Assembly (NCBI GenBank): GCA_009914755.4
Contig: CP068257.2
Span: forward strand, 37,440,001 to 37,504,000
Source of the DNA: the human T2T-CHM13v2.0 reference genome, Homo sapiens
Reading direction: 5' to 3'
Length of the DNA: 64,000 nt
The notes under the pieces are model-generated. The model saw only the letters and a list, made by a program, of their open reading frames with translations. It made no database searches and was not told the origin of the DNA. The position numbers were made by a program, and so were the translations under genes. Below, in pieces: positions 1 through 64,000 of this stretch (positions are counted from its first letter, which is position 1; the number at the start of each line of letters is the position of its first letter).

Positions 1-2044
1 AAATATTCCATCTTCCTCTTCCCCAAGAGAAACGAGAAATGACACTTGTTTTTTCCAAGACACTCACTCCAAAGGAGTTACAAAGGATCCAGAGAGATTT
101 CTCATCAAAGGGATTCAAGACAATGACAATTTCTAACATAACTGAAATGACTGATCTGCTACTCAGAAACTTCTTAATTGCCTTGACCGCTCTCTACCCT
201 TGCTTCCAGTAATTTCGTTATTATTATTGTGTTGGTTGTTTCGGAAAACATCTCAATGTGTTTTCAACAGTTGTCATGGAGAGCTGGCATCATAAGGACT
301 TCCTGGAGAAAAATCACCTCAAAGGCTCATGTCCTCCACACACACCCCCAGCACACATGCAAGGATTTTGCAGGAGAAACAGGAAGGAACTTTGAAGACA
401 AAAATATTGTGATGTGATCTATAAATTCATTTCTTTCTTTTGGCACTCATGTGGGTCCTCACCATCTGCCATCACCTACAAATTATTGGCTTTTATTACA
501 ATGTTATGATTACACATGACAGCAAACACAAAACTTTAACAAATTAACAAAGCATAATTAACACAACTGAAACGTGATTGAGAAACAGCTGCAAACCAAA
601 GCTCTAACCAGTAAGGAAAGGCACCAGAGAATGTGTCTACATGCAAGTGTTTAGCAATATCTTTGTATTGAGACTATTTGTCAGCTCAGAGGCACAGCTA
701 CCTGCCAATATCAAGAGACATTTTCTAACATCTAAGCAGTTGTAGAGAGAATGATTACTGAAAAATCCACAAAATCACCCAACAAGGACGTACAAATTCC
801 ATAATGTTGGGCGAAACAAAGCATTCTGCATTTTTCACAAATAGATACCTGCATAAATCATTTAATACTGTTCCTTTCAATCATCAGGATCATCTTTGTA
901 TTTGGAGTCCTGTGAAAAGTGTACTGCATACAAAAGCACATGGAACAAAAGAGCACCAAGATGTCACAGGTGGAAGAAAATGGAATCTGTGCTCCAAGAC
1001 TCTGCAATCTCTATTAACAGCATTACTATTCAAAGTTTGTGAAAGAAAGTGCATGAATTCCGAAAGCCATTTGTTCCCTCTGACATGATGGAGCTTTGAG
1101 GAAAGACATCTAATAGAAGAGAAAAGATCAGAAGAGAAAAATCAAACAATTGTGTCTGTGAAGCATGCCTCCCTTCTTAGAACTTTCTAACGTTTAGGGC
1201 AATACCCAGACTTTCTTTCCTTGTTGTACTTCCACCCATGTCCCCCTCTTTGGGAGACAGGATCACCGGCAGGTGCTATGCTTTTCTTTGGGACCCCTTC
1301 AGTTTCTTCTCTTTACTTCCCATCTCACCCCTGACCATTCAGGCCTATTGCCTAATCCCATTTTTAATTTGCTGTCACTTTTTTTCTCTTCCTTCCCTTT
1401 GAGATGCTGCTTGGAACATTTTTCCTTTTCAGTATTCTCCTTTTAGAAATTTAGAACATTCGCCTTTGAAGTCTTATCTGCAATTTTTTTCCTCCTCATT
1501 AAGTTCCAAGTTCCACTGGAAAACTAGGAGAGAGGAACAAGTGGCAGATGACAAGAATATTAAAAAGGACTTAGAAACAGAAAATGCCACTCTCACAACA
1601 ACCAGAATATAGAAAATTGAGCTCATGTAAGCTTCCTAGATCTTAACCGCACTGATGTGAGGCAAATTGCAAAGTCACAGAATTCCTGCAAAGGAAAGAA
1701 AAATTCTCTTCTCACAACATAGAGGGGGTTTGGTGTTATTGAGCCACGGTGCACCTGTGTGCTAATTTTAACCGCTCCTTTCCCTCCTGCCCCCATGCCC
1801 TTAGGGACATGCTGAAGACTCAGTAAGATGAAGGAGGAGCCCAGACACTCCCTCCTGGCTCCTTTTCCAGCCTCACCTGGAAACCTCCTCAGAGACTCCA
1901 ATCCCTGCCCATGCCCACCCGCCAGACACTCCTCTTCCCTCTGTGCTCATTCTACAAACAAAATGCTTCAGGAGCACGGCCAGCAGCACTGGCTAGTTGC
2001 CATCAGGAGGGAGGGCTCCTGGTGAGCCCCCTCTCTCCTTGCCA

Positions 2045-2845
<801 letters not shown>

Positions 2846-3415
2846 TCATAAATACTGATTGAGGGTTCTGTGTGCCAGGCTGTATTTTTCCAGGCACTAT
2901 GTAGACAATAGTGAACAAGACAGATGAAATCTCTGACCTGGGAGTCTTCTGCCAGAATCCATGAAACTATGGCAGGCCCACTTGTTAGTTTGCAAGTAAG
3001 GTAAAATCTCAGACAGCTCACAATTCTTCACAATGCTTTTTAAAACTGTGTATCTTAAGGCCTTTATACAAACACGTTAAATCTGGTCTATGGAGTCTGC
3101 CTAAACACTGGGAAAGACTTTAATCACAAAATATTAATTTTACACACCTTCTCACCGAGTTGAAAAGCAATGGAATCCCAAGGAAACATAGTAGATACTA
3201 ACTTACTATCCTCTGATTCCGTGGAAAGCTTATTTGCCATTTCTGGGATAGTTTGCTATACCCATTCACAGGTTGGCCAGGATGACAGGGAACACCTTGT
3301 GTTCACATCTATTCTTGTCACCTGCTGCTCTGCTTCCTAGACACATGGCCAGACCAAATTTCCCAGTGTCTTTTGCAGATGGGTGAGGGTGTGACCATTC
3401 TGGCCAATGGAATAG

Positions 3416-3761
<346 letters not shown>

Positions 3762-4889
3762 GCTTCTGTGTGGTCTTTCATACACGCAGTCTCCTCCCAC
3801 ATCCACCAGCTGAATGGAGGAGATGGGAAGGCCCTGGAAAATGGAACCACCGTAAGGCAGGAGCCTGGGTCCCTGAGTGATGCTGTGGAGTAGACTTTCT
3901 CCCCCGCAAGTTTCTGCCATCACCTGGACTTTACATGAGTAAGAAAGAAACTCCATTGTTCTGAGCCACTGAAAAATTGGGGTTGTGTGTTACAGAGGTT
4001 AGCCTATCTGACTAACTCAAACAGTTTCAGTATGTGGACCTCAAGTTTGTCTCACACACACATACAAATATATACACATAGATCAACGACACAGAAGCCA
4101 CGCAGACAGAAACGCCAGGACACAGCCACCACCTATGACCGTGCTTAATCTTCTCTCAATTCTTGCAAGCTCCTCTCATGCACTGAGAAATGTCCCAGAT
4201 TCAAGCATTATAATTGCTGTTATTTTTAGCAAGTTATTAAAGTTATATAAGTTATAAAGTTTTATAAATTATATAAGTGACCACTCTTGCTCGTGGAAAA
4301 ATACCATAAAATGATGCATGGTTGAAGAGGCTCAGATTATCAGCAAGACGAGACCCTGGAAATATCAACCCTCCTCATGGATACTTGGAATTCAGTGTCT
4401 GTGAACTCCGTTTCGGGGACTTATGCCAAAGAGAGTTCCTTGTCACTTTCCTTATGGATCAAATGATCTCCATTTGGGAAGCTTCAGGAAACACCCAGCT
4501 AAGGTGAGAATGCAGCCAGCTTCTCCGTCCCAAAGGAAGACTTTGGGCTGTTTTGGGGTTTGTTTAAACCAGGCCCCTTTGTCAAAATTCTGTGAAGCAA
4601 GACCCACCTTTGTGGGTAGAGAAGAGTCCAACCCAATGCATGGATTTTAGTCCTGCCTCTGCTTTCTCCTTTTCTAACCTGTTGCTATTCAGGGAATCTT
4701 TCTAAAACTGGATAAAAATGTAATGCAGCAAATGCTTATCCAGTATATGCAACGTGCAAAGCTCCAAGTTCGGCACTTAGAAAGACGCTAAGATGGGGAG
4801 CGACACGGCCCCTGCCCATCTATCTCTGTCCTAACTCCCAAGGGTCTCTCCTTCTCCACTCCCAACAGTGCTGGGAGGTAGACAAGGGT

Positions 4890-5040
4890 TGCTGCCCCAT
4901 TTAATGGATGAAGAAGCTGAGGCTTACAGAGCACAAGTTGTCTGCTGAAGATCACAAGGATCGATGGTGGCAGAGCTGAAACCAAACTGCAGATCTGTTG
5001 GGCATCCAGTCCAGCTCCACGCTACTCTCACCTCACTGCA
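4890..5040 (-). mobile_element. MIR SINE fragment
   Basis: 'ccccatttaatggatgaagaagctgaggcttacagag...gatcacaaggatcgatggtggcagagctg' matches the reverse complement of the MIR core ('gcctcagtttcctcatctgtaaaatgggg', 'tgtgaccttgggcaag'). Confidence 0.5.
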
Positions 5041-5090
5041 CACACGTGGAAACTTTATTGCAAACACTCCAAATTATGTTCAATTACTGG

Positions 5091-5167
5091 AAATATCAAA
5101 ATTTGAGACCCAAACAAATTATATCTCAACCAACAACATTCAACCCAGGGGAAAGGCAGTTAAAGGG

Positions 5168-5199
<32 letters not shown>

Positions 5200-5377
5200 G
5201 TGCACACACATGCATGCACATACATACACACACACTCAAATATCAAAATTTGAGACCCACACAAATTATATCTCAACCAACAACATTCAACCCAGGGGAA
5301 AGGCAGTTAAAGGGCATTTTACACACACACACACACACGTGCACACACATGCATGCACACACATACACACACACTCA
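5091..5377. repeat. Tandem duplication, 2 x ~145 bp, each copy ending in an interrupted (CA)n tract
   Basis: Copy 1 is 5091-5237 and copy 2 is 5238-5377. 'aatatcaaaatttgagaccc(a/c)acaaattatatctcaaccaacaacattcaacccaggggaaaggcagttaaaggg(t/c)attttacacacacac...' is repeated almost exactly. This generates the spurious 'HTHTHT' ORFs. Confidence 0.9.
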
Positions 5378-8300
5378 ATCCCTCACTCCACCTCTGAATT
5401 TCCTAGAGCATCATTCCACTCTGCCCTTTGCGAGGCCCATATTCGTAGCCTCTCTTGGTGTGGAACCACAGGGATAAGTCACAATATGTTCCCTCCCGGA
5501 ATAAATCACCTGTCAGCTGTCCTGCAGCTAGAATTTCTCGGTGACCTGTCCCCAGCTGGTCCTGCTGTGACAGCCGCAACTTGGGATTCCTATTTTCCCT
5601 GGGAGCAGGTGACAGCTTGCAGGCTTGCTGAAAGACACCCATCCCAGCTTTGACGGGGCATCTGCAGGGCCCTCACCTTCCTCTGCAGGGTCCCCGAGCC
5701 TCCTGCTCATCCATTTCCCCTCCAGCACCCCCAGAGCAGCCTGGAGCCAGCCTGCAATGTCAGACACAGGCAGCAGGTCACTCAGGCCCATGCACAGAAC
5801 CTGCTGTCCCATCTGCCTGGGCTGTCCCCAAGGCACAGGGGCTGCGGACACCCACCAACAGGGGGGAACCCAGAGGAGGGGCTCATAGAAGCAGGAGGAC
5901 GGAGCAGGGCTGACCAACAGGCACAGGGACACAGCCCGTCAGCAGTACCTCTGCTGTCTCTCTCGGTGGTTTCTGAAGGACCACTTACTGCTCAGCCCAT
6001 CTTCAGCCCCTCTCCAGATCCCACCAACAGGGTTTAAGAACCTTTGCTATTTCTGCACCAACAGTTTGGTTTTCCAAACTGGGAGGCTTGTGATCAATGT
6101 GCCCTGATTGGAACCACCACCGCCACCCCCCACCAGCTGGACTGAAAGGCACCTCACTCAGAAGGAGCTAAAATCCACAGCTTGCAGTGTGACAGAGCTG
6201 GAGGAAGATGTAATAGAGGAATCAACGCATTTTCCAAGCCATTTGGGGACCGTGGTATGGTTCGGCCCATAGAGTCTCAGTCACCCCATGGAGGAGCTCA
6301 TCAATGAGGCTTCAGAACAAGGCCTTAGCTCACTGGCTGGGTTCACATGACCCCACCATCATCCTCAGAACAGGAGCAGAGGACGAGGGATGGACGAGAG
6401 CAGCTGGGCGTCAGTGTGACCCGCTCTGAGACTCCCCAGACCTGGCGTCTCATTTGACCTGAGGGACAAGCCCTCTGCCCGCCTCTCACATGGCCAGGCC
6501 ACCCCCAGCTCTGCGTGGACACGCTGCTGTCTACGCTTGCAGAGCTGCTGTCATCTGAAGGCATCACCCACTCCTGCTAGATGGGACCGGATGAGCCACC
6601 ACCAGGGGACGAACTTCCTGCATCCCCATGTGCCCCTGGGCAGTTTCCACACTGCTGGCCTCCCCAGGTATGTAACTCCATGCATGGGCCGACCTCACCT
6701 TCCTAATGAGACCTGGTCCCTTGGGGCCAGGACAGTGGGGCCACTTCCTATAGCACAGCGCTGGTCAGACAGGAGAGAGGTGATGAATTCCCAGGCAGTG
6801 AGCCCCATTCTCCTTCCCCTCCTCACCCTTCCTAGAGCCTGGGGAAGCCTGCAGGCCACGGCCCCCCTCTGCGGGGTCCCCACACATGAGTCCCCATGCC
6901 TGATCCCAGACGTTCTACCCACAGCTGCCCACGGCAGGCATGGAGGTGACCAGCACCCAGGAGCTACCTGGCCTGAGGCCTCCAACACACAGGCTCACCA
7001 GCACGGGGGAGGGCTGCAGCCCAGCCCAGCCCTGTCGCTGCAGGCAGAACATGAGACCCACAGGAAGGCACCAGCTTTAGGGTGAGTCAGGCTGAGAGTC
7101 ACACACAGTGTGGGCAGCTGAGGCCATGAGGCCTCAGGCCATGTGCAGGGATCCTGGATGAGCCTCCACTCCTTCCTGCCCATACCTGAGACGAAAGATG
7201 CTCAGGGTAGCAGCAGTCTCGAGGCGGTAAGGCAAAGGCCAGCGGGGACGCTTGTAGGCAGCTAACACAGTGAGAGCAGAAACAAGCACTCAGCCCTCCG
7301 GGAGCTGCCAGCTTCACGGGAACGAGATCCTCTCCAGGGGATCTGGAGCGGCTGCGTGTTCCGCACATTAATCCTCTCCATGAGACCTGGTCACCTTTCT
7401 CCCCCTGAGTTCCTGAGCATCGCAGCTGGGGAATCTGGGCAGGGCCCCGTCATCGCCTAAGAAAATCGCTGCACCATGACAACCTGCAGCTCGCTAACCC
7501 CATTCTGCATTCATCTCAGCCTTCCCTTACTGCCTGTGTCTTACTTAATTTGCAAACATCTTGCACCCTCGCTTTCACCAGATCCTGGACTTAGAGGCAG
7601 TGTTCTTGTCCATAGAATTGTGCTCCGAGGCTGCACGCCCACCTCTCCAATGCTATTTCACCTTGCTCCATTCACTCGCCTCTCCAGCCCCATGTTTGTG
7701 GTGCCAGCAGCAGTGGGGAAGGTAGGAAGGAAGCTGGTGCATGGGGACAGGCAGCAGGGCTGCTGGATGGAGTGTCCCAGTGTGCCACACAGTGGCATCC
7801 AGCTTCCACCCTCCGAGCCAGTCAAGGTCAACCAAGAGCCACCAGGTGTCATGTCTGGAGATGGAGAACAACGGTGGGAGCAGCAAGAGATGTAGAGGGA
7901 TGCGGAGCCTTCTCAGAGAGGACACGTCTTTCTCACTTCTACCTCATGACAGGTGCCCGAAAATATTGTACAGGTGTATTCAGAAAGAGTAGAGAGCCAC
8001 GGATGTGAGTAGTGGCGGTGAGCATTAAATGCCACACTTACCTGCAGAACTAAGGATGAGTGATGGTTATGATGGAGAGAGTGTGGCTGGCAATGGCGTT
8101 ATGCTCTGAGAGTGAGACACAGAACAACCCTATCAAATGGTGGAATGATGGGAAGTGCATATAAAGAGTAGAATAAACCTCCTGATTGCCTTACAGGTAT
8201 TAACCAGGAATAAAAGGATGTTTTTCAAATCAGATGCTGGAGAAGAGGTAGGAGAAAGAGAAGAAGAGGTTAATAGCTGCTTTCAATATTGCTCACAATA

Positions 8301-8420
8301 GGGAACTGAGAGACCATAGGCAAAAAGAAAAGAGAGATAGGATGATTATTATATACAAGTATTAATAGAGAGGTAACCAAAAATATACACCTTTTGTGGT
8401 AGATTTAAGACAGCCACATA

Positions 8421-8712
8421 GGCTGGTGTCTCACAACTGTCATCACAGCACTTTGAGAGGCTGAGGTGAGAGGATCACCTGAGGTCAGAAGTTTGAGACC
8501 AGCCTGGGCAACATAGTGAGACCTGTCTATACAAAAAACATTTTAAATTAGGCAGCCATGACAGTAGACACTAGTAGTCCCAGCTACTCAGGAAGCTGAG
8601 GTGGGAGGATCACATAAGCCCAGGAGTTAAGAGGCTACAGTGAGCTATGATTGCACCACTGCACTCCAGCCTGGGTGATTTTTTTTTTTTTTTACAGACC
8701 CTGTCTCTAAAA
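8421..8712 (+). mobile_element. Alu SINE (older, AluJ/S-like) with an internal T15 insertion in the 3' tail
   Basis: 'ggctggtgtctcacaactgtcatcacagcactttgagaggctgaggtgagaggatcacctgaggtcag...gcactccagcctgggtga[t15]acagaccctgtctctaaaa', followed by (TA)8 at 8713-8728. Confidence 0.85.
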
Positions 8713-8743
8713 TATATATATATATATTCTTTGCTACTTCTTT

Positions 8744-9020
8744 GCTGGGTGCTGTGGCTCACTCCTATAATCCCAGCACTTTGGGAAGCCAAGGCAGGAG
8801 GATCACCCAAGGCTAGGAGTTTTGAGACCAGCCTGCACAATGTACCAAGATCCCATCTTTGCTAAAATAAAAAAATTAGGTAGGCATGATAGGCAGCTCT
8901 ATAGTCCCAACTACTCGGGAGGCTGAGGTGTGACAATTGTTTGAGCCAAGGAGTTCCAGGCAGTGAGCTATGCCACTGCACTTCAGCCTGACCCTGTCTC
9001 TTAAAAAGAGAAAAGAAGAA
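8744..9020 (+). mobile_element. Alu SINE (diverged)
   Basis: 'gctgggtgctgtggctcactcctataatcccagcactttgggaagccaaggcaggaggatcac...ccactgcacttcagcctgaccctgtctcttaaaaagagaaaag'. Confidence 0.85.
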
Positions 9021-9688
9021 AGAACATGGTGGAAGTGAAGTGACATTCTGAGACTTGTGAGGTTAGGCCATTAGAACTCTTGCAGTTTCTGCCTGGCCCT
9101 GCTGAACATGCTCTCTAGGAGCCCTGAGGCCAGGTGAGGAGTCCAAGCACTCTGCAGGTGCTCGGCCTAAGCCTCAGCTAAGCCTCACCCTCTGGCATCC
9201 ACTTCAAGTCACCAGACATGGAAGTCAACAGCCACTCAAATACTCTAAACCAACCCATTCACAGCTGAATATAATTAAGTGACTTCTGTTCAGGACGCCT
9301 GAAACAGAAGAATCACCCCGCCAGTCCCTGCTCAATTGCCTGGCTCACAAAATCATCTGTCAGTATGAGTTCATGATGCATTTGATCTCAAAGGAAATAT
9401 AAACTATCTTTAAGAAGATACTGTCCCCTGAAAAGGCCTAGAAATGTATCATCAACCCAGCAGCACTGAGCACTGTCATGCTGCACTGTGGTCTCTAAAT
9501 ACCATTTCCTACCAAAAAGAACGGGGCTGCCTGCAGGAATGGCTGATTCCAGATCCGAAAATGAAAATACACACAATGAATCTAAAATTGTGTCATCCAG
9601 AAATCAAAGAAGCTACCAAACATTAATAGGGGCATGCCAAAAGAAATCAGGAGTTCATCTGAATAAAATCTTACTCATCAAAAATAAA

Positions 9689-9983
9689 GGCCAGGCATGG
9701 TGACTCACACCTGTAATCCTAGCACTTTGATAGGTTGAGGCGGGTGGATCACTTGAGGCCAGGAGTTCAAGACTAGCCTGGCCAAAATGGTGAAACCCCG
9801 TTTCTACTAAAAATACAAAAATTAGCTGGGCATAATGGTGCACACCTGTAATTCCAGCTACTTAGGAGGCTGAGGCACAAGAATGGCTTGAACCTGGGAG
9901 GCAGAGGTTGAAATGAGCCCAGATTGTGCCACTGCACTACAGCCTGGATGACAGAGGGAGACTCTGTCTCAAAAAAAAAAAAG
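9689..9983 (+). mobile_element. Alu SINE (AluS-like) with A12 tail
   Basis: 'ggccaggcatggtgactcacacctgtaatcctagcactttgataggttgaggcgggtggatcacttgagg...ctgtctc(a)12'. Confidence 0.92.
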
Positions 9984-12977
9984 ATATAATTTAAGCATCA
10001 ATAAAAATAATAACTACAATAGGCTGAATCCATAGGTTCATAATAATATTAAAAAGCTCACTGCTCACAACTGGAAGATGGTCATGAACCACATCGCTAC
10101 TCTGAAGTTGATAAAGAGAAAAGATAAGGCATTTACTAATCTTTGCCTTCACAATACAAACTGCAGGATAACAAAAGAATTGATGGGCGAAAGGATTCCA
10201 ATTAGTAAACAAAGAAGGGATGATCTAATGTCACATTTTGAAACTCCTAATGAATTCATGGATCAAGGCAATGGAAACCACAAGAAAACCTGAGAGAAGC
10301 TGGTTTTAAATACTTTCTGATAGAAGAGCCCAGCAACATCTATGAAGTCATCTTAACACTCAAGAATTTAAACTCAAATCTGATCAAACCTCTAGCTCCA
10401 ACTACTAAAGTTTAGGAAAAGCAAGGCATAGAGAAACATGTTAGACAAAAGCATGGCACTATAGGAAGTTACAAGGCAAATGCGTTGATTTTTTCAATTA
10501 ATAAATGACCATACAACCAGAGAGGGACTTATGAACCAATTTAAACAAACTAAACTTGTTTGGATCCCAATTCAAATAAATCATCCAAAAAAATTCTTAA
10601 GACAATTTAGGAACTGTAAACACTGACTAAGTATTTGCTGATATTTTAAAAGATTGTTTTTATATGAGATAACAGTATAGTGGTTATTTGTTTTTAAGTT
10701 CTTTGTCTTTTCCTTATCTTTCAGATACACACTGAAATATTTAGAGATAAAATTATCTGATTCTTGGAAACTGCTTCAAAACAATTGGGTAAGGGCAAAG
10801 ATCAAAGAGGTTAGAAAAAACAAGATTGGCTAAATTGATAATTTTTGAGGCTAGGTGGTCAGTACATTCGCTTCATGATAAATGGCTCTCTAACTTGGTA
10901 TATGTTTTTAAATTTTGCGTTAAGTTTTTTAAAAACCATGCTGACAAATAATTTTCAGTAACATAGAAAATGCTTATGACACAATATTACGTGGGAAAAG
11001 GCAGGAAAAAATATCAATATAGTAAGATCCAAGCTATGTAAATCAGTATGTTCAATGCCCAAATGTTTGCAGTGGCTATTTTGGGTGGTGGGCTTATTAT
11101 GGATAAATGTCATCCTTTACACTAATTTTCCAACTTTCTTTTAATACAATGGGCACATATGACCTGGCGAATTAGGAAAAACAGATAGTTATTTTAGTTT
11201 TTAAGAGTAGGTGAACTATGAGCCATTTGAAATAATACTCTTGAGTCTTGAGTCTTGAGTGATGTGTTTAGGTAACATCCTCTGAGAGAGAGCTGGCACC
11301 ACCCCAGGGTGCCTCTTAGCACCTAAAAGTCACATCTGGTGTAAGATGGCAACGTGCCACTCTGTTTCTGAGGCGCCGTAAACAAAGGATTGATACATTT
11401 ATGTTTCCACTCAGTATGACCAAAGGAATGAAAAAAGTGCAATAATCTCACATATTTGACTCTCGGATGTCCCCAAAGGAGCGCAGCTTGGTAAATGACT
11501 ATCACTAGGTAATCACTGTTCTAGAAACTTCTGTGCCAGAGACAACTTGGGCGTTTTACAGTTTTTGTTCTGTTGCAAGACGTGATCCAGGGGATTATGC
11601 ACACTCCTCTCCTGCCTTTCTCCACAGGAAAGCAGACTGTTAGTCCCTCAGCAGGGCAGAGCATGCCAGGTCAGGGGCTCTCTCAGCAGACATTTCCTCA
11701 GAGGCCCGAAGCCCTAGCACCTCCCATAAGCAGGGCCTTGCTTTCCAGTGGAGTGTTTGTGTAAAAGGAATTTTTATGCCAGTGCCCTCTTAGGAATCTT
11801 TCTTTAAAATCATATGAAAGAAATGCAGAGAGAGATCTGAGTAAATCCTATATAACCCATAAGCCTAGAAAGTTCCAGAAGCATTCAGAATATTAATACA
11901 GCCATCATCAGGCCTTTTCCTCTCCCATGGAGTCATTGGCACCCTGGGAGATCTGGCTGGATAGTTCTGTCCATAATCTCTTAGATTTCTTGGTGGTTTT
12001 GTTTTATTTTATTTTTCCTCTTCTTGATATCCCTCCTGAGGATGATTTGACCTTTCTGGTAAAAATCTTAACTTGGGAATTTCTTGGATTTCCTGCCTGG
12101 AGATTATCACTCCAACATTTCCATATCGCATCTGCACATCTGTGTGGTTTCCAGCATTTGTACTTCATTCCGTCACTCCCCAGTGGCTCTCAAATGTCTT
12201 CTCCAATCTCAACAAACTGCCCTCTGGGGCTGTAAGCTCCATTTTTATCGATGGGAAAATAGAGACACCAAGAGGACTTGGCGAGGAGCGAATTCACCCT
12301 TGCCTGGACCCTGCTCCAGCCACGCTGGCCGGCCTCAGCGAGGGGCACCCACACACACAGGCCCAGTGCTCCACTCAGACACCTAAGGAGGCAGAGGCTC
12401 CATTAACACACCCTCATCCTCACCAGGCTTCCTTCTTTAGCCACAGGTGTGTCTGCCGTGACAGCATCTACCCCAGCATCAGTATGCAAATAAGCCAAAG
12501 GTGCAATGCATGGACTGACCTCCACGTAGATTTCACAGGATGGAACTGCCGTTTACAGGAGTCCTGTATATGGGAATCTAAACTTACCCATGAAAGGCAG
12601 AAAAGCTTCGGGAAATCACTCTTCGGGAAAGTAGAAGAAGAACTTAGATAACCCACCACCTCCCAGAGTGCACCCAGATGGAATGGATGCATCCTTCCTC
12701 GGGCTGAAAGGTCTGAAGAGAAGCTCCCTAGATCAGAGCCTCTCACCGGATTAAAATCCAGATGCAGATTCAGTAGGTCTGGCACGGCCTGACATTCTGC
12801 ATGTTAACAGCCCCTAGTTGATGCAGATGCTGCTGGTCCTTGCAGCCCACACTTTAAGTAGCAAAGATTTAGAGCTGAGCTGCCCAATACAATGGCCACT
12901 ACCTACTGTGGCTGTTGAGCCCTTGAAATGCAGCAAGTTATAATTAAAATGTGCTGCAAGTATAAAATACACACAAG

Positions 12978-15530
12978 ATTCTGAAACTATTCCAAACAAC
13001 AGATAAAGAGGGACTCCTCCCTAACTCATTTTATGAGGTCATCATCATCCTGATACCAAAACCTGGCAGAGACACAACAAAAAAAACATTTTAGGCCAAT
13101 ATCCCTGATGAACATTGATACAAAAATCCTCAATAAAATACTGGCAAACCAAATCCAGCAGCACATCAAAAAGCTTATCCACCAAGATCAAGTCAGCTTC
13201 ATCCCTGGGATGCAAGGCTGGTTCAACATACGCAAATCAGCAAAGGTAATCCATCACATAAACAGAACCAATGACAAAAACCACATGATTATCTCAATAG
13301 ATGCAGAAAAGGTCTTTGATAAAATTCAACACCCTTCATGCTACAAACTCTCAATAAACTAGGTATTGATGGAACGTATCTCAGAATAGTAAGAGCTATT
13401 TATGACAAACCCACAGCCAGTATCATACTGAATGGGCAAAAGCTGAAAGCATTCCCTTTGAAAACCGGCACAAAACAAGGATGCCCTCTCTCACCACTCC
13501 TATTCAACAAAGTATTGGAAGTTCTGTCCAGGGCAATCAGGCAAGAGAAAGAAATAAACGTATTCAAATTGGAAGAGAGGAAGTCAAATTGTCTCTGTTT
13601 GCAGATGACATGATTGTATATTTAGAACACCCCACCGTCTCAGCCCAAAATCTCCTTAAGCTGATAAGCAACTTCAGCAAAGTCTTAGGATACAACAGCA
13701 ATGTACAAAAATCATAAGCATTCCTATACACCAATAATAGACAAACAGAGAGCCAAATCATGAGTGAACTTCCATTCATAATTGCTACAAAAAGGATTAA
13801 ATACCTAGGAATACAACTTACAAGGGACGTGAAGGATCTCTTCAAGGAAAACTACAAACCACTTCTCAAGGAAATAAGAGAGGACACAAACAAATGGAAA
13901 AACATTCCATGCTCATGGATAGGAAGAATCGATATTGTGAAAATGGCCATACTGCCTGAAGTAATTTATAGATTTAATGCTATCCCCATCAAGCTACCAA
14001 TGACTTTCTTCACAGAATTAGAAAAAACTACTTTAAACTTCATATGGAACCAAAAAAGGGTCTGTATAGCCAAGACAATCCTCAGCAAAAAGAACAAAGC
14101 TGGAGGCATCATGCTACCTAACTTCAAACTATACTACAAGGCTACAGTAACCAAAACAGCATGGTACTGGTACCAAAACAGATATATAGACCAATGGAAC
14201 AGAACAGAGGCCTCAGAAATAATGCCACACATCTACAACCATCTGACCTTTGACAAACCTGACAAAAACAAGCAATGGGGAGAGGGTTCCCTATTTAATA
14301 AATGGTGTTGGGAAAACTGGCTAACCATATGCAGAAAACTGAAAGTGGACCCCTTCCTTACACCTTATACAAAAATTAACCCAAGATGGATTAAAGACTT
14401 AAATGTAAGACCTAAAACCATAAAAACCCTAGAAGAAAACCTAGGCAATACCATTCAGGACATAGGCATGGGCAAAGACTTCATGGCTAAAACACCAAAA
14501 GCAATGGCAACAAAAGCCAAAATTGACAAATGGGATCTAATTAAACTAAAGAGCTTCCACACAGCAAAAGAAACTATCAGCAGAGTGAATGGGCAACCTA
14601 CAGAATAGGAGAAAATTTTTGCAATCTACCATATGACAAAGGGCTAATATCCAGAATCTACAAAGAACTTAAACAAATTTACACGAAACAAACAACCCCA
14701 TTGAACAGTGGGCAAAGGATATGAACAGACACTTCTCAAAAGAAGACATTTATGCAGCCAGCAACATGAAAAAAAACTCATCATCACTGGTCATTAGAGA
14801 AATGCAAATCAAAACCACAATGAGATACCATCTCACGCCAGTTAGAATGGCCATCATTAAAAAGTCAGGAAACAACAGACGCTGGAGAGGATGTGGAGAA
14901 ATAGGAATGCTTTTACACTGTTGGTGGGATTGTAAATTAGTTCAACCACTGTGGAAGACAGTGTGGTGATTCCTCAAGGATCTAGAACCAGAAATACCAT
15001 TTGACCCTGCAATCCCATTACTGGGTATATAACCAAAGGATTATAAATCAGTATACTATAAAAGACACATGCACATGTATGTTTATTGCAGCACTGTTCA
15101 CAATAGCAAATACTGGGAACCAACACAAATGCCCATCAATGATAGATTGGATAAAGAAAATGTAGCACATATACACCATGGAATACTAGGCAACCATAAA
15201 AAACAATAAGTTCATGTCCTTTGCAGGGACATGGATGAAGCTGGAAACCATCATTCTCAGCAAACTAACACAGGAACAGAAAACCAAACACTGCATGTTC
15301 TCACTCATAAGTGGGAGTTGAACAATGAGAACACATGGACACAGGGAGGGGAACATCACACACCAGGGCCTGTCTGGAGGTGGGGGACTAGGGGAGGGAT
15401 AGCATTAGGAGAAATACCTAATGTAGATGATGGGTTGATGGGTGCGGCAAACCACCATGGCACGTGTATACCTATATAACAAACCTGCACATTCTGCACA
15501 GGTATCCCAGAACTTAAAGTATAATTTAAA
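12978..15530 (+). mobile_element. LINE-1 (L1PA-like), 5'-truncated: the 3' two-thirds of ORF2 plus the 3' UTR. The reading frame is broken.
   Basis: Translations match L1 ORF2: '...[51 protein letters not shown]...', '[46 protein letters not shown]', '[10 protein letters not shown]', and the C-terminal region '[28 protein letters not shown]...KWCWENWL...'. These fall in at least four different frames, so it is a pseudogene. The 3' UTR ends '...gtataatttaaaa' and runs directly into (CA)8. Confidence 0.95.
13760..14608 (+). pseudogene. Fragment of the L1 ORF2 C-terminal region. It is the longest intact frame of the degenerate L1, not a cellular gene.
   Basis: The 282-aa ORF '[66 protein letters not shown]...[16 protein letters not shown]' aligns with the human L1 ORF2p C-terminal third. 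Confidence 0.9.
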
Positions 15531-15547
15531 ACACACACACACACACA
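15531..15547. repeat. (CA)n microsatellite abutting the L1 3' end
   Basis: 'acacacacacacacaca' seen directly. Confidence 0.9.
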
Positions 15548-15675
15548 AGATTTCAAAGATAGAATGAGACAAAGAAGATAAAATTGTTCACTAATCATTT
15601 TTATATCAAATATATGATGAGATGATACGAATATATTGGTTTAAATTAGCTATGGTATCAAAATTAACTTCACTG

Positions 15676-15985
15676 TTTTTTTTTTTACTTTAAATACTGG
15701 GATACATGTGCAGAATGTGCAGGTTTGTTACACAGGTATACACGTGCCATGGTGGTTTGCTGCATCTATCAGCCTATCATCTAGGTTTTAAGCCCCGCAT
15801 GCATTAGGTATTTGTCCTAATGCTCTCCCACCCCTTGCCGCCCATCCCCCGACAGGTGTATGATGTTCCCTTTCCTGTGTCCATGTGTTCTCGTTGTTCA
15901 ACTCCACTTAAGAGTGAGAAAATTCAGTGTTTGGTTTTCTGTTCCTGTGTTAGTCAAAGGACATGAATGAAGCTGGAAGTTCACT
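15676..15985 (-). mobile_element. LINE-1 3'-end fragment (older L1P subfamily), oriented tail-to-tail with the L1 at 12978-15530
   Basis: A poly-T run (15676-15686) is followed by the reverse complement of the L1 3' UTR: 'actttaaatactgggatacatgtgcagaatgtgcaggtttgttacacaggtatacacgtgccatggtggtttgctgca...cctaatgct...gttctcgttgttcaactccacttaagagtgagaa...'. It differs from the + copy by subfamily-diagnostic positions. Confidence 0.85.
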
Positions 15986-17036
15986 ATTTCTTTTTTATTT
16001 TTTAACATGTGACTACAAGAAAACTTTCCATTATAAAAACACCCCATGTTTCTATTGGTCAGCACTGATCTGCAAGACTCTACAAGCTTTAAAGCTAAAA
16101 TTCTTGAAAGTGCTCTTAGAAATGGTTTTATATGCTTGCCTTCTCCTTGGAAATATACACAATTTATCAACCTGCCAAAAAGGTCTTATCCATCCACCTC
16201 TTCTCACTAGGAAGTAGCAAGAGAAAGGGCTGATCAAAGCCAGATAACCTGTCCCACATAATGGCCAAGGCTTCCTTTGAATAATATCATGGTGGCTTTT
16301 GATTTTACATAGCCAATTCCAGATAAGAGAGGCCTGTCCTTGTTAAAATGACTGTTAAGTCCATTCAACATAATATTATCTAAAGACCGACTATCACTCC
16401 AATTTCTGATAAAAGCAACAAATGTGGTTAGAGTCCCAGGCTGATCTTTTGCTTGGTTAACACAATCCAGTCCATTTTTTCCTAATGATCACTTCTTTTC
16501 TTTCAGCTGAAATGTCTTTCTCATTAGCAGACATTTTTGAAGTAGAGGGGTTGTTTGTTTAAGGCTTCAAGACCAAGGCAAACATTTGTTATAAGGCTCC
16601 AAAGGAATTTGCAAATAATTTCCATCCATGATTTCCAAAGCCACAGGCTGCTTGTATAACATTTGTGCAAAATGCGTGGGCTGCTCCCATGAAGCAAGCA
16701 TTGCCAGAAATGTTTACTCTGCAGGAGTAAAGCTGTGTGTTTGTCACTCTGTTTGAAAACTTCCACATGGCAGCTCAATGGGTAGAGTGTGGAATAGACA
16801 CTCCATGGATGGCCACGGAACTCTCCATGCCTGTGTCCTCTGATGAGCTGCCCTTGCAGGATTTGACACCTCTTGATTCACTGTGGCTGTCACCTCTTTG
16901 AATTGTCTTCAGTTAAGACTGATCACACAAAGGCCAAGTACAGAAGGGTTCTCCAGCTCTCTAAATGCAGGCCATCCCATGAAGTTTAAGAATAGAAAAG
17001 CCCTGGACAGTCGTGGGACAATGTTATAGCATAAAT

Positions 17037-17450
17037 TGTGTCCCCAAAAAAGATGTATTGAATTCCTAACCCCTGATATCTCAGAATGTGACCTAATTTT
17101 GGAAGTAGGGTCTTTACAGAGGTAATCAAGTTAAAATGAGGGTATTAGAGTGGGCTCTAACCTAGTATGACTGATGTCCTTATAAAAGGGGGGAATGACA
17201 CAGACACAAAGGAAGAACTACATGAGGAGACACCGAGAACCATGAGAAGATTGGACTTAGGCTGTCACAGCCAAGGAATGACTGGGGCTACCAGAAGCTG
17301 GGAGAGAGGCCTGGAACAGATCTCTCCCTACGGCTCTGCAGAGCTTGGATTTGGTCTTCTCTCCTCCAGAACAGCAAGAGAATAAATCTCTCATGTTTTC
17401 AGCCACCCAGTTGGTGGCATTTTATTACAGTAGCCCCAGGACTAATACAG
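17037..17450 (+). mobile_element. MaLR LTR fragment (MLT1-like solitary LTR)
   Basis: 'tgtccccaaaaaagatgtattgaattcctaacccctgatatctcagaatgtgacctaattttggaagtagggtctttacagaggtaatcaagttaaaatgagggtattagagtgggctctaacc...gtccttataaaagggg...ccagaacagcaagagaataaatctctcatgttttcagccacccagttggtggcattttattacagtagccccaggactaatacag' follows the MLT1 consensus architecture. The assignment is from memory of the consensus. Confidence 0.55.
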
Positions 17451-17595
17451 ACTTGAATTCTAACAGTTCCCATGACTTTTGGGGTTTTTTTTTTGCCATC
17501 ATTCTCACATGCCATCCCACCTTGGTCCCTTAGTATGCGTCAGTGATCTGGGGGTGACCACGTATAGTGGCAGCATCTTAAAAATGCATTCTATA

Positions 17596-17821
17596 GGTTG
17601 CCAGATTTAACAAATACAAATAGAGGATGCCTAGTTCAAGTTGAATTTCAGATAAACAACAGATAATTTTTAGTATAAGTATTTAGTATACTATTTGTAA
17701 GTGTTTAGTATAAGTATTTACTATAAGTAATGTCCTTCAGACATACTTATACTAAAAAGTTTTCTGTTGTTTATCTGAAATTCATGTTGAAACTGGATGT
17801 CCCGTATTTTATCTGGCAACC
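17596..17821. mobile_element. Palindromic MITE-like non-autonomous DNA transposon (~226 bp) with ~85-bp terminal inverted repeats flanked by TA/TA, suggesting the Tc1/mariner superfamily
   Basis: The left arm 'ggttgccagatttaacaaatacaaatagaggatgcctagttcaagttgaatttcagataaacaacagataatttttagtataagtat' and the reverse complement of the right arm 'atacttatactaaaaagttttctgttgtttatctgaaattcatgttgaaactggatgtcccgtattttatctggcaacc' are ~75-80% identical. The termini 'ggttgccagat' and 'atctggcaacc' are perfect inverted repeats. The flanking dinucleotides are 'ta' at 17594-17595 and 17822-17823. Confidence 0.6.
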
Positions 17822-19214
17822 TAAATAATAAGCATCTTTGAAATACTCTAAACTCCCTGGAAAAGACATGTGTTTGGTGCCACGAGGCGGGCTGGGAGAA
17901 TTTCCATGAGGCTGGGCCAAAACACAGGGTTCATTGCTTGGCATCAGCTCACTTCTGCTTCCACAATGAGAAGCAGAAACTTAATTCCTCCAAGGAACAA
18001 TTAATTGGAGTAGAAAGCTTGATTCTTGCATTTCCCACGTAGGTCACAAATTTCTGTTGTTGCAATGTACCTAATACCTATGTTGTGGTTCAAAATGTAG
18101 CATCATCTTAATGCATGCCCATAACTGAATTGTTCCGCCTAAAATAAGTGTAATCACCCTAACCCTAAACTATTCATAACAGACAGGTGAGCTTCAGGGG
18201 TGCATGACCCACACAGCCACACAGGGCCTTGCGCTCAGGACCCCACACTTGATTCAAAACTCTGCAGTCACTGTATTAAAATTCTCAGTAATTTTTGAGC
18301 AAGGGGTTCTGCATTTTTATTTTGCACTGGGCCTCACAAACGATGTCACCGGTCCGAGGACAGGTGTACCTAATAACACGTCAGCTGCTGCACAAAATGC
18401 TTCCATCACTGAAAAGTGACAGATGCCTCAGCCTATTCTTTGCTGAACTCGCTTCTAAGCAACTAGAGCCCTTTGGCCTGGCACCTCTCCTCTGCCACGT
18501 GCTGCTGTCTCCAGCATTGCTTTAATTTAATTAGTGTCTGGCTGGTTGAAAAGACTGTTTTTGATTCTGTGTGTGCTGTATGAGCTGTTGTCTGGATTCT
18601 CTTCCAACTTGGCCTTGGGAACACCCAGTGTCGAATCTGCTGTCTTTGGCTCTGTAAGACTGTGGTTTTTAAAGGACAATTGTTGCTCATAGCAACTTGA
18701 AGGCTGGATGGAGACTTGCCTGAAGCCCCATGAACCAGCAGATTTGGGGCTATTTAATTTCCCACCAGTAGCTGATTCCAAAGGTGTGCTTGTGTGGAAC
18801 CAAATCTCTCTGCCATCAGCCACATTTATTTTCTAATCTTCATTTTTTTTCCCTCCCTTCTCATGTACAGGGTTCAGCTTTCTTTCTCCTCCTCTAAGGT
18901 TTTCCTTCCGAATTCCCCTTATCCCTTTCCTTGTCCTCTCCCTGTTTGTAACCCATCCACTATTCCACATGCCCCTAGCTGACCCATTTTTTGCTCAGGT
19001 CTTTCTCCAGGGGAGAAGAACCAAAAGATGAGATTCAAATTGATTTTGCTGCTCATTAATGTCCCTTTCAAAGTTCTTGACGAGGGTGATGAAGCCAATG
19101 CCTAGGGGAAGAAATTTCAAACATTGGCTTTCCAGTTCCATTCCAGTTCCCCACCAATGTCTTCAGTGATGCCACCATGCAAAGAGCATCAGGAAAGGAG
19201 CACTGAATTCTGGC

Positions 19215-19320
19215 TCAAAGTCACTTCTCTGTGACTTTGGCTAAGACACTGAAACTCTCAAGATCTTGATTTCCTCATCTACAAAATAAGAGTGCTCAAT
19301 TACATAATAATCTCATAGAA
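19215..19320 (+). mobile_element. MIR SINE fragment
   Basis: 'tctgtgactttggctaagacactgaaactctcaagatcttgatttcctcatctacaaaataagagtgctcaattacataataatctcatag' matches MIR 'tgtgtgaccttgggcaagttacttaacctctctgtgcctcagtttcctcatctgtaaaatggggataataatagtacctacctcatag'. Confidence 0.5.
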
Positions 19321-19429
19321 ACCTATAATTTGCACACCAAAGTTATAACCATTAATTATCCCACAAAGCACAGCAGGAATTTTCTAAATCTGAGGCTTGT
19401 GAACCACTGTATTAGTCAGCAATTGCTGT

Positions 19430-19690
19430 GATAATGCTACATAACAATCCCAACTCTTGTGGCTTAGAACAACAAACATGTATTTCTTGTCTGATGGGCC
19501 AGAGATCTGATTTGGTCCAAACCCATCCAAGGATGTCTCTATAGCCCCAGCATGCTCCAAAACACACATGACCCTTGAAGACAGGGAGCCCTGACCTTGT
19601 TCTTGGTCCTCTCATTGGTGAGTCCAGTTGGATCTGTTTGTCTCCTATCAGGGAATCTACCCCGATATTCATGTAGGTTCTTTTCTATTT
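19430..19690. repeat. Ancient interspersed repeat copy, same family as 2045-2330 and 49510-49860
   Basis: 'gtggcttagaacaacaaacatgtatttcttgtctgatgggccagagatctg...' parallels 'gtggcttacaacaacacaaatggattatcttgcagttctggaggccagatatctg' at 2090. Confidence 0.3.
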
Positions 19691-20475
19691 TCCCTAAGCA
19701 TTGGCCAGCTTGAGAAATAAAGGGACAGAGTACAAAAGAGAGAAATTTTAAAGCTGGGCACCCGGGGGAGACATCACACGTTGGTAGGATCTGTGATGCC
19801 CCACAAGCCACAAAAACCAGCAAGTTTTTATTAGAGATTTTCAAAAGGGGAGGGAGTGTGTGAATAGGTGTGGGTCACAGACATCAAGTACTTTACAAGG
19901 TAATAGAATATCACAAGGCAAGTGGAGGCAGGGCAAGATCACAGGACCACAGGACCGAGGTGAAATCAAATTGCTAATGAAGTTTCAGGCACCATTGTCA
20001 TTGATAACATCTCATCAGGAGACAGGGTTTTGAGATCAACTGGTCTGACCAAAATTTATTAGGCAGGAATTTCCTCTTCCTAATAAGCCTGGGAGCGCTA
20101 TGGGAGACTGGAGTCTATTTCATCTCTGCAGCCTTGACCATAAGAGATGGCTATGCCCAGGGGGGCCAGTTTAGAGACCTACCTGCAGGCGCACATTCTC
20201 TTTCTCAGGGATGTTCCATGCTGAGAAAAAGAATTCAGCGGTATTTCTCCCATTTGCTTTTGAAAGAAGAGAAATATGGCTCTGTTCTGCTCAGCTCACC
20301 GGCAGTCAGAGTTTAAGGTTATCTCTCTTGTTTCCTAAACATTGCTGTTACCTTGTTCTTTTTGAAGGTGCCCAGATTTCATATTGTTTAAACACACATG
20401 CTCTACAATTTGTGCAGTTAATGCAATTATCACATGGTCCTGAGGTGACATACATCCTCCTCGGCTGACAGGATT

Positions 20476-20648
20476 AAGAGACTAAAGTAAAGACAGGCAC
20501 AGGAAATCACAAGGGTATTGATTGGGGAAGTGATAAATGTCCATGAAATCTTCACAACTTATGTTTAGAGACTGCAGTAAAGACAGGCATAAGAAATATA
20601 AAAGTATTAATTTGGGGAACTAATAAATGTCCATGAAATCTTCACAAT
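20476..20648. repeat. Tandem duplication, 2 x ~85 bp, inside a CpG-retaining, LTR-like unclassified repeat (~19690-20830)
   Basis: 'agagactaaagtaaagacaggcacaggaaatcacaagggtattgattggggaagtgataaatgtccatgaaatcttcacaa' and 'agagactgcagtaaagacaggcataagaaatataaaagtattaatttggggaactaataaatgtccatgaaatcttcacaa' are ~85% identical. Confidence 0.85.
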
Positions 20649-21854
20649 CCACGTTCTTCTGCCATGGCTTCAGCCGGTCCCTCCGTTTGGGGTCCCTGAC
20701 TTCCCGCAACAGTCTCCTTGGGATTTTGATTTGTCTTTGATCAAGAAGGGTTAGGCTTGTGCAAACGGCAGTATGCCTACAATCTCAATTGTCGACGTTT
20801 GCCAGACAACGGCTTTGCTCAGGGCCTGGGGCATTGGCCACAAATCTGTTCAATTAATACCAATTGACCAAATAACCAAGATGTTATATTGGCCAAACTA
20901 ACAGACTGCAGTGTTTTACAGGATTGCTTAAGAACTTTAACAGAAATGTTTTAACATTAACAAGAATTTGGTTTCGATTAATAGATATATAGAAACACAT
21001 ATTTTATCATCAGTAACTAAAATTGTAGTATTTAGCATTGAAGTTGTTTATATTATGCTAACATCTAAGAGACAAAAAAATAAGCTAATTGATTGGCCTG
21101 GTGAATAGATTTTAACCCAAGACACCATGTACAGTTGCAAAGGCTGTGCACTATACCACCTCAAGAACTCTATGTGCATAGCCATGATGTGAGTGTGCCT
21201 CCAAAACTGCATAGCACAGCAACCATGGCTTCAACAAATTCACTCCTCCTCAACCTAAGACCCCTGTCTTCATATTAATTGCCCATTTCTCTGTGACCAT
21301 GGACTTTTTCTCTGGTTCCCCAGAGAAAAAGAGAGATGACTTTTTCTCATTCCCCAAAGCCATCACCATCCTGTCCTTTTCAGAACCCCATAACAAGACC
21401 CTCTTTGTTAATGCATTTCCATTCTGTTCTCTGACTCCCCTGCCTGCTTACACCCAACCCCACTCTGCCAAGAAATGTATGCACATCCTAATGCAGACAT
21501 GTTGTGCAAACAAGTCTTTTACCTAAGAACTACTGCAGGTGCAGGAATCCAGCACCATGAAGGTTGGAATGGGGAAGTTTACCAGCAGCAGATGGGGCAT
21601 ACCTGATAGAGAAATTCCAAAGAGGGATAATAAGACTCTGCCTGCCTCCTTCATGGAAATATACTCTGAGGTGGAAATGTACACAGTGTTCCCATAAGGG
21701 GCTTAGAACCATCATAAATGCATTATGCACAGATACAGCATAAATGTGGGGATGGGGGGGTCACAAGTGGCTGGTGCATCAAGGACTCCCAGGCTGTAGG
21801 TGACACTCTGGGATGTCATCATACCACTTAGCACCCCCATTATTCTTTTTAATT

Positions 21855-22400
21855 AAAATGAAATTCACATAATATAAAATTAATCATTTTAAAAGGAACA
21901 ATTCAGTGGCATTCAGTATATTCACAATGTTGTGCAACCACCACCTCCATCTAGTTCCAGAACATTCCAGCACCCCAAAAGAAAGTCTCATACCCATTAA
22001 GCAGCGATTCCCCATTCTCCCTCCCCCATCTCCCACCCTGACCCTTGACAACCACTAATCTGCTTTTTGTCTCTTTGAATGCCCCTATTCTGGGCATTTT
22101 ATATAAATGGAATCGTACAACATGTGACCTTTTGTATCTGCCTTCTTCGACTTAGCATAATATTTTCGAGATTCATCCAGGTTGTAACGCGTGTCAGTCC
22201 TCCATTCTTTTTTATGGCTGAATAATGGTCCAATATATGAAAAGACTACATTTTGTTTAACCATGCCTCCAATAACGGACATCTGAGTTGCTTCCACTTT
22301 TTAGCTATCATGAATAATGCTGCTACAAACATTTGTGTGGAACTATTTCTTGAGTGCTGTTTTCAGCTCTCTTGGATGTATACCCAGGAATGGAATTGCA
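21855..22400 (+). mobile_element. Ancient LINE-1 (L1M/L1PB-type) 3'-end fragment
   Basis: Matches the old L1 3'-end consensus: 'aaattcacataatataaaattaa.cattttaa..g.acaattcagtggcatt.agtatattcacaatgttgtgcaaccaccacctccatctagttccagaac...atggaatcgtacaacatgtgacctttt...cttagcataatattttcgagattcatccaggttgtaacgcgtgtcagt...ctgaataatggtccaatatatg...gctatcatgaataatgctgctacaaacatt...tacccaggaatggaattgc'. Confidence 0.65.
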
Positions 22401-23558
22401 TCTTCATCATGATATCCTCTCATTTTTCCAGCCTTTATTCTGAATCTTTTTAGAGGTCAAGGAAAGCAAACTTTTCCTGTAAATAAGCAGATAGTAAATA
22501 TTTTAGGCTTTGCAAGCCAGGTGGTCTCTGATGCAACTACTCAACTCTACCTTTGTAGCATGAAGCAACCACAGACAATCCATAAAAAGTTTATTGTTCT
22601 TCAATAAAATTTATTCACAAAAACAGACAAAGGGCCAGATTTGGCCCTCAGGCCGTGGTTTGCCAACCCCAGCTCTAGGACAAGCCCAAGTGGATGCAGC
22701 CTCTTCCAAGTGCCCCATTTCACAGGAGAGGCACCTCCTCCAACCTAGCTTTCTATTGCCAGTGAGGATGAGCAAGGGAGACGGACTTAGCCTGTGGCAG
22801 AAGAGTTGAGGAACTGCCTTTAAAACTGATTATGAAATATGTGAAATCTTGGGATGTGCTTCTGCTATGAAGAGCAGCATTGTGCTCTCTGTTGATGTTT
22901 AAGAGTTAGGCTACCATCTTTCAGGTGGTTTTTGAGAATAAAAGTTTGATGAGTACCTTGACCAATCTCTTGGTGTCCTTTCAAACATTCACCCTTTCTG
23001 AGATTTATCAGGGGAGAAAGGGTCGCTCATGCTCAAAAGCTCATTCACCCAACAAGCATTTACTGAGCCTTTACTGTGTGCAGGCACTATACTAAATCCT
23101 TGGTATTTAAAATGATGCATTCCTGGAGGTTTTCTTTGGCAAGTTGGCTTGGATACCTCTAGTAATGGGGAGCTCACTACCTACACAGGGCATCCTACCC
23201 CATGGCTGCGCAGTTCTTTGCTCCTCAGAAGTACCTAAACCTCACCAGTATGCTTACACACCTCCCTCCCACCAGTCAAATATCAACAGGCACCCCCACC
23301 ATAAACAGGTACACAGAGAACAGGTGAGGAAATGAGGAAATAGCAAGCAAACAAACAAACAAAGAAACACTGACGGCAACTTTTCTTACTCCTGGTATTT
23401 CTAAAAAGCAGAACAAAATCAATTTCACACCCAAGACATCTTGAAATGTTCCCAAACTTGGGCAAAGTTGACAGCTGAATTCTAAGGAGCTGCTTCCCAT
23501 TAAGAAGAGGATATTAGGAAAGAAAATTATCAGAACTCTTTGTTTAAACCATGGTCTC

Positions 23559-23868
23559 AGCCAGGCACAGTGACTCAGGCCTATAATCCCAGAACTTTGT
23601 GGGGCCAAAACGGGCAGATTGCTTGAGCCCAGGAGTTAAAGACCAGCCTGGGCAATGTACCGAGATCCCATCTCTACAAAAACTTAAAAACTTAGCTGGA
23701 CATGATGGGGTGAACCTGTGGTACCAGCAGCTACTCAGGAGGCTAAGGAGGGAGGATCGCTTGAGCCCAGGAGGTCAAGCCTGCAGTGAGCCATGACTGC
23801 ACCACTGCACTCCAGCCTGGGCAACAGAACACAGTGAGACCCTCTCTCAAAAAACAAAAACAAACAAA
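23559..23868 (+). mobile_element. Alu SINE (diverged AluJ/S)
   Basis: 'agccaggcacagtgactcaggcctataatcccagaactttgtggggccaaaacgggcagattgcttgagcccaggag...cactgcactccagcctgggcaacagaacacagtgagaccctctctcaaaaaacaaaaacaaacaaa'. Confidence 0.88.
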
Positions 23869-24627
23869 TAACCTTGTCTCCAGAAGAGGCAAATGAGAGG
23901 CAGGACAGCACAGAGACGGAAAACTCAGGTCTTGGGGCCTGGCAGGTCTGGGTTTGAAGGCCGCTCTTTCCCCCTTTAGCTGAGGGACCTGGTGCATGTC
24001 ATTTCTTAGAGGAGGCTGAGTTTCCTCAACTGTAAAACCCGGTTAGAATAGTACCAGTTTCATAGGATGGCTGTGGGATGGAATGAGACACGCCATCTGT
24101 AGTGGTCACACAGAGCCACGAGCTATTAGTAAGTCAGTTGGCCTTCCCACCTGGCCACTCTCTTGCGGCTAAACAGAAGAAGGTGCAGAAACACCACAGA
24201 GATGGCTCATAAGTGCCACGTGGGGCTATGGATTCAATTAAAAGAAAAAATAAAGTCTGGAGGAAATGGAGGCAGGCAGAGGTCAGGGACAGGAGAAAAG
24301 GCGAAAAAGCACAAGTGGGGCACCCAAATGCGGAAGCCACTAGAAGCGGCGCCCCAACCCCACCCCTGCAAGAGCCTCCAAGAAACACTTGGCTGCGTCA
24401 CAGGCTTCACCCCTTCCCGCCCACACGCCTGCAAGATCCTGTTCTCAAGCTGCAGTCTTTGCAGAGTCGCAACCCACGAACAAGTTACGAAATCCATTCC
24501 AATGGCCGCAGCCGGCAATGGACAAACATGAAACTAGAACAGGTCAGAGTGCATAGCACATCTGGGGGAAATACTGTATTGTTGAACCTTTTCAGTAATA
24601 CGCACATGTGTATACCTGCTTATGTCA

Positions 24628-24870
<243 letters not shown>

Positions 24871-24892
24871 TCAGATAAACCTTTCCTATTAT

Positions 24893-25085
24893 ATATATGT
24901 ATACGCAATGTATATATCATACATTCACACATATACACATATGTACGTATGTATATATATATACATTCACACATATATACATATCTACATATGTATATAC
25001 ACACATCCACACATATATACATATGTACGTATGTATATACATATTTTGTTAAATTGTTTTTGGTTTTACACATATGTATATGCAC
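24893..25085. repeat. Complex (TATG/CATA/TATA)n low-complexity simple repeat
   Basis: 'atatatatgtatacgcaatgtatatatcatacattcacacatatacacatatgtacgtatgtatatatatatacattcacacatatatacatatctacatatgtatatacacacatccacacatatatacatatgtacgtatgtatatacatat'. This is the source of the 'YIYIHTYI' ORFs. Confidence 0.9.
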
Positions 25086-26051
25086 ACATGTAATAGAACA
25101 TGGGCTTCTTGCTGTCAGTTACAGCCAGGGAGATTGAAGCCGCTGGCTAAAGCACCCTTCAGGAGCAGCTCTCAGGGCTCTGGGAGCCCCTGGCAGCTCT
25201 ATCCTGTGGCTCCACCGTGCTGCCAGGGAGAGCGAGCAGGGCAGAGGCCAGCCAGCAATGGCTTTCCCTGTGGGGAGCAATGGGATGTTCATCTATTTCC
25301 TGAAGAGGCCAGGGCATAACATTAATTCTAAATGGAACAATTAAATTCCAATTAAAAATCAATTTTAAAATGTGAAAAAGTAATAGGTACCAACCGATGT
25401 CTCTTTGCATCCGTGAGACTTTCCTGGTCCCCTATGCCAAAGTTATAAGCAAAGCTCGCACCAGAGAAAGTTCCGATTTTTCATGAACCTGAGTCAGATT
25501 CTCTGGAACCAAAGATTAGAGTATTGATTCTTCCAGCATTCAGCACATCTGATAGCACCCAGGGGGTTATAAATGGCAACAAATCCTGTGAAACATCAGC
25601 CCAGAGAATACCGTCTTTATTTTACAACACTTACAAAGAGATCCCCTAAGGTTTATTTTAAAAATAAATAACATTATAAAAAGCAATTTTAGTCACCAGC
25701 CTGTTACAGCAAAATATCTGAGCCCCAGAATCCTAGGCAGACATCATCACCAGCCCGTGTGTGATTAGGAAAACGGGGTCTGGTGAGGGTGGCGCCCCAC
25801 TCAGTTGAGAGGCTCCCCTCTCAATCCCTGTCCATTTATCCTGCTGGGAGCTCTGTGGTTTGGGTCTCTATGTCTTCCTTTTTTTGAGGTGTTCAATTTT
25901 TCCCCAAGTCAAAAGGGGTGGCATCCTTCTAAGTCACCAGCTAAGAACATCAAAAACCCCAGGGCTCCATGTCCTGCTGAAGGTCAGGGCGAGGTCTCCG
26001 CCCCTCAGCACCAGCCCTCACTCTCCTTCCCCCTCCATAAGAAGGAGGGCC

Positions 26052-26524
<473 letters not shown>

Positions 26525-27289
26525 TCATTCGAGGGGTCTAATCACAGACCCCCAAAGTGTCCTGTCTGTGGACAGAATTCCAGCAGTCTGGAACTTGCAT
26601 AGAGAAACTATGACTTTTTTTTCACTAATCTCTAGCTGAACATTAGCACTTCCTTCCATCGTGAATGTACACAACAAGCCACAGAAGCAAAAACAGTACC
26701 TGGTACTTGGTCACCAGTTAGAAATCACAGCTACTTTCATATGACACTACATCTGTTCCAGGAATCTCAGGATAGCGTTCATGCCCATCACTACATGGAA
26801 ATGAGAGTAGTTATCAGGACTGTTGATGGATCTATGAAAAAATTAATTTTTTTTAAAGAGCACAAATTAAAAAAAAATATTTGGGTAACTATGTATCAGT
26901 GTAATTGATTTCCTTTGTAACCCAGAGTGTTTTCTTTTATACATTTAAAAGCATTCTCCTAATAAGGGGTCCATAGAGGTCATGGCACCCAAAGAGGAAG
27001 GAACCCCTACCCTCATCAAAAACTCAGCTCACGGGGCTGACACACACAGGAGACCCCTAACCAAGGCTGTGGGCCAAGTGGGTGCAGACTCCGAGAGAGG
27101 CTGCGGGGAGATGGCTGCTCCTCAGTCATCCATCAGCATCTTCACCACATTCACACTTTATAATAACTAAACTGACTCAAAGCGTTTTGTGGAGCAGAAA
27201 TGGATGATGATAAATGTTTTATTCTCACATAACAGTTTACGGACGGTACGCAAGCCACTGCACTAGAACCCCACAACTGCTAGGCTGGC

Positions 27290-27390
27290 AAGCTGGGTAT
27301 GTTGTCATTTCTTAAATAAAGAAACTGAGACGCAAAGGAATGTAATGCTTTGTTCAGAGTCATTGAACCCACCTGCCGGTGGCAGAGAAA
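27290..27390 (-). mobile_element. Possible diverged MIR SINE fragment
   Basis: 'aaataaagaaactgagacgcaaaggaatgtaatgctttgttcagagtcat...ggtggcagagaaaagcc' weakly resembles the reverse-complemented MIR core 'gaggaaactgaggctcagagaggttaagtaacttgcccaaggtcacacagc...gtggcagagc'. Confidence 0.3.
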
Positions 27391-27462
27391 AGCCTCACAG
27401 CTGTCTTCTGACGCCAAGTCCCGGCACCTGGCTGGGCTGCCGCTCCAGGTGCGGGCATATAC

Positions 27463-27476
27463 TGCGCATGCGCTCT
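27463..27476. promoter_or_regulatory. Palindromic NRF1-like motif (GCGCATGCGC) inside a locally CpG-enriched patch (~27400-27560)
   Basis: 'ctgcgcatgcgctc' was read directly. The surrounding ~450 bp carry ~17 CpGs, including 'gccgctccaggtgcggg', 'ccgtccctccggccccgcc' and 'gacgacga'. This is unusual for otherwise CpG-depleted sequence. Confidence 0.3.
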
Positions 27477-27950
27477 GTGCTGGCCTCCCCACCCCTCCCC
27501 CGTCCCTCCGGCCCCGCCTTCCACACCCCTGTCCAGCCCCCTGGTATGAACTTAGGTGCATGGGACACCCTGTGACGACGATCATTAGGACAAGTATGCA
27601 CTTGCTTATTGGCCTGGGAGTCCCTTGGCTTCTCACAAGCTTGAAGCGCTGCGCCCCCATTGTCCCAGTGCTATGACAAGCCATGCAAAGGTAAACAATA
27701 ACTAGTGGTCACAAGGCGGGACAGTCCACTTTCCCCAGAATATCTGCAAAAATGCATGCCAAAGGTAGTAAGCCATTTCCATTTTCCGACCCGCTGCTGC
27801 ACTTACAGTCCTCCTGCTCCTCCAGCTGGGTCTCCCAATAAAATCCAACGCCTGGAGAGGGAAGGTTCTGGCTCCTGGCCCGTCACTGGGCTGGCCTGGA
27901 TGGTGGCCTGGTGATGCCGGGGAAGCCAGCTTCATCCACGCCAGTCCTCT

Positions 27951-28106
27951 CATCTCCCCGTGCAGGGAGTAGAAAGGACACTTTCCTCCCATCTCCCCGT
28001 GCAGGGAGTAGAAAGGACACTTTCCTCCCATCTCCCCGTGCAGGGAGTAGAAAGGACACTTTCCTCCCATCTCCCCGTGCAGGGAGTAGAAAGGACACTT
28101 TCCTCC
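27951..28106. repeat. Minisatellite/VNTR: four perfect tandem copies of a 39-bp unit
   Basis: The unit 'atctccccgtgcagggagtagaaaggacactttcctccc' lies at 27951-27989, 27990-28028, 28029-28067 and 28068-28106 with 100% identity. The 39-bp period is in frame, so it produces the repeated 13-aa peptides in the ORF track on both strands. Confidence 0.97.
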
Positions 28107-29152
28107 CATTTTTATGGATTCAAAAACAGAGCCCACCAGTGTGTGTGCGAGCCGGGTTGGCACCTGAGTCCCCACCCCACCCCTTGGTTCAATGTAGGAC
28201 AAAGAGGGCTCACGGGCTCCACGCCTGCTGCATGAGACTGAATTATCCTTCCTCTCTGTTTTACAGTCATGATTGCCCTGCAAAAGAACTTTCCGGCAAA
28301 AACAGCCCTTCGTCCTCTTCCCCCGTCTTCTGACCTCTCAAATTTCCCTCCAGTTTCTGGAACTTCTTTGAAGGGAATCTCCCTAAACTACTCGTCACAA
28401 AATTACATGGGGTGGAGCTGGAACATTTTTGTTTAGGATGCAAGATCCTGTTTAAACTGCACTCTGTTTTGCAAGCTCTGGTGTTTAGCCTCTCTATATC
28501 TCCTGGGCTTGTGGGGGTGGGGCAGGGGTGGGAGTGGCGTGACTCACTGCAGCAGGTTGCATAAACCTTATTGGTGCAAGATGAGTGAGAATTCAGGTGC
28601 ACATCTTTGAATGACCACCTGCATATCATCAGCCCTTGGATAGCATCTCTACTTTCTTGGGAGATTGGAGGTAAGGATACAAAACACCACAGAGACTCAC
28701 CGAGTCTCTAAGCAAAAAAGAGTCAACAGCAGCTGAATGTTGGTGGGCAGGGACACCCTGTGACGTTCAGGTGAAGTTCAGGACCCAGCCCTGTTGAGTT
28801 TGAGCAAGGTCAACATTTTCCTAACATCTTCTGGGTATTTCCACAGTTGAGAATACCAAATGATGTGGGCAGCTTGCTGGGTGCCAAGTACAACATGACG
28901 GACCCACTTACTGGGTCCATTTACTGCCAAGCCGGGCACTTACTGGGCCCACGCTAGTGGCTGTACTGCTGTGTGGCCAGACCTGGCTGTGGGAGGTGGG
29001 AGGTAATCAGGGCTTCACAAAGAGAGAACAGACATTTCCTCCACAGTGAAGGAGGAGCTGCCACTCCCACCTTCCCTCCACCTTCTGGCCAGTGTCTCTA
29101 ACATGCTCAGCACAAGTGTCACCTGGGGTGCCTGCTAAAGATACAGGTTCTA

Positions 29153-29499
<347 letters not shown>

Positions 29500-30943
29500 T
29501 CAACAAGCACCCCCATATGCCCGTGGTTCTCGAGTACTGATGGGCATCAGAATCTCCAGACACTTGTCAAAATCCACGCCTTTACATTTACCCCAGTCTA
29601 TGAATCAGCATCTCCAGAAACCAGGCCAGGTGATTCTCAGGCATCTAAAGTTTGAGATCCTACTTTGGATGAGTGATTTTCAAAGTGGAGTCCCCAGACA
29701 AGCAGCTCCTGTGTCACCTGGGAGCTTGTTAGGCACATTCTTGGGTCCCACCCCAGACCTCCTGAGTCAGAAACTCGGGATGAGGCCCCACCCTCCAGGT
29801 GAGAGCCACTGGAGTTAGACTGTGAGCTTCCCAAGGCCATGCACTTGTCCTGGTCACAGCTTAGAGTGTGGTACTTGGTGCTGAGTCAGCACGGGGGCTC
29901 TCCCTGGCTTCTAAGAGAAGTGAATGAGTTTTCCTCACCACTGACTGCCCAGGACACCCCATCTGGGCCAGAAGGAGCTGCCTGCTGTCTCCTTCTCCCA
30001 GGGGCCAGAATACAGCTCCTTAGGCACCTGTATTTGCAGGAAAGGCTGCTGTATGGGGAGAGAGCAGGCCTTGCCCTCAGTTTGGCTAACTTCTCACAGC
30101 TCCAGTTTCATCTATCTTGCTCTACCGCTGCAAAAGAATTGCCCCATGCCTTATGCATTTTGCCTCAGAGTCCCAGGAGTGCAATGTCCAATGTGGGGTG
30201 TGCTTTCTCTACTAGCTTAAAGTACAGAACAAATACCCCTCTGCTCCTATATGAACATGAACTGTTCATTCTAGTGATGGCTCTGAACAAAGCCGGGGGT
30301 CCCCTTTAAGTTGGCTTGAACATTTGCATTTCTGTTCCAGTCCTACTCATTTACAGATAACACACGGAGCCCTCCAAGCCCTTGCCACCCCTTTCCAGTC
30401 CTATTCCACTCTTCCCTCACCCTTCCCAGACCAGCTCAAGCACCCCTCATCCAGGAAACTTCCCCAGCCCTTTCCAGCTCTGGCTGATCTACCTGCTCTC
30501 CAAAGGTGAAGAAGCCGTTGCCTTCAGTGAGAATTTGGCACTTTGGGGCTCTCTTGAACCTTTGTCTTATTTCCCCAATAAAAGTGATAGTCCGATCAGG
30601 GCAGGGTCAATATTTATTGTCTTATTTTCATTCCGTCAAATTACTCAGCACCCCAGAGAGTTTTGATCATGAAGGTGCTCAGTAAGTGTTGGATGGCAGC
30701 ATAGAGGTCAATCACAAAAGCAAGAAACCACACAGCCACTGCTGCAGATGAATGTCTCTGGATCTGCCCACACCCTTAGAATGGTTCCAGATCAACTGGG
30801 CGTCTGTCCAGCAGCCTAGGAGTGAGCTTTGGATCCTTTACAAAAACAAGAAGGCAGTAGCACCCCCTGAAAACCATGCCTTACAGTTAACCTGCCTCTA
30901 AGGTACAGGCCCTTCCAACCTGCTGTTTAGCAGGGAGAAGGGG

Positions 30944-31272
<329 letters not shown>

Positions 31273-32089
31273 TCAACAGACCTATGTTCAAATTAATCAC
31301 TACGTATTATTAATATCAAAATAACTGTTAACCTACAGCTGACCTCAGCCACTGCCCTCTGCTGGCCCACTCTGGAGGGATCTGGCTCTGCACCCCGGAT
31401 TTCTGCCCTTCCTGCACCCTCCCAGGAGGACGCTGCTCCTACCCTATGTTGGGGGGCATTTGAGTTTGGAGATCAAGGAGAACTGCGAAGAGAAGAGAAG
31501 AAGAGCTTCAGTCATGGCTGGAGGGAGGCATTGGAAAGGAGGTCAGAAGGACGCAGTCAGAGAGTGTGGGAAAATTGGAATGCCGGAAGAAGGAGAAATG
31601 AAATGAGAAGGGGTGCTGGGGATAAGTTGGATCCCCTTTAATATACTTCCAGAAGTGCAAATAAATGATGGGATTTCCTTTACATTGATCTTCAATGATC
31701 AAACTGTGCTTCTTAAACTAAACATGATTCTCAGAGACAGTCACGGCTGCAATGCGGTTACAATGATGAGAAGCCTTTCCTGGCCCTGGAGCTAACTACA
31801 TCCCATGCAACTGGCCCCGACATAGGTACTGCTGTCATAATGACCTTGCAGGTGGGGACAGTCAGGCAGACAAGAGGTTGCCCTAGGCCCCACAGCTGGG
31901 CAAGGCAAAGCCCAAAATAGAGTTCATGCTGGTGCCAGGTCAGTGCTCTCAGACACTCATGTCCTGTCTCTAGGCAGGGCCAGCCCCTCCCCGTGCAGGG
32001 CTCCAGCCAGGCTCTCACCCCCTTCCTTAAAAGTGAACCGGATCCAGGACCAACAGCTTGAGACAGCACTCTGGGAAGCTGATCCCCAA

Positions 32090-32620
32090 GTTGACGTCTG
32101 AGGCTCAAATTCTCTCTGATTCAACCCCACGAGGAGCCAGCTGGGGTCTGAGCCGGGGCAGCAGGGACAGAGCTGCCGCCGGGGGTCTGCTGCCAGCGGG
32201 CATCGCCGAGGAGGGCGCAGCCTGCGGGCTGGATAGAAACCAGACAAAGGGCACTCCAGGCCCACCGGGCCGGCCATCCGGAGGGTCTACAGCTAATTAA
32301 GACTGAAGGGAGCACTGAATAACCCTTTTGTGGATCAAAAGCACTCTGTTGGAAACCCAGCTGACAACTCCAACAAAACTGACTTCATGGTTTCTTATGA
32401 GAAAACTGTGAATACATCGAGGACTGAAGAAGCGCTTTGTTCCAGACCTTCGTGGGACCACCAGAGATTCAGATTACAAAGCGGCCCTGCCCGGCTGCAA
32501 CAAACAGCGCCTCGCTGAAGCCAAGGCTGTCTCGGTGTAGGAAAGCCAGAAATAACACATTACACTGAAGCCGGGGCATGGTGTGGCCACGACTGCTCGC
32601 TCATGTGCTTCATTTACAGA
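32090..32620. promoter_or_regulatory. CpG-island-like segment (~25 CpGs in ~530 bp) with a CRE-like TGACGTC at 32092-32098. It is a candidate unmethylated or regulatory region.
   Basis: Non-repetitive and GC-rich. CpG clusters include 'gccgccgggggtc', 'agcgggcatcgccgaggagggcgcagcctgcgggc', 'ccgggccggccatccgga', 'agcgcctcgctg' and 'cacgactgctcgctc'. 'ttgacgtctg' matches 7 of 8 positions of the CRE consensus. Confidence 0.3.
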
Positions 32621-33519
32621 AAAGGACACACACACCCCACCACAATCCGATTAGAACCAGACAAGACTGGAAGGCTGGGCACAAATCACACTGAGCCCCT
32701 CCCCCAAGAGGGTCTCCTCTGAGCCTGTATCAGGATGGGTTCTTCGGACATTTAAAGGCAACTGAAAATACAAAGGCTCCTTTCACTTCTGCACTCCAGG
32801 CTGCTCTCGGGCATCACCCAGAACTTCAAACACGCCCCATGCCAGGATCCCAGCCCCAGGGACTGTAATGTAATTGACCTCGGTGCAGCCTGACGTCAGC
32901 ATTTGTAGGAGCTACCTGGGTGTCGTGAGTTGGATGGTGCCCCCTCCCAGAAGATATGTCCACCCAGAACCTCCAAATGTGACTTGACTGGAATAAGGGT
33001 CTTTGTAGATATCATTAACCCTTTTCCCACTTGCCCAAGAATACTCCCCAGCAGCATTTACCCCAAGATAACTTTGCTGCAAAATACCTTGCTTTTATTA
33101 TTATTTTCAAATCGCTCTAGTGTATTGACTTTGGAAACAAAACACATCATTCCATTTATAGCATTCTGGTTTTAGTAGTGGTATTTCCATTTACAAAACT
33201 ATAGTAATTCTCGAGTGCTGAAAATGTCAAATCCTAGAAAACGTCGCATTCCTGCACGTGATGTTAACATTGTTCTTGAAAACAGTTATTGGCCAGAGAT
33301 TCATTTGATGAATCCGATTCTTCCGAAACAGATGATTCTGATGATTTAGACGATTCTGATGTTAGTTCTGTGCAGAAATAACTCCAAGAACAGTTTTTGT
33401 ATTTTATTTTCACATTGAAAATCCATCAGATTTGCTTCAGCCTCAAAGAGCATGTTTATGTAAAAAATGAGTACTGGCAGTGAGCTGCACTTTATTTTCT
33501 AAACGGAAAAAGGGTGAAG

Positions 33520-34310
33520 GTAAAGATCTCTAGATGAGATCATCCTGGATGAGGGCGGGCCCTAAATCCAATGACTCGTGTCCTCATAGGAGACAGAAAA
33601 GGAGATCCTGCAAACAAGGCCGTGTGAAGACAGAGGCAGAGACTGGAGTGATGCTGGTTCCATACAAGGAAGGCCAAGGATGGAGGTCATGAGGAACAGG
33701 AGGGAAGCCTGGAATACATGTTCCCATGCAGCTGCCAGCAGGGGCCACCCTGCCCACACCTTGACTTTGGCCTTCGGAACTGTGAGGGAGCAAATTTCTG
33801 TGTTCTAAGCCAGCGGTCCTCAACCTTTTTGGCACGAGGGACCAGTTTTGCAGGAGGCAATTTTTCCACACACGGGGGGGATGGTTTCAGGATGACTCAA
33901 GGGCATGATGCGTATTGTGCACTTTATTTCTATTATTATTACACTGTAATATGTAATGAAATCATTACACAACTCACAAGAATGAAGAATCAGTGGGAGA
34001 CCTGAGCCTGTTTTCCTGCAACTAGACAGTCCCATCTGAGGGTGATGGGAGACAGTGACAGATCATCAGGCATTAGATTCTCATAAGGAGCGTACCGCCT
34101 AGATCCCTCACAATTCATAATAAGGCGCAACCTCCTATAAGAATCTAACGCCGCCACTGTTCTGACAGGAGGTGGAGCTCAGGCGGTAATGGTCACTCGC
34201 CCACACTCGCCTCTTGTCCATACTGGTCCATGGCCCGGGGTTGGGGACCCCTGTTCGAAGTCACCCAGGTTGTGGTGGTTTGTTACAGCAGGCCCAGGGA
34301 ACTCATTCAG
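33520..34310 (+). mobile_element. MaLR LTR (MLT1-like) interrupted by a hAT insertion at 33811-34253
   Basis: The 5' part reads '...ggcgggccctaaatccaatgactcgtgtcctcataggagacag...ccacaccttgactttggccttcggaactgtgagggagcaaatttctgtgttctaagc'. After the hAT it resumes '[ttcgaagt]cacccaggttgtggtggtttgttacagcaggcccagggaac', which corresponds to the MLT1 3' end 'tttctgttgtttaagccacccagtctgtggtattttgttacagcagcc'. Confidence 0.5.
33811..34253 (-). mobile_element. Non-autonomous hAT-superfamily DNA transposon (443 bp, internally deleted derivative of the family at 44447-45336)
   Basis: The termini 'cagcggtcctcaacctttttggcac' and '...gggttggggacccctg' are inverted repeats (CAG...CTG). Imperfect 8-bp flanking duplications 'ttctaagc' and 'ttcgaagt' match at 6 of 8 positions. 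Internal palindromic segments include 'catcaggcattagattctcataaggagcg...ctataagaatctaacgcc'. It is collinear with the ends of the 890-bp copy. Confidence 0.7.
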
Positions 34311-34570
34311 CAGGTGGATTTGGGTGGCCCTAATCTAATAAGACTGATGTCCTTATAAGAAGAGGGGATTAGGACACAGACACACACAGAGGGACAACCC
34401 TGTGAGGATTCAGGGAGAAGAGGCCTTCTACAAGCCAAGGAGAGAGGCCTCAGGAGGAATCAACCCTGCCCACACCTTGATCCTGGACTCCAGCCTCCAG
34501 AACTGGGAGGAAACAAATGTCTATTGCTTAAGCCACCAGTCCGTGGTATTTTGTTAGGTGGCCCTCACAG
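34300..34570 (+). mobile_element. Second MLT1-like MaLR LTR fragment (5'-truncated)
   Basis: 'gtggatttgggtggccctaatctaataagactgatgtccttataagaagaggggattaggacacagacacacacagagggacaaccctgtgaggattcagggagaagaggccttctacaagccaaggagagaggcctcaggaggaatcaaccctgcccacaccttgatcctggactccagcctccagaactgggaggaaacaaatgtctattgcttaagccaccagtccgtggtattttgttaggtggccc'. Confidence 0.55.
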
Positions 34571-34640
34571 AGTCATACACTAGGTACTTGCTGTATGTGA
34601 TTTTATCTGATCCTCATGGCAATTTTCTAAGTTGTGTTTA

Positions 34641-34907
34641 GGCCCTGCATGGTGGCTCACACCTGTAGTCCCAGTTTGAGACTACAGGAGTTTGAGACCA
34701 GCCTGGACTACATAGTGAGACCCAATCTCTGAAAAAATTAAAAAGTAGCCAGATGTGATGACACATGCCTGTAGTCCCAGCTACTCAAGAGGCTGAGGTG
34801 GGAGGATCACTTGAGCCCATGAGTTTGAGGCTGCAGTGAGCTGTGATTGTGCCACTGCACTCCAGTAGCCTGGGCAACAAAACAGGACCCCATCTCTAAA
34901 AAAAAAA
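34641..34907 (+). mobile_element. Alu SINE (old AluJ-like, with deletions in the left arm)
   Basis: 'ggccctgcatggtggctcacacctgtagtcccagtttgagactacaggagtttgagaccagcctggactacatagtgagacccaatctctgaaaaaattaaaaagtagccagatgtgatgacacatgcctgtagtcccagctactcaagaggctgaggtgggaggatcacttgagcccatgagtttgaggctgcagtgagctgtgattgtgccactgcactccagtagcctgggcaacaaaacaggaccccatctctaaaaaaaaaa'. Confidence 0.85.
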
Positions 34908-35566
34908 GGAAGTTGTTGTTTTATTATTATTCCCTTTTTGCAAATGAGGAAAATAAAACTATAAAAGGTTAAGTGGCCCATCCAAACTCACATATACGGT
35001 AAATGTCAGAGCCAGGATCCAACCTGGCCTATCTCAGGCCACAGCTGGCACTAGGGCCCCTGGTTCTAGGTGGCAGCCCCTGGACACAGAGGCCTTCAAA
35101 GACTGGGAAGTGCTCCCTCTGAGCGGGCAGTCCAGAGCCGGTGATGCTCACTGTTTTGCTGCCCTTGGGCCTAGAACAGAGGGCTTTGCACGTCTCTTGC
35201 ATTGTCTCAGGGCTGTTTAGTCCCAGGTTGAGGGTAAGAGGAAGGAGGAGCCCCCAAAGCCACAGTTGGGGTTCTCAGTGGACATCCGGGGGCAAGAAAA
35301 CCTCCAGAAGGTGCACCTTCCATCAGCAACCTGGGAGGGGAAAGATACGTTTCTATGAAGAAAAGATGCATTCACTTACAACAGGAACTAGATTTAGTTC
35401 CCTTTAATAAGAACAACACTGCCCATATTCAATATTGAAATAGGCTGTTTTTCAGTATTTTTACCCAGAGTAGCTAATTTGATCCTCAAAACACACCAGC
35501 AAAATAAGTAAAGGAAGAATCTCTCCATTTTATGAGAAAATCTCAGGCTCAAAAACATCTGTGTTT

Positions 35567-35816
35567 GGCAGGGTGCAGTGGCTCACGCCTGTAATCCCAG
35601 CACTTTGGGAGGCTGAGGTGGGCGGATCACCTGAGGTCAGGAGTTCGAGTCCAGCCTAGCCAACATGGTGAAACCCCATCTCCACTAAAAATACAAAAAT
35701 TAGGCGGGCGTCGTGGCGGGCGCCTGTAGTCCCAGCTACTCGGGAGGCTGAGGCAGGAGAATTGCTTGAACCCAGGAGGGTGGAGGCTGCAGTGAGCCGA
35801 GATCATGTCGCTGCAG
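35567..35816 (+). mobile_element. Alu SINE (AluS-like), 3'-truncated, with no terminal 'cactccagcctgg...polyA'
   Basis: 'ggcagggtgcagtggctcacgcctgtaatcccagcactttgggaggctgaggtgggcggatcacctgaggtcaggagttcgagtccagcctagccaacatggtgaaaccccatctccactaaaaatacaaaaattaggcgggcgtcgtggcgggcgcctgtagtcccagctactcgggaggctgaggcaggagaattgcttgaacccaggagggtggaggctgcagtgagccgagatcatgtcgctgcag', then unrelated sequence. Confidence 0.88.
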
Positions 35817-36552
35817 AAATGTCTGTGCTCTCTACATCAGCTTCGTCCCTGCAAAACAGCGGTAACACATCTGGCCTCCCGGGCTGTGAGGAAGACAAAA
35901 TGAGGCAATGGACCCAATGCACAAGCATGGCTATCACCAAGTAAGTGCTCAGTTAAAGGCCACACATGACAATGTTGTGCCCAAGGTCTTAGCACTAATT
36001 AGAGACAAAGACAGGACCAAGCCCCCTGGATTCTAGAACTTCCTGTACTCAGCACAACACTCTCTGCACCCCGCCTTTTTTATGAAGTTGATTCATGAAT
36101 TCAAGAACAGCCCAACTCAGATGGTCACACTCCCCTGTCCCCTCTCCTCTCTCAGGCCCAGCCCCTGGACACTGACCTCTCCCCACTCTGCTCCTCCTCC
36201 TCCTCCTCCCAGCCCCGTCGTGGGGAAGGCAGGGCAGTTCCCTGGCATTTGGCTGGCTCCTAAGTGTCAGTTGAGTGATTTCATGAATGAGCAACTACCC
36301 TGATTACTCTGATTACTCTGAAGGTTCAATTTTGATTTTTTAATTTCTATGTCTCATAGTTAGTATTGCCAGTAAGAAACACAAGCCTGATTTATAGATT
36401 AAAAGACAAATCTTCTCCATGGCTCAATAAATACTGACTCGTGAACACAAGATAAATACCACTTAGTAAGATCACTGTATGAACAACAAGAGGTTGAACA
36501 TATACATTAGAGACGCAAGCTAACTCCCTGTGTTGAAAAAGTAGGTCATTTT

Positions 36553-36931
<379 letters not shown>

Positions 36932-37114
36932 TCATAATAAAATGGCGACAAACACTATGTATACTAGGCCCCTTCAAGTTAGGAAAGATCTACCCCAAAT
37001 CCTTAGCAGTATACTTGAGTGCAGAGAGTAATGTGCGTGTTTTACCTTTTAATTGATCTGTATCTCCTATGATGAGCAAACCATAGTACTTTCAAAACAA
37101 AATAACTTTATTTA

Positions 37115-37458
<344 letters not shown>

Positions 37459-37460
37459 GA

Positions 37461-37797
37461 CCAGCACGGTGGCTTACGCCTGTAATCCCACTGTAATCCC
37501 AGCACTTTGGGAGGCCGAGGCGGGTGGATCATGAGGTCGGGAGTTCAAGACCAGCCTGACCAACATGATGAAACCCCGTCTCCACTAAAATACAAAAATT
37601 AGCCAGGCGTGGTGATGGGTGCCTGTAATCCCAGCTAGTCAGGAGGCTGAGGCAGGAGAATCGCTTGAACCTGGGAGACTGAGTCAGGAGAACCGCTTGA
37701 ACCCAGGAGGTGGAGGTTGGAGTGAGCTGAGATTGCGCCACTGCACTCCAGCCTGGTTGACAGCGCAAGACTCCCTTCCCCCCCCAAAAAAATCTCC
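37461..37797 (+). mobile_element. Alu SINE (AluS-like) immediately downstream of the previous Alu, carrying two short internal micro-duplications
   Basis: 'ccagcacggtggcttacgcctgtaatcccactgtaatcccagcactttgggaggccgaggcgggtggatcatgaggtcgggagttcaagaccagcctgaccaacatgatgaaaccccgtctccactaaaatacaaaaattagccaggcgtggtgatgggtgcctgtaatcccagctagtcaggaggctgaggcaggagaatcgcttgaacctgggagactgagtcaggagaaccgcttgaacccaggaggtggaggttggagtgagctgagattgcgccactgcactccagcctggttgacagcgcaagactccc'. The duplicated pieces are 'ctgtaatccca' and 'caggagaa(t/c)cgcttgaacc'. Confidence 0.9.
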
Positions 37798-40700
37798 TAA
37801 TCTTCTGTGTCTGTGTGGCAAGCCATGAACTCCTTCTCAGAAGAATGTTTTTAAATGCATTAAATAAAGCATGAGGTGGGGAGAGTTCCAAAGGAAGCCA
37901 GTGATACTAAAACATACAGAATTATCAAACAGTGTTTATGCTTCTGTTATAAGAATAGATGGGCTACTTTCACATATTAAACAGCAAGAGCTAGCAGCAA
38001 GTCTAGTGAACTGGGCACTTGGAAGCAGTGATGAGCATAGCAGTATCTCTGGATAGCTGTAACACTGTGTGCAGGTATCTGGGGTTTCTGTCGTGACCAC
38101 GTGGCAGGAGCTGCTGCCACTGCTGTCTGATGCTCGCCCCACAGTGGAAGGAGATGCTAAATTCCGTTACGCATTAGAGGTCAGTGAAAAGGAAGATGCA
38201 GTTTGTTCCCGTCCAGGCACAAGGACTCTTGAATTTGTCCATAGTTAAGAACGGCTCATCCAGGAGCAGAGCGAGAGGCCGGGCTGCGCGTCCTCATCTC
38301 CTCTCCCAGCCTTCGCATCCTCCTGGCTGCCTCGCGTTTCCTCCACGGGCCTGGCTGAACGCACACACAGGCCTGGGGGAGACTGCAGAGACACATCTTC
38401 AGCCACATCTTCTGTAAAACAGTCACTATGGGATGACGGTGACTGGACAGTGGCTCCGTGCAGTCGGTGTCTTTTGCAAAGTTTTCCACCGTGTGCATCC
38501 TCTGCAGCCAACTCCAGCTGAGGGAGAACGGACCCTCGGTGAGTTGGGGCTGCACAGCAGGTATGGCCTGCTGCCTTCACCCCACACCTGCTATCAAATG
38601 AATCAGCCCCCTTTCCCTACAACCCCAAGAAAAGCCTCAGGACCCATCAGGGGAAGAAGAAGCTGCCCATATAGAGAGAGGGAAGGGATACTGCTCCTCA
38701 TTCCCCACACGGCATAGCCCAGGTGTAGAAAGTGGCCAACATCCATTTAGGAAGCCCCGTTTCCCTAGCTGGGAGGGGCCCTGTCCTGGGGAGGAGGCCA
38801 GTGGAAAGGACAAAACCATTTTGGAAGGAGCCAAGAGTAATAAAAATGGCAGGTTACCTGCCTTAGTTTAAACTGAATAAGCAAAGCCACGATCTCATCT
38901 GAGTCCCGTACAAGGCACACCACTCATAAGCTAACTTTTCTCAGCTTCTCTTTACAGGCCGTTGGCGAGTGGGCCCTCCAACCGTGGGCCACAGCTCGTG
39001 AATCTGTTTGTTGGGGAGTCATGTTCAAACCCAAAGAACAAGGCAAACCCTACCCCCAAGGAACCCAGATAACTCCTTATTTCCCCTTTTTATTCTTAAA
39101 AAGTACTTCTCCCAGGTTCCGGCGGAGTGCTGTTCTCATTTTAGAAGGCTGGCTAACTGTGGGTGCAAGTCATTTCTCAAAGCAGTGTCTGTTCTTTTCT
39201 TTAATGGAATTGTTTTGTTCATTTGTTTCACTTCCTCTTTGGGGTTCCCAAGGAACATGAGTTCCTTTTTTCCTGGTATTAGAAGTGCGTCAGTTCAAGT
39301 ATGAGTACATGAAAAGTGAAGAATAAGAGGCTGGCTCCATTAGGTGATGACATGTACCTGCTATGAGATTTGGGAAGCCATGGCCTGTCATTGTTGCTCC
39401 CGCATTATTGTCCAGCTTGTCCCCAGAATGAGAGCCAGTCTCTAAAGACATGCCCATGAGCCGGGCAGCACATAACAGAGACAGGGAAGAGGTCGCTTGG
39501 GGTCTTTGTCACCTGGAAGAAATCCCAAGGCTTATCCTAAGGACATGGAAAGCTGAAGAACAGAAAGTCACTAGTCAATGGCAGGAGGAGGGCATCCAAG
39601 TCCCCATCAGCCTAGAACGCAGCCGACTGACAAGAGGTCAGTGCCACCATCATAGTCCTATGCTTTCTCTGCCCCCGGTAGGACTTCGAACTTTCTGAAG
39701 GCTTTGGGTGTGAATGATGGATCCTCCCTATGAAGAGGACCACATCTGATGTAGTAGTTTACAACATCTCAACATGATTCAAAAATAGATCAGCAAGAAC
39801 ATATTTAGCAAAAAAAAAAAAAAAAAATGCAAGTCATCAGATGCAAATGATGACATAGAATTCTTCCCAGGCCTAGATATGCAAACAGAAGCAGTGCAAG
39901 GGCCGTGTACACAATGACAGTGTGGGTGCAGATAAGACAGTAATTTCCCGGAGAGCTTTGGTTGATGGAATTCCACACTCCATGACCACACAGCCTACGA
40001 GGGAGTAGATCACAATCTCACCCAGAACCACAAATGAGCCTCCTGGTGTCAGTTACCTTCTTTTTCAAGAATGACGCCAAGCTCTAATCCCTCCTCACTG
40101 AGTCTTTATGAGCTTAAAGTAACTGCATTTTAAAATCTGTCACATTTGGACATTTTCCCAAAACCCTTGCTCTCTGTTGGACGAGGCACGTTTCATGTTG
40201 ACTATTCCCATGTCCCCTGGTTCTTCTTTTCAATCCAAAAGCTGGGAACTTTCTACTTTGACCACCAGAGCTTCTCTGGCAGGCGATTTTCCACTGCTAT
40301 TTTCCTTGCTGTCCTTCTCTTTAAAAACCAATAGCATATGAATTCAGGATGCGGGGATATCTTGTGCGATGCAGTAACAGGCAGAGTGAGGGGCAGCAGT
40401 GGGCTAGCAAAGAGGTGAAGGGTGAAGGAAGGCCTGGGAGCCAGGCAGACCCACCCCTTCCTGAGTGTTTCCTCTGTTTTCTCATCTGGGCTGCTGAGAT
40501 TAAGGAGATAAATGCATATAAAGCACTGACCGTGCTTTCTGGCCCAGGGCAGGACTCTAACCATTGGTTGTGCCCATGCTGAGGACTAACCTTGGCCCGG
40601 GAAAAGGCTGGAGGAGGCCCACCCAAAAGCAGATGCTTCCCAAGGCCCGGTCACTGCACGAGAGCCAAAAGCACACATCAGATGGGACAGTATGCAATCG

Positions 40701-43700
40701 GAGGGGACCTGCTCTCCTGGAAAAGCCACCCTGAAAGCTTTCATTGGCCAGATCTGAAGGTGTTGAGGTTTGAGCCAACTGCAAAGAGGTAACCGCAGAC
40801 CTTGGTTGCCAGAGAAGTCACTGTCTTTTCCAAGCAGTAGAACCACATTCGAATCCCTTGGAGCTTGTCAAGAGCCCTCAAAATCTTACTCTATGCAGAG
40901 ACCGCCAACAAAAATGTGTCCCCTCAAATTATGGCACAAACTTCAGAGGGGAGGTAATTTAATGCACAGAACCACCCACCAGGGAAGGACAGTGGATAAA
41001 ATGAGAGGTTCAAGAGACACACGGTGAAAAGTGCCCACAGAGAAATTGTGACATTGAATAATATTAAATTGCAAAGGATTTGAAGCCCAGATAAACACCA
41101 TGAGCTAATATCAGCCAAGGAAAGTATGATTCAGTCAATGGAAATAGGCAAACAGTTCAATTAATGTTTATAAACAGGCCTTTTCATCCTTTCCCCCAGA
41201 GGAAGAAACTTGAGGGGTGTGTGGCCCACAAGGTGAGGAGACAGCGGCTGACTTGAAGTCTTTGGGCTCCTCTCCAGGCTTCTGGCAAGCAGAGACCATG
41301 CCAGGGGGTCCAGAGAGGTCCAACCAGCAGCAAAGCTCACCCAGGTCTCACCAGCCAGGGTACGGGTCACCTACTGCTTCTGATGTGACAGCTGAAGCTC
41401 CCAGATACTTCTTTTTTGACACAGCCTTCACCTACTGTTCTTTGAAAGTGAACTTTTGTTTTCAGATTCTTGAAAATCTGGAAGAGAATCCCACCACAAA
41501 AGCCACTCATCCCTCCAGGTAACAGGCGTTCCACCTGGAGGGGGCAGCGGAGAGACGGGTGTGTCCAGAAAGCCCCAGGGCCCATAGCTGCAGCACAGAA
41601 ACCATGGAGGAGGGAGTGGGAGAGGGTGCACAGGAGCCCGTGGGCAGACCTCAGGCTGCACGTGCAAGGCCAAGGGGGTGAGTCCCACCCAGGGTAAGTC
41701 CCAGGTGGTGCTGGGAGCCCGTGCCCTCCGAGCCTGTTTACAAGCCATGGGCTGCACCCACCTTCCCCGTGGAGGCCCTGGACTGTGAAAAAGAATTGCT
41801 TAAAAGTCAGGATAAGTATTGGCCTGAGGATGTCATGCTCCAAGCAGAACAGGGACCCACTGTCATAGATCAGTTCATCCCCTCCCTGCAGCAGTTAGAA
41901 AAGGGGGCACTGATGCCATCGTGTCAAACACCAAGATAACTGAAGTCTGCCAAGGTGGGTCCTTTCTCCCACTTCCTAACTTCAGCCTCTTCCTCCCCAC
42001 GGCCTCCCTGCCCTGGGCCTGCGTAGGGCCTTCCTGCTGACTGCCTCCCTCCCGTCGCCTCTGTGCTGCCTCCCCGACGCCCAGGCCTGTCCCACTTCCC
42101 AAGGCCTCTCTAGAATCTGTTTCCTCTGCCTGTATCTTTCAACTCAAAGTTCATCAGATCAGTTTATTCCTCCATTGAGGCCAGAGCTCCTGCTGCCTTT
42201 GAAAGCCACATGTGCTTTTTCAGAAGATGACCTTTGGCAAAAAAACAATTTGTTCCTTTTCCTTTGGCCTTAACAAGATATCAGGGAAGTGAGAAACACA
42301 GTCGGGCAATGAAGTGGAAGTAAACGTTGAGGGGAACTATGCAAGACTTAGAAGGCTCACACCATAAGCAGTGAACGTGACAGGGCGCTTTCCTCCCTGG
42401 CAACAGTGGCCTGGTCCTGCCTATGGGCTGCATGCCTTTGAGGGCAGGAAGCTATGTCCCCTGGTGGCGGTGGTGGTCCCCAGTCCACACACGACACACA
42501 TCGCAACGGCCACCATTAGACACTTGTTCCAAAGCAAAGTCAGCCCCTCCACAAAGACAGCCCCCTCCGATGATGCTCTTCTTCTGCAGAGTAAGGAGGC
42601 CTCACAACACAGAGATTGCTGTGTGATTTCTCCAACCACAGCCTGCAGGTCACTGTCAGCATTTCAAAGTGTCCACGAAGGAATCACCTTCATTGAAAAA
42701 CGAAACCAATAAAACCTGCTTTCTACCCTTGGTGCCCTCCCTTGCAGAGCCCTTCCCGTTAACGAGCGCTCCTGCAATCACAGCGTCTCATTTGCATCTG
42801 TTTTTCATCAGAGGCAGAAGTGTCAGCCCTTTTCCACTGGGGCCAGCAGGTCACTTTGCCTGGGAACAGAGCCGTCAGGGACACCCAGCAATCTTTCCTC
42901 CTAATTACAGTGTCTGCGCTAACCACTCCAGGATGGTCCCTGCATAACTGGGGTGAAAATCTAATATAACACTGTCTGGAGATCTTCCACATTCACCTAA
43001 GCCGGGGTGCAGGAATTAAAGTGTCTCTGACATTATGCTCCCGTCCCATCTCCTGCACACTGATTTGCAAAGTGAAAATGATCCTCAGTACAAAACCTGT
43101 CTCCATCTGCAACCTGCGAGAAACATCAAAAGAGGCAGGGCGACAGCCTGAAGGTTCCCCGAAGTCCTGCGGAGGAAAAGGAGAGCTTCTCAGGGAGAGG
43201 CAGCCAGGCGGCCAGCACAGGCACAGCGTGGCGTAGAATTTTTAAGTCCCTCTTTGGCGCGTCTTCTCTACAAAGCCTAACTCTCAATCCGTGTTATAAC
43301 ATCCTCACATTACTGTTCCCACCTTGGGTTCTCAGAAGTCTGTCAATGCTGGTACATGATGGAGACTAGAGTCTCTGATTAGAGGCCAACGCAGCACACA
43401 TTTGCCCCAAATTGTCCTTGGGGTTTCCAGCAGCAGCCCCTGCATAATGATGCTTGGTGTAAACTGACCCAGCCCCACACAGGAAGGCTTTGTGTGTCAG
43501 TTACCCCTAGGAAAAGGACAGGGTCAAAAGTCATCCCAAGAGGAAATCTGGCCCCAGCACCCAAGGCCTCCTCTCTCTGTCTCCAGGAAACTCTCGTCTA
43601 ACAAATCAGATATTAGCACCATGAACCCTGAGTGCCACTTAACCTCTGAACTTATCAAACAACACCAGCAAACAGCCATTTACTCCTAGGTTACCCAAGG

Positions 43701-44284
43701 GTATCTAAAAGAGAAAAAAGGAATGAAGGAACAGCTTTTTAGGATCTTGGTGGACATTTTATGGGCATATTTACTTGTTGTTGGCGTCTTTACAGCTTTT
43801 CCCTAAAGACTATCATTATGGTAACAGATGGCTTCATCTTTAACTGCTCAGTAAATAAAAGGGCTTTAAATTTTTTTTATTAATCTCTTTTAGGTTTCAT
43901 CTCAATTATCTTAGGGGAAAAAAGGTCTCTATTGCATTGACTAGGTCTTCTTAAACAGATTAATTGGCTATGATAAATTTTTCAAAGTTAGACTCAAAAT
44001 TCACAGAACATGTAATCCTAGCCAGAGCAATTGGTGGCTTTCTGGAAAGGGACCTGCCTGACTTTCTCAGAGGCTCTCAGAATTTGCCATTACACTTTTT
44101 TGCTTTTATAGGGAGGGGAAGTGACAAGTCTTCTACCACCTGCAAAGAACTGCTTTCCTTGGTAACCTGGGGATGCGTCCGCCCCTCGGTGGATCCATCG
44201 GAAGGAAGTGCCCTGTCTCAGTGTGCAGGATGATGCAGAATTCTTTTGCCTGCCTAGAGCACCTAGCAAGGGCCAGGCTTTCCC

Positions 44285-44446
44285 TCTTTCATTCTTTTCT
44301 TCATTAATGCATCCAGCAAGATTTATTGAGGGCTTATCTTTGCCAAGCACTGTGCTAGGTGCTCTGAATACAGTAGTGGCCTTCACAAAGTCCCTGCCCT
44401 CATGGAGCTCACATGCTACTGACACAGACCAAATAATACATAAATA
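44285..44446 (-). mobile_element. MIR-family SINE fragment (MIR/MIR3-like)
   Basis: 'gcaagatttattgagggcttatctttgccaagcactgtgctaggtgctctgaatacag...aagtccctgccctcatggagctcacatgct' resembles the reverse-complemented MIR-family 5' region 'atttattgagcacctactatgtgccaggcactgtgctaggc...cagtccctgccctcaaggagcttaca'. Confidence 0.45.
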
Positions 44447-45336
44447 CAGGGGTCTCCACCCACTGGGCCACAGCCTGGTACTGGTCTGTGGCCTGTTAGG
44501 AACAGGGCCACACAGGAGGAGGTGAGCAGCAGGTAAGCGAGCACTACTGCATAAGCTCCACCTCCTGTCAGATCAGCAGCACACGATTCTCATAGGAGCG
44601 CAAACTCCATTGTGAACTGTGCAGGCGAGGGATCTAGTTGCATGCTCCTTATGAGAATCTAATGCCTGATGATCTGAGATGGAGCTGAGGTAGTGATGCT
44701 AGTGCTGGGGAGCAGCTGCACATACAGACTTTTGTTAGCCAAGAGGTTTGACTGCACAGAGACCATAATAAGTCAACTGCTTTCAGACTCATAACAAAAC
44801 CCTCTCAGTGAGTGGCAAGACACAATTAAGCTGCAGGCTTCATGGTGGCAAGTGAGCTTCAGTTGTACAGCTGCATCAAGTGGCAATAAAGGTAGGTCTG
44901 AGACAACTTCCCATCTCCATACATTCTGGATTAAAGTCAAGGCAGAATATCCTGCGGTTGCCAGAAAAGCACTGGAAAGCCTGCTTCCATTTCCAACATC
45001 CTATCTTTGTGAAGCAGGGTTTTCTGCAGTGACAGCAACCAAAACGAGATCACAAAGTAGACTGGACATAAGCACCACACTTCAGGTGTTACTGTCTCCA
45101 TCACCCCCAGATGGAACCAGCTAGTTGCAGGAAAACGAGCTCAGGGATCCCACTAATTCTACATTATGGTGAGTTGTATAATTGTTTTATTATATATATT
45201 ACAATGTAATAATAATAGAAATAAAGGGCATAAGAAATGGAATGCACTTGAATCATCCCAAAACCATCCCCCACGCCGTGGAAAAACTGTCTTCCATGAA
45301 ACCACCCTCTGGTGCCAAGAAGGTTGGGGACCACTG
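44447..45336 (+). mobile_element. hAT-superfamily DNA transposon (890 bp) with a perfect 8-bp target-site duplication and an internal transposase-derived remnant
   Basis: The termini 'caggggtctccaccc...' and '...ggttggggaccactg' are inverted repeats. The flanking 8-mers 'cataaata' (44439-44446) and 'cataaata' (45337-44) are identical. The internal ORF 44852-45124 encodes '...LLPFPTSYLCEAGFSAVTATKTRSQSRLDISTTLQVLLSPSPP', which resembles the hAT C-terminal dimerisation (hATC) motif '...YLCE.GFS.l..iKtK.RnrL...LR.aLS.i.P'. The ends are collinear with the 443-bp copy at 33811-34253. Confidence 0.75.
44852..45124 (+). pseudogene. Remnant of a hAT transposase C-terminal (hATC) domain inside the transposon. 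It is not a functional gene.
   Basis: The 90-aa ORF 'MSFSCTAASSGNKGRSETTSHLHTFWIKVKAEYPAVARKALESLLPFPTSYLCEAGFSAVTATKTRSQSRLDISTTLQVLLSPSPPDGTS' has a short, isolated frame within TIR-bounded DNA. The similarity is judged from memory of hATC-domain proteins and should be confirmed by an HMM search. Confidence 0.5.
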
Positions 45337-46815
45337 CATAAATACACCTGGAATATCACATCAGGTAGGGAAGAAAAATAATGCCATGAAAGGAGACAGA
45401 TAGAGTCCTGGGCAGGTTGAGGGTCAGCAAAGAAACCTTTCTGAGGACCCTGAATTTGAGCAGAGACCTGAATGAAGCGAGGGAGGAAGCCAAATAAATA
45501 TCTGGGAAGATTTTTCTAGACCAAGGAAACAGCAGTCCTGACCAGGAAATAAGGTTGTTGCATTAAAGGAGCATCCAATAAAGGTTAAAGAAACAAGGTA
45601 GCAGGTGGTGAGAAATGAAGCTGAGAAGATAAGGCCAGGTCACGTAGTTTTTGCCAGCCATTCTCAGGAAATTGGATTTGATCTTTTTTTAATGAAGTTT
45701 TCCCTCTGTCTTCCCTCTTTACTACAATGCACTTAAGTGTGGTTTTCCTCATATCTATCTTGCTTGGGGTTCAGAGTCTTTTTGGAATAAGTAGTTTAAA
45801 GCCTGTCATCTGTTTGGGAAAATTTTTCATTATTATCTCTTCAGATATTACCACTCTCTCATTTTCTCCCTTCTTCTCCTTGTTAGACCTTTTACTTTGC
45901 ATCCTTATGTCTCTTGCTCTTTTCTGATTTCCTCACTTTGTGCTTATTCTAGATATTTTTCTTATTCCAGTTCACTTTCTCCTCAGCTGTGTCTAATCTG
46001 TATTAAACCTTGGGGTCTGAATTCGATATTTTTTTTCATTTCTAAAATTTTCTTTTGATTCTGTTTTATACTTTCTAGTTCTCTGCCAAAATCCCCAATT
46101 TGTATTTATTTCCTTGACCATATTAAGCATGGTTATTTTAAATCCACAAATTTAGATATATGTCTCTCTCTCAACACTGTCTTGTCTCCTCATGCACCAG
46201 GTTATTTTGGTTGCATGCCAGACAATGTACATGAAATACATGGAGATATGGAAGAATGTTACCTTTTTCCAGACAGAAATTACAGTTACTTATGTCTGGA
46301 ATCTATGGGCCCTAACAATCCCTAACCTCCTTAATCCAATCTGGGGTTGAACCAATTCAAACCTGGCTTAATTTATTGCAAATGCCAGACTATTTTAGAT
46401 CAATTTTTACTCCTAGGCTGTACCCTTACGTGGTTTTCCCAACACAAATACTGAGATAGTTGTGGGGGAGGGGACTCTGGGTCTCAAGTTCCTTGCAGAC
46501 CCTGAATGCCCATGTCTGTTCTCCTATCCCTGTTGTCTATCAACAGCTCTATTAGCTTCTCACTCTCTCAGGCACCTCTTCTGGAAAAAGGATACCTAGG
46601 GGAAAGTGGTCACAATGCTGGCTCACCTTTCTGTATTTTATTTCTCTCCCAGATCTTGTCCCTAAAATTATTGACTGCCTTGTGAACTGTCCAGTGCCTT
46701 CAGATATTTTTAATATTTTCTTCTTTTCTAGCTATTCTCAGGAAAAGGATTGGCTTTTATTGTATGTGTGCAGAAAAAATTGCTCGCAAAAATTACCCAA
46801 ATTCTCCACCCCTCC

Positions 46816-46820
<5 letters not shown>

Positions 46821-46864
<44 letters not shown>
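46821..46864. repeat. Perfect (CA)22 microsatellite
   Basis: 44 nt of uninterrupted 'ca' read directly. Confidence 0.97.
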
Positions 46865-46865
<1 letters not shown>

Positions 46866-47106
46866 TATTTATTGCTGGGGCTCAGAGGACAATACCCCAA
46901 AGTATCGTGCTTTGATATGCTGAGCACATCTTAATTAAAGGAAATTGGAAAGCCTCAAAAGCTACCGCAGAACCATAGACTTTCTAACCTTCTCTTGTTT
47001 CTCTCCACAATTGTCCCCTCCCCACAACAACCAAATGCAGAGAGGGGCTCTCTCTGGAATCTTCTTATGATTGAGGAAACTTCTTGCTAAAAGAAATTCA
47101 ATTGTC

Positions 47107-47403
<297 letters not shown>

Positions 47404-48673
47404 TCAATTGTCTTAAACTCCCTCCCTAGGAATCTTATTGAACAACGAAGAAAGATTAACCCCTAGAGAAGAGACTCAAAGTCTCCACATCCAGACAGAC
47501 TTTCCATCTATTCTTCTAAGGGCAGCTCTGAGAGATTACCTGAGGGACTGTACGTACATAACAAGGCGGCCTTTGCTCACACTTCAGTTCCCTCCCTTAA
47601 TTTCCTATAACTTGTCCCCAAGCTGCTGTTTGTCCTTTGGTCCCATTCAGCATCCTAAGAAAATAATTTACAAACCATTGTCTGGTCTTCAGGCCCATTC
47701 ATGCACCCTAAAATCACTGACTACCCTCTAAAATTGCCTGCAGCTCCTCACTTCCCTCCCTGCTATGATGAGGGTATCAAAGCTTCAACCATCCAGCCTT
47801 TCGTTGGTCCTCATATTTTGTATGGCTCCCATGCTTAGGCATGTTAATAAATATGCCTGCCTTTCCTCCTGTTAATCTGTTATTAGTTCATATCAGTGAA
47901 TCGTCAAAGGGCAGAGGAAAAGCTTCCCTCTTCAACACTACATTATAAATTGTAAACATGTTCTGTTTTAATAATATAATATATACCCCATAAAATGTAC
48001 AATGTGCACATTATTAAATGACAGAAGGATGGGGAATGAGTTAATATAAATAAAATGTTTAATGGTTTCTGTACCTCCACACTCTGAAGACCTCTGGTCT
48101 GGGAACACTTGGGGGGCTGGAGCACTAACTATTGTGGGGCAGGTGGACTGGGCTAGAGGTGATAAGAAGTGTTAATTCAGAATGTATTTTGAAGGTAGAA
48201 TTCAAAAGGTTTGCTGATGAATTGGATGTTGGTATAAAAGCAAGAGAGGAGTCAAGGATGAATCCTATGTTTCTGGCCATTGCCTGAGATGGGAAGGATC
48301 AGGCTGCACTGGGGATCACGAGTCTATGGTCCACACTGGCACGTTACAGACCCTGAAATCCAAGTCAGTAGCAGGTTTTCCCCCCAAAGATCCCTTCCAT
48401 TCCAGGGATGGAGCTTCCCAGGGACACAGCAGAGGACACGTGTCCCTCAAGAGGGCAGGATTGTTTGTCAAGGAAAAAAATAACTTCTCTCCCACTGAAA
48501 TTGAACTCATAAGAAAGTTGTGTAATTTTAAATTCCAGCTCTTCCATAAACATTCCTCAAACTCTTCCCACCACTTCCAAACTGTGCTAGCAACAGCTTT
48601 AGTGCATCTGGACGTTTCCCAATCTGGGCTCTTCAGAGTATCCAGTGTACGAGTTAATACCTATCCTGTGGCA

Positions 48674-49113
48674 GAGGAGGAGGAGAAGAAAGAAGGAGAA
48701 GGAGAAGCTGGAAAGTGAGGAAGAAGGAAGAAAAGGAAAAAGAAAGAAAGATGGAAAGAAGGAAGGAAGGAGGGAAGGAAGGAAGGAGAAAGAAAGAAAG
48801 AAAGAGAAAAGAAAGAAAGAGGGAGGGAAAGAAAGAAAGGAAGGAAGGAAAAGAAAAGAAAAGAAAGAGAGAGAGAAAGGGAGGAAGGGAGGAAGGAAGG
48901 AAGGAGAAGAAGTGAGAGGAAAGGAGAAGAAGGAAGACAGGAAAGGAGGAATAGAGAAACAGAAAGAAGGAGGAAAAGGAGGAGGAGAGAAAGACGGAGC
49001 AGAAGAGAGAAAGATAGGAAAAAGAAGAAGGGGAAGAAGAGAATGAAAGAGAAGAAGTCTAAGAGGAAGGGGAGGAAGGGAGGGCAGAAGAAGGGAAGAT
49101 GGAGGAGCAGGAG
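48674..49113. repeat. Long polypurine (GGAA)n/(GAAA)n/(GGAGAA)n tract, ~440 bp, with purines on the + strand and only occasional pyrimidine interruptions
   Basis: 'ggaggaggagaagaaagaaggagaaggagaagctggaaagtgaggaagaaggaagaaaaggaaaaagaaagaaagatggaaagaaggaaggaaggagggaaggaaggaaggagaaagaaagaaagaaagagaaaagaaagaaagagggagggaaagaaagaaaggaaggaaggaaaag...'. This is the source of the long K/E/R-rich + strand ORFs and the S/L/F-rich − strand ORFs. Confidence 0.95.
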
Positions 49114-49509
49114 GATTCTCATGACCAAGTTTGGAAAATGCTGCAATAAACAACATGCACATGATGAACATCTTTCCTTACTGTGGGACTCCTCAGAGCC
49201 TTTAATATGCTATTGCACAATATGACTCTCTAACCAGGATGCAGAGTACGTAGCCATTCCCTGACTTATTGGCTCTGAATGCTTATTAATAGCTCATGAG
49301 TAATTTTGTTCTGCTGAACAATTCAGGAGACATTGCTGTAGACCCCAGGTCAACAACTATAGCCCAAAGGCTAACGTCAGCCTGCCATTTGTTTTTGTAT
49401 TGCCAGAAAGCTAAGGATACTTGCAACATTTTTAAATGGTTGGAAAAATTTAAAAAGAAAAACAAAACTTCATGACAGATGAAAATTATATAAAGTTCAG
49501 ATTTCAGTG

Positions 49510-49860
49510 TCCCTTTATTTTTATTGGAATACCGTCTTCGTCAGCTCAGGCTAATATAACAGAATACCATCAGCTGGGTGACTTAAACAACAAATATTTA
49601 TTTCTTACAGTTCTAGAGGTTGGAAATTTGAGTCTAGGGTGCCAGCATGGCTGGGGTTCTGGTGAGGGCTCACTTCCTGGTTTGCAGGTGGCTGCCTTCT
49701 TGCTGTGACGAAAAGGAGAGCTCTGGTCTCTTCATCTTCTTACAAAGTCACTAATCCCACCATGGGGGGCTCCACCCGCATGATCTCATCTAAACCTAAT
49801 TACCTCTCAAAGGGCTTCAATACATGGATTTGAGGGAGACACACTGAGTCCACAGCAACA
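49510..49860 (+). repeat. Ancient interspersed repeat copy, same family as 2045-2330
   Basis: 'catcagctgggtgacttaaacaacaaatatttatttcttacagttctagaggttggaaatttgagtctagggtgccagcatggctggggttctggtgagggctcacttcctggtttgcag' parallels '...gtggcttacaacaacacaaatggattatcttgcagttctggaggccag...aaaattgaggtgtcagcagggctggttccttctggaag'. Confidence 0.4.
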
Positions 49861-52800
49861 GCCATGCTCATTCACTTACCTATCATCTGTGGTTGCTTTT
49901 GAGCTACAACAGCAGAGTTGAGTAGCTTGCAGCAGAGACCATTTGTCCCTCAAAGCCTAAAATATTTACAATCTGGCTCTTTACAGAAAAGGTCTGCCGA
50001 CCCCTGCTCTTAGACTTCCCACACAACGTAGCATTAAAATATGCATTGTCATTCTGTATTTCTTCACTGTTAACTCTTATTTCCTCAGCTCTATTCACTA
50101 CTCTGCAAGCAGGAACCATGCCCTATAATTTTCTGTTTCTGGCAGAATCTGGCACAGTGCTGAGCACAAGGACAGTGCTCGAATATCTCTGTAGTGGCCT
50201 TCTTGCCAAGCATCAGGTATTTATTGGGAGGTGACACTTTTCAAAGAAGGTCATTGGGAGGCACGTGGAGAATGGTAGCTTTGAGAAAATATCTCCTGGG
50301 GAGACAAAGCCACTCTGTGTTACTTAGGACAAGCAAGGACGGGTCTGCTGCATGGGAAAAAAAAAAAAAACAGCATTGAGTGAACACTGGCTTTTATGTA
50401 TACAGTGTCTTGATCATTTTTCTTTTAGGAAAGAAATTTAAACTACACGATTGAATTACATGGTATATTAGCTTCAGAGCATTCAACGCTGTCAGCTGGG
50501 AATAATAGTAATACCCCAGTCTGTGGTTGTTTTGAAAGTTGAGTGGAGGAATGGAACAAGATAATATAAATAAAAACTGCTTTGTCAGTGGTTAAGGTGC
50601 TATATCAGCAAGTTATGCACACCCTTCTGGTCAGGCCCGTCCTAGCATTGGTGAGGCCCAAGGCATGTATAAAAATGGAGGCCCACAAACCACACGGCTA
50701 AACACTGAAAAGTAATAAATCAAGTTAACAAGCTGTTCAGTTGTGTTCTAGCCGCCTGCTTGATAAATATGCCTTATAACAACCTGGAAAACCTGGTTTG
50801 AATTTGGAGGTCTTGGGCTCCCAAGACAGTGCTGGAATATGGTGGTCTGGGAGGAAGTGGCTCTGTCCACTAGCTGGCATCCCACCCCCTCCTTTCTCCC
50901 TTTCTTTTTCCCCTGCCCAGTTCTGTCTCACCTCCTAAGAAATAGGCACCTGTGGTTGTGCAGCTCACATGGCCAAACTCCAAACACTCTCCACACACAC
51001 AGCCATCTCCACTTCATTGCCACCCTTTGGCCACTCCTTGGCTACCCCTTGGGCCTAACAGTACACAACCAGCTGCAGGTTTGCTCTTGGGAGGGATCCT
51101 GGGAAGAAGCTGACTTTGGACCATTTGAGTGGGAATTCCAGAGTCCCAGGTGCCAGAAGCATGGTCTAGAAGGGAAGTGAGGGTGGGGTATGTCCTCTGA
51201 GCCCCACAGGCTCCTGGCCCCATGGTAGGACAAGGTGAGGCCCTTCTTGTCCAGGCCTCAGGACAGGACTGATTCTGACCTGAAGCTCAGTTATCTCACT
51301 AATAATCACTACAGTGACAGCAGCAACCGTGTGTCGAGTGCTCCTGCGTGCCAGCCACTCTTCTACGTGCCTCGCACTTACTTTACTTAATAACAAAGTC
51401 TTCCTCAACTGGGGCTGTCAAGTGGGAATCTGTTTGCATCTTGGCACGACTGTCACATGAAAGCCAGTTCTCACTGAGGAGGAGGATTTTCTAAGTTCCT
51501 TAGCACACGGGGAGCAAGCAGAGAAGCACCAGCTCAGCGAGGCTCTTCCCTGGGGTAGGAGGACTTCCTCCCACGGGAACGGCCCAGCCGCAGGTAGGAC
51601 GCCAGAAGGTCAAAGGATGTTAGAAACCCAAGCCTCTGCCTTGGCTGATCCAGGGGATCCGAGACAGAAGAATGGAGAGCAGGAGCAAGTGAAAACCTGA
51701 CCCCCTGCAGCCCACACCTCGATGGTTGGAGCACAGAGCTTTTAACCATATCCAGAAAGATACCTGAGAGCCCTGGAGCATCGGGGCCTGTAGCCTGCTC
51801 TCCCGGGCATAGAGTAGAGGAAATTGCAAGCCCCAGGGAGAGCCCCAGCCTTCAGCTCAGAAAAGGCGGAAGAGGAAGAGGAAGGCACCTAGGAGATGTG
51901 AACCTGGGCGAACCTGAGGAAGAATCCGCCTTGGCCTGTGTACAGCATGCAGGGAGTCAAGTCAAGGGGGTGTGGATTGGGTGAGCGTGGTGGGCGGGCT
52001 GGAAGAAACCTGGGTAGTGGCAGTGATATCTAGAAAAGTTTTCTTCCCTGATAAAGACAGGCATGTGAGGAGAGATAGGTCTGACTCTAAACCGGCTGAG
52101 TGTGGAGGTGATGGATGGAGCAGCAGCAGCCTTCTTTCAACCAGCAGAAGATAGGCCTAGGAAGCACCCATCCCACAGAGGTGGCCAAGCAGAAAGAGGG
52201 AAGGCAGCCTGATGCTGGAAGACGCCTCTGAACCCCTGAACCCCAGAAAGGCTGCCTCTATGCTTTAAAATGTGGTTTCTTGCTACTTAAGTCTTTTTTC
52301 CTGGGACTCTTCCTGGCTCTCAGTCCAAAGCTTCCAAATGAAAATGAACCTTTTCCTGCTCCTATGTGGAGAGTTTCTTTTCTGCGAAGGGACTCCACGT
52401 CCTTGCCTTTCCTGGAGAAGGCAGTGGGAAGGCAAGCAGGTCGCCAACACCCACCACTGCGCCCTGGGAGAAGTCATTTCTGCAGGGACAGTTCTGAATG
52501 AGAACAAATACTTGAGAGTATTTAAGGAAATAAAGGACATCTGGTTACACAGCGGCTTTGACGGAGGCAGCAAGAGATGGGTGGTGAAGAAACGAAGAGG
52601 ATGAAGGTGGGGCCGCCCACGGGGACCCAGCCCCAGGGGCGAGTGCTGTTGATGGTGTGGTTTTCCTTCAGAATCCTGGCACCAAGGTGCTGCGGAGGCC
52701 GAAGCAAGTACAGCAAGCTCTGAGCCTTGGGGTTCCATCTGCGTTGAACTGGTGCCGTCTACAGCACGTGAGTAAATACAACATAACAAAAAGAAAAGGT

Positions 52801-54829
52801 TTTTCTCAGAGCCTATGAATATGGAACTACTAATTTGAGTCCAGGCCATCAATCCCAATCTAGTGACCCAACAGCCATGGGGTGTGTATGCACAAAACCA
52901 CTTGGATGAGAAACAGGATGGAGGAGGGAAGCCACTAATAAATGCCTCCTCGGGCGCCCGCTCCAGCCGCGCACTGTCTCATAGCCCACCCTGTCCACTG
53001 AGGCACAACCCCACTCGTGGCCTTCCCCCAACTGAGGCTTCAGGGGGCTCTTGGGGGCTGTCTTGGCTCATATCGGGCCCAAGTCTGGTCAAAAGTCCAA
53101 TCTCTACCTCTTGGCATGAGCTGGTTCCTTCCTCAGCTCCTCCTACCCCTGCCCCCACCAGGTACCACCTTCCATAGATTCTTCTGTTCCCACAGGTGTG
53201 CAAGGTAGCGGGGAGACCTGTGTCTGCCCAACAAGGCCCGGGCTCCAGGGGCCCTAACCAGGTGTGGGCTGAGAACGGGAGCTCCCCAAGGGCGGGCCGC
53301 GCTCCTCATCCTCTCGCTAAGCCCTTGCTGAATGAGTGAAGGAGGGGCTTTGGAAGCCCAGGTCTGCAGAGTCGAGAGAGAACCTCTCCGCTCCCTTGCG
53401 TCCTCAAACTCTGCCCTCTACTTCCTGGGTACAGGCCAGACTTCATCTCCCAGCCTCCCTGGCAGATGAGGGCAGGCTCCTCTTGATGGAATGGGGTGAA
53501 AGCAAGGAAGCCATATCCATGCTGGCCCATAAGAAGCTGCTACAGAACCCTTCCTCCTCCCTTCCTCCACCACCCAGCAGGAAGCAAGGGAGCCCGGGGC
53601 GCCACGGTGGACCACAGGATGAATGACACAGGCCCCTGGGTCCCTGAGCCGCTCTCTCAGTTCCGCCTCTCAGCATGAAAGATCCCAAATGTGGGAACTA
53701 TGTGTTCTAGCAGCTGGCATCGCCTTCACCAACTCAGGGTTTAGGACAATATTGTTTGTGCCCCAATGTCTAACAACACTTTTCGTTAAATAATCATCAT
53801 CACAGCTGATATTTACCGAGACCTTCGAGTTCCAGCCACTAGCCAAGTGCTTTGTCAGGATCTGATTTTTTAGAGCTCATGACCACCCCTGGGATGCAGG
53901 TGTGTGGTGTGGGGATCGTTGCAGCCTCCCCACATCCATTCCATTCCTTCCCAAGCGCTGCATTCTGATTAGGATGAGGTTGGCCCTATCCTTAGCACCA
54001 AAGATGGACCCCGACTGTGTCCAGGGTGGACAGTGTGTGTCCTAAGTCAGTCTCAAGAGCTCAAGAGCTCTGTTTCAGATGGAGGAGGAAACACCACCTC
54101 TCTCCCCAAATATTAATAGGAAGATGTGAAGCCTGGATGCCCTTGGACATCCTCTTGCAACCAGGAGGGAAGCCAGCCTGAGCCAATTCATCCAACAAAG
54201 CCAATTCATGATGTAGGACAAGGCAGAGGCAAAAGAACCACAGAGAAACAGAACCAGAGCCTGGTGCAGTTATACCTCAAGCTCAGCTTGGCAGAAGCAG
54301 TTAGTACTCATGAAATATTCCATGTGCTTGCCACGTGCCTTGAGCCACTAGGGCTGCCATACTGAAGTGCCCCAGATGCGGTAGGTTATTGTCTCAGCTC
54401 TGGAGGCTGGATGTCCTTGCAGTTAAATTGGAGCCATATGTCTAGGTCTGGCCACTAAATTGTAAATGACAGTGGTATGTGTCACTTCTTGGCTAAGGCA
54501 GGTAAGAGCCAGTGTGCTTTCCTCTCTCCTGATCCCATGATGCTCTTAGTAGCCAGGTGCCGAGATGGGGAAAACAAGAGGGCAGGAACGTGGATCTCTG
54601 CATCAGGAATGGAGGAGGGGCCCAGCTAGCGGCACTGAATTGTCGGTGAGCAAGAGGTGTACATCGTGGCGTTATGCCTCCATGCTTCTGGTGCTCACAA
54701 TGCTGATTAATACATCTACTGTTCTTCTAAAATCAGGACTCCTAAATTGCCAAGACCAGTAAAATCCCGTGATTGTTGAAGCCAGATGAAATCAGGTTTT
54801 TTGTTAGTTGCAGCTGAAAGCAACCTAAC

Positions 54830-54990
54830 TCATACAGTATTGTCACTTCTTTAAAATGTAGAAACTAGGGCTTAGTGAAATAGAGTGACTTGCTCAAGGT
54901 CACACAGCTAATATGTGACAAAACTGAGCTTCCATAATAATGCCAGGAGTTCACAGTGTGCGGTCCCCATACTATCTCCCTCACAATCAT
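54830..54990 (-). mobile_element. MIR SINE fragment
   Basis: 'gtagaaactagggcttagtgaaatagagtgacttgctcaaggtcacacagctaatatgtgacaaaactgag' is the reverse complement of the MIR core 'tgtgtgaccttgggcaagt.acttaacctctctg.gcctcagtttcc'. Confidence 0.6.
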
Positions 54991-55586
54991 TTGGGATACA
55001 TGTTTAAAAAGTAGATTAACTGGCCCCATGAATACTGATCAGTCCATCTCTGGATAAGGGGCCCAGGACTATGGATTCTCATGAGCTCTCTGGTGGCTGC
55101 TGTCCGTTCAAAGTTGAGAAGCTCTGGTCTAAACTGAGACCTCTTCAGGAGGTACGGTGTCACATGTCCCATGTGTGGGGAACTGGTGAAAATAAATCCA
55201 TTTGAAGTACAAACATGTTTCAGTTGGCCACTCTCCATGCTACAGTGTGTTTGCCAGTGTTTATAAACACAGTTGAGAAAAAGTCATCAAACTTCATAGC
55301 CCATGGTCGTTGACATAAACAAAGATACTCTCCACTGAGTTTTACTTTTAACTTTGCCATTAAGATGGCAGCGATCTTAGTTGCAAGAACTAATTGCAGA
55401 TTTCATGCTGAATTTTTTTCTCATATCCCCAAAATTACAAATTCTGTGTTGAACCAGAAATCATTCATTCAGAAAACATCCTACGTATTATACAAGGATA
55501 CGGAAGAAAAAATGCATTGCCCAAGAAAACGTGCCTGTGGGTGTCTGGCCCATGGATCATGATCAAGGAAGATGTAGACTGCAATT

Positions 55587-55893
55587 GTGATACACAGCCA
55601 GTGCACTACTGTGATACATAGCCAGTGCACTATGGCAGTACATAGCCAGTGCACTACTGTGATACATAGCCAGTGCACTATGGCAATACATAGCCAGTGC
55701 ACTACTGTGATACATAGCCAGTGCACTATGGCAATACACCACCAGTGCACTACTGTGATACATAGCCAGTGCACTATGGCAATACATAGCCAGTGCACTA
55801 CTGTGATACACAGCCAGTGCACTATGGCAATACACCGCCAGTGCACTATTATAATGCACAACTAATGCATTATTGCAATACACAACTGGTGCC
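55587..55893. repeat. Minisatellite with higher-order structure: a 24-bp unit in two alternating variants, giving a ~48-bp period, ~12 units
   Basis: The variants 'atacatagccagtgcactactgtg' and 'atacatagccagtgcactatggca' alternate, for example 'gtgatacacagccagtgcactactgtgatacatagccagtgcactatggcagtacatagccagtgcactactgtgatacatagccagtgcactatggcaatacatagcc...'. The array decays at the 3' end ('gcactattataatgcacaactaatgcattattgcaatacacaactggtgc'). This is the source of the 'HWLCITVVHWLCIAIV' ORFs. Confidence 0.93.
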
Positions 55894-55929
55894 GCCTCAA
55901 GGATTGACAATGTACATTAACCTAGAGGC

Positions 55930-56570
55930 ACAAACCATCCGTGAAATTTAAAAATAAGTAAACTATCACGTCTAGGAATAAATCTAATAAAAGATGTGTA
56001 AAACCTCCTCAACTCATAAACATTGCTGAGAAAAATCAAAGAAGACTTAAATAGAGAGAGATGACATATACATAAAAAAAACTATTAAGAGAAACAAAAG
56101 GCAAGCCACAAACTGGAAGATTTTGAAATTCATATATCCAAGAAAGGACATATTCAGAAAATGTAAAGCTATCTTGCAAACAAATAAGAAAAGGATGTAA
56201 AACCCAATTGCAAAAATAGCCAACATCAACAGGTAAAATTTTTAGTTACACAAGATGAATATGTTCTGGAGACCTGCTATACAGCATAGCACCTAGAGTT
56301 AACAATACTGTATTGCACACGTTACAATATATTAAAAGGACAGACCTCAGGTTAAGTGTTAACACACACACACACACATGCACACACAACACCACAGAGA
56401 GATTTCTGGAGGTGATGGATATGCTTAGTACCTTGATTGTGGTGATGATATCCTGCGTACATGCATTTGTCCAAACTCATCCAAATGTACACATTATATG
56501 CAATTTTTGTATATCAATTATATATCAATAAAGCTTTTCAAAATGGGCTAAAAATGGGCAAAAAAATAAA
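55930..56570 (+). mobile_element. Ancient LINE-1 (L1M-type) 3'-end fragment with internal deletions
   Basis: 'aaggcaagccacaaactggaagattttgaaattcatatatccaagaaaggacatattcagaaaatgtaaagctatcttgcaaacaaataagaaaaggatgtaaaacccaattgcaaaaatagccaa' parallels old L1 '...aagacaagccacagactgggagaaaatatttgcaaa...aaaacaaacaacccaattaaaaaatgggccaa'. '...tggtgatgatatcctgcgtacatgcatttgtccaaactcatccaaatgtacacattatatgcaatttttgtatatcaattatatatcaataaagcttttcaaaa' parallels the L1M 3' terminus '...tacatttgtccaaacccatagaatgtacaacaccaa...aataaagtcttaaaaaa'. Confidence 0.5.
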
Positions 56571-58313
56571 GATAATATATTGATACAGTCAACTGTTCTT
56601 ACCATCCACATCTCAGACTTTCCGGGAAGGCAGATGGGGTAGTGGAAGAAACAGTAACGCTGATTCATTTCATCTTGGGCCTCTCTTGATTTGCTGCCCA
56701 AACAATACATGCTGGACTTGCAAGCTGTACCAGAAAGCCTGGAAAGGGAGGGAAAAAAAGAAACACCCTTGGACAAAACCTCAGCAGCCAAGTTGAGACT
56801 CTGAGCCATATGCATGTCTTTGTGTGGGTTGAAATCTATTTTCTCTGGGTTCGATGGATTATTATAACACCCAAAGTTTTCCAAAAAACGTCAGACAAGG
56901 TTACCACAGCAATTAAGCTGTCTGCCATCTGCAAGAGGCTTGGCTTAAGGTTTACTGAAGTTAAACATGTTTTGAAAAGAAAAAATTAAGGCTGTCGATG
57001 TTTTGCCTATCAGTCAAGCTCAGCAACATTAGGCCTTGGAGACTCTTCAGGGAGAGTCGTTCTCCCTCAAGGAATAGTTTAGCATTGGCATGCTGAAATT
57101 TCAGAACCCAAGGAACATTTCAAAAATAAATTATGCCTTGAGAAACACTGCACCTAATCTTGGAACTGGCAGAGTAAAAACTTTGCTAAGACATTCAGCC
57201 AAGCAATTGAGATTAACACTCTTTATCGCCTTCCCAAATGGCAAGTTATTTAAAAAAAAAAAAAAAAAACAGACCTGAATGTTAACTGAATTTCACATTC
57301 TTACTCCACAGTTTCTTTAAAGCAAATAAGTGTCTAAAATGATGACAGTAAAACTTATGGTTTAAAATTCTGAGGAGTGTCTGCAAAGTCTTATATTTTT
57401 CTCAGCCAGATTTTCTGGCTGAACCAAAGCTTTCCTGAGAAAAGGAGGAGAAGGAGGATGGGTTCCATGTGCCTGGAAACATTATCATTCTTTCCAGTTG
57501 CCCATCTTTAGCCCAGGGTTACTTTTTATTCTTTCTTGAGAAAAAAATATTCCAGGAACCAAAAAAAACAAAAACAAACACAAAAAAACATAGTTAAATT
57601 TTATCCTCTGAACAACGGGCAGTGGGGAGTCAATGTCATTTTTCTCCGGGAATGAATGACAGGAGGTTTTCTCATCTTAAAGCAGTGCTGTGCTGGCAAA
57701 CCAGCTCTCTGGGAGGAAAAACAAAATCTTCATTTGTAGCATTTGCCAATTTCCAAAGTGTAAATAATCCCACCATGGCTAATTTGAAGTTCTCAGTCAT
57801 TTAACAACCAGATCTCAAAATTTCCAAATATTCAACAATCCTTTCTCAGAAACTAGCTTCAACTTACCACTCTCTTGAAGCAAATTATTATTATTGCCCA
57901 TGACATGTTTTATTTATCCAATATATAAAAATAACTTTACCTGGCATTGGAATGCAAGAGAAAAGACAAATGACAGAAAGGGGCTCTGCCATTCAGAATC
58001 CTACAATTGAACAGGCAGGGAAAATACACAGTAAAGGCCTCTGAGAACACAGCTGCATATACTACATCTGTTTGGAGAATTCTCCTCTCTTCTGGGCACA
58101 GCCTCTTAAGACAGCCCAGATAATGCCAGGCATTGAAATGGCACTGTGATAGTGGAGGGGGTCAAGCGTTAGTATGGACAGAGGTAATGTGGATGGACAG
58201 GAAGGTTCTTATACATCTATAAGAATGTCACTTGGAATAAGAGTTAGGAGTTACTTTTTTTTGCTCCAAAGCTAACAACTAGGTCTGCCGGATATAAGAC
58301 ATAAGGAAGCTGA

Positions 58314-58727
<414 letters not shown>

Positions 58728-58769
58728 TGATACTATTTCTTACATATCCTTTTGTCCAATTCTCACAAT

Positions 58770-58900
58770 GACCTCATGGTACAGGTACTGGCCACTCCTT
58801 TATAGTGAAGAAACTGAGGCACAGGGAAGGCAAAAAACTAACTTCTCTGAGGTCTTCTACAGCAGGAGCAGGACTCAAACTAGGTCTCCTCATTCAGGTA
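58770..58900 (-). mobile_element. MIR SINE fragment
   Basis: 'tatagtgaagaaactgaggcacagggaaggcaaaaaactaacttctctgaggtcttctacagcaggagcaggactcaaactaggtctcctcattcagg' is the reverse complement of MIR 'cctgggttcgaatcc...gcctcagtttcctcatctgtaaaatgg'. Confidence 0.5.
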
Positions 58901-61900
58901 GGATTTTTTCCCTCTCTCAAAATGATTCAGAATATGCCCTGAATTTCAGCGTGTTCCTTGAAAGAGGAACGCCTGGTTACGGAAACTGAAGTGCATTCTG
59001 CCAGTAGCACCCGGGCCAGGCACTGCACTGGGGGATTGAACTGGACACAGGAAACCACTCTGTGCTACTTTAGGTTTCTAGATAAGGGCCCGGTGTAAAT
59101 AAAAGAGTGTTCTCCTGAAGATGGTCATATTGACCTGGCTAATTTCTGAGAGGGACATTAAGAGTCAGTAAGGGACGTGTATAAACCACCTTGGACGCAC
59201 TATGATAGGCACAAGAAGGAACAGATGAGTCTACCAGAGATGGCTTGGAACAAGTTTATCCCACTCCTAGGAAAATGTCATGGCAAATACTCTGTATATT
59301 CAGCTAAAATTCATCAAAAATGAAAGTCATTGACAAAGATCTTAGAACACAGCTCTCAGGGGAACAATGATTTCTTCTGTAGGGGATCATTAAGGGTCAT
59401 TGCAGATTCAAGAAGTTTCCAGAATAAGGCAAACATTCCTTCAACACAGACAGGGTCCATCACAGACCACTCAGCCACCTGCATCCCAAGCTTTGCACAT
59501 AACCCAGGACACAGTGAGACCAGACGCTGGGCTTGGACATTGAATGCACTGAATGCATTCTCATGAGTCACTATTGCTTCATAGATATAAATTGCCCTCT
59601 GCAGACCATAAGACCTGAACACGAGAAGACTGTTCAGGTAGTGTTTTTTAGCTGCCAAAGGCACCCCCAGGAGGGATAACAGAGCAGATGTCAGATGCCC
59701 CCACGAGTGAACCCTGAACCCAAGACGCACCAGGCCAGCTCAGCCATGTGGTCATTTCCACAGGTCTCTCCTCCCCTCCCCACACTGCCGACCCCCCTGT
59801 GTGTGCTGGGAGGCACAGCCCCCCTTGGGAGGTTGACATTCCAAGTCAGTGAGTACCACAGCCAAGCTTGCCAACCTCAGCACAGCCCCCTGCCAGGGAA
59901 CTGTCATTCTAAACACCATGCTTGGGATGGGACCTCCTGCTGGGGCCTGCCCCTGTGCTCCACCCACAGCCTGTGAGGTAGTGTTTCTACCCAAGGGTTG
60001 AGTGTTCAATGAGTGTCTTGTCCTTTCAACAATAGCAGACGTGTTACCCTGCAGCTTGGGGAGCTCTGGGCCCTTCGTGAGTGGAAAATGAAACCTCACT
60101 GTGAAGGTATTGAATGGCCTCCAAATAACACGGCAGGACCAGCCCAGAAAGCCAGAGTGTTTTCTGTGCACACGTCGTGTGACCCACAACCAGCTCCCAG
60201 GGGAAGTGAGAAACCCATACCACACTTTGCCCCGGAATGATGTTTTCCATCTCTCTGGTTTTGGGCATCTGGAGATGATCCCTCTGGTGCCTTGCTCGCT
60301 GAGGACAGTGCAGCAGGAATGAGCCACCCATGCAGGCCAATATGCCATCAATCAACGTCAATATTATTCCTAAGTCTCCACCCCCACCAGGAGTGGTGCC
60401 TTCCAGCCCCTGCGGAGGCAGCAGAGCTGTCAGAACATTGTCAGGCTTTGTGGGGAGTTGTGGCAGCTTTCTACAAGCCTTACCCCAACCCTGGACTCCA
60501 GCAGGGCTGCACCGCATGTTTCCTGAGGATGTCTCAGAAGAGTTCAGTGCCTCTCCTGCAAGGAGCTTGACCTGGGCTCAAGATGCTGCGACCTCAACCC
60601 TCCAGGTCCAGGCTCAACAGCCCAGCACTGGAGCTGACTGTGGATTTTTCATGCATAGCACAGCTTCACGAGGACCTCTGGGCCCCTCACGCACAACAGC
60701 CCACCCAGGGTCTTTCCTGCTCCCAACTCTCTTGGAGGCCCATGCCAAAGACAAGGGCTGGGGATGAAGGACAGAGGCCAGGAGCGCCTCCCCACCACAC
60801 ACCACATTAGGCCTAATGGAATCTCCTCCTCCTTCTCCAAGTTATCTTCTCTTCCATGCAGCTTTTCCCAGTCCCCAGAGTCACTGGTCCTTGGGCCACT
60901 GCATACTTCCAGTGCAATTATGCATTTATTGCATTTGACTTTTTTTAGTAGTTACTGGTTGCAATGGTTGATTTTATATGTCAACTTGGCTAGGCCGTGG
61001 TGACCAGTTGTTAGGTCAAACACCAGTCTAGACGTTACTGTGAAGATAAGTTTTAGATGGGATTAACATTTAAGTCAACAGGCTTTGAGTAAAGCAAATT
61101 ACCCTCCATAATGAGAGTGGGCCTCATTCAATCCATTGAAGGTCATAAGAGAAAAGATGGAGGTCCCTGGAGGAAGACGGAATTCTGCCAGGCAATCATC
61201 TTCAGACATCAACTCTTCCCTGGCTCTCCAGCCAATGGGCCTGCCCTGAAGATTTCAGACTTGCCAGCTCTCATAATTGCATGATCCAATTCGTTAAAAG
61301 AGAGAGAGAGAGAAAGGAGAGAGATATCCTATTTGTTCTGTTTCTCTGGAACACCCTAATATGCTGGTAGACATATGGGCTCCCCAAATGGATTGTAAGT
61401 CATGCAGAGGCCGAAACTGAGTTTCCTCCACTTCCACGACCCCAGCAGTGCCTAGCCCATAGCCAGCCACAGAATGGACCCTCAGTAAACGCATGCTGAG
61501 TGGACAGCACATGGTCTAGGCCGGGAAGGGGTGAGGTGTAGGAAGCAGGGAAGTGCAGAGGTGCACACCCTGAATGTGAGGGCCTCCTTGAGTTTGCAGC
61601 CCAGGTCCCGGGCCCTGCCCGTGTGGTCTGCAGGGAGAAGTCATTGGTCTACATGCAATGACCCTGCCGGCCTCTGGGACTCACACTCCGCAAGCTCAAG
61701 GGCCTGGTTGGCACCATGGAAAAATCTTGAAGCGCTCACTTGGCGTGAACAAGGTCTGGGGTTCATGAGAATCAGAACCTTCCAGAACCCTGGGCTGTGC
61801 ACTGTTATGCTGAAAGGCTGGTGCTCATTTTGGACCGTCAAGCGCAGCCATGAGCAGAAGGAATCCCTCCGAGCATCGTGCCCAGATGGCGGCTCAGCCT

Positions 61901-64000
61901 TTCCCTTGTAACGCGTGGCCCAGAGGAAGGGGCCGGCGTCGTTCTGCCACAGGGCTGTTCTGCCACAGGGCTGCTCCCCCAGGAAGCCCTAAATGTGCAG
62001 ACTGTGTGGGAGGAAACAGCCCCCTTGGATTACTGGGCTATAAAACTTCAAATGCATGAAGACTTTGGGTGGTGATCAAAACCCCAGCGCACCCCAGGAC
62101 CCCACCATGCAAAGCTCGCCCCACCAGATAGTCCCTGAAGGTCCTTGTTTCTCAATACACAGCCCCTGGCTGGGCCTCACATCGGCCCAGATCCTTCCTG
62201 GAGCTTTGGTTTTTCTTGAATCCTCAGCAGTCCCCACCCTGCTGCTGTTAGGACAGAACCGCCAAGTCAGGAGCAACAGATAAAAGGGCTTCCCCTGCCC
62301 TGGTCCCTGCGCTACAGTGTAGGCTGAGCCAGCCTCATGGCCTGTGCAGCATGTCAAAGACAGCATCCCCATTTCGCCCTGCCCTCCCCTCAGCACCACA
62401 AAATACACAAGGCCCAGAAGAGGAGTCCAAATGCCTTCTCGCTGTCCCATGTTCACACGGACGCTGCTTAAGGATTTAAGTACATCTCAGAACACAAGAA
62501 GCCATGAGTGAGACTCTTGCTTTGTTCAAAAAGCTGTGTGATGTCCACACAAAACGGAAAACAAGTACGGGCTGCCAGCTCCCTGACAGGGACCCCCTCC
62601 CCATCCACGGAGATAAAACAAGCAATCACAGAAGTGGCTGGACCTACGAGCCTCTTCATCAGCTGACAAAATAGCTCTGAGGAACCCAGGAGCGTCACTG
62701 GGTGTATTGGGCCATTCTTGCATTGCTATAAAGAAATACCTAAGGTTGCATCATTTATAAAGAAGAGGTTTAACTAGTTCCCGGTTCTGCAGGCTGTACA
62801 AGCATGGCGCAGGGCATCTGCTCAGCTTCTGGGGAGGCCTCAGGGAGCTTTTACTCATGGCAGAAGGCGAAGCAAGGGCAGGCATGTCACATGGCTAGAA
62901 CAGGAGCGAGAGAAAGAATGGAGGGGAGGTGTCGCACACTTTTAAACAACCAGATCTCCCAAGCACTCACTATCACGAGGACAAGACCAAGGGGATGGCA
63001 CTAAACCACTCATGAGAAATCCGCCCGCATGATCCAACCACCTCCCACCAAGCCCCGCCTCCGACAGTGGGGATTGCAATTCAACGCGAGATTTACAGGA
63101 GACGACATCCAAACTATTCTGCTGGGGGTGGTGTGCATAGCAGGGAAGGAAGGTAGCGTGGATGCAGATGTCCCAGCAGGGTCTCGGATGGGGTTGGAAA
63201 GGCCTGTTCTCTCCCCTAGGAGTAGCCAGGACAGACCAGGCCTGGATGGGACCTGGAAGACACCTCCTGGTTCCCATTACATTTGCATTGCTCAGCCAAA
63301 GACCACAGGCTGGGCAGGGACCTCAGGGTTCTCAGGACCCCATAAAAGAGAAGGCGGAGGAGGAAACAACCTCTGTGCACACCCACAGATGGGGCCTCGG
63401 CCAGCATCCAGGCCAGCCCCGCCATGGGGAGGCGGCTTCAGTGCCAGTCAGGGTGACTCCCAGCAGCTCTGGAGCCAGGCCCTGGTAGACCCCTGAGCAA
63501 AGGCTGCCCTCCCCGGCCCTACCCAGGGAAATGGGTGGAGGGTGGCTTCCCCACAGAGAGAAGTACCTGGAACAAAAAGGGATTGAGGGACAGGGGCTGT
63601 GGGCCCTGTACACACTAGAACCTGCTGTCTTCCTGAAACTCACCCGAGGGACCCCACATTAGGCCTAGTCTTTTACCCAATACCCAGGGAGACAATTCCA
63701 GCTACACCCCTCAATCATCCCAGCAGAATCACGGTCAAGCCCGCAGGGAGGTGACCAGGAGCACAGTCCCTAGTGAGAGGAAAGAGCCACAGAATCACCT
63801 TTTCCTGAGGAAACAGAACCAAGCTAGGGCAGCGAAAATCCATAGTGAACACGAGCGACGCCCCCAGTGCGAGAACAGAGGATTTGGGAAACACAAAGCA
63901 GAAGCAAACAGAAAGAAGAAACACTTGCTGATGCTAGATATGAAACAGAATTGATGAAATAAAGGACAGGAGGGATGGGCTAAGAAGCAGGACAGACCCA

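What the first reader, a model, noticed from the sequence alone, without database searches (positions are those of the whole stretch)
17594..17823. 226-bp palindromic MITE-like element with perfect 11-bp termini and a TA/TA flank (Tc1/mariner signature)
The terminal inverted repeats 'ggttgccagat...atctggcaacc' and the ~85-bp arms are ~75-80% identical, around a ~55-bp AT-rich spacer. The TA dinucleotide on both sides is the hallmark target duplication of Tc1/mariner transposition. The element sits just 3' of an MLT1 LTR. I cannot match it confidently to a named human family from memory.
Basis: partly seen in the sequence, partly recalled or inferred. Interest (0 to 1): 0.5.

Follow-up and report, generated by a model that had tools for sequence, protein, structure and literature searches.

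The report
Ordinary MER53 transposon fossil
The 226-bp palindrome is real, but it is an ordinary, decayed copy of MER53, a small non-autonomous Tc1/mariner-type DNA transposon present in thousands of copies in placental-mammal genomes and already known as the source of the miR-1302 microRNA family.

Summary
Window 17596-17821 is a 226-bp palindrome with perfect 11-bp inverted termini (GGTTGCCAGAT / ATCTGGCAACC) and TA on both sides. It folds far better than shuffles do (z about -11.5).

- Rfam matches the centre to mir-1302, a family the literature derives entirely from MER53.
- A profile built only from published MER53-derived sequences hits this element and nothing else in the 64 kb (E = 2.4e-11).
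- A public-collection scan with an internal 20-mer returned 38 contigs carrying homologous elements, from at least about 22 independent loci.
- Those copies share the same termini, and TA follows the terminus in 13 of 18 independent arms (background 5%).
- The window copy is 84% identical to the consensus of the independent copies, which is typical for the family.

Private features of this copy are trivial: a 13-nt unit expanded to about 5 copies in the centre (this explains 226 bp against the ~190-bp consensus), a shortened apex, and termini 1 nt shorter than usual.

It is not a miR-1302 gene. It scores below Rfam's gathering threshold and the seed is mutated.

The element is already known, and interest is low.

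The parts
17594..17595 (.). Left flanking TA (putative target-site duplication)
   Evidence: Read directly. TA follows the terminus in 13 of 18 independent family arms against a 5.2% background.
17596..17606 (+). Left terminal inverted repeat tip, GGTTGCCAGAT
   Evidence: The family form is G(G/A)GTTGCCAGAT, one base longer.
17596..17682 (+). Left arm, 'long' form of the MER53 arm (contains TTTAACAAATACAAATA)
   Evidence: nhmmer with the profile of published MER53-derived sequences covers 17625-17682 at E = 1.4e-7.
17666..17729 (+). Copy-specific expansion of a 13-nt unit (TTTAGTATAAGTA, about 5 copies). It accounts for most of the excess length over the ~190-bp consensus.
   Evidence: TRF finds period 13, 5.0 copies, at 17669-17729. 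A 22-nt direct repeat is spaced 35 nt apart. The alignment to 13 independent copies shows 40 window-only bases.
17702..17758 (.). Degenerate apex of the palindrome, homologous to the mir-1302 precursor hairpin
   Evidence: Rfam RF00951 scores 42.7 bits on the - strand and 40.8 bits on the + strand, E about 6e-6 and 1.6e-5, below the gathering score of 62. The best match to mature miR-1302 is 18 of 21, with the seed UGGGACA changed to UCAGACA.
17743..17821 (+). Right arm, 'short' form of the MER53 arm
   Evidence: nhmmer covers 17703-17804 at E = 2.4e-11. The distance from the anchor to the end matches short arms of independent copies.
17811..17821 (+). Right terminal inverted repeat tip, ATCTGGCAACC
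   Evidence: The family form is ATCTGGCAAC(C/T)C.
17822..17823 (.). Right flanking TA (putative target-site duplication)

Best explanation
Window 17596-17821 is a fossil copy of MER53, a short palindromic non-autonomous DNA transposon (MITE) of placental mammals that Repbase assigns to the Mariner/Tc1 superfamily. Inferred mechanism: the element encodes nothing. A transposase supplied in trans by an autonomous Tc1/mariner-type element, now extinct or unidentified, recognised the two inverted termini, cut the element out and pasted it into a TA dinucleotide, which was duplicated on integration. This happened in an early eutherian ancestor. The copy has since decayed neutrally to about 16% substitution divergence from the family consensus. 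It has also gained a slippage-type expansion of a 13-nt unit in the centre, lost about 10 nt at the apex and lost 1 nt at each tip, so it can no longer move. Because it is a palindrome, any transcript through it would fold into a long hairpin. That property let a few other MER53 copies become miR-1302 genes, but this copy lacks the miR-1302 seed and nothing indicates that it is one. Shown here: the palindrome, homology to MER53-derived sequences, the shared termini and the family-wide TA flank. Taken from the literature: the family name, copy number, superfamily and TA duplication. Inferred: the cut-and-paste history, the age and the present inertness.
For: The palindrome and termini are. Rfam matches the centre to mir-1302 on both strands (E = 5.7e-6 and 1.6e-5). 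All mir-1302 genes derive from MER53, described as a 193-bp consensus with TIRs, TA duplications and a palindromic structure, found in eutherians (PMC2996404). An nhmmer profile built only from 17 published MER53-derived precursors of several species hits this element alone in 64 kb, at E = 2.4e-11 and 1.4e-7 on the + strand with mirror hits on the - strand. A scan of public metagenome contigs with an internal 20-mer gave 40 contigs. 38 of them carry the homologous element, six carry Alu heads and so are primate host DNA, and removing duplicates leaves 25 non-window arms, of which those from L009 and L014 are chance hits of the 20-mer. Independent copies end in ...CTGGCAAC(C/T)C followed by TA in 13 of 18 arms, against a 5.2% background (binomial P about 1e-13). 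The window copy is 83.8% identical to the consensus of 13 independent copies (K2P 0.18), within the family range of 74-89%. It shares the long-arm/short-arm asymmetry seen in L026 and L032. MER53 is annotated 5,839 times in hg18 and listed under Mariner/Tc1 in Repbase. The window is a primate genome, with 4 Alu heads.
Against: The actual Repbase/Dfam MER53 consensus was not available, so the name rests on proxies: published MER53-derived precursors, the Rfam mir-1302 model and independent genomic copies. No empty orthologous or paralogous site was examined, so whether the TA is a duplication or simply the outermost bases of the element was not shown here. Both tips of this copy are 1 nt shorter than the usual family form (GGTTGCC against G(G/A)GTTGCC), a symmetric difference I cannot explain beyond two 1-nt losses or a variant source copy. 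No autonomous partner or transposase was identified, so the superfamily assignment rests on the TA flank and on Repbase's classification.
Confidence: 0.95

Rival explanations
1. A local inverted duplication created on the spot, for example by fold-back or template switching during replication, and not a mobile element.
For: Only one copy exists in the 64-kb window. A 12-of-14 direct repeat flanks the element at 17572-17585 and 17831-17844, reached by only about 0.5% of controls. That could hint at local rearrangement.
Against: Homologous palindromes with the same termini and the same TA flank lie at about 22 or more unrelated loci with unrelated flanks. The literature counts 5,839 copies in hg18. 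The flanking direct repeat does not abut the element, and its significance was judged after the fact.
Confidence: 0.01
2. A functional microRNA gene of the miR-1302 family (or a derived relative with a new seed), processed from the hairpin formed by this MER53 copy.
For: Rfam mir-1302 matches on both strands at E about 1e-5. The centre folds into a hairpin (68-nt segment: z = -3.1 on the + strand and -4.3 on the - strand; 147-nt segment: z about -11). Other MER53 copies are accepted miR-1302 genes.
Against: The scores of 42.7 and 40.8 bits are well below the gathering score of 62. The best match to mature miR-1302 is 18 of 21, with two changes inside the seed (UGGGACA to UCAGACA), so the copy fails the exact-seed criterion that Yuan et al. 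used to nominate paralogs. The 13-nt expansion gives a branched apex, the kind of structure their classifier rejected. Only about 44 of 5,839 MER53 copies were even candidates. No expression data are available.
Confidence: 0.03
3. A non-autonomous element of another cut-and-paste superfamily (hAT or piggyBac) rather than Tc1/mariner.
For: No transposase or autonomous partner was identified here, so the superfamily rests on the flank and on Repbase's label. From memory only, some RepeatMasker library versions label MER53 differently from Repbase. I could not check this.
Against: There is no 8-bp direct repeat at the borders: ATTCTATA against TAAATAAT matches at 2 of 8 positions, whether or not the TA is counted as part of the element. 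The flank is not TTAA. TA flanks 13 of 18 independent arms. Repbase lists MER53 under Mariner/Tc1, and Yuan et al. report TA target-site duplications and a relation to mariner.
Confidence: 0.04

Closest known systems
MER53 (Repbase/RepeatMasker human and eutherian interspersed repeat; non-autonomous Mariner/Tc1 DNA transposon)
   Same: It has the same palindromic architecture, the same terminal inverted repeats (…TTGCCAGAT…), the same TA flanks and the same internal sequence, including the highly conserved TGTTGTTTATCTGAAATTCA block and the long-arm/short-arm asymmetry. Divergence from the consensus (16%) is typical of the family.
   Different: It is 226 bp instead of ~189-193 bp. The excess comes from a copy-specific expansion of a 13-nt unit (17666-17729), partly offset by a shortened apex. 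Each tip is 1 nt shorter than the usual family form. These are ordinary decay features of one copy.
mir-1302 microRNA precursor family (Rfam RF00951; hsa-mir-1302-1 to -11)
   Same: It derives from the same transposon family. The centre, 17702-17758, aligns to the whole 52-position Rfam model on both strands.
   Different: It scores below the gathering threshold (42.7 against 62 bits). The mature sequence matches 18 of 21 with a mutated seed, and the apex is branched. It is a relative of the miRNA genes by descent and not a member of the gene family.
MADE1 / Hsmar1-derived MITEs (source of the miR-548 family)
   Same: Both are short palindromic mariner-type MITEs with TA flanks whose hairpins have spawned miRNA genes. 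This is a general parallel noted in PMC5424272.
   Different: The sequences are unrelated. I recall MADE1 as about 80 bp and primate-specific, whereas MER53 is about 190 bp and eutherian-wide. The MADE1 details rest on my own knowledge and were not tested here.

Membership tests
MER53 | Sequence homology to the family over the full length | tested here: met
   A profile of 17 published MER53-derived precursors hits only this element in the window (E = 2.4e-11 and 1.4e-7). The element aligns end to end with 13 independent copies and is 83.8% identical to their consensus. The Repbase/Dfam consensus itself was not available.
MER53 | Terminal inverted repeats shared with other copies | tested here: met
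   The window termini are GGTTGCCAGAT / ATCTGGCAACC. Independent arms end in CTGGCAAC(C/T)C. The window form is 1 nt shorter at both ends.
MER53 | TA dinucleotide flanking both ends (reported TA target-site duplication) | tested here: met
   TA lies at 17594-17595 and 17822-17823. TA follows the terminus in 13 of 18 independent arms against a 5.2% background, P about 1e-13. That it is a duplication comes from PMC2996404 and was not shown here.
MER53 | Palindromic structure forming a long hairpin, with a consensus length of about 189-193 bp | tested here: met
   Fold z = -11.5 as DNA and -11.8 as RNA. The length is 226 bp, with 40 window-only bases from the 13-nt unit expansion; about 186 bp remain once these are removed.
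MER53 | Many dispersed copies in eutherian genomes | tested here: met
   38 of 40 contigs found through an internal 20-mer carry the element, at about 22 or more independent loci, and six carry Alu. 5,839 copies are annotated in hg18.
Tc1/mariner superfamily | Target-site duplication of exactly TA, shown by an empty site | not testable with these tools
   No mammalian genome alignments or empty sites are available. Only the conserved TA flank was shown. 8-bp (hAT) or TTAA (piggyBac) duplications are absent.
Tc1/mariner superfamily | Mobilised by a DD(E/D) Tc1/mariner transposase whose autonomous element shares the termini | not tested
   The element is non-coding and no autonomous partner was sought or found. 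The assignment comes from Repbase as reviewed in PMC5753468.
mir-1302 miRNA gene family (RF00951) | Score at or above Rfam's gathering threshold | tested here: not met
   42.7 and 40.8 bits against a gathering score of 62. No gathering-level hit appears in the whole-window scan.
mir-1302 miRNA gene family (RF00951) | Intact mature miR-1302 sequence and seed (UUGGGACAUACUUAUGCUAAA) | tested here: not met
   The best match is TTCAGACATACTTATACTAAA, 18 of 21, with two seed positions changed. The exact-seed criterion is from PMC2996404.

The most novel reading that the evidence does not exclude
This decayed MER53 copy, if transcribed, could be processed into a small RNA with a new seed (UCAGACA in place of the miR-1302 seed UGGGACA). 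The 13-nt unit expansion might also provide an alternative hairpin, making this an unannotated, lineage-specific offshoot of the miR-1302 family. Nothing here excludes it, because no expression or conservation data could be consulted. Nothing supports it beyond the hairpin that every MER53 copy forms.
Probability: 0.03. Interest if true: 0.2.

Novelty: already known. Interest (0 to 1): 0.06.

Why it matters
It matters little. The element is one of several thousand MER53 fossils in a primate genome. MER53 as a family is of some interest as the documented source of the placental-specific miR-1302 family, but this copy shows no sign of having been recruited.

Tried and rejected
(1) Local inverted duplication. 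I rejected this because independent TIR-bounded, TA-flanked homologs exist at many loci.

(2) A long target duplication suggested by the flanking 14-nt direct repeat at 17572-17585 and 17831-17844. It is 12 of 14 identical and reached by about 0.5% of controls, but it does not abut the element, so I rejected it as a duplication and left it as a side note.

(3) hAT-type 8-bp or piggyBac TTAA duplications. Neither is present.

(4) A bona fide mir-1302 gene. It scores below Rfam's gathering threshold and the seed is mutated.

(5) The Rfam MIR8742 match (19.3 bits against a gathering score of 130, E = 0.29). I dismissed this as a generic AT-rich long hairpin.

(6) Looking for a second copy in the window. 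There is none.

No repeat library or mammalian genome alignment is available, and I ran no further search on them because those collections are not mammalian.

(8) Two of the 40 contigs (L009, L014) were chance matches of the 20-mer and were excluded.

Full report
**Observation.**
TA lies at 17594-17595, GGTTGCCAGAT at 17596-17606, ATCTGGCAACC at 17811-17821 and TA at 17822-17823. The element between the two TAs is 226 bp. The exact 11-mer occurs only at these two places in the 64-kb window. The repeat finder adds inner inverted repeats of 37 nt (89% complementary) and 16 nt (100%). As a single strand the element folds into one long hairpin. As DNA the energy is -50.5 kcal/mol, against -15.0 +/- 3.1 for dinucleotide shuffles (z = -11.5, none of 200 shuffles as good). 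As RNA, z = -11.8. The left arm (87 nt) and the reverse complement of the right arm (79 nt) are identical in 78.7% of alignment columns, or 90.9% if gap columns are ignored.

**What it is.**
- *Rfam.* A scan of the region matched the centre (17702-17758) to the mir-1302 precursor family on both strands. E-values were 5.7e-6 and 1.6e-5, with scores of 42.7 and 40.8 bits, below the gathering score of 62.
- *Literature.* All mir-1302 genes derive from the DNA transposon MER53. It is described as a 193-bp consensus with terminal inverted repeats, TA target-site duplications and a palindromic stem-loop, found in eutherians and related to mariner (PMC2996404). A second paper lists the consensus as a 189-bp palindrome (PMC5424272). 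Repbase files it under Mariner/Tc1 (PMC5753468). hg18 carries 5,839 annotated copies.

**Direct tests of homology.**
- *Published sequences.* I took 17 published MER53-derived precursor sequences from several loci and species (supplement 3 of PMC2996404). I built an nhmmer profile from them alone and searched the whole window. The only hits are on this element: E = 2.4e-11 for 17703-17804 and 1.4e-7 for 17625-17682. There are mirror hits on the minus strand, as expected for a palindrome.
- *Full-length copies.* The published precursors do not reach the tips of the element. I therefore scanned the public metagenome-contig collection with an internal 20-mer (TGTTGTTTATCTGAAATTCA) that says nothing about the termini. 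Of the 40 contigs returned, 38 carry a homologous element by the same profile. Six contain Alu heads, so they are primate host DNA.
- *Independent loci.* About a dozen contigs are one locus resampled. Removing duplicates leaves 25 non-window arms, of which those from L009 and L014 are chance hits.
- *Termini and flanks.* Reading outward from the anchor, independent arms end in ...CTGGCAAC(C/T)C. The next two bases are TA in 13 of 18 arms, against a TA frequency of 5.2% in the same contigs (binomial P about 1e-13).
- *Arm asymmetry.* The arms come in a long form (…TATTTTTATTTGCTAAATCTGGCAAC…) and a short form (…TATTTTATCTGGCAAC…). L026 and L032 carry one of each, exactly like the window copy.
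- *Divergence.* Aligned to 13 independent full-length copies, the window element is 83.8% identical to their majority consensus (K2P 0.18). The other copies range from 74% to 89%.

The element is an ordinary MER53 copy.

**Private features of this copy.**
The extra length (226 bp against about 190 bp) comes from 40 window-only bases in the centre. These are a slippage-type expansion of the 13-nt unit TTTAGTATAAGTA to about five copies. TRF reports period 13 and 5.0 copies at 17669-17729. There is also a 22-nt direct repeat spaced 35 nt apart, and the unit matches are. The apex of the family hairpin (…GTCCCAAATATTGCATGGGAC…) is shortened here to GTCCTTCAGAC. Both tips are one base shorter than the usual family form. 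I can attribute this symmetric difference only to two small losses or to a variant source copy.

**Mechanism.**
The following is inferred from the anatomy and from established knowledge of cut-and-paste transposons. The element encodes nothing. It was mobilised in trans by a transposase that recognised its inverted termini, and it integrated at a TA that was duplicated. It has since decayed. The divergence of about 0.18 and the eutherian distribution reported in the literature both point to an insertion many tens of millions of years old. Alus show that the window comes from a primate genome.

I did not show the duplication itself, since no empty site was available, and I did not identify an autonomous partner. 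The superfamily label therefore rests on the TA flank and on Repbase. hAT-type 8-bp duplications and a piggyBac TTAA are absent.

**Is it a miRNA gene?**
Probably not.
- The Rfam score is below the gathering threshold.
- The best match to mature miR-1302 is 18 of 21, with the seed UGGGACA changed to UCAGACA. This fails the exact-seed criterion used to nominate paralogs.
- The expansion gives a branched apex.
- Only about 44 of 5,839 copies were even candidates in the published screen.
- No expression data could be consulted, so a small residual probability remains.

**Verdict.**
The element is already known, and interest is low.

Noticed in passing
window 17572-17585 and 17831-17844: A 14-nt direct repeat (AGCATCTTAAAAAT / AGCATCTTTGAAAT, 12 of 14) brackets the MER53 copy at about 10 nt from each end. 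About 0.5% of shuffles, and of real 40-mer pairs at the same spacing, reach this level. It does not abut the element, so it is not a target duplication. It may be chance, or an internal repeat of the older sequence that MER53 landed in.
   Followed up: partly
loci L003-L034 (arms listed): The base after the flanking TA is a pyrimidine in 14 of 18 independent MER53 arms (C 8, T 6, A 3, G 1). Read on both ends, this would mean an R-TA-Y target preference.
   Followed up: no
window 17596-17598 and 17819-17821, compared with the loci: Both tips of the window copy are 1 nt shorter than the common family form (GGTTGCC against G(G/A)GTTGCC), and the loss is symmetric.
   Followed up: partly
L026, L032, L039 and others: MER53 copies show a long-arm/short-arm difference (an indel of about 10 nt, TTATTTGCTAA, near the tip). 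Some copies are long/short and some long/long, which suggests subfamilies or an asymmetric master copy.
   Followed up: partly
window 2502-2618 (+): An Rfam Metazoa_SRP hit lies just above the gathering score (71.2 against 70 bits). It coincides with an Alu head at 2501, so it is an Alu (7SL-derived) and not an SRP RNA gene. Further Alu heads lie at 3471, 24716 and 35567.
   Followed up: partly
L017, L022, L023, L024, L027, L028, L030, L033, L036, L038: These metagenome contigs are one MER53 locus with the same flanks (near-identical across contigs) but a poly-T tract of about 9 to 33 T inside the left arm. It is either a polymorphic or an assembly-unstable homopolymer.
   Followed up: no
L009 6845-6864 and L014 2830-2849: These are exact matches to the 20-mer in long contigs that carry no MER53 element (profile E about 1e-3 only). 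They are chance hits and were excluded.
   Followed up: yes
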